Origin: a virus | IMG/VR virus record: IMGVR_UViG_3300027864_000003 | Reading direction: 5' to 3' (one strand) | Length of the DNA stretch: 64,000 bases | Part shown: piece after piece, positions 1-64,000 of the stretch | Layout: each line of letters begins with the position of its first letter | Numbering within the stretch: position 1 is the first letter of the stretch | The notes under the pieces: generated by a model | Told to the model about the DNA's origin: nothing | Database searches by the model: none | The model's input: only the letters and a program-made list of their open reading frames with translations | Program-made: the position numbers and the translations under genes

Positions 1-401
1 TCATGTATAAGATGAAAAGCAAACTCCCATGCAAAAATCTCTTCTTCATTGGAGTATTTAATTGTTTTTAGACTCGCTGCAGTCCCCAGCTTGTTTATAT
101 TTTTTACCAAATGCCCCAGCTCATGAGCCAATATTAACCTGAGTTTTCGTTCATCTATCTGATCACAAGTATTTGCCAAACGAATTTCGCAACATTTATC
201 AAAAAAATAAATTTCTGAATTTGCATTGACTTCAGATTTATACGTAATAACTTGATAATGTTTATGTTGTGTTCTTAATATTGCAAGCTCTATTTCACGT
301 ATCGAATGAGCAAGATAATTACGCTTTTCAACAACCCCTACAATTTTAGCAGCTTCTTCAGGGCCTTTTTCCCCTAAGTTGTGATACTTATCGTGTCCCA
401 T
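1..401 (-). CDS. ImmA/IrrE-family zinc metallopeptidase, partial (3' end runs off the window)
   Basis: Hand translation from ATG at 401: MGHDKYHNLGEKGPEE...LRLILAHELGHLVKN...NEEEIFAWEFAFHLIH. It has the HExxH motif plus a downstream E-x-x-A-x-x-F-A motif. Absent from the ORF track because it has no stop in the window. Confidence 0.8.
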   Translation of the reverse strand, partial: MGHDKYHNLGEKGPEEAAKIVGVVEKRNYLAHSIREIELAILRTQHKHYQVITYKSEVNANSEIYFFDKCCEIRLANTCDQIDERKLRLILAHELGHLVKNINKLGTAASLKTIKYSNEEEIFAWEFAFHLIH

Positions 402-406
402 TATAA

Positions 407-610
407 TTAATTAGCCTTCCAATATCCTAAAAGTGCAGATTCTTCAAGTCCGGCAAGAATCTCTTCGGGGGTCTTTTCATTCTCACCCAACATAGCCCGA
501 ATCTTCATGGTTTTTATGAGTTGATTAATTTTTGCCTCAACAGTTAAAAGATTATTAAATTTGTAAAACTCTTTTAATTCCGTTTTTGTGTTAACTTCTT
601 GTAAAGTCAC
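407..610 (-). CDS. small hypothetical protein upstream of the ImmA-like gene
   Basis: GTG start with GGGGG SD-like sequence; stop lies 5 nt before the ImmA start. Confidence 0.65.
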   Translation of the reverse strand: MTLQEVNTKTELKEFYKFNNLLTVEAKINQLIKTMKIRAMLGENEKTPEEILAGLEESALLGYWKAN

Positions 611-1289
611 GGTTTCCCCCTATGTTTTCTAGCAGGGGGAAAAGAATACAGCAAGACCCACCCACTGATGCTTCAAGGTGCCAAAGACCTTTCTTATCCC
701 CCCTCAGAAAAGCCTTCTTTAATTATGTACGGTTTGGGTCAACTATCAAGTCCCAGTAAACTTCATTTTTTTAAACAATAAACCATCTTATCATTTTTAT
801 AGAAAATGTCAAGCGGTTTTTATAATATGTTTAATATATTCAATATAGTAAATTTTATTGATTAATTCCAGTTCAGTACGGGTGCCTTGTAATCCAGCCA
901 ATAACCTTACTAATAATCTGCAGCCGATTCATATTAAAATTAAAATTATTGACGATAAATACTAGAAAGTTGAAAAAATTATGGAAAAAACAAGTTAAAA
1001 AAATCTGGTACATAATATGTCACAAATTTCACATTTTGCGCAAATTTGGTACGTATACGTTTCTGTATCGTTTTGCGGAGTTATTGTATTAAAAAACAAT
1101 ACAATTACTGGGTTTTTGTATACATTAATAGGGTTATTGTATTCAATTTTGCTACAATAAACCACAAAAAAGAAAAGAAAAGAAAAGAGTATATAATATA
1201 AATGTTTCACATTTATATTATTCTGAAAGGTATTATCTTACATTCCCCAGAATATAAATCTTTCCCCGACCTTGAAACGTCAAAAGGCA

Positions 1290-1544
1290 CTATTCGCCTG
1301 AAGCCTTTTGACGTCTCTTCTCAAAAATTTCCTCTATCTCATTCGCCGCTGTAAGCACGGCGGTCTTCTCCTGTTTATAAATCAATTCTTTAACCTGCAA
1401 TCCCAAAAGAACCATGTCCCCCAGAAAACTGGCGAGAGTCGCCGTTGTCCCCGTTTTCTCGTGAAGCGCGATAACCCTGTCCTTTGTGGCTTTCTTGACC
1501 CTGATGGTCATGGTCTCGTCTTTGTTTTTAAGCGTTTTAGCCAT
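1290..1544 (-). CDS. small ribbon-helix-helix-like DNA-binding protein
   Basis: N-terminal TMTIRVKKATKDRV strand-helix pattern; AAGGAAG SD; TATAAT at 1573-1578 on the minus strand. Confidence 0.6.
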   Translation of the reverse strand: MAKTLKNKDETMTIRVKKATKDRVIALHEKTGTTATLASFLGDMVLLGLQVKELIYKQEKTAVLTAANEIEEIFEKRRQKASGE

Positions 1545-1647
1545 GATTCTTCCTTATGGTTAATTATCGGAAATTATAATTTTTGCTTGATACCGAAAGC
1601 GATTGCGAGCGGAGATTATTTCAAAGCAATTTTTATTTACCGTCAAT

Positions 1648-2682
1648 TTAGGTCTCAGAATCTCTTTTTTTCTTCCTGCTTCCAGCTAATTCTTTCTTTG
1701 TTGCTTCGTGGGCTGCGGTTAGAAATCTATTTATATCTGTTTTTAACATCATATTATTTATTAACAGCGGAATAGAAATTTTATTTTTAATAAAAGACGT
1801 ATTTGCATAAATAGTACAATCCATGCGTTTGAAATTATTAATTTCACTTTCAGTAAAATATTTTTTTAAATCAATGTGGTCTGTATTGTTTTCGTTGTTA
1901 ATTATTCTAGTAAGGTTGTTTTCAAAAACATCAGGATTTTTCTTTATGTAATTCATATTTGTAAAATCAAAAGACTTCGCCATGCGCATTATATCTCTTG
2001 GCAGTAAAGGGACATTAAAACTGTAATAACTCATCAATAATAAATTTTCAGAAAAATTGTATTCGTACTCGTTATTTAACGAATTAATAAACATCGGGAT
2101 GTATTCGCCTTTCCCTTTCCATAATGCTGAAAGTATCAAAGCGTTGCCGGAATAGCCCTGAAAAGAACTGTTTTTATGAACATCTCTTAGTTTCATAATC
2201 ACCTTGAAAGCCGAATCAAAATCACCTTTGAGTAAATGTCTTTCAAGCCCGTAGTATAAAATAAAAACATACCCAATATCAATTTTTGTGTTATACGGAT
2301 CGGTTAGGAGTTTTAGGTATATCCACCTTTGTTCAGGAGTTAGCCCTACATATTGAGGATAATACGGAGGTCTTGGAATAAGTTGTTCATCAACGGGCTG
2401 CTTAACTGGCATATTTATAAAAATCAGGCTCGGCTCAACATCATGTCCGATAGAGAATGAAATTCTTATTTTTCCATTTCCTACTGAATAACAGTTTCCT
2501 TCGGAGTCCATTTCTTCTCTTGTAAGGTTTTTATAGGGACCATCACCGAACCATAATAAATACTTAATATCATCATGGATTTTAAATTTATCAATGTAAG
2601 TGTCAGGCAATTGAGGTTTTACAGCGATATCCTTTATTTCACTTTCTGGCTTTTTTGTTTTAAAAGCGTCAAATAATCCCAT
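1648..2682 (-). CDS. TerB N-terminal domain-like protein (prophage immunity region)
   Basis: PYYPQYVGLTPEQRWIYLKLL...YVFILYYGLERHLL resembles the TerB_N family; AAGGAG SD. Confidence 0.65.
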   Translation of the reverse strand: MGLFDAFKTKKPESEIKDIAVKPQLPDTYIDKFKIHDDIKYLLWFGDGPYKNLTREEMDSEGNCYSVGNGKIRISFSIGHDVEPSLIFINMPVKQPVDEQLIPRPPYYPQYVGLTPEQRWIYLKLLTDPYNTKIDIGYVFILYYGLERHLLKGDFDSAFKVIMKLRDVHKNSSFQGYSGNALILSALWKGKGEYIPMFINSLNNEYEYNFSENLLLMSYYSFNVPLLPRDIMRMAKSFDFTNMNYIKKNPDVFENNLTRIINNENNTDHIDLKKYFTESEINNFKRMDCTIYANTSFIKNKISIPLLINNMMLKTDINRFLTAAHEATKKELAGSRKKKRDSET

Positions 2683-2736
2683 TTAATTCTCCTTATTTAA
2701 TGACTTTCAAAAATTAAAAAATTTTTACATAAACAC

Positions 2737-2790
2737 TTGACAATGTAAGCGATTGTAAGTTATTTTATTTGTGAGCGATTGCGAGCGATT
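2737..2790 (+). promoter_or_regulatory. putative sigma70 promoter with AGCGATT operator repeats
   Basis: TTGACA 2737-2742, TATTTT 2761-2766; AGCGATT at 2748, 2774 and 2784. Confidence 0.45.
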
Positions 2791-3026
2791 TATCTTTTAT
2801 CTCCTTTGCGGGATTTACGAGGCTTTTTAGGAGCTTCGGAAGATTGTTGCTTTACAGGGCGCCCTATTTTTGATTCCAAGAGTTTTTTTAAGGCTTCTTC
2901 GGGATACAAGAGTTCTTTAATTATGGGTTCGTATGGGTGTCGAGATAACCACATCTCTACTGCACTTCGTGATTTTTTTGATTTTTCCATCATTTCTGTG
3001 ACGGTTACACCTGTAATTGTGGTCAT
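2790..3026 (-). CDS. small HTH DNA-binding protein with basic tail (likely start 3026, not 3170)
   Basis: MTTITGVTVTEMMEKSKKSRSAVEMWLSRH HTH pattern, followed by GRP and a Lys/Arg-rich tail. Confidence 0.6.
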   Translation of the reverse strand: MTTITGVTVTEMMEKSKKSRSAVEMWLSRHPYEPIIKELLYPEEALKKLLESKIGRPVKQQSSEAPKKPRKSRKGDKR

Positions 3027-3310
3027 ATTGAGATTTTCGGAAAAAATAAAAAAAAAGTTAGTTTTTCTGACTTTTATGTTGACAATTATTTTAATGTTAG
3101 TTAGACTAACATATAAGGGAGCCAAAAGTTCCCCCGCCGTCTGGTGTACATGGTTCTCCCAAAGCTCCATCGAACAGACGGCTAATTAGGAAATAAGTCT
3201 TGTGTGCGCAGGACGAGAAAGCGATCAAATTTTTTAGGTTGGTTGACGGCGCACACCGTTGACCGTTATAGCCTGAAGAGTTTGATCGTTTTTTTTTTGC
3301 GGAGGAGTTT

Positions 3311-3553
3311 ATGGGAACGAAAAAAGTTATGCCGTCTACAAGCCCAGTACGAGGGGTGCTGATAACCCTTGAGGTAGCGGAGCAAAAAACAGGCATGAGT
3401 AAGGCGTGGTTTTACCTGCGAATGAGGACAGGCACTTTACCATTTCCTTGGTTCATGCCATCCGCCGGCAAACGTCTCGTTGACTCCGCAGATGTAGATG
3501 ATTGGCTTGAGTCAATCAAAGTTCCTACTGGGGGTGTGCCAATGAAAAAGTAG
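3311..3553 (+). CDS. AlpA/excisionase-like HTH protein
   Basis: ITLEVAEQKTGMSKAWFYLRMRTGTLP...RLVDSADVDDWL; GGAGGAG SD. Confidence 0.75.
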   Translation: MGTKKVMPSTSPVRGVLITLEVAEQKTGMSKAWFYLRMRTGTLPFPWFMPSAGKRLVDSADVDDWLESIKVPTGGVPMKK

Positions 3554-3643
3554 CAAATGATTATTGCCGTAAAAAGCGGGGGGCTTGGATTTGATATTTC
3601 CTATTCGCCCCCGCAACAAAAAAAACAAATCATGGGGGAATAG

Positions 3644-3769
3644 TGAGCGGTAAAGACAATTGGATATATCTTAGGTATTTAATAGACAGTTACCGGGATA
3701 AAAAAATATCGAAATACAAATTTATGTACGAATGGCATTGTGTTCAACTGGCAATGAGGCTTCGTTAAT
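3644..3769 (+). CDS. 41-aa hypothetical protein (GTG start), coupled to rusA
   Basis: Hand translation MSGKDNWIYLRYLIDSYRDKKISKYKFMYEWHCVQLAMRLR; TAATG overlap with the rusA start. Confidence 0.45.
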
Positions 3770-4157
3770 GAAAACACAGTATCAGTTATTTATTGAAGGC
3801 ATACCCAAAGCGCAGCCGCGCCCGCGCCTTGCGAATAACGGTAAAGTTTTTAATCCGCATTCTGCTGACGCATGGAAACACCAAATAATAGCGGCTTTCC
3901 TTGACTGTCGGCGCGAAACAATTACAACACCTGTTAGATTGAATATTCAATTTTACTTTCCAGCCCCTAAAGAAATGGAAATAACAGAAGATGTTCCGCA
4001 TGACAAAAAACCAGATACAGATAATTTAGAAAAAGCTGTTATGGATGCAATAACCAATGCTGGTATTTGGAAAGATGATGCCCAGGTATACGACTCGCAT
4101 TCAATCAAAATGTATACCCGCGGTAAAACCGGAGCGCGAATAAAAATCGAAGCGTAA
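3768..4157 (+). CDS. rusA: RusA-family Holliday junction resolvase
   Basis: IEGIPKAQPRPR...KKPDTDNLEKAVMDAITNAGIWKDDAQV motifs. Confidence 0.9.
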   Translation: MKTQYQLFIEGIPKAQPRPRLANNGKVFNPHSADAWKHQIIAAFLDCRRETITTPVRLNIQFYFPAPKEMEITEDVPHDKKPDTDNLEKAVMDAITNAGIWKDDAQVYDSHSIKMYTRGKTGARIKIEA

Positions 4158-4175
4158 TGCTTCAAGGAGGAAATT

Positions 4176-4826
4176 ATTAAGACCGTACAGAATAAAGAAC
4201 CAGCTGTCGAAAATGTTCAGCCCGTTATCGATGAAAAAATTGTTGACACTGTATTTGATATTTTCAGTACAGTAACAAAACTTAACGCCCTGCAGGATTG
4301 CTTTGAAGATTTGGGAAATCGCCTTATCGCGGATCTGAAAGCCAATTCTTTCATGCAGTTTGATCTTGAATTGAAAGAAGATCAAAAAGAACAGCTCCGC
4401 AAGGCGATCAAAATTAAAGGCAATGAAGTTGTCAGGGATTATCTTGCAAAGGTTAATTCCGATGAACGCACCAAAGAAATTTACGATATTGTCCGCGAGA
4501 AAACAACCGCTATTTCAGATACAGTTCTTGCCGCTATCGGCGCGGAAATAAATCGCGGCGCCATAATCAACGCTATTGCGGTTCAAGCGAACGCAAAGAG
4601 CGAAGAATATGACGAAATTCTTCTGCGTAAAACAAAAACATCCGGAGACATAACAATCCCGACAAACTGTATTCTCCTCTCCACAAATTGCGTATCTGTT
4701 GTTAAAGCATCATGCCAGACAGAAAAGGAAGATGAAAAGAAAAAAACAACAGAGAAAAAACTCGTTAAGAAAACGAAAACGGAAAGAGTCGCGGCGGATA
4801 AACCTGTGAGGAGACCAAAGAAATGA
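4176..4826 (+). CDS. hypothetical protein, probable non-canonical ATT start
   Basis: Frame is open from 4158; AAGGAGG at 4164-4170 precedes ATT at 4176; first canonical start is TTG at 4311. Confidence 0.6.
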   Translation: MKTVQNKEPAVENVQPVIDEKIVDTVFDIFSTVTKLNALQDCFEDLGNRLIADLKANSFMQFDLELKEDQKEQLRKAIKIKGNEVVRDYLAKVNSDERTKEIYDIVREKTTAISDTVLAAIGAEINRGAIINAIAVQANAKSEEYDEILLRKTKTSGDITIPTNCILLSTNCVSVVKASCQTEKEDEKKKTTEKKLVKKTKTERVAADKPVRRPKK

Positions 4827-5068
4827 AAAAGAAAAACAATAAAACTCCGGGTGAAATGCTGCTTGAACAAATCCAAAAAAAAAACACAAACATTAACGCC
4901 GTATCGAAAGAAATTGGTGTCAGCCAAACGGCGCTTCGTTTGGTTTCTCTTGACGAAGCCAGGATAACAACACCAATTGCGGTGAAGCTTTCCGAATATT
5001 TCAAGGTACCAGCAAGGAACTGGTTAACAGTGCAGATGGAATACGATCTGTCTTTTTATGATTTGTAA
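4823..5068 (+). CDS. HigA-like XRE HTH protein
   Basis: TPGEMLLEQI...VSKEIGVSQTAL...ARITTPIAVKLSEYFKVPARNWLTVQMEYDL matches the HigA antitoxin pattern. Confidence 0.8.
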   Translation: MKKKNNKTPGEMLLEQIQKKNTNINAVSKEIGVSQTALRLVSLDEARITTPIAVKLSEYFKVPARNWLTVQMEYDLSFYDL

Positions 5069-5075
5069 AATTTGC

Positions 5076-5147
5076 GGCAGGGTGAAGCAACGGCGGCTTA
5101 TGTGGCTCATCACCACAATGTCAGAGGTTCAAACCCTCTGCCTGCCC
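5076..5147 (+). tRNA. tRNA-Met(CAT), atypical
   Basis: Cloverleaf: GGCAGGG/GCCTGCC acceptor (7:66 mismatch), AAGC/GCTT D stem, TGTGG-CTCATCA-CCACA anticodon arm, AGAGG-TTCAAAC-CCTCT T arm. Confidence 0.8.
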
Positions 5148-5164
5148 GAATGCCATTAACAAAA

Positions 5165-5360
5165 GTGGCGGACAAAGAGTGCCGTCTGTCTCGCTGGTGA
5201 GAGTAACCAGCTCGCTTCTGGTGTAGGCGTGAAATAAAACCAGATATTTTGCGCGGTATAGAAAATTGCGCTAACGGGTAGCAAACGGTATGCGGTTTGT
5301 CCGGGGTGGCATTAAGCAGCAACCACAGGTAGAACCTGTTTCGGCGGTATGTCTGTGGTG
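5165..5360 (+). ncRNA. GC-rich structured intergenic RNA (five consecutive hairpins) inside the tRNA cluster
   Basis: Stems 5193-5198/5206-5211, 5217-5222/5239-5244, 5251-5256/5266-5271, 5281-5286/5295-5300, 5322-5328/5353-5359; no credible ORF. Confidence 0.5.
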
Positions 5361-5366
5361 ATTTTT

Positions 5367-5491
5367 GGGGATGTCGTATAACGGCAGTATCGATTTCGTG
5401 GAAGTATCGCCCATAAACGCGGATAAAGGCGAAAGGTAAACGATAACGAGGTATCCTCCTCGTGGCGCAGGTTCGACTCCTGCCGTCTCCA
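5367..5491 (+). ncRNA. tRNA/tmRNA-like RNA (125 nt) with G3:U70 pair and expanded anticodon region
   Basis: Acceptor GGGGATG/CGTCTCC-A, D-arm-like GTAT-AACGGCA-GTAT, T arm GCAGG-TTCGACT-CCTGC, extra hairpin ACGAGG/CCTCGT. Confidence 0.65.
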
Positions 5492-5493
5492 TT

Positions 5494-5577
5494 GGGTTAG
5501 TAGTTTAGTGGTAGAACATGGCGGTTTCCTTGAAACCTCCTTTACGCCAGACGGCGGTTCGACTCCGTCCTAATCCA
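5494..5577 (+). ncRNA. tRNA-like RNA (84 nt) with G3:U70 pair and 21-nt anticodon loop
   Basis: Acceptor GGGTTAG/CTAATCC-A, D arm GTTT-AGTGGTA-GAAC, stem TGGCG/CGCCA, T arm GGCGG-TTCGACT-CCGTC. Confidence 0.7.
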
Positions 5578-5602
5578 GTCACTAAATTTATTGGAGGTTG
5601 TT

Positions 5603-6529
5603 ATGTCAAATGTTTTATTTAACAGAGGAATTAAGGCGTTAAATGATGCCGGATTCCAAGTCGTGGGCTGTACTCGTAAGCCGAATTCGAGAGTGTTCAA
5701 GTTCAAGGTAACTCCTGACGGTCCGCCGCCGAAAGAAGAAGATCCGGGCTTGAAAATAATTGCAACGATTTTTGAAAAATCGCTTGAAGAAACAATCGGA
5801 AAAAGAACCGATAAACCTTGCGAGAAGCAAAGCGAGAACCAGATCGAAAAGCCCATACGCTTTCCAAAAGAAAATTTTAACATCATGCGGTTATTGGGCA
5901 CTAATGATTGGCACTATCATATCGCAAAAATTCAAAACCTTGCAAAAAGCGAAAAAACAGAGCTGTTTGAAATCGGTGATTATACTCTCGTATCTTTTGA
6001 AGTTCCCGCGGCAGAACATAATGGCGTTAAATTCCCTGCGCTTAAAATTGAAAATGCCAAAGTTGTGATTGTTGAAAAAACTTCTAACAGGGTGATTTTC
6101 AATTTTGATGAAATCATTTTCAAAGCGGCGATAAACGCAAAAGACACAAACAAGGGCGGCATCAGCGAAAGCGCATTGTCATCATATCTGAACAATGAAG
6201 TTCTTGAAGCAATGGGAGTAAAAGAATTTCTTGTTTCCGCAAATAACGGTACAAAAATTACATTGCCGACTGCTTATGAGTTATTCGGCGAGACAGAATA
6301 TTGGGAATCAAAATCCAATTTCTTTGAAGAACCGCGTCAGTTTGATTACTTCAAAAACGAAAAAAATCGCGTGAAAACTTTTGAAGATGAAACGCATTGG
6401 TACTGGACATCATCACCTTGCGCTGCGTCCTCCGCTGGCTTTGACAGTGTCTACGCCGACGGAGATGTCAGCAACAACGACAACGCGAGTTCCGTCGGTG
6501 GCGTTGCCCCCGCCTTCTGTGTCGCGTAG
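5603..6529 (+). CDS. DUF6273-like / C-type-lectin-fold protein, candidate DGR target
   Basis: C-terminal LPTAYELFG...WYWTSSP...SVYADGDVSNNDNASSVGGVAPAFCV; GGAGG SD before ATG 5603. Confidence 0.7.
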   Translation: MSNVLFNRGIKALNDAGFQVVGCTRKPNSRVFKFKVTPDGPPPKEEDPGLKIIATIFEKSLEETIGKRTDKPCEKQSENQIEKPIRFPKENFNIMRLLGTNDWHYHIAKIQNLAKSEKTELFEIGDYTLVSFEVPAAEHNGVKFPALKIENAKVVIVEKTSNRVIFNFDEIIFKAAINAKDTNKGGISESALSSYLNNEVLEAMGVKEFLVSANNGTKITLPTAYELFGETEYWESKSNFFEEPRQFDYFKNEKNRVKTFEDETHWYWTSSPCAASSAGFDSVYADGDVSNNDNASSVGGVAPAFCVA

Positions 6530-6566
6530 CGACACCTCTCTAACATCACGTCCCCCTTGTGGGGGG
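6519..6566 (+). other. two GC hairpins at the 3' end of the DUF6273-like gene
   Basis: GTGTCGC-GTA-GCGACAC (6519-6535) and CCCCC-TTGT-GGGGG (6552-6565). Confidence 0.6.
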
Positions 6567-6591
6567 GTATCTAATTTTATGGAGTTTGTGC

Positions 6592-7113
6592 ATGGCTGAT
6601 TTGCCATTAAAAAGAGGAAACAGATTTATTGATGAAACTGGAAACAAGCATGGGCTGTTAACTGTTTTATCTTATTCTCATTTTGATGACAAAAGACATA
6701 TACACTTTTGGAACTGTGAATGCTCATGTGGAAAACAAATTGTGGCAAATGGCGGTACGTTACGAAGCGGAGATACGTCTTCTTGCGGTTGTAAAAAAAT
6801 AAAAGTATTAACAGGTAACAAAAACAGAGTAACTCATGGATTTTCATATAAACGTCTTTATCAAACATGGCATTCAATGAAAAGCAGATGTTATAGAAAA
6901 AAGGATGTTGCTTATAAAAGATATGGGGGAAGAGGAATAACAGTTTGCGAAGAATGGAAGAATTATTTTGAGATATTCAAAGACTGGGCTTTGGAAAATG
7001 GATATAACGACACTCTGACTATTGACCGTATTGATAGCAATGGCAATTACGAACCTTCAAATTGTCGTTGGTTAACTTTGTCTGATAACTCCAAAAAAAG
7101 GAATTTCAGATGA
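6592..7113 (+). CDS. phage HNH endonuclease-like protein
   Basis: WNCECSCG...SCGC N-terminal domain; RGITVCEEW...TIDRIDSNGNYEPSNCRW. Confidence 0.85.
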   Translation: MADLPLKRGNRFIDETGNKHGLLTVLSYSHFDDKRHIHFWNCECSCGKQIVANGGTLRSGDTSSCGCKKIKVLTGNKNRVTHGFSYKRLYQTWHSMKSRCYRKKDVAYKRYGGRGITVCEEWKNYFEIFKDWALENGYNDTLTIDRIDSNGNYEPSNCRWLTLSDNSKKRNFR

Positions 7114-7889
7114 AAGAAAAAATAAATACCATAAGCGCGGCAGTTAAAGAGGTAATTGATAATTATCCAATTGGTCATGAATTTTACGGTAATGAATTTA
7201 AAGATGATTGCGTAAAATTAGTTCCAGAAGCGATGGAGTCCTATGTTGACACCTTCCTAAAAATGGCGCGCCGGCATAGGCGCGATTCTTATATTTCAAT
7301 AGACCATAACAACAGCTTATATAAAAGAGTTAAATCTAACTATGAAATTGAACAAGAAAAAATAGAGCGGGAACGCGCTGAGGAATTAGCGAGAATTGAA
7401 GAGGAAAAACAATCAAGAAAAACCGAACAGATAAATCTTCCGTTTGCTCAGGGTTTTTTCGCTTTCTTTTTTGTTGTTTTTTTGGGTGCGGTTTTCGTTT
7501 TAGAATCGGGGTATGGGCGACCTCTTTTCCCGCCGTCTTTAATGGCTTCAAAGTCAGCTTCCCTATATATACCAGTAGCGCCTACAAAATCAAAAGGCTT
7601 TCTGCCTGCTCTTTTTAACCGTTGGTTAACTGCTGCTGTAGATATTCCAAGCCGTTTTGAAAAAACTAATAATGTTAATGGTGTTTCCATAACTCAAAGT
7701 ATATATAGAAAAAACATTGAAAATCAAGAGGTAAATGTTCAAATATTCAAATATTTAAACATTTATCTATACAGCCGTATAGTAAAAAATCACAATTTTT
7801 CAAAAATTTTTGAAAATTCTTTCAAGAACCTTGACAAGCCTCTAAGGCGGGGCTATTGTATTAGTATGTTTAAATGTTTAAATACTTAA
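7110..7889 (+). CDS. hypothetical protein; only the first ~115 aa look genuine, the rest is antisense to the 7448-7690 gene
   Basis: Composition shifts to F/V-rich antisense-like sequence after EQINLPF. Confidence 0.5.
   Translation: MKEKINTISAAVKEVIDNYPIGHEFYGNEFKDDCVKLVPEAMESYVDTFLKMARRHRRDSYISIDHNNSLYKRVKSNYEIEQEKIERERAEELARIEEEKQSRKTEQINLPFAQGFFAFFFVVFLGAVFVLESGYGRPLFPPSLMASKSASLYIPVAPTKSKGFLPALFNRWLTAAVDIPSRFEKTNNVNGVSITQSIYRKNIENQEVNVQIFKYLNIYLYSRIVKNHNFSKIFENSFKNLDKPLRRGYCISMFKCLNT
7448..7690 (-). CDS. small HTH DNA-binding protein with basic tail
   Basis: TLLVFSKRLGISTAAVNQRLKRAG HTH, RGRP motif, Lys-rich tail. Confidence 0.7.
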   Translation of the reverse strand: METPLTLLVFSKRLGISTAAVNQRLKRAGRKPFDFVGATGIYREADFEAIKDGGKRGRPYPDSKTKTAPKKTTKKKAKKP

Positions 7890-7903
7890 ACATTTAAACA
7901 TAC
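7733..7903. promoter_or_regulatory. divergent promoter/operator region
   Basis: TTGACA 7831-7836, N17, TATTGT 7854-7859; perfect 18-bp inverted repeat 7864-7881/7886-7903; related 14-bp inverted repeat (1 mismatch) at ~7733-7764. Confidence 0.7.
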
Positions 7904-7959
7904 GTGGCATCGGGGAAACCGACAGCCAATGGGCTCCACAGGAGCCAAAGGAGATTTTT

Positions 7960-8592
7960 ATGATGGAATACAAAAGTTTAGCGGATTGGTTAAAAGCCAA
8001 AGGAAACCCAAAACACAGCATCGCAGATGGCGAAGATGGAAAAAAGGTTATTGCTGTTGAAGATGAAAACGGCATTATGCTTTTCTGCTTTACAGAAAAA
8101 GCATCACCTTACGGCGGAAACCCCTATTTCTGGATGAGTTCAGGCTGGGGAGTGAATAAAGAATTTTTTCCTGCAATTAAAAAGTTTCTCAATACTCCCA
8201 AATCATTTTATTCAACACCTGAAATGAGCATAACTGAATTTGACAAGCCAATTGAAATTGATTGTAGCGATGAAAATGATTATGATTTCGGATGGATTCG
8301 CAAGGCTGATAAATTATCATTAACCGATACTGTAGACCCTTGCGATTGCGAAGATACATTTTACGCGGGCGGTTCTGTAACCGTAAGCAAGGAATTGTTT
8401 AATGACATTCTGAATAATGTGTCAGAACCTGAATATCACTTTGTAAAACTTCTTAAAGAAAAAAATATCACAAAGTTTTATATCACAGCAGAGGATGTTG
8501 ATTCGATTCTGCTTTGCAGAACAGAAGGTTATTCCTATCTCCGCTATGTCCAATTAGTTGACATCGAATGTCTGCCAGGCGAGGGGGAATAA
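7960..8592 (+). CDS. hypothetical protein
   Basis: AAGGAG SD, 210-aa ORF in the rightward early operon. Confidence 0.7.
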   Translation: MMEYKSLADWLKAKGNPKHSIADGEDGKKVIAVEDENGIMLFCFTEKASPYGGNPYFWMSSGWGVNKEFFPAIKKFLNTPKSFYSTPEMSITEFDKPIEIDCSDENDYDFGWIRKADKLSLTDTVDPCDCEDTFYAGGSVTVSKELFNDILNNVSEPEYHFVKLLKEKNITKFYITAEDVDSILLCRTEGYSYLRYVQLVDIECLPGEGE

Positions 8593-8593
8593 A

Positions 8594-9040
8594 ATGACAA
8601 GAGAAAATATTTTACAGAAAAACATTGAAATGGCTAAGCATAATCTCTACTGCTATTCAGAAGATTATTTAAGTTCAAGACCGAAAGCAGGTTGCGAAAA
8701 AGAATATGCAGAAACCAAAGAGGAATTAAACATTCTCGAATCATGGTTAAAAGAAATACAAAATAAAAATGATTCTTCAAAACAGAACACCCCGGAAGAT
8801 TATACAGAATACAAAATCGTTGCATGGGTACTTAATGAAGTTACTGATACTGAAGGTGAAAAAGAAATCGAAATAATAAAAGCGGTATCTGACATTCATG
8901 CGAAAAAGATTATGGAAGAACGTATCAGATACGGTAAAGCACCCAAAGGTGCATGGCTTGAAAAGAGACATGGAAACACAATCCATTTTTATCGAATTGA
9001 CGGCGAAAAATACGAAGGAGCAAATAATGAAAATCAATAA
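8594..9040 (+). CDS. hypothetical protein
   Basis: GGGGG SD before ATG 8594. Confidence 0.7.
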   Translation: MTRENILQKNIEMAKHNLYCYSEDYLSSRPKAGCEKEYAETKEELNILESWLKEIQNKNDSSKQNTPEDYTEYKIVAWVLNEVTDTEGEKEIEIIKAVSDIHAKKIMEERIRYGKAPKGAWLEKRHGNTIHFYRIDGEKYEGANNENQ

Positions 9041-9281
9041 AGAAAATTTAAAAGCGGTTCCTGCATTCGGTGAATATGGAAGGATTATTGCGTGTGCAAT
9101 GTATGTCGCAAATAAAATAGCGAAAAATGGAAAGTTAGAAAACACAGTCCATGAACAGGTCGCTGATTTATATATCAAAGGAAAGAACACAATAAAGATC
9201 GCAGAATTAACAGGCTTTCAAGAAAAAACTGTCCGCGATGCCATTAGCGATATTCAAACCGTAATGGGAATTTCGGAATAA
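9027..9281 (+). CDS. hypothetical HTH protein
   Basis: GGAG SD; C-terminal KGKNTIKIAELTGFQEKTVRDAI HTH pattern. Confidence 0.6.
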   Translation: MKINKENLKAVPAFGEYGRIIACAMYVANKIAKNGKLENTVHEQVADLYIKGKNTIKIAELTGFQEKTVRDAISDIQTVMGISE

Positions 9282-9292
9282 GGAGAAAAACA

Positions 9293-9655
9293 ATGAAAGA
9301 GCAAAAAGAAATTATTGAAAAAATAAAACAGAACATGAAGGACACAAACGATCCGATATGCGGCGCGGTTTTTGAAAAAGAAGTTGAAACTGATTTTGCT
9401 ACATTCTGCGCTTTTGTTTTAACTCAATGGAAAAACGTAACAATAGAAACATCAAAAGGAAGTAATTCTACTGTTTACCTTTTCTATAACGGCAACAATG
9501 CAACCGATCATGTCGCTTCATACATTATAAATCTTTCATATAAAAAACCGCATGGAGCTTTCGGCGGTATAAGAATAGGCTCAGAAAATAAGTACAACGA
9601 AACAGGAAATTCTTATGTTGAAAACGCCTTTCAGGTGAAGGGAGTATCAGCATGA
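9293..9655 (+). CDS. hypothetical protein
   Basis: AAGGAG SD, operon context. Confidence 0.7.
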   Translation: MKEQKEIIEKIKQNMKDTNDPICGAVFEKEVETDFATFCAFVLTQWKNVTIETSKGSNSTVYLFYNGNNATDHVASYIINLSYKKPHGAFGGIRIGSENKYNETGNSYVENAFQVKGVSA

Positions 9656-9837
9656 CATTTACAGAAGCTGTTGAAAAAAGAAACGCGGCAAGAGCAAGGC
9701 GAAAAGAATTTGTAAAAAACGATGCAACGCCTATAGGAATGCTCGATGCCGAGTACGATTGGGGTTATTGGGATGCGGTTATTACGATTATGGACCGCAT
9801 GAAATTAAAAGAGATTGATGATAAGGCGGTACAGTAA
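9652..9837 (+). CDS. hypothetical protein
   Basis: ATGA overlap with the upstream gene. Confidence 0.65.
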   Translation: MTFTEAVEKRNAARARRKEFVKNDATPIGMLDAEYDWGYWDAVITIMDRMKLKEIDDKAVQ

Positions 9838-10571
9838 TGAAATACTTTAATCGCATTGATAATCTTGAAGAATTAAAAACCGAATATCGGCGCCTTGCTC
9901 TTGAAAATCACCCGGACAAAGGTGGTAAAACAGAAACGATGCAGGAAATCAATACTGATTTTGAATTGATGTTCCGAATATTAAAGAAAAAAGCACCGCA
10001 TACTGTTACGGAAACCGCAACTGAATATCGCAAAACATTTTATACAGAAAATGGATGGGCAGGATCACGTTATAACCCAAATATTACATTAAAAGAAATA
10101 GCCTCAATTACAAGAGGATATGTTAAAGACGTTTACCCAACATACAAATTCAGCGTTACAACTGAATATTATTCAGGAGGTTGCTCTCTTTATGTATGCC
10201 TTATGGAATCACCAGAAAATATCTTTGATGCCGATAGGGTAATTGAAACGGCAAAATCGCGTAATCATTTTCAAACTATAGAGGAATCAATAAGTGTATA
10301 TCAGAAAAATATAACAAGCGGGTATCTTCAAGGTTGGGAAAGATATTATGAAGCAATGACTGATAAGGCAAGAGAAGCATTAAAGGATGTTGAAGCTCTT
10401 GTTGAATCATACAATTATGATGATTCCGATAGTCAATATGATCATTTCGATGTTAATTTCTATTCTCATTTCTATATAGGCAAATGGGATAAACCATTAA
10501 AAATCGTTTCCAAAACAGAACGTATCCAAACAAATAAAGGACCCAAAAAAGCAAGGAGGATATCCGCATGA
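9837..10571 (+). CDS. DnaJ J-domain protein fused to an LPD29-like domain
   Basis: ELKTEYRRLALENHPDKGG (HPD motif); C-terminal YNYDDSDSQYDHFDVNFY. Confidence 0.8.
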   Translation: MKYFNRIDNLEELKTEYRRLALENHPDKGGKTETMQEINTDFELMFRILKKKAPHTVTETATEYRKTFYTENGWAGSRYNPNITLKEIASITRGYVKDVYPTYKFSVTTEYYSGGCSLYVCLMESPENIFDADRVIETAKSRNHFQTIEESISVYQKNITSGYLQGWERYYEAMTDKAREALKDVEALVESYNYDDSDSQYDHFDVNFYSHFYIGKWDKPLKIVSKTERIQTNKGPKKARRISA

Positions 10572-10825
10572 AAGTAAGTGTTTATAAAAATTCGGAAGAA
10601 TACTTAACCAGAGAATACGATTTTTCAGTTGCTTCTGCAAAGGAACTTGAAAATCAATTATTTCTGCATTGCGAAGCGATAGGCGTTGTACCAACTGCGG
10701 CCGGAATTACAATTCCCAGAGAATATGACAGCAGTTGCGATCACATCATAAAACGAACAGTAGACAATACATCGATGCTCGATGCCGCTATTGAAATCCT
10801 TAAATACTATCAGGGGAGAAAATAA
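10568..10825 (+). CDS. hypothetical protein
   Basis: AGGAGG SD, ATGA overlap. Confidence 0.7.
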   Translation: MKVSVYKNSEEYLTREYDFSVASAKELENQLFLHCEAIGVVPTAAGITIPREYDSSCDHIIKRTVDNTSMLDAAIEILKYYQGRK

Positions 10826-10936
10826 ACATGAGACACGTTATAACCTGCAACATGGCAAAAATCAAAAAAGAACAGTTGCAGTTTTCCAAAATAAGCAAAG
10901 TTCCTCCGGCAACAGCGAAATAAAAAGGGAAGCCGT

Positions 10937-11728
10937 ATGCAGAATCAACTGGGGAAAAACTTTATAAATATTCTCGAACATATAAAACCATCAAAGCACG
11001 CTTATGAAGTTTTTTCCGATTGGTTGGTTCTGTCAGCGGCGGTACTTTACATTTGGAAAGGCGATGAAAATATAAATAAAGAATATTCAGAAACAGCAAA
11101 AGATTATCCAGAAGATGAATTATTAAAAATGGGAGAATTGCTAGATATTACGGTCAATGCCCTTGAAGAAAAAGAACAGGATTTTTTAGGGGAGATATTT
11201 ATAGATGCAAGATTATCAAATGCGAAAACAGGACAATTCTTTACTCCATACCATGTGTCATATATGAGTGCATTAGCGACAATGGGTGAATGTGAATTCC
11301 CAAAAGGTCGCGTATGTAAAATAAATGATCCAGCCTGCGGGGCGGGGGGTATGCTTATCGCTGGATTGCAGGTAATGAAAGAAAAAAATTTTAATTATCA
11401 GCAAAACGCTTTTTTTATAGCCCAAGATATTGACGCGCGCTGTGCGCGGATGTCGTATATACAACTCAGTTTATTAGGCGCTCCTGCGGTTGTCTACTGC
11501 ATGAATACTTTAACAGGTCAAGAATATTGGCACAGAGAAACAATCGGATATCATCTGTCCGGAATGGAGTATAGGCTCCGCACCGAACAGTTAATTGATA
11601 ATGTAAAAAGTTTTAATCAAGAAGAAATAGAAGAATCTGAACAAATACAGATAGAAGAAACATCTCCAATATCAATAATACAAAGCAGTGAAAAACGTTG
11701 CGAGTTGGTACAGGGAGAATTATTTTAG
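10937..11728 (+). CDS. N-6 DNA methylase-like protein (SAM-binding half)
   Basis: GQFFTPYHVS, INDPACGAGGML, AQDID; no NPPY/F motif IV seen. Confidence 0.8.
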   Translation: MQNQLGKNFINILEHIKPSKHAYEVFSDWLVLSAAVLYIWKGDENINKEYSETAKDYPEDELLKMGELLDITVNALEEKEQDFLGEIFIDARLSNAKTGQFFTPYHVSYMSALATMGECEFPKGRVCKINDPACGAGGMLIAGLQVMKEKNFNYQQNAFFIAQDIDARCARMSYIQLSLLGAPAVVYCMNTLTGQEYWHRETIGYHLSGMEYRLRTEQLIDNVKSFNQEEIEESEQIQIEETSPISIIQSSEKRCELVQGELF

Positions 11729-11777
11729 GGAAAAAACCGCGTTGCGGTTCTATATATAAATTTAAGAGGAGAGTTTT

Positions 11778-12023
11778 ATGACGGCATTAGTTATGCAAAG
11801 GCTGACTGAAGCTTTGGCTAAAGAAGGTTTCGTTGTCAAGAAAATCCAAGACGAAGAAATTAGTTCTTTTAGCAGAAACACCTGCGAGAAATACACAGGT
11901 GAAATAATAATCAAAGTCCGGCCTGCTGATGAAGAGGAAGAAGAAGCTGAGATTGTAAGGCTTCGCAAAGAAAAAGAGAGGGGATCAAATAAACCCTCAA
12001 AAACAGAGGGGGTGACGTTTTGA
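11778..12023 (+). CDS. hypothetical protein
   Basis: AGGAG SD. Confidence 0.65.
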   Translation: MTALVMQRLTEALAKEGFVVKKIQDEEISSFSRNTCEKYTGEIIIKVRPADEEEEEAEIVRLRKEKERGSNKPSKTEGVTF

Positions 12024-12898
12024 AAATAACAAACAAGATGGGTTTGCCGGAAGCACTGTTTAAAGCAGTTTCAATTCGCAAACGCACACCCGGTCGGTTA
12101 TCTGCAACAACAATGTTAAACGGTATAAAGCAGATATTGCTGACGGATCGCCACTGGGATGAACTTGAAGAAGATGTCGTAGATCGCTTCTGGGCTATCT
12201 TCGGTACTGCCGGTCACAAAGTTCTTGAACATGAAGGAGCTTATGACTTCACAGAAGAATACATGACTCATGAACTTGACGGCATTATAGTAAGCGGACA
12301 AATCGACAATTACAACATGAAAGAAGCGCGCATATCTGATTACAAGTTCGTTGCAGATTACAAAATAAAAATCCGTGATTTTACAGATTGGGAACGCCAA
12401 GGAATGATATACGCTTGGCTTCTGATTAAAAACGGATTTGAGGTTAAAACTTGCCGGTTTATAGCCCTTATCAAAAACCATTCCAAACGGGATGCCAAGC
12501 GTGATCCATTTTACCCACAATATCCCCTCTATGTCCACGAATTTGATGTGACAGAACAGCGCCTTGCGGAAATCGAAGCGTTTATGCGCGAGAAAATTGC
12601 GGAGTACAAAAAATATCGTGAAATGGCAGACGATTTAATTCCGCCATGTTCGCCGAAAGAACGCTGGGATAAACCCACAAAGTACGCAGTCATGAAAGGA
12701 GCGAATAAAAGAGCAACGCGCGTTTTTGATACGCTCCCCGAAGCGGAAAAAATGGTTGCTGATAATGGGGCTGGATATTCAGTAGTTACCCGCCCAGGCG
12801 AATCAGTGCGCTGTCAGGATTATTGCAGTTGTTGCGATTTCTGCAACTTTTACCGCGATAATGTCGCAAATGCTGAGGATGAAAACGCCGCGGCATAA
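12020..12898 (+). CDS. Cas4-like PD-(D/E)XK phage exonuclease
   Basis: GTAGH, SGQID...ISDYK nuclease motifs; C-terminal RCQDYCSCCDFC cysteine cluster. Confidence 0.85.
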   Translation: MKITNKMGLPEALFKAVSIRKRTPGRLSATTMLNGIKQILLTDRHWDELEEDVVDRFWAIFGTAGHKVLEHEGAYDFTEEYMTHELDGIIVSGQIDNYNMKEARISDYKFVADYKIKIRDFTDWERQGMIYAWLLIKNGFEVKTCRFIALIKNHSKRDAKRDPFYPQYPLYVHEFDVTEQRLAEIEAFMREKIAEYKKYREMADDLIPPCSPKERWDKPTKYAVMKGANKRATRVFDTLPEAEKMVADNGAGYSVVTRPGESVRCQDYCSCCDFCNFYRDNVANAEDENAAA

Positions 12899-12922
12899 AC
12901 AAATTTCATAAGGAGATTTCAA

Positions 12923-14041
12923 ATGGCTTTTAAGAAAGCAGTTAAATCACAGGCAAAATTGAGGGCTGCCTTATTCGGTCCCTCCGGAGCTGGTAAAACA
13001 TTTACCGCTTTGAAAATTGCAACGGGAATTATTAACGTAATTGGCGGAAGAATTGCGTTAATTGATTCAGAGCGTTCGAGCGCATCAAAATACGCAGACA
13101 GATTTGATTTCGATCAGGTCGATTTGGAAAACAAAGACATCGATGAATATGTTTTCTTCATTAAAGAAGCGGCCGCGGCGAAATATCCTGTTTTGATTAT
13201 CGATTCAATTTCTCATGCTTGGCAACAATTACTCGAATCGATTGATAAAATCGCCAACGCAAAATACAAAGGCAATACATGGTCTGCGTGGAGCGAAGGA
13301 ACGCCGGAACAGCGAAAACTTGTAGATGCGATTACAAGTTTCTCCGGGCATATTATCGTTACTATGCGCAGTAAAACAGAATGGACAACAACAACCAATG
13401 ACAGAGGAAAATCTACACCTGTTCGTGTCGGTCTTGCGCCGGAACAGGGAAAAGGTATCGAATATGAGTTTGATATTCTTTTTGAGATTTCGCCCGAACA
13501 CATGGCGCATATCATAAAAGACAGAACCGGAAAATTTCAGGACAAAATCATCGATAAACCCGGCGAAGAATTCGGACAGCAACTCATTAACTGGCTTAAT
13601 GAAGGCGTTGAATCAATGCAGTCAAAGGAACAGCGATTAAAAGACGCATTGGCTGAAGTCGGAAATATCCTTGGCAGTGAAGAAGCCGGCAAACGCATTT
13701 TCACAGATGAAGAAGTAGCGGAAGTGCGAACACGAAGCAAAACAGAACTTGCGAAAATACCAAAGGATCAGGTTGATAATAAAATCAACTTTGTTAACGG
13801 ATTGTCGGAAGAATTGTTAAAGAAATTGCATGAACGTTTGGAAGCCGCCGACAAAGAAAAGCAAACATCACCCCAAACCGAAACTGTACCTGCAGAGACT
13901 GAAGCACAACAGACCGAAGCAAAAACAGCGGAAGAACCCATCGATGATGGTTTTGTTGACGATATATCTGAATCCACACCAAGAGGCAAGAAAGACAAAA
14001 ACGCCGAACCCGAATTGGCATTAGGAGCGCGGCATGAGTGA
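12923..14041 (+). CDS. AAA ATPase (Sak4-like recombination ATPase)
   Basis: Walker A GPSGAGKT, Walker B LIIDSISHAW, EYEFD. Confidence 0.85.
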   Translation: MAFKKAVKSQAKLRAALFGPSGAGKTFTALKIATGIINVIGGRIALIDSERSSASKYADRFDFDQVDLENKDIDEYVFFIKEAAAAKYPVLIIDSISHAWQQLLESIDKIANAKYKGNTWSAWSEGTPEQRKLVDAITSFSGHIIVTMRSKTEWTTTTNDRGKSTPVRVGLAPEQGKGIEYEFDILFEISPEHMAHIIKDRTGKFQDKIIDKPGEEFGQQLINWLNEGVESMQSKEQRLKDALAEVGNILGSEEAGKRIFTDEEVAEVRTRSKTELAKIPKDQVDNKINFVNGLSEELLKKLHERLEAADKEKQTSPQTETVPAETEAQQTEAKTAEEPIDDGFVDDISESTPRGKKDKNAEPELALGARHE

Positions 14042-14465
14042 CATAAACAAATCATTTTTGAACGGGCGCTTAGTCCGTGACGCAGAACTTAAATATACCA
14101 GTACCGGAAAAGCCGTAACAAAGTTTTCAATTGCGGTTAGTAAAAGGCGCAAGGTTGGAAACGAATGGAAAGATGAACCGCACTTTTTTGACTTGATACT
14201 CTGGGGGCAACTCGCAGAAAATTTACAGCCTTATCTGAAAAAAGGAAAGCAAGTAAGCATAGTCGGCGAACTTAGTCAGGAACGCTGGGAGCAGGATGGT
14301 CAAAACAGATCCAAGGTTTCAATCACTGTGCAGGAAATCCAGTTATTACATGGCGGTTCATCTGGATCGGGCTCTGGTTCTGATAATACAAACACAGAGC
14401 ATAAAACAGAAACACATCAGGCATCCGCGGCGGATGAAGGATATGTAGATGATATTCCATTTTAA
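14034..14465 (+). CDS. ssb: single-stranded DNA-binding protein
   Basis: NGRLVRDAELKYT...GQNRSK; acidic DDIPF tail. Confidence 0.95.
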   Translation: MSDINKSFLNGRLVRDAELKYTSTGKAVTKFSIAVSKRRKVGNEWKDEPHFFDLILWGQLAENLQPYLKKGKQVSIVGELSQERWEQDGQNRSKVSITVQEIQLLHGGSSGSGSGSDNTNTEHKTETHQASAADEGYVDDIPF

Positions 14466-14475
14466 GGAGTGAAGA

Positions 14476-15102
14476 ATGTTAAAAGAAACAATTGCGTTAC
14501 TAAACAACTGCGACACAAAACAAGAATACAAGGGTGCATTCTCAGAATTAACAGGAGAGGACTTGACCGATGGAGCCGATAAGATTGGTTTCTTTGACAG
14601 CCCCGCTTCGACTCAGCATCATGGCGTTTTTCCCGGGGGATTGGTAAAACATTCAGTGCAGGTTTTGACAAATTGTGCTGGCTTAATTGAGGCTTTCGAC
14701 AATTTACCTAGAAATTATATTCCTGTTGACCAAAAAAGTCTGGATATGTGGGAGTACGATCTTGTAATAGCGTGCTTATATCATGATCTTTGCAAAGCAG
14801 GAATGTATGAACAAACAACCAGAAACGTACAGGTAAATGGCGTTTGGCAGAAAGTCCCATACTTCAAGGTTATTGATGATAATACAGGTTTCGGGCATGG
14901 TGCTGAATCTTTATATCGCCTTGAACGTGCCGGGCATAAGTTTAATCACAAAGCCTGGGCAATGGCTGTTTACTGGCACATGGGTAATTACGGTTTGGAT
15001 TATACGCAATCTATTCAATACAGAAATGCTTGCAAGCGTTACCCGGAAGTATTAATGCTTCATACCGCAGACATGATGGCATCCGCAATACAGGGGCTAT
15101 AA
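14476..15102 (+). CDS. HD-domain phosphohydrolase
   Basis: PASTQHHG...GGLVKHS, LYHDLCK, GHGAES, YWHMG, LHTADM. Confidence 0.9.
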   Translation: MLKETIALLNNCDTKQEYKGAFSELTGEDLTDGADKIGFFDSPASTQHHGVFPGGLVKHSVQVLTNCAGLIEAFDNLPRNYIPVDQKSLDMWEYDLVIACLYHDLCKAGMYEQTTRNVQVNGVWQKVPYFKVIDDNTGFGHGAESLYRLERAGHKFNHKAWAMAVYWHMGNYGLDYTQSIQYRNACKRYPEVLMLHTADMMASAIQGL

Positions 15103-15104
15103 CA

Positions 15105-15284
15105 ATGTTAAGAAAATTATTGTGTTGGCTTGGCGTTCACAAATATGGAGAGCCTATTAATGCATTGAACGGCGGAGTTATCCGCTACTGCGCATATTGC
15201 TGTAGGCAAGAATGGAACAGAAAAGCCAACTTTGAAAAAACGAAGGAGCGTATTTATGAAAAAAGCAAAAATAAAATTGGCTGA
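15105..15284 (+). CDS. small Cys-containing phage protein
   Basis: MLRKLLCWLGVHKY...RYCAYCCR; GGGG SD. Confidence 0.55.
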   Translation: MLRKLLCWLGVHKYGEPINALNGGVIRYCAYCCRQEWNRKANFEKTKERIYEKSKNKIG

Positions 15285-16968
15285 TTTGATAATCGTATCA
15301 AATCGCGCATACGGCGGTGAGGGTGATATAAACATCCTTGCCGAAAGCATAAAGCAGGATGGTCTAATAAATGACATCACTGTAAAACCGTCAAAAACAA
15401 CTGGAAAATATGATGTCGTTGCCGGACGCAGGCGTGTTGGCGCGATGCGTTTGTTAAAGTTGGAAGAAGCGCCATGTAACATTCTCGAAACCGAAGAAGA
15501 AATTGCCAAGGCGGAGGCAATCGCCGGTTCTGAAAATATTAATCGCATGGCAATGCACCCGATAGATGAAGCAATTATTTTCAAAAAGCTTCTCGATAAC
15601 GGCAGTACCATTGAAGAACTTGCAAAACAGTATGACCGTAAAGTGTCAGAAATATGGCAACGCATTCAATTGCTGGATTTGGACGATGGTGTTAAAACTA
15701 TGTTCCGAAACGGAAACTTGTCTCTGCGCTCCGCGGCAATGTTAAGAAGTCTTAATGAAAAAGCGCAAAAGGCGTTCGTCACAGAATTTAAAAATCATTG
15801 GGTAGTAAAAGAAGGCAAACAGATTGACGATGAAGATGTTGAAAGCTTCATTGACGATCTTGATCATGACAGGCTTTACGCTTTCTTGAGAGATGAGCAA
15901 TGTTCAAAATGTAAAACAAGAACGTTCTTCAGTGATAAAACATTGTTCCCGGAACTCGATAACGCAAGCGAGAATTGTTTTAACCATGACTGTTATCAGA
16001 AAAAAATGAGTGCGGTTCTTGACGACAGAATTAAAAGCCTGAATCGCAAATCCCATGCTGATTGTTCGCTGATACTTGTCAATAAATACGGCGGTGATTT
16101 TCAACATCTCGCCGGAAAGGAAATCGAAATCGGCGGCAAGAAATTTAAAGTTCTTGCGCATGAATACGATCATCAAACGAACGCAAGCGACAAAGACGCG
16201 GTTCCTTGTTATTACATCAACATCAATCAGGAAAAACTTGATATCCAACCGCAATATTGGAATGCGAAAAAAGCCTCTTCTTCCTCCTCCTCATCTTCAT
16301 CTGGTAAAAATGCCGGCAGTGCGGAAAAACGCAGAAAGCTCGCGCCCATTGTTAATCTTTTGGATATGCCGGAAGAACAAAAAAAAGAAGCCCTTGAAGC
16401 GATGAATAACAGCAGGAGAATATCTGAATACGGTTTAAAAGAGAACGTTCGGACATCCGCTTTCTGGAGAATCATTGAAGCAAAGGCGCAGGATTTTGGC
16501 GATCCTAAAAAACTGGATCAAACCGCAAAAGAAAGTTTCGTAATAAAACACTTCTCAAAATATCTTAACGGCAGTGACAAAAAGATTTTTGAGCAATTTG
16601 CAGGAAAAATATCTATTGCGGAAATTGCGAAAATGCCGGCAGAAAAGATATTTGCTTTAATCTGCGCTATGGAATTCAGCCCTTATGATATGCCCGATCC
16701 CGGCGAAATGGAAAAAGAAAAATACACTGGCGTAATTAAATGGACTGGGCTTTCCGCAAAGGAATTGAAGGCAATTTATCAGGAAGAAATCCGAAAGCGC
16801 ATTCCAAAAACAAAGCCGGAGCCAAAGAAACCGGCAGAGAATAAACCTGCGAAGCCTGCTCCTGCAACAGCCACCAAAAAGACAACCGCAAAAAAACCTG
16901 TCGCAAAAAAGGCTATAGCGAAAAAAACAACCGCTAAAAAAACAGTGAAGGGGAAAAAAGCGAAATGA
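15256..16968 (+). CDS. ParB/RepB/Spo0J-family protein with histone-like Lys/Ala tail
   Basis: LAESIKQDGLINDITV...VVAGRRRVGA ParB motif, ENINR, HTH; AKK-repeat C-terminus. Confidence 0.85.
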   Translation: MKKAKIKLADLIIVSNRAYGGEGDINILAESIKQDGLINDITVKPSKTTGKYDVVAGRRRVGAMRLLKLEEAPCNILETEEEIAKAEAIAGSENINRMAMHPIDEAIIFKKLLDNGSTIEELAKQYDRKVSEIWQRIQLLDLDDGVKTMFRNGNLSLRSAAMLRSLNEKAQKAFVTEFKNHWVVKEGKQIDDEDVESFIDDLDHDRLYAFLRDEQCSKCKTRTFFSDKTLFPELDNASENCFNHDCYQKKMSAVLDDRIKSLNRKSHADCSLILVNKYGGDFQHLAGKEIEIGGKKFKVLAHEYDHQTNASDKDAVPCYYININQEKLDIQPQYWNAKKASSSSSSSSSGKNAGSAEKRRKLAPIVNLLDMPEEQKKEALEAMNNSRRISEYGLKENVRTSAFWRIIEAKAQDFGDPKKLDQTAKESFVIKHFSKYLNGSDKKIFEQFAGKISIAEIAKMPAEKIFALICAMEFSPYDMPDPGEMEKEKYTGVIKWTGLSAKELKAIYQEEIRKRIPKTKPEPKKPAENKPAKPAPATATKKTTAKKPVAKKAIAKKTTAKKTVKGKKAK

Positions 16969-17156
16969 GCGAAATGAGCGAACAGAACGAACAGAACAAA
17001 TTAAAATCATGTCCGTTTTGCGGCGGAAAGGTTGTGCGTGAAGCGTGGTATGACAGGACCGATGACTTCACTTGCGAGAAATGCGGTGTGAAAGTTTTTT
17101 GGGATGAAAAATTCGATGAAGAAGCAGACGCATTATGGAATAAGAGAGCGACATGA
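16965..17156 (+). CDS. Lar-family restriction-alleviation-like zinc-ribbon protein
   Basis: LKSCPFCGG...CEKCG...ADALWNKRA. Confidence 0.75.
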   Translation: MSEMSEQNEQNKLKSCPFCGGKVVREAWYDRTDDFTCEKCGVKVFWDEKFDEEADALWNKRAT

Positions 17157-17300
17157 GCGAAATAATCTGTCTGAAAATCAAATGCATTGATTATTCGACA
17201 GAGGGCGGAGAGCCGGCATGGTGTAACCAAGTCGGCTGTCCTGCCAATGTCGCGGTTAATAAATGTCCGAAAGTACCGGGCAATAAACAAGGAGCAAAAA

Positions 17301-17585
17301 ATGACAAAGAAAATAATTGAAGTAGCAAGATTTACTGCTAATTATCTCGACAATTGCAATTGCAATGAGGAACGAAAAATAATCGATAACGCCATTGATG
17401 AACTTAAAAAGAGCGTTGAAGGTTTAAAAGAATTAGATTGGAATGTTCTGTTCGCAATCAAAGAGGAAGATCGCGCCGAATTAACAACGCGCCAACAGGC
17501 TGTAATTGAAAGTTATGCGAAATTAAAGCGCGTATTACTTGAAGCGCATAGGGATATTTTCAAAGCAATTAAAGACCTTTTATAA
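17301..17585 (+). CDS. hypothetical protein
   Basis: AAGGAG SD before ATG 17301. Confidence 0.65.
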   Translation: MTKKIIEVARFTANYLDNCNCNEERKIIDNAIDELKKSVEGLKELDWNVLFAIKEEDRAELTTRQQAVIESYAKLKRVLLEAHRDIFKAIKDLL

Positions 17586-17596
17586 GCGGGGAAAAA

Positions 17597-17815
17597 ATGA
17601 AAGCAGGCAAAGTAATAGAAGCCGCTTATGCGACATTTTCGCAATATGGCGATGAAGTTTATGCCAAAACAAAAGCAAACAGTTTTGTTTATCGATGCGG
17701 TGTAAGGGGAAATGATCCAGAACAGGAAGTAAGCACGGAAACGATTAAGAACATTGTATATGCAATGCTTGACGAAGATTCCGAAAAAGTTTTTTGGACG
17801 CATTTGAATAAATAA
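17597..17815 (+). CDS. hypothetical protein
   Basis: GCGGGG SD-like sequence. Confidence 0.65.
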   Translation: MKAGKVIEAAYATFSQYGDEVYAKTKANSFVYRCGVRGNDPEQEVSTETIKNIVYAMLDEDSEKVFWTHLNK

Positions 17816-17830
17816 ATACGGGGGGAATAT

Positions 17831-18634
17831 ATGCCGGTAGGAAGATCGGATTATGAAGAACGCAAAGAAAACAAAATAAATTCGCTTTTAGAAAGATCTG
17901 AAAAATCTTCTAAGGAAGCAACGCAACAAGGAAAAAGAGCGATGTCTCAGCTCGAAGGAATAGTACCCGGACAGCCTATATTGGTAGGACACCATAGCGA
18001 AGGCAAGCATAGAAGAGCGATTGCAAAACATGACGCTGCAATGCACAGGTCATTAAATGCAGGCGAAAAGGCGGCGTCATTGCAAAGACGCGCGGAAGCC
18101 GCTGCTAACAATAACTCAATCAGCAGTGATAATCCCGAAGCAGTAAATCTGTATACGGAAAAACTGAAAAAACTTGAAGCCCTGCAGGAACAAATGAAAG
18201 CGGCAAATCTGTACTGGAGAAAAAATAAAACCATGAAGGGATTCCCCGGGCTTTCCGATGTTAACGCCGCGATGATCGACGAAAAAATGAAAACCGCCTA
18301 TCCCTGGATTCAAAAAAACGGTCCGCATGCGTCATGGGAGTTGAGCAATAACAGCGCAGAGATCCGCAGAATAAAACAAAAACTTGAAACGCTTTCAAAA
18401 CTCGATAACATGGCTGCTGAAATAATTAAATTTAACGGCGGGGAAATGCGCGTAAGCATTGATATTAACCGCGTTCAATTTATTTTTGACGGCAAACCTT
18501 CTGAAGAAATAAGAAAATTTCTCAAAGCAAACGGTTTCCGCTGGGCACCGTCCGAAGGCGCATGGCAAAGGCAACGGACTGAAAACGCTGTAATTATCGC
18601 AAAGAAAATGATTCCGCGATTGGAGAAAGCATGA
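17831..18634 (+). CDS. DUF3560-like protein
   Basis: GQPILVGHHSEGKHRR...SSDNPEA; C-terminal KANGFRWAPSEGAWQRQ. Confidence 0.8.
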   Translation: MPVGRSDYEERKENKINSLLERSEKSSKEATQQGKRAMSQLEGIVPGQPILVGHHSEGKHRRAIAKHDAAMHRSLNAGEKAASLQRRAEAAANNNSISSDNPEAVNLYTEKLKKLEALQEQMKAANLYWRKNKTMKGFPGLSDVNAAMIDEKMKTAYPWIQKNGPHASWELSNNSAEIRRIKQKLETLSKLDNMAAEIIKFNGGEMRVSIDINRVQFIFDGKPSEEIRKFLKANGFRWAPSEGAWQRQRTENAVIIAKKMIPRLEKA

Positions 18635-19044
18635 ATTTAACAGATGCTATCGGAAAAGAATTTCTGATATTTGAAGAAAAACAATATACCCATGATGATT
18701 TTCTTAATATGACATCAGAAGAATTGGCAACCTTCAAGGCAAGAATAAATTTAAAAATCAAAGATGTGGCGGACATCATAAAGAAACGCAGAAAAATAGA
18801 AGATGAAGTATGGCTTAACCGCAGGAAATATACGCATTCATTATACACAAACATGATGCCGTATCTTAACAGTTTAATCAGAGAGCGATACAAACAAGAG
18901 CGAAGCATCAGCGATTTTTTTATGGATGCCGCAAAGGTTATTTTATCGCCGCAAGAATTTGAAATGATACTCAATAACGCTACAGGGGAAATGAGATTGA
19001 GAAGGGAGGGGACTTATGCAAGAGATAACAAAACGGCAGGCTGA
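18631..19044 (+). CDS. hypothetical protein
   Basis: ATGA overlap; SISDFFMDAAKVIL motif. Confidence 0.65.
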   Translation: MNLTDAIGKEFLIFEEKQYTHDDFLNMTSEELATFKARINLKIKDVADIIKKRRKIEDEVWLNRRKYTHSLYTNMMPYLNSLIRERYKQERSISDFFMDAAKVILSPQEFEMILNNATGEMRLRREGTYARDNKTAG

Positions 19045-19249
19045 TTTTTTGGTATACATTGAAAATTTTATTACACAAAAGAAATATTCTCCAACTGTAA
19101 GGGAGATTGCACAGCATTTTATGATAACTCCGAAGGGAGCGCATGACCATTTAACGGCGCTGATTAAAAAAGGTTGTATCACCTGCGAACCAAAAAAATC
19201 CAGAACCATACGGATTACGGCAAAAAAGCAGGGGGTACCAAATGGCTAA
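19016..19249 (+). CDS. LexA N-terminal DNA-binding-domain-only protein
   Basis: ITKRQADFL...YSPTVREIAQHF...AHDHLTALIKKGCI...SRTIRI; no peptidase domain. Confidence 0.85.
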   Translation: MQEITKRQADFLVYIENFITQKKYSPTVREIAQHFMITPKGAHDHLTALIKKGCITCEPKKSRTIRITAKKQGVPNG

Positions 19250-19739
19250 TATCAAAGATATGACAGGGCAAAAATTCGGCAGAATATTAGTAATTTCTTA
19301 TTCTCATATTTCAAATCACGAAGCTATGTGGAATTGTAAATGCGATTGCGGAAAGGAATGGCTTGTATCAGGACATAACTTAAGAGCTGGAAATATTCAA
19401 AGCTGCGGATGTTTACGCAACGAAAATACGGGAAAAAGATTTCTCAAAAAAGGATTATCAACAACACGCTTATACAACATATGGAGAGGAATGCGAAAAA
19501 GATGTAACAACCCAAATGAGAAATCCTATAAGTTTTATGGAGCAAAAGGAATAAAAGTTTGTGAAGAATGGAATGACTTTGAAATCTTTTATGAATGGGC
19601 AATGAACAGCGGTTATACAGATAATTTAACAATCGACCGCAAAGACAATAAAAAAAATTATTGCCCGGAAAATTGTCAATGGCTAACCAGAACTGAAAAT
19701 ACTCGAAAAGCTACTAAAAAAGGAGGTTTAAGACCATGA
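19242..19739 (+). CDS. phage HNH endonuclease-like protein (paralog of 6592-7113)
   Basis: WNCKCDCG...SCGC; KGIKVCEEW...TIDRKDNKKNYCPENCQW. Confidence 0.85.
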   Translation: MANIKDMTGQKFGRILVISYSHISNHEAMWNCKCDCGKEWLVSGHNLRAGNIQSCGCLRNENTGKRFLKKGLSTTRLYNIWRGMRKRCNNPNEKSYKFYGAKGIKVCEEWNDFEIFYEWAMNSGYTDNLTIDRKDNKKNYCPENCQWLTRTENTRKATKKGGLRP

Positions 19740-20092
19740 AAAAAACAGTCAGAAACCTACCTGTAGGTAGAACTGTGAGACGATCCGCTAAAAAAGGTAA
19801 TTCTACACAACCGCCGAAAAAAACACGCTCCACGCCCCGTTATTTTGAAGTCAAAATCCGTATACCGTCAGAAGAATACACCCGGGGGCTGCCCCATTTT
19901 GACGATATAAAATACCTTCCGAAGTTTATTCTCGATGCGTATAGAGAAAGGGTAAACCGCGCGGAAGCGAATAATAAAGCGGCGCGTCTTAAAATGCTCG
20001 CTGGTAACATTGATGTGCTGTTACCAGTGTTAGTGGAAATGCACAATACTGGAAAACTGGCTTTTATAATGCAAAGGAAAGCCAATGATTAA
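19736..20092 (+). CDS. hypothetical basic protein
   Basis: AGGAGG SD, ATGA overlap. Confidence 0.65.
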   Translation: MKKTVRNLPVGRTVRRSAKKGNSTQPPKKTRSTPRYFEVKIRIPSEEYTRGLPHFDDIKYLPKFILDAYRERVNRAEANNKAARLKMLAGNIDVLLPVLVEMHNTGKLAFIMQRKAND

Positions 20093-20966
20093 AAAGCACG
20101 CTGTGTTAATCAAGTACAAATACCTTGATTATATCGAAAACGCCAGGCTCTCTGATGCTGATGCATGGATTTTTTTGAAAGGAATAATCGAATACGACAG
20201 ATCCAAAACAATGCCATGTTATGAGAATAACGTTCTTACGGGGTTGTTTGCCGCTGTTAAACTTGATCTTGATCAAAATAGTGAGAATTACGAAAAGATT
20301 ACGAAAGAGAAAAGCGAGGCGGGAAAAAAGGGCGGCGCTCCCAAAGGAAACCAAAACGCTCGAAAACAATCAAAACAAACAGATGCTTGTTATGCTAGTA
20401 AAAACAAGCAAAACAACCAAAATCAACATGATAGTGGTTGTGATAGTGGTTATGATTCTGATCTTGAATTTGAATCTGATCTTGTCTCCTCTTCTAAAAA
20501 TAAAAGGGTAAAAAAGAGTGATGGCGGTAGTAAGAGTCAACAACCGCCGCAAGAAGTTATTAACATAATTAAAAAAGAGTCCGAGGCTCACGGCTTTTTT
20601 ATTGACACTAAAATTGCAAATCTCTTTTTAAACAGCGGTATTGATCAAACATGGTTTTATCCTCCATTTTCATTTCTGGAATATTGCGCCCAGTTTGTAA
20701 TAAAAAAATATCACGAGAAAGATATTGATGAGTTAAAACCGTTGTATATATCGGCTGCTAAGGGATGGGAAGATCTTCGTGATTCATACCCGAAATGGGA
20801 AAAAGAAGAATTACAAAAAAAGAAACAAGAAGATAATTTTTCTAATTTGCCAAAATGTAAATGCGGAGAACAAACAAATAAAACTTATAATAATTACGCG
20901 CAATGTCCCAAATGTAATCAGTCTTATGAATTTAATTATAAAAAGGCGTTATGGCAAGAAAGTTAA
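20085..20966 (+). CDS. phage replication initiator (DUF6291-like N-terminus)
   Basis: N-terminal helical domain, KSEAGKKGG motif, internal iteron-coded low-complexity segment, C-terminal Zn ribbon. Confidence 0.75.
   Translation: MIKKHAVLIKYKYLDYIENARLSDADAWIFLKGIIEYDRSKTMPCYENNVLTGLFAAVKLDLDQNSENYEKITKEKSEAGKKGGAPKGNQNARKQSKQTDACYASKNKQNNQNQHDSGCDSGYDSDLEFESDLVSSSKNKRVKKSDGGSKSQQPPQEVINIIKKESEAHGFFIDTKIANLFLNSGIDQTWFYPPFSFLEYCAQFVIKKYHEKDIDELKPLYISAAKGWEDLRDSYPKWEKEELQKKKQEDNFSNLPKCKCGEQTNKTYNNYAQCPKCNQSYEFNYKKALWQES
20361..20481. repeat. probable replication-origin iterons
   Basis: Repeated AAAACAA(T/A/G/C)C units, then TGATAGTGGTT x2 and TGA(A/T)TCTGATCTT x2, inside the initiator gene. 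Confidence 0.6.
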
Positions 20967-21018
20967 TTATAAAACAATCTGCTTGTGCAGGTTAAAAAAA
21001 TAATTAGAGGAAAAGAAA

Positions 21019-21297
21019 ATGGCAAAGAACAGTGGTCTTAATTTACATGACATCCTGTTTGAAGAACTGGAGCGGCTTAATGATCTTGATGAAGAGGACA
21101 TTAAGAAAGGGAAATTGAAAAGCGAAATTGATAGAGCAAACGCAATAAATAAAGTTGCATCTCAGATTATTGCTAACGGCAAACTGTCACTTGATGCAAT
21201 TGAAGTTATTGCAAAAGTAAGCGGCAAAGTAAAAATAAATGCGCCGGATATGTTTAAGTACATAGAAGCATTGCCGCCGCCGGGAGCAAAAAAGTAA
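21019..21297 (+). CDS. conserved phage hypothetical protein
   Basis: LHDILFEELERLND...EIDRANAINKVASQII; typical partner of the HNH gene that follows. Confidence 0.75.
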   Translation: MAKNSGLNLHDILFEELERLNDLDEEDIKKGKLKSEIDRANAINKVASQIIANGKLSLDAIEVIAKVSGKVKINAPDMFKYIEALPPPGAKK

Positions 21298-22301
21298 TGC
21301 CTAAAATAATATATACGCCTGAAAAAATAAAGTTTCTTAAATCTATTTATAAAGGGCGTCATATACTCGAAATTACAAAACTCTTTAATAAACAATTTCG
21401 GATACGGCTTTCTCCTGCAAGTATAAAAACAGCGGCAAAAAGACATGGATTAAAAAGCGGATATAGGCATATACCAACGCATAATAAAAAATATTTTGAG
21501 GTACATTTTAACTATCTCAGAAAAATTGTGTCCGGTAGACATTATCACGAAGTATGCAAACTTTTTTATAAAAAATTTGGTTACAAGTTAGATCCAAAAT
21601 GGATGGCATCTCTATGCGCCCAAAATGGAATAACAAACGGTATTGATAGCCGTTTCTTTACGGGGCAGGTTTCACATAATAAAGGCAAGAAGGGTTATTA
21701 TGCGCCCGGAAGCGAGAAAGGTTGGTTTAAGAAAGGTCATGTTTCATCAAACTGGCGCCCTGTTGGATCAGAGCGAATAGATGCTGACGGCTATATATAC
21801 ATAAAAGTATCAGATACTGCAATGCCGGTGCAAAGGCGATGGAAACAAAAACATCTTGTAATCTGGGAAGAATTGAACGGTCCAGTTCCAAAAAGCCATA
21901 ATGTTGTATTTCTCGACAGTAATAAAATGAATCTCTCACCGAATAATTTAATGCTGGTTTCAAGAAAAGTTCATTATGTGATGTGCAGATTGGGCTTGTA
22001 TACAAAAGATAGAGAATTAACCAGAGCAAATATTCTAATGTACTCGATTAAAGGGAAAAATCTTGAATTAAAGAGACAAACCTTAACTGTCATTAAATGC
22101 AAAGAAATAGTTTTCTTGAACTTCGGCGGTTATAAAGTTTATGTGGTTAAAGACGGTAATAAATTTTATCCAGTTAGAGAAACTAAAGACGGTGAAATTA
22201 AAAGACTGAGGTCAATTAAATTAAAACCCAGAGCAACTCGAAAAGAAGCACAACAAGATTTATTCGAGTACGCTCAATTTTACGGATGGCAAAGAATATG
22301 A
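21297..22301 (+). CDS. HNH endonuclease (HNH_3-like) with duplicated N-terminal repeat
   Basis: PVGSERIDADGYIYIKV...KHLVIWEELNGPVPK...VVFLDSNKMN...NL. Confidence 0.85.
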   Translation: MPKIIYTPEKIKFLKSIYKGRHILEITKLFNKQFRIRLSPASIKTAAKRHGLKSGYRHIPTHNKKYFEVHFNYLRKIVSGRHYHEVCKLFYKKFGYKLDPKWMASLCAQNGITNGIDSRFFTGQVSHNKGKKGYYAPGSEKGWFKKGHVSSNWRPVGSERIDADGYIYIKVSDTAMPVQRRWKQKHLVIWEELNGPVPKSHNVVFLDSNKMNLSPNNLMLVSRKVHYVMCRLGLYTKDRELTRANILMYSIKGKNLELKRQTLTVIKCKEIVFLNFGGYKVYVVKDGNKFYPVRETKDGEIKRLRSIKLKPRATRKEAQQDLFEYAQFYGWQRI

Positions 22302-23653
22302 AAAAGAAAACTTATAACGTAGTAGATATGTTCTGTGGCGCGGGCGGTGAGAGTTCCGGCATAATGCAAGCCGCTTTTGAACAGGATATGAAAGTCAATT
22401 TGTTTGCAATAAATCACTGGGAACGTGCAATGGAAACCCATGCTGTAAACCATCCCAGCGCAAATCATATATGCGAATCTGTAGAGCACATCGATCCGAT
22501 AAAAATTATTCGCAAAGGAACGCTTGATCTTCTATGGGCGTCTCCGGAATGTACTCATCATAGTATAGCCCGTGGCGGACGGCCGCGAAGTGAACAGAGC
22601 CGAGCTTCAGCATGGGTGATAATTGATTGGCTTACTAAAATTCATGTAGAACGCGTTATCATTGAAAATGTAAAAGAGTTTGTTTCATGGGGACCGCTAG
22701 ATAAAAACGGAAAGCTGATTAAAAAATTCAAAGGGCAATTTTTCCGCGCTTTTATTTTAGCGATTCAATCATTGGGATATAAAGTTGAATGGCGTATTTT
22801 AAATTGCGCCGATTACGGAGATCCTACTACACGTCAAAGATTATTTATTCAGGCTGCTATCGGCAGAAAAAAAATAATCTGGCCGCAGATAACGCACATG
22901 GACAGAGATAAATGCCAAGCGGGATTTAAGCCATGGGTGTCGGCAAGTGAAATAATAGATTGGGATATACCAGGAGAATCAATTTTTACTCGTGAGCGAC
23001 CGTTAGTTCCTGCAACGATAGACAGGATTGCCGCGGGTATTGAAAGATACTGGGGTGATTATGCGAAACCGTTTCTCGCTGTTTTATACGGCACAAATAA
23101 AATACGTTCTTTGGATCTTCCTTTGTCTACTGTAACCGGGTCCGGAAATCATCATGCGCTGATAACACCGTTAATATTGGGACAGCAATCATGCGCAGCG
23201 GCAAGGTCTACAAAAAAAACTATTCCTACTGTAGCGACATCGGGAGCGATAAGTGTTATACAGCCTTTTATAACAAGGTATCATGGCAAAAAATCAAGTA
23301 ACGAAAATAGAAACCATGAGATTGACAAACCAATTCCGGTAATAGATACATCAAATCGTTATGCGGTAGTAGAACCATTAATCATGGAATACTACGGAAA
23401 TGGAAGAACAAGCCCTGCAAGCAAACCAATAAAAACTATTACCACAAAAGACAGATTTGCACTTATAGAGCATGGAAAAACTTGTTTGGATATAACATTC
23501 CGAATGCTGGAAAGTCATGAGTTAAAACTGGGACAGGGCTTCTGTAAAGATTACATTATCACAGGAAATGTAACCGAACAGAAAAAACAAATCGGTAATG
23601 CTGTTCCCCCGGGAACGGCGAAGGCTTTAGCAAAGGCGGCAATGATCGCATGA
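22286..23653 (+). CDS. C5 cytosine DNA methyltransferase
   Basis: DMFCGAGG, WASPECT, ENV, RQR, KQIGNAVP motifs. Confidence 0.95.
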   Translation: MAKNMKKKTYNVVDMFCGAGGESSGIMQAAFEQDMKVNLFAINHWERAMETHAVNHPSANHICESVEHIDPIKIIRKGTLDLLWASPECTHHSIARGGRPRSEQSRASAWVIIDWLTKIHVERVIIENVKEFVSWGPLDKNGKLIKKFKGQFFRAFILAIQSLGYKVEWRILNCADYGDPTTRQRLFIQAAIGRKKIIWPQITHMDRDKCQAGFKPWVSASEIIDWDIPGESIFTRERPLVPATIDRIAAGIERYWGDYAKPFLAVLYGTNKIRSLDLPLSTVTGSGNHHALITPLILGQQSCAAARSTKKTIPTVATSGAISVIQPFITRYHGKKSSNENRNHEIDKPIPVIDTSNRYAVVEPLIMEYYGNGRTSPASKPIKTITTKDRFALIEHGKTCLDITFRMLESHELKLGQGFCKDYIITGNVTEQKKQIGNAVPPGTAKALAKAAMIA

Positions 23654-23847
23654 GTTATCCTCGGTTGGTTTTAAACAGTAAGGGTAAACTCATTGTCCGT
23701 CAGGACAGAAAGAAAAGAGGAAAGCGATTAAAAGGCGAGGAACGAAATCAGAAAATAATGGAATTACAAGAAAAAATTAACGATGAAAATTATATGAAGA
23801 AAGCAATAGAAGGTATTGCTGATATTTTAACGGAGGTACTTCAGTGA
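23650..23847 (+). CDS. hypothetical protein
   Basis: ATGA overlap. Confidence 0.6.
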   Translation: MSYPRLVLNSKGKLIVRQDRKKRGKRLKGEERNQKIMELQEKINDENYMKKAIEGIADILTEVLQ

Positions 23848-24230
23848 GTAAAAACAAAGATAAAAAAGAAAAAATAAGAATACCAGCCGATGTAGCGAAT
23901 AACTTTCGCAAGCAACTTTATGATACCGCTCTATCTGCTGGTTTGAAAATAATTTCTGACGATAAATGCTGTCAATTACTTGCATGGTTGTATGTTTATG
24001 GTGGAGCGCATGAGCAACCAGTTTTTGATGATAAGTTAAGAGAAATAATATTTTATTCACAAAAGCGATTAAATCTGTTAGGCGGCGAAACACCCAATGC
24101 GGAGTTATGTTTTGTAATGAATGACTATATAAAGTCAGTATCTGATTATTCAAGACCGCCGGAATGGGTTGTCAGCTTAGAAAAAGAATATTGTATTAAA
24201 GCATATGACAGAGAGGGGGAGTACAAATGA
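23844..24230 (+). CDS. hypothetical protein
   Basis: GGAGG SD, GTGA overlap. Confidence 0.7.
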   Translation: MSKNKDKKEKIRIPADVANNFRKQLYDTALSAGLKIISDDKCCQLLAWLYVYGGAHEQPVFDDKLREIIFYSQKRLNLLGGETPNAELCFVMNDYIKSVSDYSRPPEWVVSLEKEYCIKAYDREGEYK

Positions 24231-24832
24231 CATATGGCTATTTAAGAGTAAGCAGAGACACAAGCGATGAGAATAATCAAAAAGTAGGCGTCGATAAAAA
24301 AGCTGAACAGATGGGCTTACAGATAGACGAATATATTATTGATCATGCCGTTTCTGGAAAAAAAGAACCAGAGGAAAGACAGCTCGGTGTATTGTTAAAC
24401 AAATTAAAAAAAGACGATGTTTTAATAGCAAGTGAACTTTCAAGGCTAGGCAGATCGTTATATATGGTTATGCGTATACTTGAATATTGCATGAAAAACG
24501 GCGTTAAAGTTTTGACGGTTAAAGATAATTACGAACTTGGCGATAATATCCAATCAAAAGTATTAGCTTTCGCGTTTTCTCTTGCCGCTGAAATTGAATG
24601 GGAAATGACATCAAGACGAATTAAAGAAGCGTTACAAAAGAAAAAAGCAGAAGGGCAGATTCTTGGTAGAAGAAAAGGGTGTAAATCAGCTCATGTAAAA
24701 TTAACAGGTAAAGAAAAAGAAATAAAAGAATTGATAGAAAAGAAAATAAGCGTAAGCGCAATGGGTAGAATTTTAGGCGTTCACAGGGTTACGGTAGCGT
24801 CTTTTATAAAAAGAGAGGTAATAATAGTATGA
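24227..24832 (+). CDS. small serine recombinase (Mpi-like invertase/resolvase) 1
   Basis: YGYLRVS catalytic Ser, SELSRLGR, KDNYELGDNIQSKVLAFAF, C-terminal HTH. Confidence 0.9.
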   Translation: MTYGYLRVSRDTSDENNQKVGVDKKAEQMGLQIDEYIIDHAVSGKKEPEERQLGVLLNKLKKDDVLIASELSRLGRSLYMVMRILEYCMKNGVKVLTVKDNYELGDNIQSKVLAFAFSLAAEIEWEMTSRRIKEALQKKKAEGQILGRRKGCKSAHVKLTGKEKEIKELIEKKISVSAMGRILGVHRVTVASFIKREVIIV

Positions 24833-25704
24833 CATACGGATATGTGCGTGTAAGTACAGATAAGCAACGTGTGGATAATCAGGAATTTGAAATACAACGA
24901 TTTTGTAAAATAAACAATATCATAATTGATGAATGGGTAAGAGAAACGATTAGCGGGATAAAGGTGCCTGAGAAACGCAAGTTAGGCGGGTTACTTGAAA
25001 AAATACAAAAGGATGATTTGATAATTTGTTCTGAGCTGTCAAGGTTGGGACGTTCGCTATTAATGGTTATGTCAATATTAAATAAACTCTTAATTACTGG
25101 TGCCAGAGTATGGACTATAAAAGATAATTACAGGTTGGGAGATGATATACAGAGCCAAGTGCTGGCGTTTGCTTTTGGATTATCAGCACAAATAGAAAGA
25201 GATTTAATATCGAAAAGAACGAAGGAAGCTCTTGCGTTAAAAGTTGCAGAAGGCGTTATTATGGGTAGACCACGTGGAAAAAAGAATAATAAAACAAAAT
25301 TAACTGACAGATTAGATGAAGTAAAAAAATGTTTACAGCAAGGATTAAGTGTATGTGAAACTGCTCGTAGAGTAGGTGTACATAGAATCACGCTTACACA
25401 ATTTATTATTGATAACGATTTAGAAAAATATAAGCTATATACTCAAAATGATAAAAGAGGAATATTCCGTGGTAAATTACAAAAACCAAAAATATTTGAA
25501 GTTTGTACTTATAAGAAATTAGAACAATCAATAAAAGCAGGTATGACATTTATTGATTTGCAAAAAAAATATGGTGTGCATCATGCTTCAATTAGAAAGG
25601 TCGTATTTAACGACGAACATCTTTTTTCAATTTATAAAAAATATCATTCGGATTTAAGAAAAAAACATAATAAAAACTCAGGAGTAAGTTATGAACAAAA
25701 CTAA
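24829..25704 (+). CDS. small serine recombinase (Mpi-like) 2 with extra C-terminal HTH-like domain
   Basis: YGYVRVSTDKQ, SELSRLGR, KDNYRLGDDIQSQVLAFAF, MGRPRG; ~90-aa extension. Confidence 0.9.
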   Translation: MTYGYVRVSTDKQRVDNQEFEIQRFCKINNIIIDEWVRETISGIKVPEKRKLGGLLEKIQKDDLIICSELSRLGRSLLMVMSILNKLLITGARVWTIKDNYRLGDDIQSQVLAFAFGLSAQIERDLISKRTKEALALKVAEGVIMGRPRGKKNNKTKLTDRLDEVKKCLQQGLSVCETARRVGVHRITLTQFIIDNDLEKYKLYTQNDKRGIFRGKLQKPKIFEVCTYKKLEQSIKAGMTFIDLQKKYGVHHASIRKVVFNDEHLFSIYKKYHSDLRKKHNKNSGVSYEQN

Positions 25705-26446
25705 AATTGAATGGTGCGACATGACGTGGAATCCAGTCACTGGTTGTTTGCATGGTTGTGAATATTGTTATGCGCGAAGAATCTCTCGAAGATTTGACAG
25801 ACTATGTAGTGAAAATTCAACATGTCATGAATCAGGTGAATTCTATAAAAGAATTGCTCCGTTAGGATACGAGAAAAAATATTATCCGTCTGGGTTTGAC
25901 CCTACATTCTTTGGTCATCGACTTGACGAACCTATTAAAATTAAAACTTCGCAAAATATATTCGTCTGTTCGATGGCAGATTTATTCGGGGATTGGGTAC
26001 CCGATGAATGGATTAAGCAAGTGTTTGAAGCGTGTACGAAAGCTCCTTGGCATAGGTATTTGTTTTTAACAAAGAACCCAAAACGGTATCGAGAATTATA
26101 CGATGAAAAGAAATTCCCATACGCTGAAAATTATTGGTTTGGAACATCCTGTACAAAACCAAGCGATGAATTTACATGGTTTAAAAATACGCCTTATAAA
26201 TGTTTTGCAAGTATAGAACCTTTGCTAGAACCATTTGGTGTATTAGATAGCGATGTATTATTAGACTGGATTATCATCGGACGTGAAACAGGCAACCGAA
26301 AAGACAAAATAATCCCCAAAAAAGAATGGATAGAAAACATCGTCAATTACTGCCGTGAAAAGAACGTGCCTGTCTTTATGAAAAATAACTTGAAAGATAT
26401 ATGGCAAGAGCCGTTAATACAGGAATATCCATGGAGGAATAAATAA
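25691..26446 (+). CDS. DUF5131 / phage Gp37Gp68-family protein (CxxxCxxC)
   Basis: KTKIEWCDMTWNPVTGCLHGCEYCYA, FVCSMADLF, LTKNPKR, SIEPLL. Confidence 0.9.
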   Translation: MNKTKIEWCDMTWNPVTGCLHGCEYCYARRISRRFDRLCSENSTCHESGEFYKRIAPLGYEKKYYPSGFDPTFFGHRLDEPIKIKTSQNIFVCSMADLFGDWVPDEWIKQVFEACTKAPWHRYLFLTKNPKRYRELYDEKKFPYAENYWFGTSCTKPSDEFTWFKNTPYKCFASIEPLLEPFGVLDSDVLLDWIIIGRETGNRKDKIIPKKEWIENIVNYCREKNVPVFMKNNLKDIWQEPLIQEYPWRNK

Positions 26447-26613
26447 TGGCGAGAGAATGTTTTGATGAAACTGGTTTCGGAGAATGTTCCCAATGTAATT
26501 GTTGTGGAAAATATGATGAGGACTGGCAAGACCCAGAACAAAATCCATATCTACTTGAAGGAGAAGATTTAGACGAAGCAGTAGAGAAACGTATTAAAGG
26601 AGAGAGTTTATGA
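26446..26613 (+). CDS. 55-aa acidic Cys-containing protein (not in ORF track)
   Basis: GGAGG SD; MARECFDETGFGECSQCNCCG...; overlaps both neighbours. Confidence 0.55.
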   Translation: MARECFDETGFGECSQCNCCGKYDEDWQDPEQNPYLLEGEDLDEAVEKRIKGESL

Positions 26614-27074
26614 GAGACGTTATTTTCAGAGGAAAGCGAATTGATAACGGCGAGTGGGTGGAAGGTTCGATGATTAAATTAACTCCATCAAGATACGCAA
26701 TTACAGACGAATATCCAAATATTAATAACAGATTTATAGCGCCATCTGATAATTGTAAAAAGGCAGATATTAGATTCCATGAAGTCGATCCCAAAACAAT
26801 AGGTGAATTTACAGGCTTGCTCGACCATAATCAAAAAATGATTTTTGAAGGGGATAAGTTATTCACAAAAGAAATACTATCCTTCTGCCGTGAAAAGGAT
26901 GATGAAAAATTTGCGGTAGTAGAATGGAATAATAATGAGGCTAGATTTTACGGAAACATGAGAACTACTTGTTATTCTTTTGTAGCTGATAAGTTTAGTA
27001 TTTGCGAAATAATTGGAAATATTCATGACAACCCTGAATTAGTGAAAAAAGAAATACTGGAGGAAATAAAATGA
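26610..27074 (+). CDS. YopX-family protein
   Basis: MRDVIFRGKRIDNGEWVEG, TIGEFTGLLD..IFEGD, EIIGNIHDNPEL. Confidence 0.9.
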   Translation: MRDVIFRGKRIDNGEWVEGSMIKLTPSRYAITDEYPNINNRFIAPSDNCKKADIRFHEVDPKTIGEFTGLLDHNQKMIFEGDKLFTKEILSFCREKDDEKFAVVEWNNNEARFYGNMRTTCYSFVADKFSICEIIGNIHDNPELVKKEILEEIK

Positions 27075-29898
27075 CAGAAATAAAAGACTTCAAAAAAGCG
27101 GTTAACGAATTCATTAAAAAAGTTAATGGTCAATGTACTGTATGCAATCAGCACATAAGAATTAAGGAACAATCATTTGCAAAAATGCGCGGATTAAAAA
27201 CATCATGGGGACGTTATGAATTAAGTCTCTTTATACCAAAGGAAATTACTTTTGTTATTTCTTATCTGCATATAACAAGTTATTATGCGCACAAAAACGG
27301 CGTAGAAATAAATCTCGACAACGAGAGAGTCATATCAATAAGGGGGATAGAATGAAAAACGACGAATCGGCATTTCCTGAAATCAGAAGTGAAAGGGATC
27401 AAAACGGAATAAACGATGTTTATTCAATCGGCGGTATGAGTTTACGCGATTACTTCGCAGGGCAATCCTTAACAGGAATAATATCAGGCATGACTTCACA
27501 TGAATATAAATCAACTGGTGCAATCAAGCTTGCAGAATGGGCGTACCAAGATGCCGATGCAATGCTCAAAGTAAGGGAGAAGGGAGAATGAATAATGACA
27601 TTAAAAGTAATTTTACATGACGGAAAAATCGAGGAGTATCCCAATGCTCATGTAAATTGGGAATGGGATGATGAAACGGGAGAATTAGGTTCCGACAGCG
27701 GATGGCGCGTTGGTTCTACTGACGAAAAAGGAATTCATGTTTCAGCATTTATCCGCCCGCGCGACTTTGAAAAAATAGAAATCACGCACGATGAGAGCGA
27801 GAGAATATTTGAAACCATAAAGGGTATACCCGGGAAAGATTATCGTTGTTTCATCGAGAACGTGCGAATCATGAGGGAAGCGCAAGAGACATGGTACAAA
27901 TTCAACGGGAGAAGTAAAGGCGTTGATCAGGTTACCGCTGAAAAACTGGTAGATGAATTTCTTTCAACACTGGAGGATAAGAATGAAAAATAAAAAATAC
28001 ACTGTTTACGTTGACGCAATCATAAGAAGAAAATTCACAATTGAAGCTAAGAACAAAGAAGAAGCTGAGGAAGAAGCAATAAATATTTTTAAGGCACAAA
28101 CAGCGTTAGTACATTTGCCTATTAATATATATGAATCAAAAGCAGAAAGGGAACGATTATGATACAAACACTTAACGATATTCACGACAATGAGGAAGAG
28201 CATGAGTATATAACTACCGATGATGAAGCGTGTCCGTTTTGTGCTGAATCATTGAAATCTCGATGTAAATGTGAGGAAAAATATTGTATTGGTTGTGGTG
28301 AAAAAAAAGAAAATTGTACTTGTATAAAGCCACGATGGATAGAAAGCATAGATTTCTACACCTGCCCTAAATGCAATAATGATTTCCATAAATATAATGA
28401 TGATGGAAATTTACAAGTTGATAAATTTAACTTTTGCCCTAGTTGTAGTCAAAAACTAGAACCGCCGGAGAAACAATGAAAAAGAAACCCAAAGAAGAAA
28501 CAAAGCTTGAAAAACAAAAACGGCAAAAGCGAGAAAAACCGTATCGTTCCTGCACATGGTATCCGATGCAATGTGAAGGGTTCTGCGATAACGGACAGGG
28601 ACCGTGCAGTGAATATATTACAGATTCGGATCATGAGGCATTGGTTTATGGCTGAAAAAATTACTGTTACGATTAGCGAGCTGTATGATGTTTATTTTTG
28701 GGGTATGGCACATGGTCAATTGTTAATGGAGCAAGAACGAGAAAGTGAAGAATTATTTGATGCGGTTGTATGTTATCACTCATCAAGAAAATATAATGTA
28801 CCGTCTGCGCCAGCAAGGCGTAGGCAGACACACAGCGATAAATGGTTTGAAGCCATGAATAAAGATGTAAGAAGTTTCAAAGACTTTATTGCGAAAAAAA
28901 ATGAGGAGATTGGCGCATGAATAAACATCCCTACCGAATAAATTGCTGTAAATGCAAAGAGTTAATCTTCAATGGTTATGAGGATGATGTATACATGGAT
29001 ATTTACGGCGATTACATTCCCGGCGCCGGCAGATGTAAAGAATGCGGAAAAGATTTTTGTTATGAATGTGGCGAAATAGAAAACGATCTCTGTATAACCT
29101 GCAGGGAGAAACTGGAAAAAGAAGAACAGGAGGAGGGGAAAGATTATGAGGAAGATTAAAAGAAAAATTAGGATGGATCTGATATACAAAATAATCAACG
29201 TGTTCAGAAACGACAACGGATTTATAAAAATCATTGCGTGTATGTTCGGTGCTGCTTTATTTTGCATCGGGTTACTTTTTATATTCGGAGGATAAAAATG
29301 ACATTAGAACAATGCAATCATTGTATAAAAATAAATAAAACGAGCAAATATTGCGCTTATCACATGAAATATATTACTAAAATTGAATCATGCGAAAGAG
29401 TAATTGAATATCAATCACCGCAATGTTCCAAACATAATTGTTCAATGGATATGGAAGAAGTGAATAAAAACAGCATTGTATTTAAGTGTATGTATTGCGA
29501 TGAACAGGCAACGATAATATTAAGCAAAGAGTACAAGGAACAATACGATGAATAACTTGTTTTATGACAGAGGTTATCAAGATGCGATAATTGATCTTCA
29601 AAATTGGTTTGGGCAGAACAGAGAATTATTGCCAAAAAGAAATAAATTAACTGAGGATATGGTATCGGAAGTACTGTCAACTATATTAAAAAATTGGATG
29701 CGGTTTCAAAATATAAAAAATGATTTTGATTTAATTCCAATACCGCCAAAAGAAAAAAAAGATAAATGGCATTTTGTTTACTGTTATTCAAGGGAAGAAT
29801 GTATAGAAATTATGCAGGGAAGCAAGAAGTTGGGAAACGCATTATTTCTTAAGCAATACATGGATATAAAAGGATTAATCGAGGAGAAAAAAATATGA
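27071..29898 (+). other. array of ~11 small translationally coupled phage hypothetical genes (27071, 27352, 27595, 27983, 28159, 28476, 28648, 28917, 29146, 29298, 29548), several Cys-rich zinc-ribbon types
   Basis: Each has a purine-rich SD and/or stop-start overlap; 27352 carries the common MSLRDYFA motif. Confidence 0.65.
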
Positions 29899-30554
29899 GT
29901 GAAGATAAAAATATTTTCGGGCAAAAATTAAAGTATGCCCGACAGAATATGGGATGGACACAAGAAAAATTAGCAGAAAAAGCGGATATACCTAGCACGT
30001 CTATTGCGCACTTTGAAGCAGGGTCAAGAAAACCGTCTTATGATAATCTTCGTAAACTCACAACAGTTCTTAATATATCTGCTGATTATTTGCTTGGACT
30101 GGTAGATGAATTAACAATCGCATCGCCTGTAAGGTTTGCGAAGAAATTAGCGCAGATGTCCGGAGACGATAGAATATTTCTTGATGATATGATCAATTTG
30201 TTAATAAAAAGAAACCAGAAAGCCAATTTAGAAAAAGATACGATTCTTGAGGGAATAATTGTTGTTGATTCTGTAAGCGCACATGAACTGGGTTTCACTC
30301 ATGAAGCATTTGATTCTATGTCGTATTTATGGCGAACAGGAAATACAATAATTATTACAGTAATTGTTTCAAAACAAAGAGGGGAATTCCGAAGGCTGAT
30401 AAATCGGATTTTAGAATTAGGTTTTGATTTTGAAATACCAACGCCGAGTGCAAGAATGTGCGAAATAGGAAGGAAGCAGGGATGGACATTCTACAAAAAA
30501 GAGGATGAAAAATTTGGCGAGATAGAAATTATCACTAATAAGAGGCTGGTATGA
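29895..30554 (+). CDS. XRE-family HTH regulator fused to an unknown C-terminal domain
   Basis: FGQKLKYARQNMGWTQEKLAEKA...IAHFEAGSRKPS...ISADYLLG. Confidence 0.85.
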   Translation: MSEDKNIFGQKLKYARQNMGWTQEKLAEKADIPSTSIAHFEAGSRKPSYDNLRKLTTVLNISADYLLGLVDELTIASPVRFAKKLAQMSGDDRIFLDDMINLLIKRNQKANLEKDTILEGIIVVDSVSAHELGFTHEAFDSMSYLWRTGNTIIITVIVSKQRGEFRRLINRILELGFDFEIPTPSARMCEIGRKQGWTFYKKEDEKFGEIEIITNKRLV

Positions 30555-30901
30555 AAAAATCAATCTGTACAAGGTGTAAAAAAGATATATCAGCTTGTGA
30601 TTGTTATTTTTATGGCAATAACAATGAAAGTCCAGAGCAAGAAGCAAATAAATGTACGAGCCTGATAGAATCAAGAGAATATAAATATATAAGGTTTGTA
30701 GAACGTGAACCAAAACCAAAAACAAAAGTATTTTCAGTAGAGAGTAAAAACTTTGATTGTCTTTTAGGTTTTGTGAAGTGGCATGCTCCATGGCGAAGAT
30801 ATTGTTTTTTTGTTGAAGATGGTACGTTCTTTGACGCTGATTGTCTGCGGGACATTCAGTATTTTATAAACAGATTGATGTTGAAAAGAAGAAAGATATG
30901 A
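30551..30901 (+). CDS. hypothetical protein
   Basis: ATGA overlap; LGFVKWHAPWRRYCFF. Confidence 0.65.
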   Translation: MKKSICTRCKKDISACDCYFYGNNNESPEQEANKCTSLIESREYKYIRFVEREPKPKTKVFSVESKNFDCLLGFVKWHAPWRRYCFFVEDGTFFDADCLRDIQYFINRLMLKRRKI

Positions 30902-30982
30902 TTGAATTTATAACATTGTTGTTACATATCTACATGGCTATTGTGATCACACATATATGGCTTGGCAAGTAAAGGATTGTAT

Positions 30983-31507
30983 ATGAATAACGACCTATTT
31001 AATAGCACGATTTATTTGAAATCTACTGATAATAATTATCGATACGCGCTTGGGACAAAGGGAGAAAATACACTTTTTTGCTTCGGTATAAATCCAAGCA
31101 CGGCAACACCTGAAAAATATGATCCGACCATTAATAGGGTAAAAAGTTTTGCTGTTAAAAACAGTTTTGATTCATTTGTAATGCTTAATATTTATCCCTT
31201 GCGCGCGACAGATCCAAACGATTTACCAAAAGACCCGGCATGGGAAAAACATAATAAAAACATGGAAGTAATACTTGATTTAATAAAAGACGGATCAACT
31301 ATCTGGGGAGCGTGGGGAGATACAATTACTACAAGACCATGGCTGATTACTTGTCGTGATACTATTTTTTGGCTTATGCGTATGTATAAAAAAAATATTC
31401 GCTGGGTAAAAATAGGAGAATTAACTAAACTCGGAAACCCACGGCATCCGCTTTATTTAAAGTATCAAGATTTTTCAGATTACATTATTGAAGGAGTTAA
31501 TAATTGA
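30983..31507 (+). CDS. DUF1643-family protein
   Basis: YRYAL...GINPSTA...DPT, MLNIYPLRATDP, WGAWG, GNPRHPLY. Confidence 0.9.
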   Translation: MNNDLFNSTIYLKSTDNNYRYALGTKGENTLFCFGINPSTATPEKYDPTINRVKSFAVKNSFDSFVMLNIYPLRATDPNDLPKDPAWEKHNKNMEVILDLIKDGSTIWGAWGDTITTRPWLITCRDTIFWLMRMYKKNIRWVKIGELTKLGNPRHPLYLKYQDFSDYIIEGVNN

Positions 31508-31812
31508 AAACATTATTCGATTATGGGTGGTTGGATCCAGAAGGCAAATTTTATCCTGTTCAAGAGGGTCATGAAGATTGGGCGCTTGAATATCTTGAAA
31601 AACATTTTCCGGACGATGAAACAGAATATGGTGCAGATTTATTAATTGAAATGGGTTGGATATTGATGAATAGTCCGTACAAAAAAGAAATAAATATAAA
31701 GACCTTACACTTTTGGTATGCGACAAAAAAGCAAAAAGAGTTTTTATATGATTATTTTACTGAAAGAGGATGCCAAGCCATGGCAGTTAAAATATTTAAG
31801 GATACAAAGTGA
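31504..31812 (+). CDS. hypothetical protein
   Basis: TTG start after GGAG; GWLDPEGKFY...HEDWA motif. Confidence 0.65.
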   Translation: MKTLFDYGWLDPEGKFYPVQEGHEDWALEYLEKHFPDDETEYGADLLIEMGWILMNSPYKKEINIKTLHFWYATKKQKEFLYDYFTERGCQAMAVKIFKDTK

Positions 31813-32639
31813 AGCTGATTAGAGTTTTTCCGCGGCGGACAAACGCAACACCGACAGATGAATTCGCATTTACAGGACTGCCACACTTTAATGTCGAAGC
31901 GGACGAAGTTCATATATCTGTTACGTTCACATGGGATCTGCCGGAAGCGGAACGTCTCGAAAGAGAATGGCGCCATGTCGCACCAGTAAAAATAGGCGGT
32001 CCCGCAACAGGGCAAAGAGGAGATGATTTTATTCCCGGGCGGTATTTGAAAAATGGTTATGTCATAACAAGCAGAGGGTGTCCGAATCGCTGTTGGTTTT
32101 GCAACGTGTGGCGCCGCGAAGGGGAAGCAATCCGGGAGCTGCCGATAACCGAAGGTTGGAATATTCTTGACGATAATTTGCTTGCTTGCAGTGATGAACA
32201 TATAAACAATGTTTTTTCAATGTTGAAAAACCAAAAGCAGGGACGGCCGCATTTCACAGGAGGATTAGAAGCTGCTCGATTAAAGGCGTGGCACGTTTCA
32301 AAATTGGCAGAATTAAAACCAAAGGAAATATTTTTTGCGTATGATACTCCCAATGATAGAGAACCGTTATACGAAGCAGGGAAATTGTTAAATAACGCAG
32401 GATTTAAGATGTGCCATCCGCTGCGCGCGTATGTTCTTATCGGGTACCCAAATGATACTTTCGAGAAAGCAGAAGAACGTCTTTTCGATTGCATGAAAGC
32501 TGGGTTTCTGCCGATGGCGATGTTATACAGAGATAAAACAGGTGAACGCGATCCGCAATGGATAAGTTTTGCTTGGCCATGGGCGCGCCCGGCGATCATT
32601 AACTCAAAATATAACAAATTTTTGGAGTCAGTAAAATGA
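31809..32639 (+). CDS. radical-SAM-like protein
   Basis: TSRGCPNRCWFC (CxxxCxxC), ILDDNLLA, YVLIGYP. Confidence 0.8.
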   Translation: MKLIRVFPRRTNATPTDEFAFTGLPHFNVEADEVHISVTFTWDLPEAERLEREWRHVAPVKIGGPATGQRGDDFIPGRYLKNGYVITSRGCPNRCWFCNVWRREGEAIRELPITEGWNILDDNLLACSDEHINNVFSMLKNQKQGRPHFTGGLEAARLKAWHVSKLAELKPKEIFFAYDTPNDREPLYEAGKLLNNAGFKMCHPLRAYVLIGYPNDTFEKAEERLFDCMKAGFLPMAMLYRDKTGERDPQWISFAWPWARPAIINSKYNKFLESVK

Positions 32640-33496
32640 TAATAACGCTTTATAAAAACACCCAAACGGAAGGGGAAACAAAATCCGACATATACACAGA
32701 TTTATGGCAATTATTCCCTTATGAACCTGTTAATCTTTTTGATTCTGGTTTCACTTCGGAAAAGGCGGAATATGTTTTGCCCGATGGTTACGAAATCGTG
32801 AATGAAAATGGAAAACACTATTTGAAAAAATCAAATTATTTGCACGAGATATTCACAAATAAAAACGGGAAACCCGGTTTAAAACTTTTGAACGGCGGTA
32901 TTGCTCGCGAAGAATTATATAAGCCAGGAGAGGAGCCAAAGGAAGAACCGAAGCCGGAAAAACGTGTCAGCAACGCATGGGTACCGCAGATGATTAACGG
33001 CGAATGGGAGATATACTGATATGCCGAAAATATGTGATGATGCTTGCCCAGGCGGAGATCCATGCCCTTATGAGGTATGCCCATTTATATATGAATGGCA
33101 AAATGCGGATGAAATTGTATCAGGTTATAAATACGCGGGAAGCCAAAGCGATTTTGAAGACGGAACTTATGAGAGAGAAAAACAACAAAAAATACAGGAT
33201 ATGAAATTGAAATGAGCGCATTACAAGAAACGGAAAAAGCAATAGATGATTTTGTAAAGAAATATTGTATCTGCGCGAATTGCCAATTTTTTCAAAGAGA
33301 ATTATTCAAAAATAAATGTGACGGTCCGGATATGCAATGCGAGTTTGAAGAAGGGCATGATACCGGATTATGCGAACAGCACGAATTCGCCGATACGGAA
33401 TTACAGCGCCGGCTTGAGGAGCTTCAAGATCGCTGGTACATGGCATGGTATATTGTCGAAGGTTTTATTTATTTTACTCCGCCGGAAGCAAATTAA
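32636..33496 (+). other. three small hypothetical genes (32636-33019, 33021-33215, 33212-33496)
   Basis: Coupled ORFs ending before an AT-rich intergenic gap. Confidence 0.6.
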
Positions 33497-33581
33497 AAAA
33501 TTTTTGTCCGAACGTTCGGACAAAATTCAACATATTAAACAGCAAATAAACATAATCAATATATTGTAAAATAAGAAAAAT

Positions 33582-33610
33582 TTGACAAACAAATTTTTTA
33601 TATATAGACT
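33582..33610 (+). promoter_or_regulatory. sigma70-type promoter of the transporter-ParB-PAPS operon
   Basis: TTGACA-N17-TAGACT, then GGGAG SD before ATG 33632. Confidence 0.8.
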
Positions 33611-33631
33611 TCTCCTCATTGGGAGAACTAT

Positions 33632-34723
33632 ATGTACACGAAACTCAAAGAATGGCTCGGGCTGCGCCCGAACGCCGCAAGTCGTCAGCGGAATAATTCT
33701 GCTGTAATCAATCGCCTGAAAAACAACTTCATCGAAAAGCCGTCCTGGTATTACTCAATGTCCATCGCCGCGACATGGGCAGGGGTAGGATCATTAATGG
33801 TCGGCATTCAGATGGCGCAGAACTTCGGAATAATTCCGTTTCTGCTTTGGGCGTTCGGCAACACTATGGCCTGCATAGTGTTTGGTATTTTCGCGCCGAT
33901 GATTCCGAAAGTGCGGGAAGTTTTCCGCAGTAAACCGATGCAATACATTGTCGGCTTAATGTGCGTGTTTCAGGTGTGGCTTAATTTAAACGGCATACAC
34001 ACAATATTTAAAGACACGCCCATGACCGGAACATTCGGGCTGGTTCTTGCATACGCTACCGCGGCGTTTTTCATTTTCCTGCTTTTCAAAAACGGCATGA
34101 TCCGCAGTATCTTTACTGATAATGCGTCATGGGGTGTTGTTTATATCGTTGCACTGTTATTAACAATCGGCGCGATAATTCATTCCCAAGGAAACATGAA
34201 TATTCTGCCGCTGGGATTGGAGCCTGCCAGTATGAAAAACGGGCTTCGGTTATGTATACTGCTTATTCCGGGACCGTTCCTGTATCCGTATTTTTTCAAG
34301 ATACTGGATTATAACGACAGCAACGATCTAGGCGCAAAAAAAATAAATGTGCGCCGGGCGTTCGTTATCGGCGGTTTGTTATTCGGCGCCTATTTAACTT
34401 TTACTTTTTTACTCGCATGGACGCATTTTAACCCGGTATTAAATATCGTAAAGGCGTTTTTAATTTTCATAATCGCGACATCGACAGTTTCCTCATTCCT
34501 CTACAGCATATACATCACTTTCGGGCGCAAATTGGGGCTTGCCGTAAATGTCGCATTGGTAGGGCTTTGGCAGCTCCTTATACCGATGGGGGTTTTGGGC
34601 GTGTGGACTTTAATGGCATCTATCCGCATATACATCGTTATCGGTGCCATAATTTTCGCAATCATTTGGTATTTAATCGAGCGAAAAAAGAAAGCGGGGG
34701 TAAATAATGCGCAAGGAGTTTAA
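33632..34723 (+). CDS. multi-pass membrane protein, sodium:solute symporter-like
   Basis: About 10 hydrophobic segments; SIAATWAGVGSL resembles the early TM motif of SSS transporters. Confidence 0.7.
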   Translation: MYTKLKEWLGLRPNAASRQRNNSAVINRLKNNFIEKPSWYYSMSIAATWAGVGSLMVGIQMAQNFGIIPFLLWAFGNTMACIVFGIFAPMIPKVREVFRSKPMQYIVGLMCVFQVWLNLNGIHTIFKDTPMTGTFGLVLAYATAAFFIFLLFKNGMIRSIFTDNASWGVVYIVALLLTIGAIIHSQGNMNILPLGLEPASMKNGLRLCILLIPGPFLYPYFFKILDYNDSNDLGAKKINVRRAFVIGGLLFGAYLTFTFLLAWTHFNPVLNIVKAFLIFIIATSTVSSFLYSIYITFGRKLGLAVNVALVGLWQLLIPMGVLGVWTLMASIRIYIVIGAIIFAIIWYLIERKKKAGVNNAQGV

Positions 34724-35288
34724 AGAAGTAGCGATCAGCGGATTAACAACGCCTGACAAAAACACGCGCATACATCCGGAGAAACAAATCATGGAGATAC
34801 GGCGCTCATTAAAGAAATGGGGGCAGTATAAAAATATCGTTATCGATGAAAACAATCTGGTTCTTGCCGGAAACGGTTTAGTTGAAGCCATGCGCGCCGA
34901 GGGCATAAAAAAAGCCAGGGCGGTAATTCTTTACGATCTCACCGAAAACGAAAAGAAAAAACTGATGATGGCGGATAATAAAACCGCAGGGCTAGGCATT
35001 GATAACCTTAACAATATCGAAGAGCTCATAGCGGAGCTTGCCGGAGATTTTGACATTCCGGGCTTTGATGATGAGGTTCTTAATTCCATAAGCGCGGCAT
35101 CCGAAGAAATATCCGCTGCCCTTGACGATTACGGAAAGGCGACAGAACAGAACATAGCGGAAATAGATTCTCATGCCGGCGCCAATGAAACGGCAGGCGA
35201 TGAAACCGACATCGAATCTGATAACGAAACATTTGCCGGAAAAAAACCGTACACCTGCCCACAATGCGGTGCTGAAATATGGTTATAA
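34707..35288 (+). CDS. ParB N-terminal domain protein
   Basis: NTRIHPEKQ...IRRSLKKWGQ..IVIDENNLVLAGNG...ADNKTA; C-terminal CPQCG. Confidence 0.85.
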   Translation: MRKEFKEVAISGLTTPDKNTRIHPEKQIMEIRRSLKKWGQYKNIVIDENNLVLAGNGLVEAMRAEGIKKARAVILYDLTENEKKKLMMADNKTAGLGIDNLNNIEELIAELAGDFDIPGFDDEVLNSISAASEEISAALDDYGKATEQNIAEIDSHAGANETAGDETDIESDNETFAGKKPYTCPQCGAEIWL

Positions 35289-36418
35289 AGCGGGAAGGTT
35301 CAAGGACAGTACTCGCGGCCGCCCAAAAGAGAATAATAAACGCATTTTCCAACGGAAAGAAAGTTTATGTTTCTTTTTCGGGCGGAAAAGATTCGCTGTG
35401 CCTGTTGGATCTGATATTAAATCTGGTCGCGCAGGGTAAAATAAACCCGAAACAAATGATTGTCGAATTCATCGATGAAGAAGCGATATTCGATTGCATT
35501 GAACAGTCGGTATTAACATGGCGTAAAAAGGTACTGCTTGCAGGCGCTCAGTTTAACTGGTTCTGTTTGGAAGTACGGCATTTCTCATGTTTCAATTTAT
35601 TAGAGCAAGATGAGAACTTTATATGCTGGGACAGCACACGAAAAACATCATGGGTAAGACAACCGCCGAAATTCGCCATACGGCAGCACAAGTGCATGAA
35701 GAACAGGGTAAATACATATCAGGATTTTTTGGTAAAACACAATGCGGACGGTATCTGCATTACAGGCGTGAGAATGGCAGAATCGTTACAGCGGTCAAAA
35801 TATATGACGGCATCATTCTCCTCAAAAACAGGTTTAGCCCGGGGGAATATGGTTTGGGCAATATACGATTGGAAAGATACGGATGTTTGGCGGTATCTGA
35901 ACGAAAGGCAAATAACAATTCCGGACATTTATTTATACCTGTACCAATCGGGAAGCTCGTTAAAAAACCTTCGTGTTTCTCAATTCTTCTCTGTAGACAC
36001 CGCGAAGTCATTGGTAAAAATGAATGAATACTACCCGGATTTAATGGACAGAATAATCCGCAGAGAGCCGAACGCATATCTTGCGGCATTATATTGGGAC
36101 AGCGAAATGTTCCGACATTCCTCAAGAAAACGCAGAGAACTTGAAGAAAAAAAGGATTATAAGATTGAGGTGTTCAAATTATTAAACAATCCGAAAAAAA
36201 ACTTTCTGACAAAAGGTTCTTTAGGTAACGCTCAGAGGATAATTCAAACGCTCATTAAGTACGGACCGATAATAAACGACAGAGTTTACAAAACAATTTA
36301 CGACTGCCTTGTAGGGGGAGATCCAAAACAGAGAACTCTCAGGGCAATAATTACCAATATCAATATGATTTATTCCCAAGAAAACAAGAATAAAAAAGGA
36401 AAACATCATGGAAAATAA
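35279..36418 (+). CDS. PAPS-reductase-family (IbrA/DndC-like) adenine-nucleotide alpha hydrolase
   Basis: PP-loop SFSGGKDS, GVRMAESLQR, AIYDWKDTDVW, RVSQFF. Confidence 0.9.
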   Translation: MVIKREGSRTVLAAAQKRIINAFSNGKKVYVSFSGGKDSLCLLDLILNLVAQGKINPKQMIVEFIDEEAIFDCIEQSVLTWRKKVLLAGAQFNWFCLEVRHFSCFNLLEQDENFICWDSTRKTSWVRQPPKFAIRQHKCMKNRVNTYQDFLVKHNADGICITGVRMAESLQRSKYMTASFSSKTGLARGNMVWAIYDWKDTDVWRYLNERQITIPDIYLYLYQSGSSLKNLRVSQFFSVDTAKSLVKMNEYYPDLMDRIIRREPNAYLAALYWDSEMFRHSSRKRRELEEKKDYKIEVFKLLNNPKKNFLTKGSLGNAQRIIQTLIKYGPIINDRVYKTIYDCLVGGDPKQRTLRAIITNINMIYSQENKNKKGKHHGK

Positions 36419-36929
36419 ATTAACCGCACCGCTTTCTACTCTGCAATGGGTAGATAGGGATTTATTAAAACCCAATAATTACAACCCGAACAAAGTTTCA
36501 AGAGAAAATCTTAACCTTCTTACCCAATCAATCCTCAGTAACGGCTGGACTTTGCCTATTGTTTGCAGGCCTGATTACACGATTATTGACGGTTTTCACC
36601 GCTGGACTGTCTCCGGAGAGGAGCCGTTAAAAACACAACTTAAAAATAAAGTGCCAATCGTAATAGTAAAACACGCAGACGAGTCAGGAGATATTTACGG
36701 CACAGTAACCCATAACCGAGCAAGAGGAACTCATCTACTCGAACCGATGAAGAACATCGTAAAGAAATTGATTACTCAGGGAAAAACTGTTAAAGAAATC
36801 GGTAAGGAACTGGGAATGAAACCAGAGGAGATATTCCGATTGTCCGACATCTCAAAAGAACAGTTCCTGCAGTTTATGGCTTCCCGTTCCGATAGTTATT
36901 CCAAAGAACTCTACATGAGAAAAGTGTAA
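36408..36929 (+). CDS. ParB-like nuclease domain protein (IbrB-like)
   Basis: PNNYNPNKV...NGWTLPIV..IIDGFHRW...TVTHNRARG. Confidence 0.9.
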   Translation: MENKLTAPLSTLQWVDRDLLKPNNYNPNKVSRENLNLLTQSILSNGWTLPIVCRPDYTIIDGFHRWTVSGEEPLKTQLKNKVPIVIVKHADESGDIYGTVTHNRARGTHLLEPMKNIVKKLITQGKTVKEIGKELGMKPEEIFRLSDISKEQFLQFMASRSDSYSKELYMRKV

Positions 36930-37012
36930 AAAACTGTACGACTTGCATTTTCCCAATATTGTTATATACTTTTTTTTGTAAATCGGTAAAACGAGGAATA
37001 TACGAGGATTAC

Positions 37013-37462
37013 ATGGTTAATGAAAAATCTCTGGCAAACTTAAAGAAGGGGAGAAAATTCTCAAGTGATACACAGCCCGATAATCCGGGCAGGAAACCGT
37101 CTGTGTTGAATATTATTAAAACCAGCGGTATATCCATTACCGATATAAGGCAGATTATTGACGGCATTCTTTGGGAATATTCCCCCGGGGAAATTGCAAA
37201 ACTATTAAAAGACAAAGAAAATCCTTTGCCAATGGGCGTAACTTTAATATTGGGTGCGCTTATCAGCGATCAAAAAAAGACTTGCCTTTATAACTGGGAA
37301 ATATTGATGAACAGATCACATGGCAAAGCAACGCAGACTATTGATATTCCTCCTGATACATTGGCAAGGGTCACAATGACATCGGAAGAACGCCGATTGA
37401 GAATTGAGGAGCTGTTAAATAAGGGTGAGTCAAAATCAAAAATCAAATCTAAAAAATCTTAA
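37013..37462 (+). CDS. terS: terminase small subunit (putative)
   Basis: SLANLKKGRKF...NPGRKP motif; directly upstream of terL; TTGCAT-N16-TATACT at 36943-36970. Confidence 0.65.
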   Translation: MVNEKSLANLKKGRKFSSDTQPDNPGRKPSVLNIIKTSGISITDIRQIIDGILWEYSPGEIAKLLKDKENPLPMGVTLILGALISDQKKTCLYNWEILMNRSHGKATQTIDIPPDTLARVTMTSEERRLRIEELLNKGESKSKIKSKKS

Positions 37463-38759
37463 TGACGAGGAACAGGAAGAGCTTCTGTATCTTCTTGAAC
37501 AGGAGGAACTTGAGAGAGTAACTCCGAAAATGGAGCAATTCCGGCAACCGAAGCGTTTTAAATTAGGAAAAGGCGGACGTGCTGCAGGTGCTAAGTCATG
37601 GTCATGTGTTTCTCTTCTCGTTCAAAAAGGAAATGTAGAGCCGATACGTGTCGCTTGTTTCCGCGAAGTACAGGCATCGTTAAAAGAATCCAGTTATTCA
37701 TTGGTTGTAGACACAATAAAACGATTACGTTATCCAGGCTGGATTGTAAACAGAGATTCGATATATTCTCCTGCAGGTGCTTATTTTATTTTCAAAGGAT
37801 TAAACGATTTAAGAGCCGCAAGTCAGGTAAAAAGTTTTGAAGCGTTTGATATTTTCTTTTTGGAAGAGGCATCCGCAATATCAAAAGAATCATTAAAAAT
37901 ATTAATTCCCACTTTGCGTAAAGAAGGTTCGGAATTGTGGGCTATATGGAATCCTGAGACAGAATTTGATCCTGTTAACACAGAATTATGGCTGGCGGAT
38001 CGTGATGATGTGCTGAAAGTAGAACTTGAACCCGGAAATATTGACAATGAATGGTTCCCGGATGTTCTGCAAAAAGAAATGGATACGGATTATAAAAACA
38101 ATCCCGATGAAGCAGAACACACATGGGGAGGGGCGCCCCGTAAGCAGGGTGATAATGCAGTCATGAGTCGTGTACATATAAGGGGAGCTGCCAATCGTGA
38201 TGTAGAGGAAACGGATCCAGATGAAATCGGTGTTGACGTAGGCAGATTTGGAAGTGATAAGACTCAAATGTATAGGCGCCGCGGATTCAAAACGATAGCG
38301 CATAAAGAATTGGCAAAAAAAGATACGCAATATGTTGCGAAGGTTGTATGGGATTTTGCAGGGAATGATCCAGATATACCTATTAAGGTTGACGATACGG
38401 GTGTCGGCGGTGGAGTTACCGACAAGCTTAATGAATTAGGCGCAAATGTTATACCGATTAATTTTAACGGCGAACCGAAAAATAAAAAGAAATACGGCAC
38501 TGTCGCAGATGAAATGTGGCTGGAGTTTCCGATTGATGAAGCCAGCATACCGAATGATCCGCAGTTGTTACAGGAATTGGGAGGAAGGCTATATGATTAT
38601 GACCGCAAGGGACGTAAACAGGTAGAGCAAAAAAAAGTATTCAAGAAACGATTAGGGCGATCCCCCGACAAAGCGGATGCGCTGCTGTTGTGCTTTTATA
38701 CAGGCTATCATAGGGAAACTGGATCGAGTGTAGGCGAAGCGGAAACCGAATATGAATAA
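37425..38759 (+). CDS. terL: terminase large subunit (PBSX-like)
   Basis: GGRAAGAKS Walker A, CFREVQ, FFLEEA Walker B, WNPE, GVDVGRFGSD, SPDKADAL. Confidence 0.95.
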   Translation: MSQNQKSNLKNLNDEEQEELLYLLEQEELERVTPKMEQFRQPKRFKLGKGGRAAGAKSWSCVSLLVQKGNVEPIRVACFREVQASLKESSYSLVVDTIKRLRYPGWIVNRDSIYSPAGAYFIFKGLNDLRAASQVKSFEAFDIFFLEEASAISKESLKILIPTLRKEGSELWAIWNPETEFDPVNTELWLADRDDVLKVELEPGNIDNEWFPDVLQKEMDTDYKNNPDEAEHTWGGAPRKQGDNAVMSRVHIRGAANRDVEETDPDEIGVDVGRFGSDKTQMYRRRGFKTIAHKELAKKDTQYVAKVVWDFAGNDPDIPIKVDDTGVGGGVTDKLNELGANVIPINFNGEPKNKKKYGTVADEMWLEFPIDEASIPNDPQLLQELGGRLYDYDRKGRKQVEQKKVFKKRLGRSPDKADALLLCFYTGYHRETGSSVGEAETEYE

Positions 38760-38912
38760 TAAAATATTTTTTTGTTTAGTATTGCTAAGTAAATATCAAT
38801 GTAGTATATATTAACTAAGGGTGGTTTCAAAAATTAAAAAGACGCGGTCTTTGTGTTATTCAGCATTGTAATAATGCTGTTTAATATATTTTGATTTGGG
38901 GGGAAATTACTC

Positions 38913-39134
38913 ATGGAAGCACTGTCGAAACGTCAACAGGAAGTTTATGACTTCATAAATGACTATCATGTAACAAACGGAATAGGTCCGTCATTGGCTG
39001 ATATAGCCAGCGGGCTTAACCTTGCTAATTCTACCATTGCAACGTATGTTGAAAATCTGCGAAAGAAAAAACGCGTAACCAGTATCCCGGGTGTGCCGAG
39101 ATCGCTTAAAGTTGTACCTGCGGTCATTGCGTAA
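38913..39134 (+). CDS. second LexA DNA-binding-domain-only protein
   Basis: LSKRQQEVYDFI...GPSLADIA...VPRSLKV. Confidence 0.85.
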   Translation: MEALSKRQQEVYDFINDYHVTNGIGPSLADIASGLNLANSTIATYVENLRKKKRVTSIPGVPRSLKVVPAVIA

Positions 39135-39136
39135 TT

Positions 39137-40185
39137 ATGGGTAACTGCACATTTTGTATTGATCGTGATAAATGTACGGAACAAACTCTCAGAGAATCCA
39201 TGTCAGGTAAATATTCTGCCACTATGTTATGCGGTTTGCCAAGATATAATGCCGATGATATGGAAACCAAAACAATTAAGGTAGTTCAACTTGTAACAAT
39301 TGTAACAATAAATTGCATTAGAAATACTTGTAAAGGTTGTATACAACAATTTGATATAAATTTATTTAATGAAAAAGTAAACCGTTGCAGACTTTTTCCG
39401 CATGAGAAAAGAGACAGAAATGCGAACGGTGATTATATCAGATGCGCTTCATGTTTTGCTAATGAAGTAAAAGCCTGATAGGGGGGTGGAGATATTATGA
39501 CAGAGGTTAAATTAGTTCCCGCTGAAAGAACGCTAAAAACAACAGAGTTAATCAAATGCGGTTGCGATGTTAATTTACAGCAAAGGCATGGGTTTTATAT
39601 TGGTGACAGAAAAGTAGTGCAGATATATTGTCCGAAATGCAGAGAGAGCGCAATCGGGTATACAGCAGATGAAGCAAAAGACAATTGGAATCAAAAAATG
39701 GGAAAAAAGAATACCGCTTAAAACGGCTTTTTTAACGCTAACCGTATACAACAGCGGTTTAGCCCCGTAAAGTTTGATATTTCTACCTACAGGTAGGTTT
39801 TAGGGCAATCTAGGAAAGGTTTGAAATGGCTGAAAATCAAGAAAATAGCGATAGAAAATTCACCTTAATAAAAAATGACAATGGTAAGACCAGCGAGAGA
39901 GTCATATCAATAAAAGTCAGAAAGCATTACAATCAATTTGACGGCAGTTGTGAACACAATAATGTTGTCATTGATGAAGGTTTATGGCGTATAGAGTGTG
40001 AGGACTGTAAAGAATTATTAGACCCTATTCAATATCTGGTAAACATTGCCAAAGAAGAAAATTTGGCTGATTACAGATTACATCAGTTACAAATAGCTTG
40101 TGCAGAATTAGAAAAAAAGACACGAACAAAATGTCAGCATTGCGGTAAAATGACACATATATATCTGAGGTCATCTTATGATTAA
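39137..40185 (+). other. three small Cys-rich hypothetical genes (39137-39478, 39497-39721, 39826-40185)
   Basis: CxxC pairs; SDs present. Confidence 0.6.
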
Positions 40186-40320
40186 AGTTCATACTCTTAA
40201 CAAACGGAAAAAGCGCAAACTAAAAAATTATAAAAGAGATTTAAAATTAAAATCAAAAAAATATTATAAAAACCTGTCGCTGGAAATCAATATGCCTTTT
40301 TGGGGAGATGAGGATTTAAC

Positions 40321-40656
40321 ATGATAAAAATAAACATAACACTTGATCAAAAAGGCATATTAAAAACCTGTCTGGCTTCCGGTCATGCAAATGCCGGAAA
40401 AATCGGTAATGATATTGTGTGCGCTGCGGTTACTGTCCTTATGAGAACCGCAACGAATATTCTCTCAAATCAAGAGGGAATAACAATTAAAAGCAGCGCC
40501 CCGAAAAAAGGGAAGCTCGGTTTTAATGTTGAATATAGCACAGCGGAAGGTTTGGTATTTCTCTATCATACAAGCATATTCTTAATTGACGGATTAAAGT
40601 CTGTCGCACAAGAGTTTCCGAAAAACTGCAATCTTATTATCCAGCGCCTAAAATAA
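40321..40656 (+). CDS. prp: ribosomal-processing cysteine protease Prp (DUF464) family
   Basis: ASGHA...NDIVCAAVT (His and Cys catalytic motifs)...GLKSVAQEFPKN. Confidence 0.9.
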   Translation: MIKINITLDQKGILKTCLASGHANAGKIGNDIVCAAVTVLMRTATNILSNQEGITIKSSAPKKGKLGFNVEYSTAEGLVFLYHTSIFLIDGLKSVAQEFPKNCNLIIQRLK

Positions 40657-40724
40657 TTAGTATATATCTACTAAGTAAATATATCCGAATTGCACCAGCT
40701 TAACGCTGAGCATATAGTCGAAAT

Positions 40725-42266
40725 ATGCCAGTAAATAGTCAAAGCGCATTATATCAGAAAAATATTCGCAGATGGAATGTTGTTCGTGATTGTGTTGACG
40801 GACAGGAATCGATCCAAATCGGCGGAGTTAAATATCTTCCAAAACCTGCAGGGCAGAGCAAAGAAGATTATCAGAATTATCAAGCGCGCGCTGTATTCTT
40901 TGACGGAACGAGCCGAACCGCTGAGGGATTGCATGGTCATATTTTCGCCAAAGATCCGGTACAAGCAGGGGAAGATAAATTAACCGAAGCAGCGAAAGAA
41001 ATATTGAAAGATATTGACGGCGCATGTTCAGGCATTGACGAATATATCTCCGGAACAACATGGGATTCAATTCAAACAGGTTTCGGCGGACATCTTGTAG
41101 ATCATACTCCTGTTGAACCGGGTACATCAGTTGCGGAAAAGAAAGGCAGAGCGTATTTAAAATGGTATTCAGCAGAATCAATTTATTTACATAAATATTC
41201 GGCAATAAATGGAGTTAAAAAACTCTCAAAGGTTATTCTCCGCGAAGATGTTGAAGAGGAAGATCCGAAAGATGAATTCAATACAGTAATGACAGAAGCA
41301 TATCGCGTTTTATCATTTGACAAAGAAGGCAAATACATACAGCGTGTTTACAAAAAAAGTAGTGATGATAAAAAATCAGGCTTTGTACAAGATGGCTTAA
41401 CAATAAAACCAGAGATTAACGGAGTGCGTCTCGATTTTATTCCTTTCTTCACAAGCCCCGGAGAAGACCCCGAAAAATCAATGTTACTCGGTCTTGCTTA
41501 TGAAAACATCGGGCATTATCAGAAAACCGCTGAATATGAAAACGGATTATTTTACACAAGCGTTCCTACTCTTGTTGTCGAAAACATGGAAACACCGACG
41601 ATAGAAGAAGAATACAAAACAAAAGACGCAGAAGGAAAGGTAATTACAAAAAAAAGAAAAATCAAAGTAACCATTACTATGGGCGGGTCTACTGCAAAGT
41701 TTTTCTGTCAATACAACAAAGACGGTACATTCGCTGATGTTCGCGTTAAGTATGTGGAGTTCACAGGCGCCGGTATTGGTGAAATATTAAAAGCCCTTAA
41801 CGCCTGCCTTGATCGCATGGCGAAACTCGGTATACAGGCGATAGGTTCTGAAAAGAAAGGCGTTGAAACCGCAGAGGTAGCGCAGTTACATCGCGCCGCA
41901 GAGAACGGTGTGTTAGGTGCATTTGCCAGAAGTTCAAGCAATAGAGCAACGGAAGCTGTAAGGTTAATGTTGAAATGGAATCTTCCTAAAGAGAATGTAG
42001 ATGCCTGGTCATACCAGCTTAATACAGATTTCGATTACAAAGGTTTATCAGCGCAGATACTTACAATCATGTATAACGCGCGACAGTCAAACGAAATACC
42101 GAGAAGCGTATGGTTTGACACCTTGAAGAAACATGGCATTGTGCCTGAAGAAATGACGTATGAGCAATTCGTAGAGAAGATCCAAATAGACAATACAGGC
42201 GGACATGGTCCTTACGGAGATGGTGACGAAAAGAACGATGATAATTTGACTTTATTAAATCAATGA
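40725..42266 (+). CDS. portal protein (DUF4055-like)
   Basis: RWNVVRDCVDG...YLPKP...YQARAVF; position after terL. Confidence 0.85.
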   Translation: MPVNSQSALYQKNIRRWNVVRDCVDGQESIQIGGVKYLPKPAGQSKEDYQNYQARAVFFDGTSRTAEGLHGHIFAKDPVQAGEDKLTEAAKEILKDIDGACSGIDEYISGTTWDSIQTGFGGHLVDHTPVEPGTSVAEKKGRAYLKWYSAESIYLHKYSAINGVKKLSKVILREDVEEEDPKDEFNTVMTEAYRVLSFDKEGKYIQRVYKKSSDDKKSGFVQDGLTIKPEINGVRLDFIPFFTSPGEDPEKSMLLGLAYENIGHYQKTAEYENGLFYTSVPTLVVENMETPTIEEEYKTKDAEGKVITKKRKIKVTITMGGSTAKFFCQYNKDGTFADVRVKYVEFTGAGIGEILKALNACLDRMAKLGIQAIGSEKKGVETAEVAQLHRAAENGVLGAFARSSSNRATEAVRLMLKWNLPKENVDAWSYQLNTDFDYKGLSAQILTIMYNARQSNEIPRSVWFDTLKKHGIVPEEMTYEQFVEKIQIDNTGGHGPYGDGDEKNDDNLTLLNQ

Positions 42267-42273
42267 GGTATAA

Positions 42274-42786
42274 ATGCTTGAATACGCAAAAAAGTATGAA
42301 CTTAAATTAAAAGAGTTATACTGGGATATAGCCTTTGATTCGCATTATCAATATAGACAAAGCTCTCCGCATAGAGATGATTTTGAATTGCCAAAGGATA
42401 CATATAGTCAAAATGATTTTGTATCAATTTGGCAAGGTGAAATAATAGGACATATTAATTACAGTATTAACAGATCGGCAAACTGTATAGATAATTTAAC
42501 CTGCGTACATTTTGGAAATAACAACTCATACACATTTGCAAAAGACTTAATTACTGCCATTAAAAATATATTTGAAAAATACAAATTTAATAAATTATGC
42601 TTTTGTGTTGTTGTAGGAAATCCCATTGAAAAAACTTATGATAAGTTGGTAAAAAAATATGGTGGTAGAATTGTAGGAATTTGGAAGCAGGATAGAAAGT
42701 TATTAGACGGTAATCTGCATGACGTTAAATGTTATGAAATACTTGCTGAGGATTATTTCAAATCAATAAATAAAATTGAGAAATAA
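42274..42786 (+). CDS. GNAT/RimJ-like acetyltransferase-fold protein
   Basis: IIGHINY, KYKFNKLCF.VVVGNP...KYGGRIVG...LHDVKCYEIL. Confidence 0.6.
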   Translation: MLEYAKKYELKLKELYWDIAFDSHYQYRQSSPHRDDFELPKDTYSQNDFVSIWQGEIIGHINYSINRSANCIDNLTCVHFGNNNSYTFAKDLITAIKNIFEKYKFNKLCFCVVVGNPIEKTYDKLVKKYGGRIVGIWKQDRKLLDGNLHDVKCYEILAEDYFKSINKIEK

Positions 42787-44376
42787 ATGGCAAGAGAAGT
42801 ATATGATCGAAGAAGTGGGCGCGATAATCTCCGCGACATTTATCTCCGCCATGGAATAAATCTCACCCGCTATTCAACAAATCAAGCCAGGGAACTAATA
42901 AAGATACTCGATACCTCAAATAAACAAGTCCGGGGCATTATCAGACGCGCTAAATCAATCGAAACAAAAAACCAGTACCGAAGCGTTGCCGCAGAAATCC
43001 GCAGTATAACAAAAGAATTAAATCAGCAATTATCGGGACAGCTTGAACTTGATTTTAAGGCTTTGGCAGAACAGGAAGCAATGTTTGTAAAAAATGCCGC
43101 GCATAATGTCGGCGTAACTGCAAACTTTAATCTTCCTGCGCCTGAAAAAATTTGGGCAGCGGCAAGTTTCGGAAGTTATACCAATGAAGGACGAGAAACA
43201 TTTAAAACTTATCTTAACGGCTTGACTGATAATTTTTATAAAACATGGGACACGAATGTACGCGCAGGTTATATAACAGGCCTTACGGCACAGCAGATAA
43301 ACAGAAATGTTCTAGGAAATTTAAATGATTTAGATCCCGGACAAATGCAAACTCTCCGCAGGTCATTGGAAATGAACACGCGAACAATGGTCGCGCATCT
43401 TGCGGAAACGGCAAGAATGGAAACATACAAAAAAAACAGCAGTATATTTTCCGGTTTTAGATATATAGCAACATTAGACAGCAGAACTTGCCTTGTATGC
43501 GGAGAACTTGACGGGCAGATATTTGAAGGCTCAGAACCGCCGGCAGAGCCAGCGTTACCGCAGCATTATAATTGCAGATGTTTATGGCTGCCCGAAATAA
43601 AAGGCATGGAAGGTTTTGACGATGATGATATGCGCGCGTCTGCGGACGGTCCAGTCTCCGCAAATTTGACATATGAAGAATGGCTGAAAACACAACCGCC
43701 GGAAGTACAGCGCGATATTTTAGGACCGACACGATTTGAAATGTATAAGAATGGAGCTCCTGTTGATGCGTTTGTCGCTGACGGCAGAACATTGACAATA
43801 AAAGACTTAATTGAAATTCAAGTAATGGAATCTCAAAGGTACGGTTTATCAAGTTTAGAAACAAGTCTCGATATACGAAAAGGCGAAGTAATAGATTATG
43901 ATACTGCATACAGAGGAGCGAATCCAAATCGAGGAAATTCAGAATATGACAGGAATTGCCAGCGGTGCGTTCCTACTTATGAATTAAGGCGCAGAGGTTT
44001 TGATGTAATTGCCGCACCGAAACCGGGTATAAATAATCAAGTTGAATTCGGATATGAATGTTTTGAAGGAGCAAGGGAGAGAGTAGTCGGACATCTTAAC
44101 GGCTCAAATTTTGGAGAGGGGGCTTTAAGAAATCAGCTTGGAAGATTGCCTGAAGGATCAAGATGCGGTATTATAATAGCATGGAAAAGCGGAGGCGGTC
44201 ATACAATCGTGAGTGAAAAAATAAACGGAGTAACCAGATTTTTTGATCCGCAGACAAGTCAGGAAACTCCCAATTTCTTCAACAGGGTAAAAATGGGGCA
44301 TATTTCATTTTACCGCATGGACGATCTAAATTTAAGTTCTGACATTGATTGGACAAAAGTAGTAAGGGTAAAATAA
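42787..44376 (+). CDS. MuF (SPP1 gp7-like) minor head protein with C-terminal papain-fold toxin (glutamine deamidase-like) domain
   Basis: MuF motifs ATLDSRTCLVC..LDG, PQHYNCRC; toxin motifs NCQRC...YELRRRG, GGGH, FFDPQ. Confidence 0.85.
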   Translation: MAREVYDRRSGRDNLRDIYLRHGINLTRYSTNQARELIKILDTSNKQVRGIIRRAKSIETKNQYRSVAAEIRSITKELNQQLSGQLELDFKALAEQEAMFVKNAAHNVGVTANFNLPAPEKIWAAASFGSYTNEGRETFKTYLNGLTDNFYKTWDTNVRAGYITGLTAQQINRNVLGNLNDLDPGQMQTLRRSLEMNTRTMVAHLAETARMETYKKNSSIFSGFRYIATLDSRTCLVCGELDGQIFEGSEPPAEPALPQHYNCRCLWLPEIKGMEGFDDDDMRASADGPVSANLTYEEWLKTQPPEVQRDILGPTRFEMYKNGAPVDAFVADGRTLTIKDLIEIQVMESQRYGLSSLETSLDIRKGEVIDYDTAYRGANPNRGNSEYDRNCQRCVPTYELRRRGFDVIAAPKPGINNQVEFGYECFEGARERVVGHLNGSNFGEGALRNQLGRLPEGSRCGIIIAWKSGGGHTIVSEKINGVTRFFDPQTSQETPNFFNRVKMGHISFYRMDDLNLSSDIDWTKVVRVK

Positions 44377-44642
44377 TGACTTTACAAGAAGCGAAAAATA
44401 TTTTGTCAAAAAATTGGTGGACACGCCATCCGCTGGAAAATAGACATAACAATTTTGACATACACATCACCGATGATATAAAAGAAACCGCTGATGATGA
44501 TATTGATTATCCTAATTCTTTTTTATTTAATATATATATCACAGAAAAAAACAAACAGCCGACAGATGAAAACGTATTAGTGGAATTTGCAGTTTCAAAA
44601 AAAGACGGAGACTGCCGCCCGGCAATACGTTGGTCAAAATAA
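44376..44642 (+). CDS. candidate immunity protein (88 aa)
   Basis: TAATG coupling to the MuF toxin stop; small acidic protein. Confidence 0.55.
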   Translation: MTLQEAKNILSKNWWTRHPLENRHNNFDIHITDDIKETADDDIDYPNSFLFNIYITEKNKQPTDENVLVEFAVSKKDGDCRPAIRWSK

Positions 44643-44876
44643 ACAGGACTCCCCGCACCTCTTAACAATGTGTCCCAGGGGAGACATTTTTTACCGCAAG
44701 AATATACTAAGTATACATTTACGAATTGTTATATATTTTTTACGGCATTATATTTAACAAAATTATTATATGAGGTTAAAATCATCGCAAGCATTAGATA
44801 TTATCCAACAGCGGATGGAAGCATGCGTTCACCACAAGTCGGTGAATTTTTCCCCATTGATACAAGGAAGGTTTAC

Positions 44877-45374
44877 ATGGCAGTATTTTTTGATGATGTG
44901 AAAAAAACCAAGTGCCCGGTAAAAGGCTTAACAACCGATGATGATAAAGTTATTGCCTATTTTAGCATTGATACGGCTGATGATCTTATCAAATTGCCCG
45001 GCTTGGATAAAATACGCGGCGGGTCTACTGCGTATGTCATATCCACAGGGCAGGAATTTATACTCGGCACTAACGGATGGTTAGAGAAAAATAATTCCCG
45101 AAAGCTTGTTTTTCAGGGCAACACTTCAAACGCGCAAAATACATCACAGATTATCGGAACTATCACTGATATTGATTTGAGTAAAATTACTGCGGTTAAA
45201 GGTGTTTTAACTACTTCTTACAACAGCAAAATACCATTGAACAGTTCAAATCTTACTGATAACTGGTCTACATACGCTTCTGTTTTAGGGAACGGTAATG
45301 TTATCGTAAGCTGGACTCATCCATCCACAGATTTTGCCAACAGGCCTGTTATTGTAATTGTTGAATACGCATAA
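44877..45374 (+). CDS. hypothetical virion-associated protein (likely start 44877)
   Basis: AAGGAAGG SD before ATG 44877; GSTAYVISTGQEF motif. Confidence 0.6.
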   Translation: MAVFFDDVKKTKCPVKGLTTDDDKVIAYFSIDTADDLIKLPGLDKIRGGSTAYVISTGQEFILGTNGWLEKNNSRKLVFQGNTSNAQNTSQIIGTITDIDLSKITAVKGVLTTSYNSKIPLNSSNLTDNWSTYASVLGNGNVIVSWTHPSTDFANRPVIVIVEYA

Positions 45375-45379
45375 ATTAT

Positions 45380-45467
45380 AAAGCGCAGTTTTGAAGTTAT
45401 GCCGTACGCAATCAGCGGCAAGGGATACAACACCCGCCTCCTCTTTAGAACTGCGCTTTATTTTTTA
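45380..45467 (+). terminator. long hairpin followed by T tract
   Basis: AAAGCGCAGTTTTGAAG ... CTTTAGAACTGCGCTTT then ATTTTTT. Confidence 0.55.
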
Positions 45468-45668
45468 TCGTATATTTATACTAAGTAAATATATCCGAAT
45501 TGCGCACATAATAATTCTATTTTAATTTTTATTTTGTAGACAAAAAATTTTGGCATTGATCAGTAGATCGCGCAGTAGCGTTTTGTCATTATCGTATGTC
45601 TGCATTTTCCTGTGCAGTAGCACAACCGCAGTAGCGGGGAAAATATCTTATCTTTCAGAGGTATTATT

Positions 45669-46424
45669 ATGCCAATCGACAAAGAATTTCTGACAGCCCA
45701 ACTCCAGGGTGTGGAAAAGAGTGATGAGAAAATCACCGCAATTCTCTCAGAGTATGATAAGGAAAAACTTTCTATTCTGAAGAATAAGGATGATATTCTC
45801 GCCGAAAAAAATGCGCTTGAGTTAAAACTCAAAGACAACACCGCGAAAATTACAGAACTTGAAGAAGCAAAAAAAGCGTTGGACGAAAGCATTAAATCCG
45901 GTTTGCCTGACAAGGAAAAAAAGATTTTTGAAGCAGATATCAAAACCCTTAAAGATCAAATCGAAATGCTGACAGGCGAAAGCACCAAAATGAAAACGGA
46001 ATATGATTCCAAAATCAAAACGCTTTCCGATGAAAAAACGCATTACATTATCGGCGAAGAATTTACAAAACTGATCAACGGCAATACTGCCATTTTCCCC
46101 GCGCTGAAAAACGGTCTTGTAAAAAGATTCTTTGCGGATTATCCGAAGCAGCTTTTTGGTCCGTATGAGTACAACGGCAAAACCGAGTACGTCATCAATG
46201 ACGGACCGAACAAAGGCAAGAAGATGGGTGATCTCCTGACAGAATTCCTTAATTCCGATGAAGGTAAGTATTACGTTGAAAACAAAAACACCGGGGGCGG
46301 TGCCCGCGGTCAACCAAACGCTGCCGGCGGTACTGAAAACAGTATTGCGCGTTCTCAGTTTGATCAAATGTCTTACGCGGAGCGCAAAGATTACTTAAGT
46401 AAAGGCGGCAAAATTCACAATTAG
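45669..46424 (+). CDS. capsid scaffolding protein
   Basis: Coiled-coil, charged sequence; C-terminal GGGA and ISRSQFDQMS..ER motif; directly before the coat gene. Confidence 0.75.
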   Translation: MPIDKEFLTAQLQGVEKSDEKITAILSEYDKEKLSILKNKDDILAEKNALELKLKDNTAKITELEEAKKALDESIKSGLPDKEKKIFEADIKTLKDQIEMLTGESTKMKTEYDSKIKTLSDEKTHYIIGEEFTKLINGNTAIFPALKNGLVKRFFADYPKQLFGPYEYNGKTEYVINDGPNKGKKMGDLLTEFLNSDEGKYYVENKNTGGGARGQPNAAGGTENSIARSQFDQMSYAERKDYLSKGGKIHN

Positions 46425-46439
46425 TGAAGGAGCTATCCA

Positions 46440-47630
46440 ATGAAAAAGATAATTTCTTTTTTTATTCATCTCCAATGGTTTGCAGATGAAAACAACAACC
46501 TGACGGATCTTATCCCGGATCTTTATGATTCGCTGGATATTGTATCAAGGGAACAAATCGGTGTAATGTCTGCCGCAACCAGAAACGCAAAAGCGGATTC
46601 AGTTTCTCTTGGCCAGAAATTAATGGTACCCATTGCCAATCCGAGAAAAACTCAGGACATACGCCCGGGACAGGAGCCGACAGGCAGCGGCGATGACTTC
46701 GATACTGTAGAAATCGAAATCAAGAAGATGAAAACCGCAGACCCGATTTGCTGGGACGGCGAACAGGAAGGCACACAGGGCGCACAGCTTGATCCTATGG
46801 TTAAAGACCAGATCACTCAGGCGATGAGAAGCCTTGCAAACGAAATTGAAGCCGATCTTGCATTAGAAGGTGTCGTTGCCGGTATTGCCGCGGGTAATGT
46901 TTACGGACAGAAGGGCGTAACGCCGTTTGCCGGAACACTCGGCGATATGGCGCAAATGCGCAGAATCCTTAACGACATGGGCGCGCCTATATCAGATCGC
47001 CAATTCGTAGCAAACTCGCTCGCTGCGGCGAATCTCTTGTCTGTAAATAATTTAACCAGTGTTGCTCATTCAGGCGGTGAATCCGAACTCAGGAACGGAA
47101 TTATACGTCCGCTTATGGGTATCAATGTTTGGGAATCGGGCGGATTTAATCCGATTGAAGCTGGTAACGCAGACGGTTATTTAACTAACGGCACAGCAGA
47201 AAAAGGCGCAAGGCAGGTTTACATCGATTCTGGTTCTGGAACTTTTAAAAGAGGTAACATTATCAGATTCGGCGATGACACCACAAAATATGTTGTCGCT
47301 GAAGATGTTCCTTCCGGCGCGACTGTATTGCCGATTGTCGGCAGACTGCAAAGCGCAATTGTGGATAACACAGAAATCGTTATCGAAACTGATACTTATA
47401 TGCCGAGCATTGCGTTTCACAGAAACGCGCTCGTACTCGCCTGCCGTCCGCCTAAAATGCCGAGACGCGGCGATAAAGCCCTTGATGTAACAAACATCGT
47501 AGACCCGGTTTCCGGTCTTGCATTCCAGGCTGCCTTGTACGGCGGTTACATGGAAAACAGGCTTGAAATCAGAGCTGCATGGGGCTGGAAAGCCGTCAGT
47601 CCTCGTCACATCTTAACCCTGTTCGGTTAA
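46440..47630 (+). CDS. major capsid protein (P22 coat-like) with N-terminal leader
   Basis: NNLTDLIPDLYDSLDIVSRE, QAMRSLANEIEADL, AFHRNALVLA, AWG; AAGGAG SD. Confidence 0.85.
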   Translation: MKKIISFFIHLQWFADENNNLTDLIPDLYDSLDIVSREQIGVMSAATRNAKADSVSLGQKLMVPIANPRKTQDIRPGQEPTGSGDDFDTVEIEIKKMKTADPICWDGEQEGTQGAQLDPMVKDQITQAMRSLANEIEADLALEGVVAGIAAGNVYGQKGVTPFAGTLGDMAQMRRILNDMGAPISDRQFVANSLAAANLLSVNNLTSVAHSGGESELRNGIIRPLMGINVWESGGFNPIEAGNADGYLTNGTAEKGARQVYIDSGSGTFKRGNIIRFGDDTTKYVVAEDVPSGATVLPIVGRLQSAIVDNTEIVIETDTYMPSIAFHRNALVLACRPPKMPRRGDKALDVTNIVDPVSGLAFQAALYGGYMENRLEIRAAWGWKAVSPRHILTLFG

Positions 47631-47685
47631 GCCACACATCCCCCGCTATTGCAGCGGGGGAATTTTATTTTATAAGGAGTCATTA

Positions 47686-48099
47686 ATGGCTACAAAATTG
47701 ATGAAGAAAGGCGACAAGTTCGCTGATATTTTTGACAGCCCGGAAACAATCGCTCAGGCGCAGAAAGACGGGTATCATATCTGCGATGAAGCTGAGATAG
47801 AAGCGCGCAAAGCGCTGGCGAAAGCCGAAGTAAAACAGCCGAAAAAATCTGCCGAGCCGAAAGCCGACAACACAATTATCGTGTTAGCGAATTTAGACAA
47901 GAACGGCTTAATGAAGTTTGCCGGAAAGAGAAAAATAATCGATGATACTTTCAAAACTCTTGAAAAAGAACCGCTTATCGTAAAGATCACCGATGTTCTG
48001 AAAGCAAAGATCGTTGAAGCGAAATTAAAAACCGCCGAGGAAGCCGCTGCGCTCCCCGAAGCTGATTTGATCGCGTTATTCGACACAATCGGTAAATAA
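47686..48099 (+). CDS. hypothetical head-associated protein
   Basis: AAGGAG SD after a GC hairpin at 47640-47661. Confidence 0.65.
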   Translation: MATKLMKKGDKFADIFDSPETIAQAQKDGYHICDEAEIEARKALAKAEVKQPKKSAEPKADNTIIVLANLDKNGLMKFAGKRKIIDDTFKTLEKEPLIVKITDVLKAKIVEAKLKTAEEAAALPEADLIALFDTIGK

Positions 48100-48115
48100 A
48101 TAAGCAGGGCAAGTC

Positions 48116-48643
48116 ATGTTTGAAGTTGAAAACGGAACAGGCCTTCCGGACGCGAACGCCTATGTCGATATTGAATACGTTGAAAAATATCTCATGGGGA
48201 ACAGGCTTGCCCAGTTTACCGAATTGGAAGAAGAAGAAAAACAAACCGCAATCATTAACGGCACACAGTTAGTTGACATTTCCTATAAATGGAAAGGATA
48301 CCGCAAATCGCTTGAACAAGGTTTGAACTGGCCGCGAACAGATGTAGAACTTCAGGGCTTCCCTGTCAACGGCATTCCTTCCGCAGTAAAGAAAGCCGCT
48401 TGCGAAGCTGTATGGCTTTACATGACGGAAGAAAGTCTTTTCAGTAATGAAAATAATCGTGAAGTGGCAAGAGAACGTGTTGAGGGTGCTGTCGATGTTA
48501 CCTATGTAAATCCAAAAGACAGAATAAATAATAACGTAACAAGATTTGAAATTCTGGACTTAATTCTCCGCGGGCTTTACGAAATTGAAGAACCTAATGC
48601 AAGCGGATCGAGTATCGGCACAGCGAGCGTGGAGCGAGCTTAA
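48116..48643 (+). CDS. head-tail adaptor (DnaT-like ssDNA-binding family)
   Basis: VENGTGLPDANAYVD...QGLNWPR...IPSAVKKAACE. Confidence 0.8.
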   Translation: MFEVENGTGLPDANAYVDIEYVEKYLMGNRLAQFTELEEEEKQTAIINGTQLVDISYKWKGYRKSLEQGLNWPRTDVELQGFPVNGIPSAVKKAACEAVWLYMTEESLFSNENNREVARERVEGAVDVTYVNPKDRINNNVTRFEILDLILRGLYEIEEPNASGSSIGTASVERA

Positions 48644-49029
48644 TGGGAATCAATTATACCCAGTTATGCGCAACTGCAAAACGTCTAATCGGTTCAAACG
48701 GAACAAAAGGTATTTTATTAAATCCCAGCGGAGAAAAAGGCGAATATAATCCAGCCACAGACGAAATTGAAAATAAATATATTCCGTTTGAAGGTTATTG
48801 TGTTATTACCGGGTATGACGAAAAATTAGTAGACGGTACAGTAATCAAAGCAGGGGATCGAAAAATAATAGCCGTCCTTCCGGCAGAGCCAATTCAGGGA
48901 ACTTCAAAAATAGAAGTCTACAATAAGAAAACAGGAATATTAGCAGATACTTATAACATAATTAACTGCACAATTGTAAATCCTGATATGTCGGTTGTTA
49001 TTGTTTACAAATTGCATTGCCGAAAGTAA
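48643..49029 (+). CDS. head closure/joining protein
   Basis: AKRLI...GEYNPAT...VDGTVIKAGDRK. Confidence 0.75.
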   Translation: MGINYTQLCATAKRLIGSNGTKGILLNPSGEKGEYNPATDEIENKYIPFEGYCVITGYDEKLVDGTVIKAGDRKIIAVLPAEPIQGTSKIEVYNKKTGILADTYNIINCTIVNPDMSVVIVYKLHCRK

Positions 49030-49041
49030 CAGGGGGAAAAC

Positions 49042-49185
49042 ATGAGCGCTAAAAATGCAAAGCTGTCACGCAATGTTGTAATAAAAGCAAGAAAGAAAAT
49101 ATCAAATGAACTAATCAGGCAACTTTTTGCCGCTCCCTGGTATGTCCGTATTATGTTTGCGTTCCGCGTTATCTTTAAGAGGTAA
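49042..49185 (+). CDS. 47-aa basic peptide (not in ORF track)
   Basis: GGGGG SD; fills the gap between neck genes. Confidence 0.45.
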   Translation: MSAKNAKLSRNVVIKARKKISNELIRQLFAAPWYVRIMFAFRVIFKR

Positions 49186-49187
49186 CT

Positions 49188-49634
49188 ATGGGATGGGACC
49201 CGAAAGCAACCGATCCCCTTGAATGGGCTGCCAAAACAAAAAATGCTCCGCGCGAAGCGGTTAATATATTTGCGTTTTCGCTCTTTAATCGTGTTGTTAT
49301 GCGAACTCCTGTTGATACCGGCGCGGCGCGGCAGAACTGGCTTGTTACTCTTAATTCAGGAACAGAGGAAGCCGATCCTTCAAAAACAACAGGCAGTGTT
49401 CTTACAGACGGCGGCAGTGTAATTGACAGGGCAAGAGGCGATGATAAAATCATCATACAAAATAATTTACCGTACATAAAAAAACTTGAGTACGGCGGTT
49501 TTACAAAGAAACCTCAGACGGAAAAAACAGTAGGCGGTTTTTCAAAACAGGCGCCGCAGGGAATGGTCGGGCTTGTATTAGCCAAAGCGGATGATTTATG
49601 GAAACGAGCCGTAGAAGCGGCAAAGGGGCATTAA
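49188..49634 (+). CDS. HK97 gp10-like tail completion protein
   Basis: TPVDTGAARQNW, NNLPYIKKLEYG, SKQAPQGMV. Confidence 0.85.
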   Translation: MGWDPKATDPLEWAAKTKNAPREAVNIFAFSLFNRVVMRTPVDTGAARQNWLVTLNSGTEEADPSKTTGSVLTDGGSVIDRARGDDKIIIQNNLPYIKKLEYGGFTKKPQTEKTVGGFSKQAPQGMVGLVLAKADDLWKRAVEAAKGH

Positions 49635-50077
49635 TGACAGACACATATATCGAGAAAACTTTAATTGACGCTTTTATGACGATTAATGATTTTTCCGGCG
49701 TTCCTTTGATCAAGATAGATGAAAAAGGAAAGCCGTTAAATGTTTCGCTTCCCAATATTCCATTTACACCGCCGAAAGATAATAATTTCTACATAATATC
49801 ATTTCTTCCTAACGAGCCAGAACCTGCAGGGCTGGGAACAAACGCAGAAAACCGCTGGAACGGAATTTTACAGATTGATATTATCGTTCCTATTGGCATC
49901 GGCACAGATACAATCGCAATAAGATATGATTGGATTGTAAAATTATTTCAGCGCGGAAAAACATTCAACGAAATTATGATAATAAGAGCATACCGCGCAG
50001 CACAGGGAGCCGAACCGGAAAATACAACTTACAGAACAGTAATTCGTGTTGAATTCACCGCTTCATTGCCGAAATAA
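49634..50077 (+). CDS. tail terminator-like protein
   Basis: PNIPFTPP, GILQIDIIVPIGIG; position. Confidence 0.7.
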   Translation: MTDTYIEKTLIDAFMTINDFSGVPLIKIDEKGKPLNVSLPNIPFTPPKDNNFYIISFLPNEPEPAGLGTNAENRWNGILQIDIIVPIGIGTDTIAIRYDWIVKLFQRGKTFNEIMIIRAYRAAQGAEPENTTYRTVIRVEFTASLPK

Positions 50078-50176
50078 AAACATCGCATACATATACTAAG
50101 TAAATATATACGAATTGCAGAGTAATCTTGTGCAGTTTATCTTTTATTCAGACTTTATTTTTTTAAGGAGAATAAA

Positions 50177-51700
50177 ATGAGTTATAAAACTGCGCCTAAT
50201 ACAAATTTATCTATTGCTGCTGAGGACGCTGACGGGAATGTTCCTGACAATGCAGCGTTCCAGCCTATGCGGTGGGTATCAAACACTCTTGAAGGGTCTT
50301 ACGAGACAATTCAGAACGATACCAAATTACCCGGTCGTAACCCTTCACAAAATTTCAAGGGTACGGATTCAAACGCCGGCGATCTTGTTGTAAACTTTGC
50401 GCCACTCGAACATGACAATCTATTAAAAGCGGTGTTGTGTAGCGAAAATGGTTTTGTGAAAAACGAAACTCTGTCAGATGACGATTACAGCGTATATGAC
50501 ATGATACCGGGCAATAAACAGCGCACATATTCCTTACTGAAAGAATTTACACAAGAGCCGAAATTATATCAACTTTTCAAAGGCTTGCAGTTTAACACTT
50601 TAAATATTTCTTTCACTATCGGCGCGCTTGTAAAACTCACTTTTGGTCTTATGGGAAGAAACAACCCGTTACTTGAAAAAGATGCTCCTGTAAATCTTGA
50701 CGGAAAACTTCCCGCATACGAGACAGAAGAATTTATTACTTTACAAGGTAGCTGGAAATTTAAAGGTCCTTATGATGATGAACCTGTTGAATACATTGAC
50801 GGTGTTGATATAACAGTTTCAATTACAAATAACATGGAAGAGCTGAGAGGATTATTCCAGAAAGAAGCTATTGATAAAACTCTTGGTATGCTCAACATCA
50901 CCGGAACTATCAATGAGTATGTAAAATACGGCAAACTTTACAATCTCTCAAAAGAAGGCAAAGGCGGCGATCTTTATATCACTGTTAGAAGCGATGTAGA
51001 TGATGCCGAATATGTTTTTGTTTTCAAAATCAGTTTTGACAATTCCACATTAAGCGGCGATTCACAGCTTCAGTACGCGCTTCCTTTCTCTACTTACGGA
51101 GAAGATCGTTTCAAAATAATAAAAATTGTTAAAAAGGGAACAGAACCGCAGCCTGAGCCTGAAATACAGGGAGCCGTTGAAATTGTCGGCAATCCTACAG
51201 TTGGATCTCTGCTTAATGCTTCCGTTACAGGAGAAGCAAACGGGCAAGTTCTTAACTATAAATGGTTAAGAGGTGAATCCTTAGACGGAACATTCTCGGT
51301 AATTGCAGGAGCAAATACATCTGAATATCAGATAACAAACGATGATCTTAACAATTTCCTCACAGTAGTTGTTACCCGAGATGGCTTTAGCGGACAATTG
51401 ATATCTGCGCCTACAGCAGCAATAACCGAACCTGCGCCGGGCACTGTCTCTGTAACTGGTGTTGAACTCAACAAGAACGCGGTAACAATTATTGAAGGCT
51501 ACACTGAAACTCTTGTCCCTACAGTGTCGCCAAGTAACGCAACAAATCAGTACTTGATGTGGGAATCAAGCGATGAACTCATCGCGACCGTTGATGACAA
51601 CGGCACAGTAACAGCGGTTGCTCAAGGTACGGCAACAATCACAGTTGTAACAGATGACGGTGATTTTGAAGATACCTGCGAAGTAACTATAGAAGCATAA
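50177..51700 (+). CDS. major tail tube protein with C-terminal Ig-like (Big_2) domains
   Basis: N-terminal tube domain; VTGVELNK...ETLVPTVSPSNATNQ..WESSD..IATVD.NG.VTAV..GTATITV. Confidence 0.85.
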   Translation: MSYKTAPNTNLSIAAEDADGNVPDNAAFQPMRWVSNTLEGSYETIQNDTKLPGRNPSQNFKGTDSNAGDLVVNFAPLEHDNLLKAVLCSENGFVKNETLSDDDYSVYDMIPGNKQRTYSLLKEFTQEPKLYQLFKGLQFNTLNISFTIGALVKLTFGLMGRNNPLLEKDAPVNLDGKLPAYETEEFITLQGSWKFKGPYDDEPVEYIDGVDITVSITNNMEELRGLFQKEAIDKTLGMLNITGTINEYVKYGKLYNLSKEGKGGDLYITVRSDVDDAEYVFVFKISFDNSTLSGDSQLQYALPFSTYGEDRFKIIKIVKKGTEPQPEPEIQGAVEIVGNPTVGSLLNASVTGEANGQVLNYKWLRGESLDGTFSVIAGANTSEYQITNDDLNNFLTVVVTRDGFSGQLISAPTAAITEPAPGTVSVTGVELNKNAVTIIEGYTETLVPTVSPSNATNQYLMWESSDELIATVDDNGTVTAVAQGTATITVVTDDGDFEDTCEVTIEA

Positions 51701-51807
51701 GTGCGCAACCCATGCGCCGGAGAGGATGGATGCGACCTGCGAGACGTGGCAGGAGGAGTCGTTATCCCGCGCATGGTATTTTATAAATTATATTTGGAGG
51801 AAAGATT

Positions 51808-52290
51808 ATGGATATTAGTCAATTCGTAACTCAAGAAAATGCGGACGAAGGTGTGTGGACACCTATTATAATTAACGGCACGCCGATGGATATTGATCTT
51901 AAAATACTCGGTGATGATTCAGATGTAGTTCAAAAATACCAGAGAAAACAAATTAAAAAAATGAAAGGACTGGTTTCTAATCTCAAAGATAATAAAACTG
52001 AAATTGACGATGACACTATTGACGAAATATTTGAATCAAACAATGAAGCTGTTATTATTAGAATTGCTGGAATTCGCGGTTGGAAAGTTGAACGAAAAGG
52101 GACCAAAGAAATCAGCCGTGAACCCGTCAATGCGATAACTATTAAAGACAGGGCAGGCGTAGAAAAAGAGATCAAGAACGATCACGAATCTTACGAATAT
52201 TTGGTAACCAAGATTCCGGCGATAAAAGAAATTGTTTTAAAAGTAGCGGGGGATCGCAACAATTTTTTATTGAAGCCGAGCGGAAATTAG
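51808..52290 (+). CDS. tail assembly chaperone (gpG analog)
   Basis: Position between tube and tape measure; ends RNNFLL at a slippery site. Confidence 0.8.
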   Translation: MDISQFVTQENADEGVWTPIIINGTPMDIDLKILGDDSDVVQKYQRKQIKKMKGLVSNLKDNKTEIDDDTIDEIFESNNEAVIIRIAGIRGWKVERKGTKEISREPVNAITIKDRAGVEKEIKNDHESYEYLVTKIPAIKEIVLKVAGDRNNFLLKPSGN

Positions 52291-52655
52291 AAAAAGCTGT
52301 TAGGCGGTTCTTTTTTCTTCACTCGGATCGGACTAGGAAAAACAGCAAGGGAATTGAGCATTATACTTATGCTGAAGAAACTGAGAAATTAATCAAGGCA
52401 ATAGGTCAAGAAAAGTTTGACAGGATAAAAGGGGAGGAGTTTGGATATATAACCCCTCCTCCTTACTTCTCTTATCTTTATACTTTATACATCGATCTAC
52501 ATTATGCTTCAAAAGACGGTATAAGTTATCAAGATATAGCCGCTTTCATTTCGACAACGCAAAATGAATTATCTATCTATGAAGTGTCTCTAATCCGCAA
52601 AATGTCAAGCTGGGCGGCTTCAGAGATCAACAAAGCGTGGAGAGAGAACAACTGA
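52263..52655 (+). CDS. -1 frameshift extension of the tail chaperone (gpT analog)
   Basis: T TTT TTA heptamer at 52263-52269; -1 frame open for 130 codons without its own start (FIEAERKLEKAVRRFF...EINKAWRENN). Confidence 0.8.
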   Translation, partial: FFIEAERKLEKAVRRFFFLHSDRTRKNSKGIEHYTYAEETEKLIKAIGQEKFDRIKGEEFGYITPPPYFSYLYTLYIDLHYASKDGISYQDIAAFISTTQNELSIYEVSLIRKMSSWAASEINKAWRENN

Positions 52656-52682
52656 TCTGACAGTTAAGGTTGTTGTCACAAA

Positions 52683-52871
52683 TCATTTCACATTGTCATT
52701 CTTCGTGTCCAAAACCCGATTGCTTACTCTTGTTAGGAATGTCTCAATAACACCTTCGGGTAAAAATCTTGTTTTCATTGATTTTAAGATGACTTCAAAG
52801 AATATATTTTCATCCCTGTTCCAGTAAAATATTCTTTCATCTAGAATTACTATATCTTTCATATCAAACAT
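52683..52871 (-). CDS. small hypothetical moron protein
   Basis: AGAGGGA SD; 62 aa. Confidence 0.5.
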   Translation of the reverse strand: MFDMKDIVILDERIFYWNRDENIFFEVILKSMKTRFLPEGVIETFLTRVSNRVLDTKNDNVK

Positions 52872-53406
52872 ACAATCCCTCTCTTGAATCTTGATAATCG
52901 TGGTTTACCTTTGAAGGCTCTCATTAAAAAACGTCTGCTAGCCGTAATAATCTGTCGTATTAGATTCATCGGTAAAAATACAAGATTGTGCGAGCTAAAA
53001 TCCAAAAAAAATAATTGTTATTTTTACCTTGCTTAAGTTCTTGTCCAGTAAAGAATTAACTTTCTAATTATATAAAAACCGTAACATACGATTAGTATGT
53101 CTATATTTAAAATAATTTATTTTAAATATAGAAAAGAAATAAATAGAGTTTTTACGAATTAGTAAAAAATTAATATTTAAAAAATGATAAATAGAACATA
53201 TTACTGTATAATGCGATATAGAGAAAATTATTCGTTTTATTTTTAACAGCTAGTAAAAAATTATTTTAGGAGGTATGACTATGAAATAGCTTGTCGGAGG
53301 TATTTATAACTAGTACTCTAGTTCAAGCATTATCAGTTATTGCAGACATAATTACTGTAATGCTATCTATCAGGGTTCTGTATATATAAAAATAAACCGT
53401 TCCGGT

Positions 53407-53532
53407 CTATTTCTTTTTGACTGGAGCTTTTGCTGGTGGCTTAACTGGCGGTGTTGTCATTGTTGTTTTACCTCTGTTTGGAGGTGTTGGTGTTGATGAT
53501 GACGGCGTACGACTTGATTTTAATTTTGCCAT
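53407..53532 (-). CDS. 41-aa Pro/Thr/Lys-rich peptide (not in ORF track)
   Basis: AGGAAGGA SD; MAKLKSSRTPSSSTPTPPNRGKTTMTTPPVKPPAKAPVKKK, 10 nt after the stop of the membrane moron. Confidence 0.55.
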   Translation of the reverse strand: MAKLKSSRTPSSSTPTPPNRGKTTMTTPPVKPPAKAPVKKK

Positions 53533-53542
53533 TTTTTCCTTC

Positions 53543-53998
53543 CTATTTTATTAGATTTATTGCTATAAAAAGCATTAAAAACGCCAACCCAGAAATAAGC
53601 AGTAATATTGAAATGTATTGCAATATTGCATTGGGGCTAAAATACAAACTTCTTTTTTTATAGTTAGTTTCTTCCCCATTGTACTTTAATGCAAGATTGT
53701 CGTTTTCTTCTTTGGCTAAAGATGAGTGAGAAAATGAACTTATTATGAAACCAATTATTCCTAGAATAATAATAAATGTAAAACAAGACCAAGAGGTTAC
53801 AAGGAATTCATAATTAGAGGCGTATTTAATCTCTACAATCTGATCAATAAATGTAAACGATAACCCGAATGATCCAGATGAAATTGTCAGCAGCCATTTT
53901 TCGGCTTTAGAATCTTCGTCATATTGCCGCTGTTCCAGTATTTCTACTCTTCGTATGGAAGCGTCATAGTTTTTCCAGTCGGTTTCTTCTCTTTTCAT
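53543..53998 (-). CDS. membrane moron protein (about 3 TM segments)
   Basis: Hydrophobic segments; own TTGACA-N17-TAGTAT promoter at 54042-54014. Confidence 0.75.
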   Translation of the reverse strand: MKREETDWKNYDASIRRVEILEQRQYDEDSKAEKWLLTISSGSFGLSFTFIDQIVEIKYASNYEFLVTSWSCFTFIIILGIIGFIISSFSHSSLAKEENDNLALKYNGEETNYKKRSLYFSPNAILQYISILLLISGLAFLMLFIAINLIK

Positions 53999-54071
53999 AT
54001 TATTAGTATATATATACTAAGTAAATATACACGAATTGTCAATTATTAATATCTCTCAAATAATGTAATAC

Positions 54072-57000
54072 TTGATAGATGGAGGGATAAAAACTATCTC
54101 CGATGATGTAAGCCGTTTAGTAATAGAAGTGGACTCAAAAGGCGTGGTAACAGCTACGGGCAATCTTGCGAATTTTGTCAAACACAGCAAGGGGGCTGGA
54201 AACAGCACGGACGATCTCGCAAAAAAATTCGGAGCTTTCCATTTAATAATTAATAAACTTCCGGGACCTTTGAAAGCTGTCGCGGCAGGGTTTATAGGAA
54301 TGATGAATCCAGCAACAGCCGCTATAAGCACGGTTATAGAGTTAGGGGAGATGGCGGTAAAATATGTACAAGAATCCGTTAAAGCGTATCAAGAACAGGA
54401 AGTTCAGCTGGTAAGATTAGGAGCGGTGTTAAAAGCGACAGGATCAGAAGCATGGACTAGTAGCAAAGAATTAAATGATTATGCCAGAACACTACAATCC
54501 GCAACAGGAAAATCGGCAAATGAAATAATGCAGATGCAATCCGTTCTTGTGGGCTTTACCGGGATAGCCGAGGAAAATTTTAACAGATTAACCAGAAACA
54601 TGGTTGATATGGCGGATGTAATGGGCGGCAGTATGATCAGCGCCGCTAACACTTTCGGAAAAGCGCTAGAAAACCCGACAGAGTCTATCGGCGCATTAAC
54701 AAGATACGGTTTCAAATTTACTGATTCTCAAAAAGCGTTAATTAAATCTTTAGAAGAAGCTAACAATTTAGCCAGCGCACAGAAAGTAATACTTGAGAGT
54801 ATGGAAAAAGCTTTCGGCGGCGCGGCCGAAGCCACAGGAAACACAATTGAAGGGACAAAAAGAAAAGTTTCAGCGTTAAAAGATGAGTATAAAGCGTTAT
54901 GGGCGGAAATGAACAATATCCCTACCGTTGTTAAATTATGGCTGGAAGCGCAAACTAAATATTATTCAAGAAATATTGAATTGTTAAAAGAAGAAAAAGA
55001 ATTAAGAGATATAAATGAACGGATAAAAAGCGAAAACCCGGTTGAAAAAACAATCGCTGAGTATGAACGCGCTATCCATATGGTAAATCAATATAAAAGA
55101 GAAATGGCCGGACATGGTATTAAAGATGATAATGACTCGAAAGCTTATAAACGGGAATTGGAATATTGGGAATCAATTATTCAAAAGCATAAGCCTCTTG
55201 TAGATATGCAGAATGATTTAACAAAACAACAAGATGAATATAACAAAAAAATTTTAGAAGGTGTAAGCGGTTATAGCTTATTGCAAGCAAAAATAGAAGA
55301 TGTCTACGCAAAAACAGCTGAAGCGCAGGAAAAAGCGCTAAGCGATCAAATAAAGTATTTCAACGACGCTCTTACTATGACACGCACAATAGCGTATGAT
55401 ATGCAGGGAAATATTACAACAGATAAGAGTAAAATTGCTTCTACCGCTATAATCGGCATATCCGAAGAAGAAAAAAACAAAATAGAAGCGGTATTAAAAT
55501 ATTTAGAAACAAGCTCTAAAAACGCGAAACAAGAACTGACTGAATGGCAGAAAATATTTAAATCCGCTATGAACCTGTCTGATTCTGATACCAAACAGAG
55601 CTGGTTTACCAGGCAATCCTCAGCTATAAATAAATTCAATGAAATACTGGTTACAGCTAATGATAGAGCTAAAATTCTTTATAACACTTTAGGAATTGAA
55701 AACAAAACGTTAGAACAAGCGGCTGAAGCATGGGAAGAAATAGCTTCCAATATGATAATGAATGGCGAGTGGCTTTCAAATAACACTCTATTCCAGCAAG
55801 TAGCTGAGTATGCAAAAGAAACAAGAGACGCTGCAAATGAAGCTAATCTTGATAACTATATAAGTGATCTGAATGCAGAATTAAATCTTTTAAGAATGAC
55901 TTCATCTGAAATGGAAAAACAGCGGCTTATTTCAGATTACAAGGTGATAAATGAAGAAAAAATCTTACAGGCATTCAGATTGCAAAGATTAATTAATAAC
56001 GAGCAATCGTTATCTAATATGTTGTCCAGTGGCTCAGGTATAAATATAGAAAAGATTCTAGGTGTTGGAAATGTAAGCAAACAAATTGAAGAAATAATGA
56101 ATCAATTTAACGGATTAAGAAAAATAGCCGACGTTAAAGTTGAATTAGGGTTAACTGATATTGTAAATGGATTATCAGACATAGAAAGAAGATATGAAGG
56201 TTTTATTGAAACTTTAATCGACCCTGAATTTACAGATTTATTAATAGAAAATGCAGAGCTTATAGCAGAAAAAACAGGCGAGTCGTTTATTGATGTTGCA
56301 GCTAGGATGCTTGATGAATATGGAATTATAACAAAAGAACTCCTTGAGCAATTGAGGCAAGCAAGAGAAAACACAACAAACGCGAAAGCTGACAACTTAA
56401 TGCAAGAGCTTGAAAAACGAAAAGAATTAATCCGGCTATCTGAAGAAGAAATAAGATTAATGGAATTAAAAGAACAATTCGGTAATACAAGAGGACAGGA
56501 GTTATTTGATCTTGAACAAGAAATAGCAAAAATAGAAAATTTAAAAAGCGCGATGAAATCGCTAATTGATTCGTTTAAAGACCTAGCTGCAGGCGGTTAT
56601 CTTGATTTTTTTAACGATCTGGGTAAAGCGTTTAATCAAGGTGCGGACTTTACAAAAGGTTTTAACAGTGCGTTAAAGAACATGCTTAAAAGTTTAATCG
56701 ATGCGATGCCTCAGCTGCTATTGAATGTCGGTTTACAGTTAATGTCAAAAAATATCTATCTGGGTTTAGCTTTCATTGCAGCATCCGGTCTAATGTCGTT
56801 TGTTAGCGGGATGACAAAAAACGCAGAGGATACTGGGCAAAAAGACGAAACCGAGAGATTGAGAAATTTACAACAACAAATAATGGATTTAATTGATGCG
56901 CAAAGAACGCAACAAGAATATTATATAAGACAAAAACAAAGGATTAATAATACAGCAACCAGAGTAAATGACGCTATCATCACCCCTAGAGGGGTAGTAT

Positions 57001-57257
57001 ACACTCACCCTGAAGATTACATTATTGCTACAAAAAGACCACAGGATTTAATGAGCGGCGGTGCGAATGTGATCATTCAAATAAATAATAATGCCAATGC
57101 AACTGTTACGCAAACAGAAAGTACCGATCCAAACGGATCTAAGCTAATAGAATTAACGATAGAAAATGTTATGAGAAAAAAAATCGCTAACGGCGATATG
57201 GACAGTGCTATTGACGCAATGAATCGCCGTAGGGACGGCATTAGGAGACGGTCGTGA
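54072..57257 (+). CDS. tape measure protein
   Basis: SRLVIEVDS N-terminus, long Ala/Gln-rich helical repeats, C-terminal VNDAIITPRG.VYTHPEDYIIA. Confidence 0.9.
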   Translation: MIDGGIKTISDDVSRLVIEVDSKGVVTATGNLANFVKHSKGAGNSTDDLAKKFGAFHLIINKLPGPLKAVAAGFIGMMNPATAAISTVIELGEMAVKYVQESVKAYQEQEVQLVRLGAVLKATGSEAWTSSKELNDYARTLQSATGKSANEIMQMQSVLVGFTGIAEENFNRLTRNMVDMADVMGGSMISAANTFGKALENPTESIGALTRYGFKFTDSQKALIKSLEEANNLASAQKVILESMEKAFGGAAEATGNTIEGTKRKVSALKDEYKALWAEMNNIPTVVKLWLEAQTKYYSRNIELLKEEKELRDINERIKSENPVEKTIAEYERAIHMVNQYKREMAGHGIKDDNDSKAYKRELEYWESIIQKHKPLVDMQNDLTKQQDEYNKKILEGVSGYSLLQAKIEDVYAKTAEAQEKALSDQIKYFNDALTMTRTIAYDMQGNITTDKSKIASTAIIGISEEEKNKIEAVLKYLETSSKNAKQELTEWQKIFKSAMNLSDSDTKQSWFTRQSSAINKFNEILVTANDRAKILYNTLGIENKTLEQAAEAWEEIASNMIMNGEWLSNNTLFQQVAEYAKETRDAANEANLDNYISDLNAELNLLRMTSSEMEKQRLISDYKVINEEKILQAFRLQRLINNEQSLSNMLSSGSGINIEKILGVGNVSKQIEEIMNQFNGLRKIADVKVELGLTDIVNGLSDIERRYEGFIETLIDPEFTDLLIENAELIAEKTGESFIDVAARMLDEYGIITKELLEQLRQARENTTNAKADNLMQELEKRKELIRLSEEEIRLMELKEQFGNTRGQELFDLEQEIAKIENLKSAMKSLIDSFKDLAAGGYLDFFNDLGKAFNQGADFTKGFNSALKNMLKSLIDAMPQLLLNVGLQLMSKNIYLGLAFIAASGLMSFVSGMTKNAEDTGQKDETERLRNLQQQIMDLIDAQRTQQEYYIRQKQRINNTATRVNDAIITPRGVVYTHPEDYIIATKRPQDLMSGGANVIIQINNNANATVTQTESTDPNGSKLIELTIENVMRKKIANGDMDSAIDAMNRRRDGIRRRS

Positions 57258-57619
57258 TAGAGTGGGCAAGATTAAAAGGCAAACTTGTTGGCACTGTTCT
57301 TAACTCTTCATCATGGACTCACTCTCTTGGAATCATAGCTGATGTCACAAGAAGCGGAAAACGAATAGCAAGAGCTAATCATATAAAATCTCCCGATAGT
57401 TTTATTGTCATTATGCACATGACATTAGACGAATATAAGGTGTGGAAAAATTGGTGGAATAATGAATGTAGAAGGGGTGTGCATACATTCGCTTTCCCGA
57501 ATATAAATGATAATACCGGAATATTAGTAGAGTATCAATTTGATCCCGAATCGACACCTTCTGTTAAAAATACCTCTGCTTTAAATCTAGAAATCACTAT
57601 GAACTGGTTGGAGGCTTGA
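57254..57619 (+). CDS. distal tail protein-like
   Basis: GTGA overlap, position after tape measure. Confidence 0.65.
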   Translation: MIEWARLKGKLVGTVLNSSSWTHSLGIIADVTRSGKRIARANHIKSPDSFIVIMHMTLDEYKVWKNWWNNECRRGVHTFAFPNINDNTGILVEYQFDPESTPSVKNTSALNLEITMNWLEA

Positions 57620-58086
57620 TGTTATCTGCGATAAATAAGAAAAAATTAGCTTCTCATGACAGAACTATTAAACTCCCTTATTTAATTAAAATCACTCATT
57701 ATAAGCCTTCGGGAACGAGTTATTACTTCTTCGCTAATTCATCTGAAAGCATTACTTATAATGGTGATATTTACAACTCAGCCGTATTCTCAATACAGCC
57801 TCCTGAAAGAGACGGTTCAAAGATAGGTAACGCTACTTTAACAATCTGTGTGATTGATCAACAGTGGATAGAAAGAATAAGAGAAACTCAGATTCCTGCT
57901 AAGTTAGAATTTATCGCCGTTATTGTAGGCGAAGGAATAGAACCATTGGAAGAAAACAGTTTTACTTTAAGAAATGCCAGTTGGAATGAAATTTCAATTA
58001 CATGGGAAATGATTTTTGATGAAAATATGGCGATCATCGTTCCTTCCGATAGATGTAACGCAATGACTACTCCGGGGTGCGCGTGA
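57616..58086 (+). CDS. tail hub / DUF1833-like minor tail protein
   Basis: YFFANSSESITYNGDIY...C-terminal TTPG; position. Confidence 0.65.
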   Translation: MMLSAINKKKLASHDRTIKLPYLIKITHYKPSGTSYYFFANSSESITYNGDIYNSAVFSIQPPERDGSKIGNATLTICVIDQQWIERIRETQIPAKLEFIAVIVGEGIEPLEENSFTLRNASWNEISITWEMIFDENMAIIVPSDRCNAMTTPGCA

Positions 58087-58457
58087 ACATAGGAAAATAT
58101 ATCGGAATACCTTATATACCTCATGGACGTGATTTAAAAGGGTTAGATTGCTACGGATTAGCAATCTTAATATACAGAGAAAAAGGAATAGAACTCCCCG
58201 ATCCTTGCTATCCTAATACAGAAATCTCAACTAACAAAAGAATCATGGAGAGCCTCGAATCGACTATCCCTAATGAAAAACTTGATAAACCGGAGCCTTA
58301 TTGCTTTATAGAATTTTATGTATTAGGCGAACCTTCGCATATAGGAATCTATTTAGGAAGCGGAGAATTTATTCACTCCTCACGATCAACAGGTGTTGTA
58401 GTTGATAAACTTTACAGATGGGAAAAGAGAGTAAAAGGATATTATAAAGTATTATGA
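58077..58457 (+). CDS. NlpC/P60 tail assembly protein (lambda gpK-like)
   Basis: YIGIPY..GRD..GLDCYGL, HIGIYLG.GEFIHS. Confidence 0.9.
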   Translation: MRVNIGKYIGIPYIPHGRDLKGLDCYGLAILIYREKGIELPDPCYPNTEISTNKRIMESLESTIPNEKLDKPEPYCFIEFYVLGEPSHIGIYLGSGEFIHSSRSTGVVVDKLYRWEKRVKGYYKVL

Positions 58458-61400
58458 TTACAGTATCTATTTTTAGAAGCATGTTAAGCACATCAGACGA
58501 TACTCGCGAAACTCAAAGAATCAGAGAATCAATCACGATTAAAGATTTGTATCCCGATGTCGATTTTGAAGACTCTTTAATATCTGTAAACGGATTCAGG
58601 CAAGATGAAAACTATCTTTTAGAGGATGGCGATGTTTGTACTATCAGGTTATTCCCAAAAGGCGATAATGCGGGTGCAATCTGGGGGGCTATTTTAGGCG
58701 CTATAGTGGGTGCGGCAATGTTTGTTATCGGCTTTTTTACTGCCGGATCGACATGGATATTGGGGGTAACTTTAATTGCAGGCGGCGGCTTAATCGGAGC
58801 GGTGGCTGGTGAGACGATACAGCATGGCAGTTTAGCAAGATGGTTTGGTGCAAATACATCCGCTAAAGACTCAAAACAACTAGAGCAAATCCCGCAATTA
58901 AGAGGAGCTAAAAATCAATCTAACTTTAATAAACCTATACCTTTAGTTTTAGGTAAACATTTTTTTACACCTATGTATGTAGGAAACCCCTACACATTAA
59001 TTGGAGGAGAGGACGGAGAGGATCAATACTTTTATGCTCTTTATATGTTAGGGTATGGGAAGTTAAAAGTAACCGATATAAAGTTAGGTGAAATAGGTGA
59101 CATCGCTTCTAATCACAAAAACGGCTATAAAGACGATGGCTTAATGACGATAGATAACGGATTTATTGACGGCGACCCTTTTATATTAAAAGGCGAACCA
59201 ACAATAGATTTAATTCAAACAAACAGAGAATCGGATGCTATATACCCTCAAGCTGTATTTGAAGAGAGATTAAATATTGAGTTAAAAAATGTCGCTCCTG
59301 TAGATGGAAAAGATACCGATCCGTTAGAGGTAGTCAGGTTTTCCGCGAGAAATCCGCAGAAAATTCAAGTAGAGATCACTTTTCCTAGCGGATTGGTCGA
59401 ATACAATGACAAAGGGGATAAAATAAATAAAAGCGTTAATATATGTTTAGGTTATCGTATATCAACTCCAAATGATACTAATAGATGGGAGCCGTTCGGG
59501 TATTTTGAACCCGGAAACCCCCATAATTCTACATTGGGTGATAATACAGGAAATTTGGCATTCAATACCATAACCCGTAATAAATATAAAGTAATGCGTT
59601 TTGTAGCTGAGAAAACTTTTACAAGTTATTCCCAAGTATCAGATATTTACGATACAAGAGTAATCGAGTTAAAAATTTTCCGTGAAGATGATCAATCAGA
59701 CGATACTAGGGTAATAGATAAAGTATACCTAACAGCTATCAGGACATGGATGTTTGATAATGAAAAATCTAAAGCTGGAATTCTTGTACCGCAAGTTCCT
59801 GTAGTAAGGGAACTGAGAGATAAAACTTCAAGACTTGCTTTTAAGATCAAGGCTACAGATAACACTCAGGGAATGTTAGATGCTCTAAACTGTATAGTAG
59901 AATCCAAGTGTAGAATATGGGACGGCGAGAAATGGAGCGATCCTGATTGGGATATTAAAAAACAACAATGGACAGGAAATTCCGAAGTTCCAACAAGTAA
60001 CCCTGCTTCGTTAGCATTAAAACTCTTGCAGTCTCCCACATTGGGGCGTAAAGGTTACCTTGAATCCATGCTAGACATGAATTCTTTTGGAGAGTTCTAC
60101 GAATGGTGTGAGGAAAAAAAATATACCTGTAACGGTGTTTTAACTACAGAAAAAAGGCTTGATGACACTCTAGCTCTCATTCTCTCTACAGGAAGAGCGA
60201 TGAGAACCCTTAATGGCAATAAGTACGGATTATTGATTGATAAGCCTAGAGAATACCCTGTAATGATTTTGAATTCTCAGAATGTACTCGAAGCTTCTAA
60301 TCAAAAAATCTTCGCCGATATTCCAGACGGATTCTTAATAAAATTTATTAACGAAGCGGACGGTTATTTAGAAACAGAAGTTTACGTAATGAGAAACGGT
60401 TCAAATGACCCCGAATCAATTCCCGGATCAGTGATCGAAAGTATAGAGATTCCTTTTGTTACTAATTACGATCAAATAGTAAAAATCGGTTGGTACTTGT
60501 TAGCTTGCGCGCATTTAAGACCAGAAGTATGGAATAGAAAACTATCTTATGACGGCTATTTAATTGCGATAGGTGATCTTGTAGAAGTTCAAGATGATAC
60601 AATCCTAGTAGGGATAGGAGAGGGCGGTGTTATCACGGGGCTTATTAGTGACGGAGAAAGAATCACAGAAATTCAAACAGACGGTCAATTTGAAGTAATC
60701 GATCCTTCTTTGTCATACGGAATAAAGATCATGCAATATGACGGCTACAATCAACCAAAAGCAAGGGCTATTCAAGTACAGATCACCAAAGCTGGTATAT
60801 ATAATAATTTTCAAGTAAATATCTCTCTTAATAATATTCCTATACCAACTAAAGGTGATATAGTATCTTTCGGGCTTTACGATCGAATTACTACATCAGC
60901 TTTATGTTTCGGAAAAAAAGACAACGGAGACGGAACCTTTGACGTTGTTTTAGTCCCTTATCAAGAAGGAATCTACACTACAGATTTAGGCGAGATCCCG
61001 CCTTACGAAGCTAACATAACTCCGCCTCAATCTTTGCCGCCGCTTAACCAAATTCCTCCGCCGTCTGTTACCTTACCGGATATGATAGATGTATTCGATG
61101 GCATTACATCAGGCAGAGACGCTCAAATGATCGAATTAGCGCCGAGCGTGCAGATGATCATAAGAGGGAGCGACGGCTCACTTGAGCCGAATACGATCTC
61201 TTGTTCTCAGGTGATCATAGTAGGCAACGATCCGCCTGTAACCCCTAACCCTTTAAGGATGTTGCAATATCATACTTCAAAAAACGATGGAACGTATTTT
61301 TTATACACTAACCCTATTGAAGTAGGCGATTGGGACTGGATAGAATTTTTATTATCTGATAATGGAATAGAATTAGACAGGCAGAGGGTTCCTGTTTTAA

Positions 61401-62914
61401 GAGAAGGATCAGACGCCGTTTACCTCGATATAGAGAATCAAAATTATCCTTTATTTTGCACTTATGACGGCGTGCCGAAAGAAAATCAACTTCCGTTCTC
61501 TGTGCAAGCCCGACTTTTTAGAGGGATTGAGTTAGCGAAAGATGTTACATGGGAATTAAGAAATGCTCCTAGAGGTATTACGATTAACAGTAACGGATTA
61601 ATTTCAGTTAATCCGGAATTCAAATACACAGAAGAAATAGTAAATTATCCGGCGACAGGAAATAATATAGTCGATCCGTTAAGTTTGCCTTTTTATCCTT
61701 TCAGCGGAAAGTGGATGACAGGGCGGCTTGAGCTTGGCGCGTTAACCGAGATTGGAGTAAGGGCTTATTATCAAGGAAAAGTTTTTACAAGAAATTTAAG
61801 GATAAGGAAAGTGTTAGACGGCAGTCCGGGAAAAAAAGGAGAGCAGGGCGATCCAGCTCCCGATTACAGAGGACGAGTTACTAATAGAGGAGATCAATAT
61901 CAAAACGGTCGAGTAACAATTAATGGTCATTTAGTTCAATTACATTACGGAGATACAATACTTTATTTGGGGACTACATTAGATTCTGTTTGGGAAAATG
62001 CTATGCTTATTAGATGGACAGAAAGCGGATGGGAAAAACTCGATCCTGACAGTGACGTAAATTCTTCTGACTATATGCTTGCTCTTAATGATATGTTTGA
62101 TGGCGCACCTAATGCCAGATTTAATATATCGTTTATTAAAAGATTATTTTCACAAAAATTAAATGCTGAGGTAGCTAATATTCTATTTAAATTGATTGTT
62201 GGTAGTGGTACTAATGGAATAGAAATTGACGGAACTAAGAGTTGGATTAAATCGAATAACTACGAAAGCGGTATATCAGGATTTATATTAAATAAACAAA
62301 AAGACGCTAATGGTATACAAGCAGAATTTATAGATATTAAAACTGTAAACTTAAATGCGGTTAACGGAGTGGTTGAAGGGACGTTAAAAGTAGGAGACGC
62401 ATGGAATATCGATGGAAGCGAAAATAATACTCAAGCGCTTGGAAGTCTTTTAGCTTTAAAAAGCAGAAATAATAATTCGCTAATGTTAAAAAGTCCTAAA
62501 CTATTCGGTGAGATCTATATTATGGGTGGAGGTGCATTAAATTTAATAGGAAACATGGAGGTTGGTAGCAATTCTTTGGTTAGCTCCAAGGCTACTAAAA
62601 AAATTGAAGGCAATTACACTCCATCAGCTCTTTATAATTTTCTAAACAATCTTGGAATTGGAATAAACGTATTATGTATCGCAAGCGGTTCGTTTGTAAC
62701 ACCTAGCATACAACCAGTTGATTCTCAATTATTTCATGTATCCTGTATTAATAATCAAGTAGGTGTAATTACATTGCGAGGATTTAGTAACAATATGATT
62801 CGTTATTCCGCTGGAGTATATCAGGATCGAATTGTTATCAACAATACAGCAGGTGGTAATATAATTAATATATCAGGGAATACTACAATAAATATTCAAG
62901 TTATGTTAATATAA
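58454..62914 (+). CDS. tail tip / host-specificity protein (gpI-like ubiquitin fold fused to gpJ-like body)
   Basis: N-terminal ISVNG..LEDGDV.TIR plus hydrophobic hairpin; IPLVLGKH..TP; SNPA; 1486 aa. Confidence 0.85.
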   Translation: MITVSIFRSMLSTSDDTRETQRIRESITIKDLYPDVDFEDSLISVNGFRQDENYLLEDGDVCTIRLFPKGDNAGAIWGAILGAIVGAAMFVIGFFTAGSTWILGVTLIAGGGLIGAVAGETIQHGSLARWFGANTSAKDSKQLEQIPQLRGAKNQSNFNKPIPLVLGKHFFTPMYVGNPYTLIGGEDGEDQYFYALYMLGYGKLKVTDIKLGEIGDIASNHKNGYKDDGLMTIDNGFIDGDPFILKGEPTIDLIQTNRESDAIYPQAVFEERLNIELKNVAPVDGKDTDPLEVVRFSARNPQKIQVEITFPSGLVEYNDKGDKINKSVNICLGYRISTPNDTNRWEPFGYFEPGNPHNSTLGDNTGNLAFNTITRNKYKVMRFVAEKTFTSYSQVSDIYDTRVIELKIFREDDQSDDTRVIDKVYLTAIRTWMFDNEKSKAGILVPQVPVVRELRDKTSRLAFKIKATDNTQGMLDALNCIVESKCRIWDGEKWSDPDWDIKKQQWTGNSEVPTSNPASLALKLLQSPTLGRKGYLESMLDMNSFGEFYEWCEEKKYTCNGVLTTEKRLDDTLALILSTGRAMRTLNGNKYGLLIDKPREYPVMILNSQNVLEASNQKIFADIPDGFLIKFINEADGYLETEVYVMRNGSNDPESIPGSVIESIEIPFVTNYDQIVKIGWYLLACAHLRPEVWNRKLSYDGYLIAIGDLVEVQDDTILVGIGEGGVITGLISDGERITEIQTDGQFEVIDPSLSYGIKIMQYDGYNQPKARAIQVQITKAGIYNNFQVNISLNNIPIPTKGDIVSFGLYDRITTSALCFGKKDNGDGTFDVVLVPYQEGIYTTDLGEIPPYEANITPPQSLPPLNQIPPPSVTLPDMIDVFDGITSGRDAQMIELAPSVQMIIRGSDGSLEPNTISCSQVIIVGNDPPVTPNPLRMLQYHTSKNDGTYFLYTNPIEVGDWDWIEFLLSDNGIELDRQRVPVLREGSDAVYLDIENQNYPLFCTYDGVPKENQLPFSVQARLFRGIELAKDVTWELRNAPRGITINSNGLISVNPEFKYTEEIVNYPATGNNIVDPLSLPFYPFSGKWMTGRLELGALTEIGVRAYYQGKVFTRNLRIRKVLDGSPGKKGEQGDPAPDYRGRVTNRGDQYQNGRVTINGHLVQLHYGDTILYLGTTLDSVWENAMLIRWTESGWEKLDPDSDVNSSDYMLALNDMFDGAPNARFNISFIKRLFSQKLNAEVANILFKLIVGSGTNGIEIDGTKSWIKSNNYESGISGFILNKQKDANGIQAEFIDIKTVNLNAVNGVVEGTLKVGDAWNIDGSENNTQALGSLLALKSRNNNSLMLKSPKLFGEIYIMGGGALNLIGNMEVGSNSLVSSKATKKIEGNYTPSALYNFLNNLGIGINVLCIASGSFVTPSIQPVDSQLFHVSCINNQVGVITLRGFSNNMIRYSAGVYQDRIVINNTAGGNIINISGNTTINIQVMLI

Positions 62915-63319
62915 CTTTTTAACCCATTCAAGATCAAAAACGATATTGTGAGCAACTTCAAATTCTTCGCCCGGTTTTAAACTTCCACCTAAAAAACTAT
63001 AATACGAAGGTTTTTCTTCTGTATAATCTTCCCTTCTCATCTTCCATCCGATTAATGAGTAATCTTCATTTTCCATTGTTCCGAAATCTAATACTTCAGT
63101 TTTTTCAATAAAGCTATATGAAAAACTCCAGTTATCAATAACAGGTGGTTTATATTTATTATTATCTACAGGTGGTTCGCCAAACGGATAGCCATTACTA
63201 TGATAAGTGACTGTCAGGTACAAGTCGTCTTCGTTGTTTGTATTATCTAATTCATTTTCGCAATTACTCATAGAAATTATAATAACAAAGATTGTTAGTA
63301 ATGACAATATTTTTTTCAT
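62906..63319 (-). CDS. lipoprotein moron with InlB-B/Listeria-Bacteroides repeat-like domain
   Basis: MKKILSLLTIFVIIISMSN-C signal; VTYHSNG..GEPPVD...LIGW; AAGGGG SD; TTGACA-N17-TAGTAT promoter at 63380-63352. Confidence 0.75.
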   Translation of the reverse strand: MKKILSLLTIFVIIISMSNCENELDNTNNEDDLYLTVTYHSNGYPFGEPPVDNNKYKPPVIDNWSFSYSFIEKTEVLDFGTMENEDYSLIGWKMRREDYTEEKPSYYSFLGGSLKPGEEFEVAHNIVFDLEWVKKLY

Positions 63320-63578
63320 ACTTACCCCTTTAAACAATACATCGTATATACATACTACGAATATATATACGAATTGTCAAGAATTTGTTTTAATATAGAA
63401 TTATTTTATGGTAACAATAAATCTTAATGTAAGTTATGATCTTAGACCCGAGTATAGATATACTCACGTCTTTAAACGATATAATGTTTTTATACAATGC
63501 ACCGAGTAGTGCTAATCATGTTAATGGAGTGTATAGGTACCCTTTTCAGGGTGTTACTTTGTTAGCGATAAGAACATC

Positions 63579-63850
63579 TTAATTTACATTATTACTATAA
63601 GTATAATAAATACTGTCGTTTACCGGAGACGAATTATATTTCCCCATTGAATGAGAAAAAGCGCTACTTACCATGCAAGCCTCTTCTTCTCCTGCCTCTA
63701 TTGTAATTTCTTTTCGTGGATATTTATTAACAATCAATGTGAATGATACTGATTGATTAGAATGGTTTTTTATTATACAGGACGTCCGTCATCGCCGCAC
63801 CCTAAAAATAAAATAAAACTTGTGACAAATAAAACAATGATTTTTTTCAA
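63579..63850 (-). pseudogene. frameshifted lipoprotein pseudogene
   Basis: TTG-start MKKIIVLFVTSFILFLG-CGDDG stops at 63773; a different frame continues TSCIIKNHSNQSVSFTL... to 63579. Confidence 0.55.
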
Positions 63851-63859
63851 TTACGACTC

Positions 63860-64000
63860 TTATCTAAATTTTATCGGAATTACATTTGCGACATAAGTAT
63901 ACCTATTTGTAACACCACCAAAGAACATATCCCGTTCACTTACTATCAACGACTCTAAACTTACAATAAGGATACTATCCGCATTAGGGTATGATGTGCG
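63860..64000 (-). CDS. C-terminal 46 aa of a leftward gene entering from beyond the window
   Basis: Open frame RTSYPNADSILIVSLESLIVSERDMFFGGVTNRYTYVANVIPIKFR*. Confidence 0.6.
   Translation of the reverse strand, partial: RTSYPNADSILIVSLESLIVSERDMFFGGVTNRYTYVANVIPIKFR

What the first reader, a model, noticed from the sequence alone, without database searches (positions are those of the whole stretch)
5367..5577. Tandem tRNA-shaped RNAs with alanine identity (G3:U70, A73) but no usable anticodon
Seen: two adjacent elements, 2 nt apart like a polycistronic tRNA precursor, each with a fully paired 7-bp acceptor stem, a D-arm and a canonical TTCGACT T-loop. Both have G at position 3 opposite T at 70 and an A discriminator. 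Element 1 (GGGGATG/CGTCTCC-A, 125 nt) has a branched insert where the anticodon arm should be. Element 2 (GGGTTAG/CTAATCC-A, 84 nt) has a 21-nt loop and the short GAC linker before the T arm. Established: G3:U70 is the AlaRS determinant in tRNA-Ala and tmRNA, and tmRNA acceptors are of the GGGGACG/CGTCTCC-A type. Inference: phage-encoded, alanylatable non-decoding tRNA mimics or 'mini-tmRNAs'. They could be decoys for anticodon nucleases or uncharged-tRNA sensors, EF-Tu/SmpB/AlaRS sponges, or ribosome-rescue modulators. Two different acceptor sequences converging on the same identity pair argues for selection.
Basis: partly seen in the sequence, partly recalled or inferred. Interest (0 to 1): 0.8.

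Follow-up and report, generated by a model that had tools for sequence, protein, structure and literature searches.

The report
Non-decoding tRNA-like RNAs in a prophage
Two tRNA-shaped RNAs in a termite-gut Treponema prophage are real and conserved, but what selection keeps is the tRNA shape and, in the second one, an enlarged loop copying the ribosome's anti-Shine-Dalgarno tail, not the alanine identity pair.

Summary
At 5367-5491 and 5494-5577 lie two tRNA-shaped elements, 2 nt apart, each with a paired 7-bp acceptor stem, G3:U70, A73 and a TTCGACT T-loop. Neither has a usable anticodon loop.

- Element 2 belongs to a family of 14 members in termite-gut Treponema phage contigs. The cloverleaf covaries strongly: 98-99% of cells are paired, 13-14 of 19 pairs show compensatory change, and 0 of 500 shuffles reach this.
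- Pair 3:70 in that family is A:U 7, G:C 2, G:U 2, U:A 1, and the discriminator varies. Alanine identity is therefore not selected.
- The conserved part is an 11-22-nt loop, G-GUUUCC-N-(C)CUCCUUU. CUCCUU is invariant, and ACCUCCUUU equals the 16S 3' tail of the host family.
- Element 1 has five syntenic homologs. One is still a tRNA-Ala(UGC) with G3:U70, three have G3:C70 and one has A3:U70. The window's G:U is therefore an ancestral leftover, not convergence.
- tmRNA and Y-RNA membership both fail.

Best reading (about 0.4): these are tRNA-derived RNAs of a tRNA-punctuated non-coding array. Element 2 is a tRNA scaffold that displays an anti-SD seed. No expression data exist. Earlier notes of this scan concern this same window only.

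The parts
5076..5147 (+). tRNA-Met(CAT), the first unit of the non-coding array
   Evidence: ARAGORN; RF00005 39 bits. A tRNA-Met heads the same array in L133, L136, L137, L138, L139 and L225.
5148..5366 (+). About 220-nt structured spacer RNA ('X'). It ends in the hairpin 5323-5358 followed by a T-run at 5362-5366.
   Evidence: Homologs in L133 and L136, with 81% mean column identity and compensatory changes in at least 3 pairs. No Rfam family matches at E<=10.
5367..5491 (+). Element 1: a tRNA-Ala-derived tRNA-shaped RNA. It has G3:U70 (5369:5488) and A73 (5491). An extra arm and a 6-nt-loop hairpin (5446-5463) replace a working anticodon arm.
   Evidence: Sequence. Partial RF00005 hit of 15.8 bits. 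Syntenic homologs: L133 37.7, L136 29.6 and L139 52.4 bits, L137 (no RF00005 match listed; identified by synteny and alignment), and L225, called tRNA-Ala(TGC) at 49.3 bits. Acceptor and T stems are 92.7% paired, with 6 of 12 pairs compensatory.
5494..5577 (+). Element 2: a tRNA-shaped RNA with an expanded anticodon loop, member of a 14-sequence family
   Evidence: RF00005 45.6 bits. Own covariance model R1 scores members 61-97 bits and ordinary tRNAs <=39 bits. Covariation.
5524..5544 (+). 21-nt loop GTTTCCTTGAAACCTCCTTTA. It has an optional inner hairpin GTTTC/GAAAC.
   Evidence: The loop consensus G-GUUUCC-N(2-7)-(C)CUCCUUU is conserved in all 14 members, while loop length varies from 11 to 22 nt.
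5535..5543 (+). ACCTCCTTT, identical to the anti-Shine-Dalgarno tail of 16S rRNA
   Evidence: The 16S 3' ends of five genomes of the host's family read GGATCACCTCCTTTCA. CUCCUU is invariant in the family.
5603..6529 (+). Downstream DUF6273 gene, with SD GGAGG at 5593-5597, 15 nt after element 2
   Evidence: Pfam PF19789. In 12 of the 14 family members it is the next gene after element 2; L138 has an 84-aa ORF before it and L141 has no element 2.

Best explanation
Both elements are tRNA-derived, non-decoding RNAs. They belong to a modular non-coding array carried by prophages of termite-gut Treponema. The array runs tRNA-Met, structured spacer RNA, tRNA-like, (spacer), tRNA-like, and sits just ahead of a DUF6273 gene.

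Shown:
- Selection keeps the L-shaped tRNA body. The acceptor, D and T stems covary. U8, A14, the D-loop G, T54, C56 and A58 are conserved.
- In element 2, selection also keeps a single-stranded pyrimidine loop, GGUUUCC...CUCCUUU, that copies the host 16S anti-SD tail.
- Alanine identity is not kept.
- Element 1 descends from a phage tRNA-Ala(UGC). It kept the acceptor/T minihelix but lost its anticodon arm.

Inferred:
- The array is co-transcribed with the flanking genes.
- RNase P and 3' tRNA processing cut at each tRNA(-like) unit, and CCA is added by the host, since none is encoded. The units would thus act as punctuation that releases the spacer RNAs and the downstream mRNA.
- Mature element 2 is a stable tRNA scaffold whose loop base-pairs with Shine-Dalgarno or purine-rich regions of mRNAs and so modulates translation initiation. 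It could act in trans, or on the adjacent SD before processing.
For: - Family and covariation: 14 members. In one search, 99.0% of cells are paired against 83% when shuffled, 13 of 19 pairs are compensatory, and 0 of 500 shuffles reach this; slid controls give 27-59%. One search gives 98.4% and 14 of 19.
- Model R1 separates members (61-97 bits) from true tRNAs (<=39 bits).
- The loop motif is invariant (CUCCUU) while the stems change. In unconstrained RNAfold folds CUCCUUU is left unpaired in six members (L132, L134, L139, L140, L142 and the L136 arm), but its first one or two C pair in W, L130, L137 and L138, and part of it pairs in the L002 and L133 folds.
- It equals the 16S tail of the host family.
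- L225 carries a second, differently built tRNA-like (966-1040) with the loop GUUUCCUCACCUCCUUUUU.
- Element 1 lineage.
- In every multi-unit locus, tRNA(-like) units alternate with conserved structured spacers.
- The consensus scan lists no sigma-70-like promoter on the + strand between 3107 and 5619, and no + strand terminator-like site between 4935 and 6497. The scan is crude: the hairpin 5323-5358 followed by a T-run at 5362-5366 lies inside the array and was not listed.
- No CCA is encoded.
Against: - There are no expression, processing or binding data. No RNA run could be listed.
- The adjacent gene's RBS is not a better match to the loop than other RBSs of the same phages; its rank runs from 1st to last. 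No special target was found in the window.
- A general anti-SD RNA would also hit the phage's own strongly SD-led genes.
- In four members CCUCC is replaced by UCUCC (L133, L138, L139, L142) and in L225 by ACUCC.
- The 5' loop half, GGUUUCC, is equally conserved and the anti-SD idea does not explain it.
- Most loci were reached through the DUF6273 protein, so the linkage to that gene is partly ascertainment.
Confidence: 0.4

Rival explanations
1. One reading: alanylatable, non-decoding tRNA mimics or mini-tmRNAs. These would act as sponges or decoys for AlaRS, EF-Tu, SmpB or anticodon nucleases, with G3:U70 under selection.
For: - In the window both elements have G3:U70 and A73.
- Element 1 has the whole bacterial acceptor-stem set: A73, G2:C71, G3:U70, G4:C69 (set as listed in PMC9976931).
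- AlaRS does not read the anticodon, so a tRNA-Ala that lost its anticodon arm could still be charged.
- Element 1's lineage starts from a tRNA-Ala(UGC).
Against: - G3:U70 occurs in only 2 of 13 element-2 homologs and 2 of 6 element-1 homologs. The rest are A:U, G:C or U:A, changes reported to abolish alanylation (PMC9976931).
- The discriminator is not conserved in element 2.
- No tmRNA call, no tag frame and no pseudoknots.
Confidence: 0.1
2. Pure processing punctuation. The tRNA-like bodies serve only as RNase P / 3'-processing signals and stabilising ends for the spacer RNAs and the downstream mRNA, like plant mitochondrial t-elements. The loops would have no function of their own.
For: - tRNA(-like) units and structured spacers alternate in W, L133, L136, L137, L139, L138 and L225.
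- Element 1's centre is free to vary (71 to 125 nt).
- t-elements are documented processing signals (PMC1920247, title and abstract).
Against: Element 2's loop motif is invariant over 14 members, and it recurs in a second scaffold in L225. Punctuation alone does not need that.
Confidence: 0.2
3. A decoy of the 16S rRNA 3' tail. The loop would titrate a protein or nuclease that recognises the ACCUCCUUU tail, such as a 16S 3'-end maturation factor, an S1-type protein or a ribosome-inactivating toxin, rather than pairing with mRNA.
For: - 9 of 9 nt identity to the host-family 16S tail in the window.
- 11-nt identity (UCACCUCCUUU) in the second L225 element.
Against: - Five members lack the full CCUCC.
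- No candidate partner gene is linked.
- The conserved GGUUUCC half has no counterpart next to the 16S tail.
Confidence: 0.1
4. Decaying tRNA genes with no present function, or intron-bearing tRNAs that are spliced into decoders.
For: - Element 1 homologs show mismatches: L225 in acceptor pairs 5:68 and 6:67, L133 in the T stem.
- Phage tRNA clusters do decay.
- The host MAG has tRNA-Arg(UCU) copies with 31- and 46-nt loop inserts whose flanks would rebuild CUUCUAA.
Against: - Element 2's stems covary and its loop is invariant, which a pseudogene would not show.
- No single deletion gives a canonical 7-nt loop with U33 and purine 37 in W, L140 or L142, or the same loop in the others.
- The loop does not fit a bulge-helix-bulge motif (read from the sequence).
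Confidence: 0.1

Closest known systems
Bacterial tRNA-Ala / alanine minihelices
   Same: Window element 1 has G1:C72, G2:C71, G3:U70, G4:C69, A73 and a standard T arm. Its syntenic homolog in L225 is still called tRNA-Ala(TGC).
   Different: There is no 7-nt anticodon loop. An extra 50-70 nt is inserted. The identity pair is lost in 4 of 6 family members.
tmRNA (SsrA)
   Same: A tRNA-Ala-like acceptor with G3:U70, a T arm, and no anticodon.
   Different: It is 84-125 nt long, not about 260-430 (from my own knowledge). A D stem is present. There is no resume codon, tag frame or pseudoknot. ARAGORN and the Rfam tmRNA models do not match.
YrlA / bacterial Y RNAs (RF02553)
   Same: Non-coding RNA with a tRNA-like module, sometimes carried by phages. 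A weak Rfam hit of 26.7 bits spans the junction of the two elements.
   Different: The hit lies far below the cut-off of 69 bits. It is produced by the T arm of element 1 plus the D arm of element 2, and the 'acceptor' pairs are marked non-canonical. The RNA ends lie in the acceptor stem, not in a long Ro-binding stem. The genome has no TROVE/Ro gene.
tRNA-like processing signals: plant mitochondrial t-elements (PMC1920247); MALAT1 mascRNA and gammaherpesvirus tRNA-miRNA units (the last two from my own knowledge)
   Same: tRNA-shaped, non-decoding units embedded in longer transcripts and flanking other RNAs. These would be cut by RNase P and RNase Z.
   Different: Here the setting is a bacterial prophage. 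Processing has not been shown. Element 2 has an additional conserved loop motif.
sRNAs with C/U-rich seed loops that pair with Shine-Dalgarno regions, such as RsaE/RoxS-type (from my own knowledge)
   Same: An exposed pyrimidine motif complementary to GGAG, in a stable structured RNA.
   Different: The scaffold is a complete tRNA fold. The motif is a literal copy of the 16S tail. No target is known.

Membership tests
tRNA (Rfam RF00005) | Score at or above the gathering cut-off of 29 bits | tested here: met
   Element 2 scores 45.6 bits. Window element 1 does not pass: 15.8 bits, 3' part only. Its homologs pass at 29.6-52.4 bits.
tRNA (functional decoder) | 7-nt anticodon loop with U33 and purine 37 | tested here: not met
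   Element 2 has a 21-nt loop, 11-22 nt across the family. No single deletion restores a canonical loop in W, L140 or L142, or the same loop in the others. Element 1 has a 6-nt loop on the hairpin at the anticodon-arm position.
tRNA-Ala identity | G3:U70 with A73 (bacterial set A73, G2:C71, G3:U70, G4:C69, G20; PMC9976931) | tested here: met
   Both window elements have G3:U70 and A73. Element 1 also has G2:C71 and G4:C69. Position 20 is C (element 1) or U (element 2), not G.
tRNA-Ala identity | The identity pair is conserved among homologs, i.e. under selection | tested here: not met
   Element 2 family: A:U 7, G:C 2, G:U 2, U:A 1, other 1. Element 1 family: G:U in W and L225, G:C in L136, L137 and L139, A:U in L133.
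tRNA-Ala identity | Actual charging by AlaRS | not testable with these tools
   Needs an in vitro or in vivo aminoacylation assay.
tmRNA | Detection by ARAGORN or the Rfam tmRNA models; tag reading frame with resume codon; pseudoknots | tested here: not met
   ARAGORN reports no tmRNA. The best tmRNA-model hit is 8.4 bits on a 17-nt T arm. The insert of about 70 nt contains four TAA triplets and has no room for pseudoknots.
YrlA / Y RNA | RF02553 at or above 69 bits, and a linked Ro (TROVE) gene | tested here: not met
   26.7 bits, spanning two separate elements. PF05731 is absent from the 67.6-kb genome.
Archaeal-type intron-containing tRNA | Bulge-helix-bulge motif (3-nt bulge, 4-bp helix, 3-nt bulge) at the exon-intron borders | tested here: not met
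GTTT/AAAC could form the 4-bp helix, but it is followed by 8 unpaired nt instead of a 3-nt bulge. The host is bacterial.
Phage att-site tRNA fragment | Near-perfect match to the 3' part of the host tRNA at the integration site | tested here: not met
   The host tRNA-Ala(CGC) at G000 67539-67611 shares only generic acceptor and T-loop letters with element 1. Both elements are full length and lie about 7 kb from the prophage end.

The most novel reading that the evidence does not exclude
Element 2 defines a new class of phage RNA: a complete, RNase P-processable tRNA body whose anticodon loop has been replaced by a copy of the 16S anti-Shine-Dalgarno tail. It would let the phage capture SD sequences of mRNAs, or titrate factors that read the 16S tail, and so re-programme translation initiation. 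The surrounding tRNA-punctuated array would be a production line for several small RNAs.
Probability: 0.3. Interest if true: 0.8.

Novelty: new variant of a known kind. Interest (0 to 1): 0.55.

Why it matters
Phage tRNA genes are usually read as codon-usage helpers or as counter-measures to tRNA-cleaving defences. Here a phage lineage has kept the tRNA fold and discarded decoding.

In one family the anticodon loop is replaced by a conserved copy of the ribosome's mRNA-binding tail. If that loop acts on Shine-Dalgarno sequences or on 16S-tail-binding factors, it would be a new way for a virus to touch translation initiation. It would also be a natural example of a tRNA scaffold used to make and stabilise a regulatory RNA.

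The case also shows that a G3:U70 pair seen in a single sequence can be a fading trace of ancestry rather than a selected identity.

Tried and rejected
- **Exact and degenerate DNA scans.** Scans for the T arm and loop in IMG/VR, metagenome and genome collections mostly returned reverse complements of RBS plus start codon, or chance hits. Real members were L002/L009/L131, L130 and L159.
- **Reading the loop on the minus strand as SD plus ATG.** Rejected: the frame is 4 codons long in the window.
- **Splicing to a canonical tRNA.** Rejected. A bulge-helix-bulge motif does not fit.
- **cis sequestration of the DUF6273 SD.** No preferential complementarity. No covariation between the loop flank and the SD flank (read).
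- **A target inside the array or the window.** None is consistent.
- **A DGR link.** The downstream DUF6273 protein is of a kind targeted by DGRs, but the genome has no reverse transcriptase.
- **Y RNA.** No TROVE gene.
- **Search of 151 genomes of the host's family with model R1.** Found only in G002, the Treponema MAG that holds L132. 'Not found in those searched' is the limit of that statement.
- **Expression.** No RNA holder was listed for the stretch. DNA holders are termite-gut metagenomes.
- **Phage GenBank collection.** No match.
- **Ancestor of element 2.** The best-scoring host tRNAs are Lys, Pro and Glu, with no clear winner.
- **Literature.** Nothing was found on anti-SD-bearing tRNA-like phage RNAs.

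Full report
**Setting.** The window is the minus strand of a 67.6-kb IMG/VR virus record rated complete. The record ends beside a host tRNA-Ala(CGC), so it is a prophage. DNA holders of the stretch are termite-gut metagenomes. One relative lies in a MAG titled Treponema sp.. The nearby genes are early-region types: RusA, an HTH protein, HNH, methylases, ParB.

**Observation.**
- Two elements lie 2 nt apart.
- Both have fully paired 7-bp acceptor stems, with G:U pairs included.
- Both have G3:U70, discriminator A, D arms with GG, and identical TTCGACT T-loops.
- Element 2 closes a 21-nt loop with TGGCG/CGCCA. Element 1 has about 70 nt of extra structure.
- Rfam's tRNA model accepts element 2 at 45.6 bits with a 21-nt insertion. 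It matches only the 3' part of element 1, at 15.8 bits.
- ARAGORN calls element 2 'tRNA-Lys ctt' by reading a triplet in the oversized loop. It reports no tmRNA.
- Folding energies alone are not unusual.

**Relatives.** DNA pattern scans and, above all, homologs of the downstream DUF6273 protein led to 13 further loci carrying an element-2 homolog.
- Element 2 homologs lie in L002, L130, L132, L133, L134, L136, L137, L138, L139, L140, L142, L143 (cut off) and L225.
- A covariance model built from 11 of them scores members at 61-97 bits and ordinary tRNAs at 39 bits or less. None of the 60 pattern hits in other bacterial genomes is a member, apart from the Treponema MAG contig.
- In 151 genomes of that MAG's family, only the MAG itself has a copy.

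**Covariation in element 2.**
- On the MAFFT alignment, 99.0% of cells pair, against 83% in shuffles. 13 of 19 pairs show changes on both sides, and 0 of 500 shuffles reach the observed values. Sliding the partner drops pairing to 27-59%.
- The model-fitted alignment of 14 sequences gives 98.4% and 14 of 19.
- A14, the D-loop G, T54, C56 and A58 are invariant across the family, and U8 is conserved in at least 85% of members. The L-shape is therefore maintained.

**Alanine identity.**
- In element 2's family, pair 3:70 is A:U in 7, G:C in 2, G:U in 2 (the window and L134) and U:A in 1. The discriminator is A, G or C.
- Element 1 has five syntenic homologs. They lie after the spacer RNA and, in L133, L136 and L225, before a CCTGCGTTGCAGG hairpin.
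- L225's copy has a normal 7-nt loop CUUGCAA, is called tRNA-Ala(TGC), scores 49.3 bits, and has G3:U70 and A73.
- L136, L137 and L139 have G3:C70, and L133 has A3:U70.
- G3:U70 to G:C or A:U abolishes alanylation in tested systems. The bacterial identity set is A73, G2:C71, G3:U70, G4:C69 and G20 (PMC9976931).
- Element 1 is therefore a remodelled tRNA-Ala whose identity pair is decaying to Watson-Crick pairs while the helix is kept. The G:U in element 2 is one of two sporadic cases.
- The 'two acceptors converging on one identity' argument fails. The window's element 1 could nevertheless still be chargeable, because AlaRS ignores the anticodon.

**What is conserved instead.**
- All 14 element-2 members carry, between a 5-8-bp stem, a loop of 11-22 nt with the pattern G-GUUUCC-N(2-7)-(C)CUCCUUU(W). 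CUCCUU is invariant.
- An inner hairpin (GGUUUC/GAAACC in the window) exists in some members and not in others.
- The five 16S genes recovered from the host's family end in GGAUCACCUCCUUUCA. The window's ACCUCCUUU (5535-5543) is therefore a 9-nt copy of the anti-SD tail.
- L225 holds a second, differently built tRNA-like (966-1040) with the loop GUUUCCUCACCUCCUUUUU.
- An unrelated viral contig has a 68-nt acceptor/T-arm hairpin with the loop UUUCCUCCUCCUUU (L206; a single case, unverified).

**Architecture.** In loci with several units the order is tRNA-Met, a conserved structured spacer of about 200 nt, tRNA-like 1, further hairpins, tRNA-like 2, then the DUF6273 gene.
- The spacer comes in two types. 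The window's type is shared with L133 and L136 and shows compensatory changes.
- The further hairpins often include one with the loop UCCCCUCCCAAAUC.
- The gene starts 13-20 nt after tRNA-like 2 in most loci.
- The window lacks the middle spacer, which is why its two elements touch.
- The consensus scan lists no sigma-70-like promoter on the + strand between 3107 and 5619, and no + strand terminator-like site between 4935 and 6497. The spacer's own hairpin (5323-5358) plus T-run (5362-5366) lies inside the array and was not listed by this crude scan.

**Mechanism.** Nothing about function is shown. My best inference (0.4) has two parts. First, the tRNA(-like) units are cut out by the tRNA-processing enzymes and so punctuate the transcript. 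Second, element 2 is a stable tRNA scaffold displaying an anti-SD seed.

Against a specific cis role:
- The adjacent RBS is not preferentially complementary to the loop.
- No particular target stands out in the window or in the array.

The conserved GGUUUCC half remains unexplained. Their weights are given in the rival entries.

**Known families.** tmRNA, Y RNA (no TROVE gene), intron-bearing tRNA and att debris all fail at least one tested defining feature. Literature searches found no description of an anti-SD-bearing tRNA-like phage RNA.

**Earlier notes.** Earlier notes of this scan on the same window flagged the anti-SD loop, the spacer RNA and a DGR-like end of the DUF6273 gene. I confirmed the first, partly confirmed the second, and found no reverse transcriptase in the genome for the third.

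Noticed in passing
window 5148-5366: A spacer RNA of about 220 nt lies between tRNA-Met and element 1. It is conserved in L133 (2364-2581) and L136 (2318-2554), with compensatory changes: a 7-bp stem with loop AYAGAAA, a CAAWC/GWUUG stem, and a terminal hairpin plus T-run. It matches no Rfam family. L137, L139 and L225 carry a second, unrelated spacer type at the same place.
   Followed up: partly
window 5603-6529: The downstream gene is a DUF6273 protein. DUF6273 turns up in papers on DGR-hypermutated phage receptor-binding proteins and DGR-rich prophages (titles and abstracts listed). Its C-terminal 40 residues differ strongly from the L002 homolog. The 67.6-kb genome has no reverse transcriptase.
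   Followed up: partly
L225 966-1040 and 1112-1182: A related phage contig carries a second anti-SD-loop tRNA-like with a degenerate D arm (loop GUUUCCUCACCUCCUUUUU). It also carries a tRNA-Ala(TGC) with G3:U70 and two acceptor mismatches, at the position of element 1.
   Followed up: yes
L133 about 2745-2785; L136 about 2813-2850; L138 about 2538-2572; L225 about 1296-1330: A conserved hairpin whose stem covaries (CCAATAGT, CACGGT, CATAGT, CATGGT) and whose loop is constant, UCCCCUCCCAAAUC. This is another C-rich, SD-complementary motif in the same arrays. It is absent from the window.
   Followed up: no
L223 158-273 and L224 176-276 (host-like Treponema MAG G002): Two chromosomal tRNA-Arg(UCU)-like genes (RF00005 54-56 bits) have 31- and 46-nt inserts in the anticodon loop that extend the anticodon stem. 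The flanks would rebuild CUUCUAA. A canonical tRNA-Arg(TCT) exists in the same genome (L213 1369-1443). No insert-bearing copy matched in the other 100 genomes of the family searched.
   Followed up: partly
L206 3662-3729 (minus strand): An unrelated IMG/VR contig has an intergenic 68-nt element with a 7-bp acceptor-like stem, GGTTCGACTCC and the loop UUUCCUCCUCCUUU. It may be another tRNA-like scaffold with a CU-rich loop. It is a single sequence and Rfam does not recognise it.
   Followed up: partly
window 7727-7911: Iteron-like direct and inverted repeats of ATGTTTAAAT units, including a perfect 18-nt palindrome at 7864-7903. This may be an origin or an operator.
   Followed up: no
G000 67539-67611 (outside the window): The prophage record ends at a host tRNA-Ala(CGC). 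The relative G001 is flanked by tRNA-Gln(CTG) with a duplicated 3' part at its other end, which are typical att sites.
   Followed up: yes
upstream of element 2 in L130, L132, L133, L134, L136, L138, L140, L142: A conserved hairpin CCCGGCA-GGGATA-TGCCGGG lies 3-5 nt before the 5' end of element 2. In the window its place is taken by element 1.
   Followed up: no

What the first reader, a model, noticed from the sequence alone, without database searches (positions are those of the whole stretch)
5518..5552. Anti-Shine-Dalgarno sequence displayed in the loop of the tRNA-like RNA
Seen: the enlarged loop of element 2 reads GTTTCCTTGAAACCTCCTTTA, and its ACCTCCTTT matches the 16S rRNA 3' tail, complementary to AAAGGAGGT. 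Element 1 also has TCCTCC across the loop and 3' arm of its extra hairpin. Inference: a stable tRNA scaffold presenting an anti-SD could sequester strong ribosome-binding sites in trans (for example the GGAGGT just downstream at 5593) and act as a translational regulator.
Basis: partly seen in the sequence, partly recalled or inferred. Interest (0 to 1): 0.6.

Follow-up and report, generated by a model that had tools for sequence, protein, structure and literature searches.

The report
Phage tRNA-shaped RNA displaying anti-ribosome-site loop
A phage of termite-gut spirochaetes encodes a tRNA-shaped RNA whose anticodon loop is replaced by a conserved pyrimidine loop; the loop copies the tail of 16S rRNA and the loop of a conserved host small RNA, so it probably binds ribosome-binding sites to control translation.

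Summary
Window 5494-5577 is a tRNA-shaped RNA (Rfam tRNA 45.6 bits) with a 21-nt loop, GUUUCCUUGAAACCUCCUUUA, in place of a 7-nt anticodon loop.

I found 18 further copies in related phage or prophage contigs, mostly from termite-gut Treponema. All four cloverleaf stems covary (19 of 22 pairs compensatory). The loop keeps 5'-GUUUCC...(A/U)YCUCCUUU-3', and CUCCUU is invariant in the 11 copies found independently of the motif. With the anticodon-like stem closed, CUCCUUU is predicted unpaired.

New result: the same loop, GUUUCCUCACCUCCUUUUC, caps the terminator hairpin of an uncatalogued chromosomal small RNA. It occurs in 31 of 40 genomes of the likely host genus. That genus's 16S rRNA ends ...GGAUCACCUCCUUUCA.

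The element therefore belongs with anti-Shine-Dalgarno-loop small RNAs (cuckoo/alpha-r14, RsaE type) and resembles the RNase P-processed c4 RNA of phage P1, but it sits on a tRNA scaffold and copies a host loop.

- Pairing specifically with the downstream GGAGGT is not specially supported.
- The TCCTCC in element 1 is not conserved.
- Alanine identity (G3:U70) is not conserved.
- No experiment or expression data were available.

The scan has noted other tRNA-linked anti-SD RNAs in phages on other DNA.

The parts
5494..5577 (+). Element 2: an 84-nt tRNA-shaped RNA with acceptor, D and T arms and an anticodon-like stem. No CCA is encoded.
   Evidence: Rfam tRNA 45.6 bits; ARAGORN; own covariance model 82.4 bits. 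Cloverleaf covariation: 15 of 22 pairs in 11 copies and 19 of 22 in 19 rows.
5519..5523 (+). 5' strand of the anticodon-like stem (UGGCG), pairing with 5545-5549.
   Evidence: Helix 4 covaries (3-4 pairs with compensatory changes).
5524..5544 (+). The 21-nt loop that replaces the 7-nt anticodon loop: GUUUCCUUGAAACCUCCUUUA.
   Evidence: Homologous loops of 12-23 nt in 18 other copies.
5525..5531 (+). 5' pyrimidine half of the loop (UUUCCUU). It is a near mirror image of the 3' half and is conserved as GUUUCC in most copies.
   Evidence: Identical start (GUUUCCUC) in the host small-RNA loop.
5535..5543 (+). ACCUCCUUU, a copy of the 16S 3' tail (anti-Shine-Dalgarno). The conserved core CUCCUUU is 5537-5543.
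   Evidence: Unique in the window. CUCCUU invariant in 11 protein-anchored homologues. Predicted unpaired 0.99 with the stem closed. Host-genus 16S tail.
5545..5549 (+). 3' strand of the anticodon-like stem (CGCCA).
5593..5599 (+). Ribosome-binding site GGAGGUU of the next gene, complementary to AACCUCC of the loop (7 bp). It lies 16 nt after the end of the element.
   Evidence: Duplex energy -11.9 kcal/mol, rank 4 of 86 ribosome sites. No terminator predicted between element and gene.
5603..6529 (+). Downstream gene: a DUF6273 protein whose C-terminus looks like a DGR variable region. It follows the element in 14 of 19 copies.
   Evidence: Pfam DUF6273; homologues; synteny.
5367..5491 (+). 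Element 1: a 125-nt tRNA-shaped RNA with a long insert and an extra arm, 2 nt upstream of element 2. A different RNA family.
   Evidence: Model R1 25.8 bits. Relatives in L061, L064, L065 and L067.
5454..5459 (+). TCCTCC in the extra hairpin of element 1. Present here but not conserved.
   Evidence: no CCUCC at the corresponding place in four related element-1 RNAs.
5076..5147 (+). tRNA-Met (CAU), first gene of the conserved tRNA/ncRNA array.
   Evidence: ARAGORN and Rfam. Also present in L061 and L064-L067.

Best explanation
Element 2 is a phage-encoded regulatory small RNA built on a tRNA body. It is transcribed as part of a tRNA/ncRNA array (tRNA-Met, a roughly 200-nt RNA, element 1, element 2) that leads into a DUF6273 gene.

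Its intact acceptor, D and T arms should allow the host tRNA-processing enzymes (RNase P, RNase Z, the CCA-adding enzyme) to cut it out as a stable RNA of about 85 nt. This step is inferred.

In place of an anticodon loop it displays an open pyrimidine loop, 5'-GUUUCC...(A/U)YCUCCUUU-3'. The loop reproduces the 16S rRNA 3' tail and also the terminator-hairpin loop of a conserved chromosomal small RNA of the likely host genus (Treponema-type spirochaetes).

The most likely action is antisense pairing of CUCCUUU, with flanking bases, to purine-rich ribosome-binding sites (AAAGGAG[G]). That would occlude them from 30S subunits, as cuckoo/alpha-r14 and RsaE-type anti-SD-loop RNAs do. By carrying the host RNA's seed the phage would join or take over that RNA's regulon. 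It could also damp its own downstream gene, as the RNase P-processed c4 RNA of phage P1 does for the gene behind it.

Shown here: the fold, conservation of the loop, its predicted exposure, and its identity with the host loop and the 16S tail. Inferred: processing, pairing, the targets and the effect on translation.
For: - Fold: Rfam tRNA 45.6 bits. 19 copies score 45-92 bits with a model built from 11 of them. 94% of cells are paired and 19 of 22 pairs have compensatory changes, against 33-59% paired when partners are slid.
- Loop conservation against varying stems: CUCC and UU are invariant columns in the 11 copies found through the neighbouring protein, that is, without using the motif. Eight more copies came from pattern or model searches.
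- Exposure: with the stem closed, mean unpaired probability of CUCCUUU is 0.99 in the window copy and at least 0.8 in 18 of 19 copies.
- Host counterpart: the exact 18-mer GGTTTCCTCACCTCCTTT occurs in 31 of 40 genomes of the genus of the Treponema MAG that carries one phage copy. There it forms the 17-nt loop of a 10-bp terminator hairpin followed by a U-run. Six of the 10 stem pairs show compensatory changes and the loop is invariant. Phage copies L105 and L133b carry this loop exactly.
- The host-genus 16S rRNA ends GGAUCACCUCCUUUCA.
- Established analogues: an ultraconserved anti-SD loop on variable stems silences mRNAs by occluding the ribosome-binding site (PMC4615179; PMC10746234). P1/P7 c4 RNA is cut out by RNase P and its loop covers a ribosome-binding site (PMC5320573).
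- There is no terminator between the element and the next gene, whose GGAGGUU is complementary to the loop over 7 bp.
Against:
- No specific target was found. The best complementarity in the phage (the ribosome site of the gene at 19736, -15.6 kcal/mol) is simply the most canonical SD.
- A constitutively exposed copy of the 16S tail would compete for every SD, including the phage's own strong ones (32 GGAGG on the + strand). Selectivity is therefore unexplained.
- The conserved 5' half of the loop (GUUUCC) has no role in a plain anti-SD model.
- Unconstrained folding can bury CCUCC against GGCGG of the stem.
- The host assignment rests on a binned MAG contig.
Confidence: 0.5

Rival explanations
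1. Decoy or mimic. The loop is recognised by a protein or nuclease that normally binds the 16S 3' tail or the host small RNA's loop. The abundant tRNA-shaped phage copy would titrate that factor rather than pair with mRNAs.
For: The host loop matches the 16S tail over 11-12 nt (UCACCUCCUUU), which is longer than a normal SD pairing. The whole 17-nt host loop is invariant, including GUUUCC, which has no SD complement. The phage loops keep both halves.
Against: The phage copies do not keep the UCA that extends the identity with 16S; 5 of 19 even have UCUCC or ACUCC instead of CCUCC. No candidate binding protein lies next to the element in the phages or consistently next to the host RNA.
Confidence: 0.2
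2. A purely cis-acting leader. The anti-SD pairs with the SD of the gene immediately downstream in the unprocessed transcript and keeps it silent until tRNA-type processing separates the two.
For: In 12 of 19 copies the element ends 21-30 nt before a start codon with a strong SD. In seven copies GGAGGUU matches AACCUCC, one base beyond the 16S complement. No terminator lies between them.
Against: L105 and L133b sit inside the ncRNA array with no gene behind them. L061 and L117 have a spacer of about 75 nt. Copies with UCUCC face GGAGGA or GGAGGU, leaving 4-5 bp and no compensation. The conserved UUU has no A-run partner in any cis SD. The host version is a free-standing small RNA with its own terminator and varying neighbours.
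Confidence: 0.1
3. A working or recently decayed tRNA: an intron-containing tRNA, an expanded-anticodon tRNA, or a pseudogene whose loop sequence is incidental.
For: The best host matches of the model are tRNA-Lys(CUU) genes (43-45 bits). Their anticodon loop CUCUUAA resembles CUCCUUUA, so descent from a phage tRNA-Lys is plausible.
Against: Loops are 12-23 nt. Removing any single segment does not leave a conserved 7-nt loop with U33 and a purine at position 37. The hairpin-loop triplets that ARAGORN reads as anticodons differ among copies: Lys, Arg, Gln, Trp. Conservation of the loop across copies with 43-53% identical neighbouring proteins, plus its presence in a non-tRNA host hairpin, excludes an incidental sequence.
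Confidence: 0.04
4. A Y RNA-like (YrlA) module, or a tmRNA/alanine-accepting tRNA-like RNA.
For: A YrlA model match of 26.7 bits spans the T arm of element 1 and the D arm of element 2. The window copy has G3:U70 and A73.
Against: The YrlA score is far below the gathering score of 69, and the acceptor halves it joins do not pair. There is no TROVE/Rsr gene in the phage. G3:U70 occurs in only 4 of 19 rows and the discriminator base varies.
Confidence: 0.01

Closest known systems
Cuckoo / alpha-r14 (NfeR1, CcsR) anti-SD-loop small RNAs of alphaproteobacteria
   Same: An ultraconserved C/U-rich anti-Shine-Dalgarno motif is displayed in hairpin loops whose stems vary freely. These RNAs act by occluding ribosome-binding sites (PMC4615179; PMC10746234). 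The same pattern of conserved loop and covarying stem is seen here in both the phage and the host RNAs.
   Different: The motif is GUUUCC..CUCCUUU, not CCUCCUCCC. There is one loop instead of 2-4. The scaffold is a complete cloverleaf, not a plain hairpin. The phylum differs (spirochaetes) and the gene is phage-borne. No Rfam match other than tRNA.
c4 antisense RNA of phages P1/P7 (Rfam C4)
   Same: A phage small RNA co-transcribed upstream of the gene it can regulate. It is released by a tRNA-processing enzyme (RNase P). One loop covers a ribosome-binding site and a second loop adds specificity (PMC5320573, citing Hartmann et al. 1995).
   Different: There is no sequence or model similarity (no C4 hit). 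c4 is not a cloverleaf. The c4 loops match private target sites, whereas this loop copies the generic 16S tail. RNase P processing here is only inferred.
RsaE/RoxS-type C-rich-loop small RNAs of Firmicutes (from my own knowledge)
   Same: C-rich unpaired motifs, including in hairpin loops, pair with the G-rich SD regions of several mRNAs.
   Different: Different sequence and phylum, and no tRNA scaffold. I did not test this comparison with a model.
Phage T4 stable 'species 1/2' RNAs (rnaC, rnaD) in the tRNA cluster, and tRNA-like processing signals generally (from my own knowledge)
   Same: Non-decoding stable RNAs encoded within a phage tRNA array and matured by the tRNA-processing machinery.
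   Different: The function of the T4 RNAs is unknown, and I know of no anti-SD loop or host-RNA mimicry described for them.
ENE / MALAT1 triple-helix clamps
   Same: Two antiparallel pyrimidine tracts face each other across a loop and could clamp a purine strand (literature found).
   Different: ENE clamps are U-rich and bind poly(A). This loop would need four protonated C triples. Host variants change the 5' half alone. Untested.

Membership tests
tRNA (Rfam RF00005) | Cloverleaf with a 7-bp acceptor stem, D arm, T arm and canonical T loop | tested here: met
   45.6 bits against a gathering score of 29. 19 of 22 pairs covary. The T loop is UUCRANY in 10 of 11 copies and the D loop has GG in 10 of 11.
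tRNA (Rfam RF00005) | A 7-nt anticodon loop with U33, an anticodon and a purine at 37 (decoding ability) | tested here: not met
   Loops are 12-23 nt. No conserved triplet or 7-nt loop can be recovered by removing one segment.
tRNA (Rfam RF00005) | Conserved identity elements for one amino acid (for example G3:U70 for alanine) | tested here: not met
   G3:U70 in 2 of 11 and 4 of 19 rows. The discriminator is A, G, C or U.
Anti-SD-loop trans-acting small RNAs (cuckoo/alpha-r14 type) | A conserved pyrimidine anti-SD motif in a hairpin loop, on stems that vary by compensatory change | tested here: met
   Phage copies. Host small RNA.
Anti-SD-loop trans-acting small RNAs (cuckoo/alpha-r14 type) | The family motif CCUCCUCCC in 2-4 tandem hairpins, or a match to the Rfam models | tested here: not met
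   The motif here is different and single. No Rfam hit other than tRNA.
Anti-SD-loop trans-acting small RNAs (cuckoo/alpha-r14 type) | Base pairing to ribosome-binding sites that lowers translation | not testable with these tools
   Only complementarity could be computed.
P1/P7 c4 antisense RNA (Rfam C4) | Match to the C4 covariance model | tested here: not met
   No C4 hit at gathering score or at E up to 10.
P1/P7 c4 antisense RNA (Rfam C4) | Release from a longer transcript by RNase P | not testable with these tools
   The tRNA shape makes it likely.
P1/P7 c4 antisense RNA (Rfam C4) | Loop complementary to the ribosome site of a gene downstream in the same operon | tested here: inconclusive
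   7 bp with GGAGGUU, rank 4 of 86. No covariation across phages.
YrlA / bacterial Y RNA | Score at the gathering level, and an Rsr (TROVE) protein partner | tested here: not met
   26.7 bits against 69. No TROVE match in the phage genome.
ENE-like triple-helix clamp | Two mirror-image pyrimidine tracts able to hold one purine strand by Watson-Crick plus Hoogsteen pairs | tested here: inconclusive
   A perfect 7-nt mirror (UUUCCUC / CUCCUUU) in 6 phage copies and in the host loop; 6 of 7 positions in 7 copies including the window. However, host variants change only the 5' half (UUUCUUC, UUUUCUC, UUUCAUC).

The most novel reading that the evidence does not exclude
The loop is a pyrimidine mirror repeat (5'-UUUCCUC-linker-CUCCUUU-3'), so it may work as a natural triple-helix clamp. 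One half would bind the purine tract AAAGGAG of a Shine-Dalgarno region by Watson-Crick pairs and the other by Hoogsteen pairs. That would give much tighter and more selective capture of ribosome-binding sites than plain antisense pairing. It would be an ENE-like mechanism in bacteria and phages, shared by a host small RNA and its phage mimic.
Probability: 0.05. Interest if true: 0.9.

Novelty: new variant of a known kind. Interest (0 to 1): 0.62.

Why it matters
Anti-Shine-Dalgarno loops on small RNAs are a known way to silence mRNAs. Three things here appear to be undescribed in the sources I could search (Rfam 15 and the paper library).
- The loop is grafted onto a complete, covarying tRNA body in place of the anticodon. 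That would give the phage free processing and stability from the host's tRNA machinery.
- The loop is the same as that of a conserved, uncatalogued small RNA of the spirochaete host. This points to a phage copying a host regulator's seed.
- The family gives a defined, testable pair (host small RNA and phage mimic) in Treponema-type spirochaetes, where almost nothing is known about small-RNA regulation.

It also adds to a pattern this scan has noted on other DNA: phage tRNA arrays often carry anti-ribosome-site RNAs. If the loop proves to bind a protein or to form a triplex, the interest would be higher.

Tried and rejected
- Exact and degenerate DNA patterns in IMG/VR found only one related phage. 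54 of 56 hits of the AAACCTCCTTTA pattern were ordinary sequence, mostly the reverse strand of ribosome sites.
- Protein-anchored scans of IMG/VR and of species genomes gave one locus and none. The homologues came from the search for homologous proteins plus look-up of encoding contigs.
- BLAST against GenBank phages gave only T-arm similarity to a tRNA-like gene of Streptococcus prophages. I did not follow this further.
- DGR link: no reverse transcriptase and no template repeat in this phage, so I dropped the idea that the tRNA-like RNA is part of a retroelement.
- Intron or expanded-anticodon tRNA, alanine identity and YrlA were each considered and rejected (see the rival explanations).
- The hairpin inside the loop (GGUU/AACC), which I first took for an anti-anti-SD, is absent in L069, L105, L119, L132 and L133b. 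A riboswitch-like three-way switch was therefore dropped.
- Bipartite target search (AAAGGAG..GGAAAC): nothing in the phage except the element's own antisense strand. In the host MAG there were four hits against two for the control, in unrelated genes.
- Pairing between the element-1 insert and the element-2 loop was seen only in the window copy, judged by eye, and was not pursued.

Full report
**What is at the coordinates.** The window is most of a 67.6-kb IMG/VR phage record rated complete. Between an HTH gene and a DUF6273 gene lies a non-coding array:
- tRNA-Met (5076-5147);
- an ORF-free stretch;
- element 1 (5367-5491);
- after 2 nt, element 2 (5494-5577).

Element 2 is called tRNA by Rfam at 45.6 bits against a gathering score of 29, but only by treating 21 nt as an insertion in the anticodon loop. 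It is also called by ARAGORN. ACCTCCTTT occurs once on the + strand of the window.

**Homologues and fold.** Pattern scans of IMG/VR gave one related phage. I therefore anchored on the downstream protein.
- It has 30 relatives at 41-55% identity.
- I fetched contigs for 10 of these relatives. Nine of them, and the related IMG/VR phage, carry a homologous tRNA-shaped RNA upstream.
- With the window copy that makes 11 copies chosen without reference to the motif.
- A covariance model built on them scores them 74-92 bits. Ordinary tRNAs in the same loci score at most 37 bits and element-1-type RNAs 25-29 bits.
- A motif-based scan of metagenome and genome contigs, filtered with the model, added eight more copies. 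Two of these are a 75-nt variant.

On the 11 copies, 93.8% of cells pair and 15 of 22 pairs show compensatory changes. On 19 rows (18 copies plus one neighbouring ordinary tRNA) the figures are 94.1% and 19 of 22. With partners slid by 1-3 columns only 33-59% pair, and 0 of 500 shuffles reach the observed values. The cloverleaf is therefore under selection.

**The loop.** While every stem changes, the loop keeps 5'-G UUUCC(U)(C/U) - 0 to 9 nt - (A/U)(C/U) CUCCUUU(U) - A/C-3'.
- In the 11 unbiased copies, CUCC and the following UU are invariant columns.
- With the adjoining stem closed, as the covariation supports, CUCCUUU is predicted unpaired: 0.99 in the window copy and at least 0.8 in 18 of 19 copies.
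- Without that constraint, alternative folds can pair CCUCC with the G-rich stem strand (0.39 in the window copy).
- The small hairpin inside the window's loop (GUUUC/GAAAC) is not general.

**The host counterpart.** I searched the Treponema MAG that carries one phage copy for sequences complementary to the loop. On the opposite strand of one hit lay a plain hairpin, CCUCCCGG-GUUUCCUCACCUCCUUUUC-CCGGGAGG, followed by a U-run.
- The exact 18-mer GGTTTCCTCACCTCCTTT is present in 31 of 40 genomes of that genus, usually once per genome.
- With one mismatch allowed, the 17-mer is in 60 of 301 sampled genomes of the order. The backwards control gave about 18 hits.
- In 23 aligned loci it is the 17-nt loop of a 10-bp terminator hairpin. 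Six of the 10 pairs show compensatory change and the loop is invariant.
- The RNA lies in an intergenic region, usually divergent from an AI-2E transporter gene, with varying downstream neighbours.
- Rfam has no family for it.
- A 16S gene of the genus ends GGAUCACCUCCUUUCA, so the host loop repeats 11-12 nt of the 16S tail.
- Phage copies L105 and L133b carry the host loop letter for letter. The window's loop is the same with one C-to-U change, a GAA insertion and a different last base.

The phage RNAs therefore present a host small RNA's functional loop on a tRNA body.

**Mechanism.** A conserved anti-SD loop on freely varying stems is the signature of the cuckoo/alpha-r14 small RNAs. For these, occlusion of ribosome-binding sites has been shown (PMC4615179; PMC10746234). 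A phage precedent for a regulator cut from its operon by a tRNA enzyme is P1/P7 c4 RNA: RNase P releases it, and one of its loops then covers a ribosome site (PMC5320573).

I therefore think the element is most likely excised like a tRNA and pairs with AAAGGAG(G)-type ribosome sites (confidence 0.5). Which mRNAs it acts on is open.
- The next gene's GGAGGUU is complementary over 7 bp but ranks 4th of 86 sites.
- Across phages the flanks do not co-vary with the loop.
- The conserved UUU has no A-run partner in any adjacent SD.
- Two copies have no gene behind them and two have a 75-nt spacer.
- The host version is free-standing.

A purely cis role is therefore unlikely (0.1). A decoy role for a factor that binds the 16S tail or the host RNA is a serious rival (0.2). 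It would explain why the GUUUCC half is also conserved.

**The mirror repeat.** The two halves of the loop are mirror images: UUUCCUC / CUCCUUU. The mirror is perfect in six phage copies and in the host loop, and matches at 6 of 7 positions in seven copies including the window. This is the geometry of a triplex clamp on AAAGGAG. Against it:
- four protonated cytosine triples would be needed;

I keep it as the novel case at 0.05.

**Readings rejected.**
- Decoding tRNA or intron-containing tRNA: no recoverable 7-nt loop, and the apparent anticodons differ between copies.
- Alanine identity: G3:U70 in 4 of 19 rows.
- YrlA: 26.7 bits against 69, an artefact of two tandem tRNA-like genes, and no TROVE protein.
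- Part of a DGR: no reverse transcriptase or template repeat in this phage.
- The TCCTCC of element 1 is absent from four related element-1 RNAs.

Descent from a phage tRNA-Lys is possible. Host tRNA-Lys(CUU) genes are the best non-member hits of the model, and their loop CUCUUAA resembles CUCCUUUA.

**Limits.** Everything beyond sequence, fold and conservation is inferred.
- No expression data could be obtained.
- The host assignment rests on MAG binning and on the habitat of the contigs.
- Eight of the 19 copies were found with a pattern that required GGTTTC and CTCCTTT, or with a model trained on the motif. They show distribution and context, not conservation.

Noticed in passing
Host loci L235-L263 (for example L251:1391-1550:+). 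Not in the window.: An uncatalogued chromosomal small RNA of a Treponema-type genus. Upstream of the aSD-loop terminator hairpin it has conserved boxes (ACUGAUGAUACGG ... AUCAUCU ... CAGCUGACGUA..UCAGC) that resemble C/D-box or kink-turn pairing. It usually lies next to an AI-2E transporter gene. No Rfam match.
   Followed up: partly
window 5165-5360: The ORF-free stretch between tRNA-Met and element 1 is strongly conserved in sequence in L061, L064 and L105 (core ...GGUGYAGGCGYGAAA..AACCAGAUAUUU..GCGGUAUAGAAAA..GC.CYAACGGGUAGCAA.CGGUA.GCGGUUUGUCCGGGGUGG). It is probably a real structured RNA. It had no Rfam hit at E up to 10.
   Followed up: partly
L061:2240-2300, L063:2330-2370, L064:2300-2350, L066:2030-2080, L132:4930-4990, L133:1335-1390. 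Absent from the window.: A second conserved hairpin in the related phage arrays. The stems covary (CCAAUAG/CUAUUGG, CACGG/CCGUG, CAUAG/CUAUG, GGCGGCGG/CCGCCGCC) around a constant C-rich loop UUCCCCUCCCAAAUCA. This is another anti-SD-like display, about 50 nt upstream of element 2.
   Followed up: partly
window 6419-6529: The C-terminus of the DUF6273 protein differs from its closest homologue in the scattered pattern of a DGR variable region. This phage has no reverse transcriptase or template repeat, whereas the related 67.7-kb phage (G327) does have an RVT_1 gene. It may be an orphaned or trans-served variable region.
   Followed up: partly
window 5367-5491, and L061:2082-2174, L064:2055-2177, L067:2206-2287: Element 1 belongs to its own family of tRNA-shaped RNAs, with inserts of very different length (82-125 nt) between the D and T arms. 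Its function is unknown, and its sequence shows no conserved anti-SD.
   Followed up: partly
L003:1448-1526 (Streptococcus phage LF2), plus about 50 Streptococcus prophages: A tRNA-like gene, annotated tRNA-Tyr in one record and unannotated in the others, has a T arm and 3' acceptor strand 86-92% identical to those of element 1 over 26-35 nt. Its anticodon arm pairs poorly.
   Followed up: no
L061:2400-2500 and L117:187-270: A spacer of about 75 nt between element 2 and the DUF6273 start is conserved between two phages (ends ...AAGUAYAACGGGAAGCCC). It may be a further small RNA element.
   Followed up: no
window 19719-19738: The ribosome site of the 118-aa gene at 19736 (AAAAAGGAGGUUUAAG) has the longest complementarity to the element-2 loop in the phage (11 nt, -15.6 kcal/mol). 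It is also simply the most canonical SD in the window.
   Followed up: no
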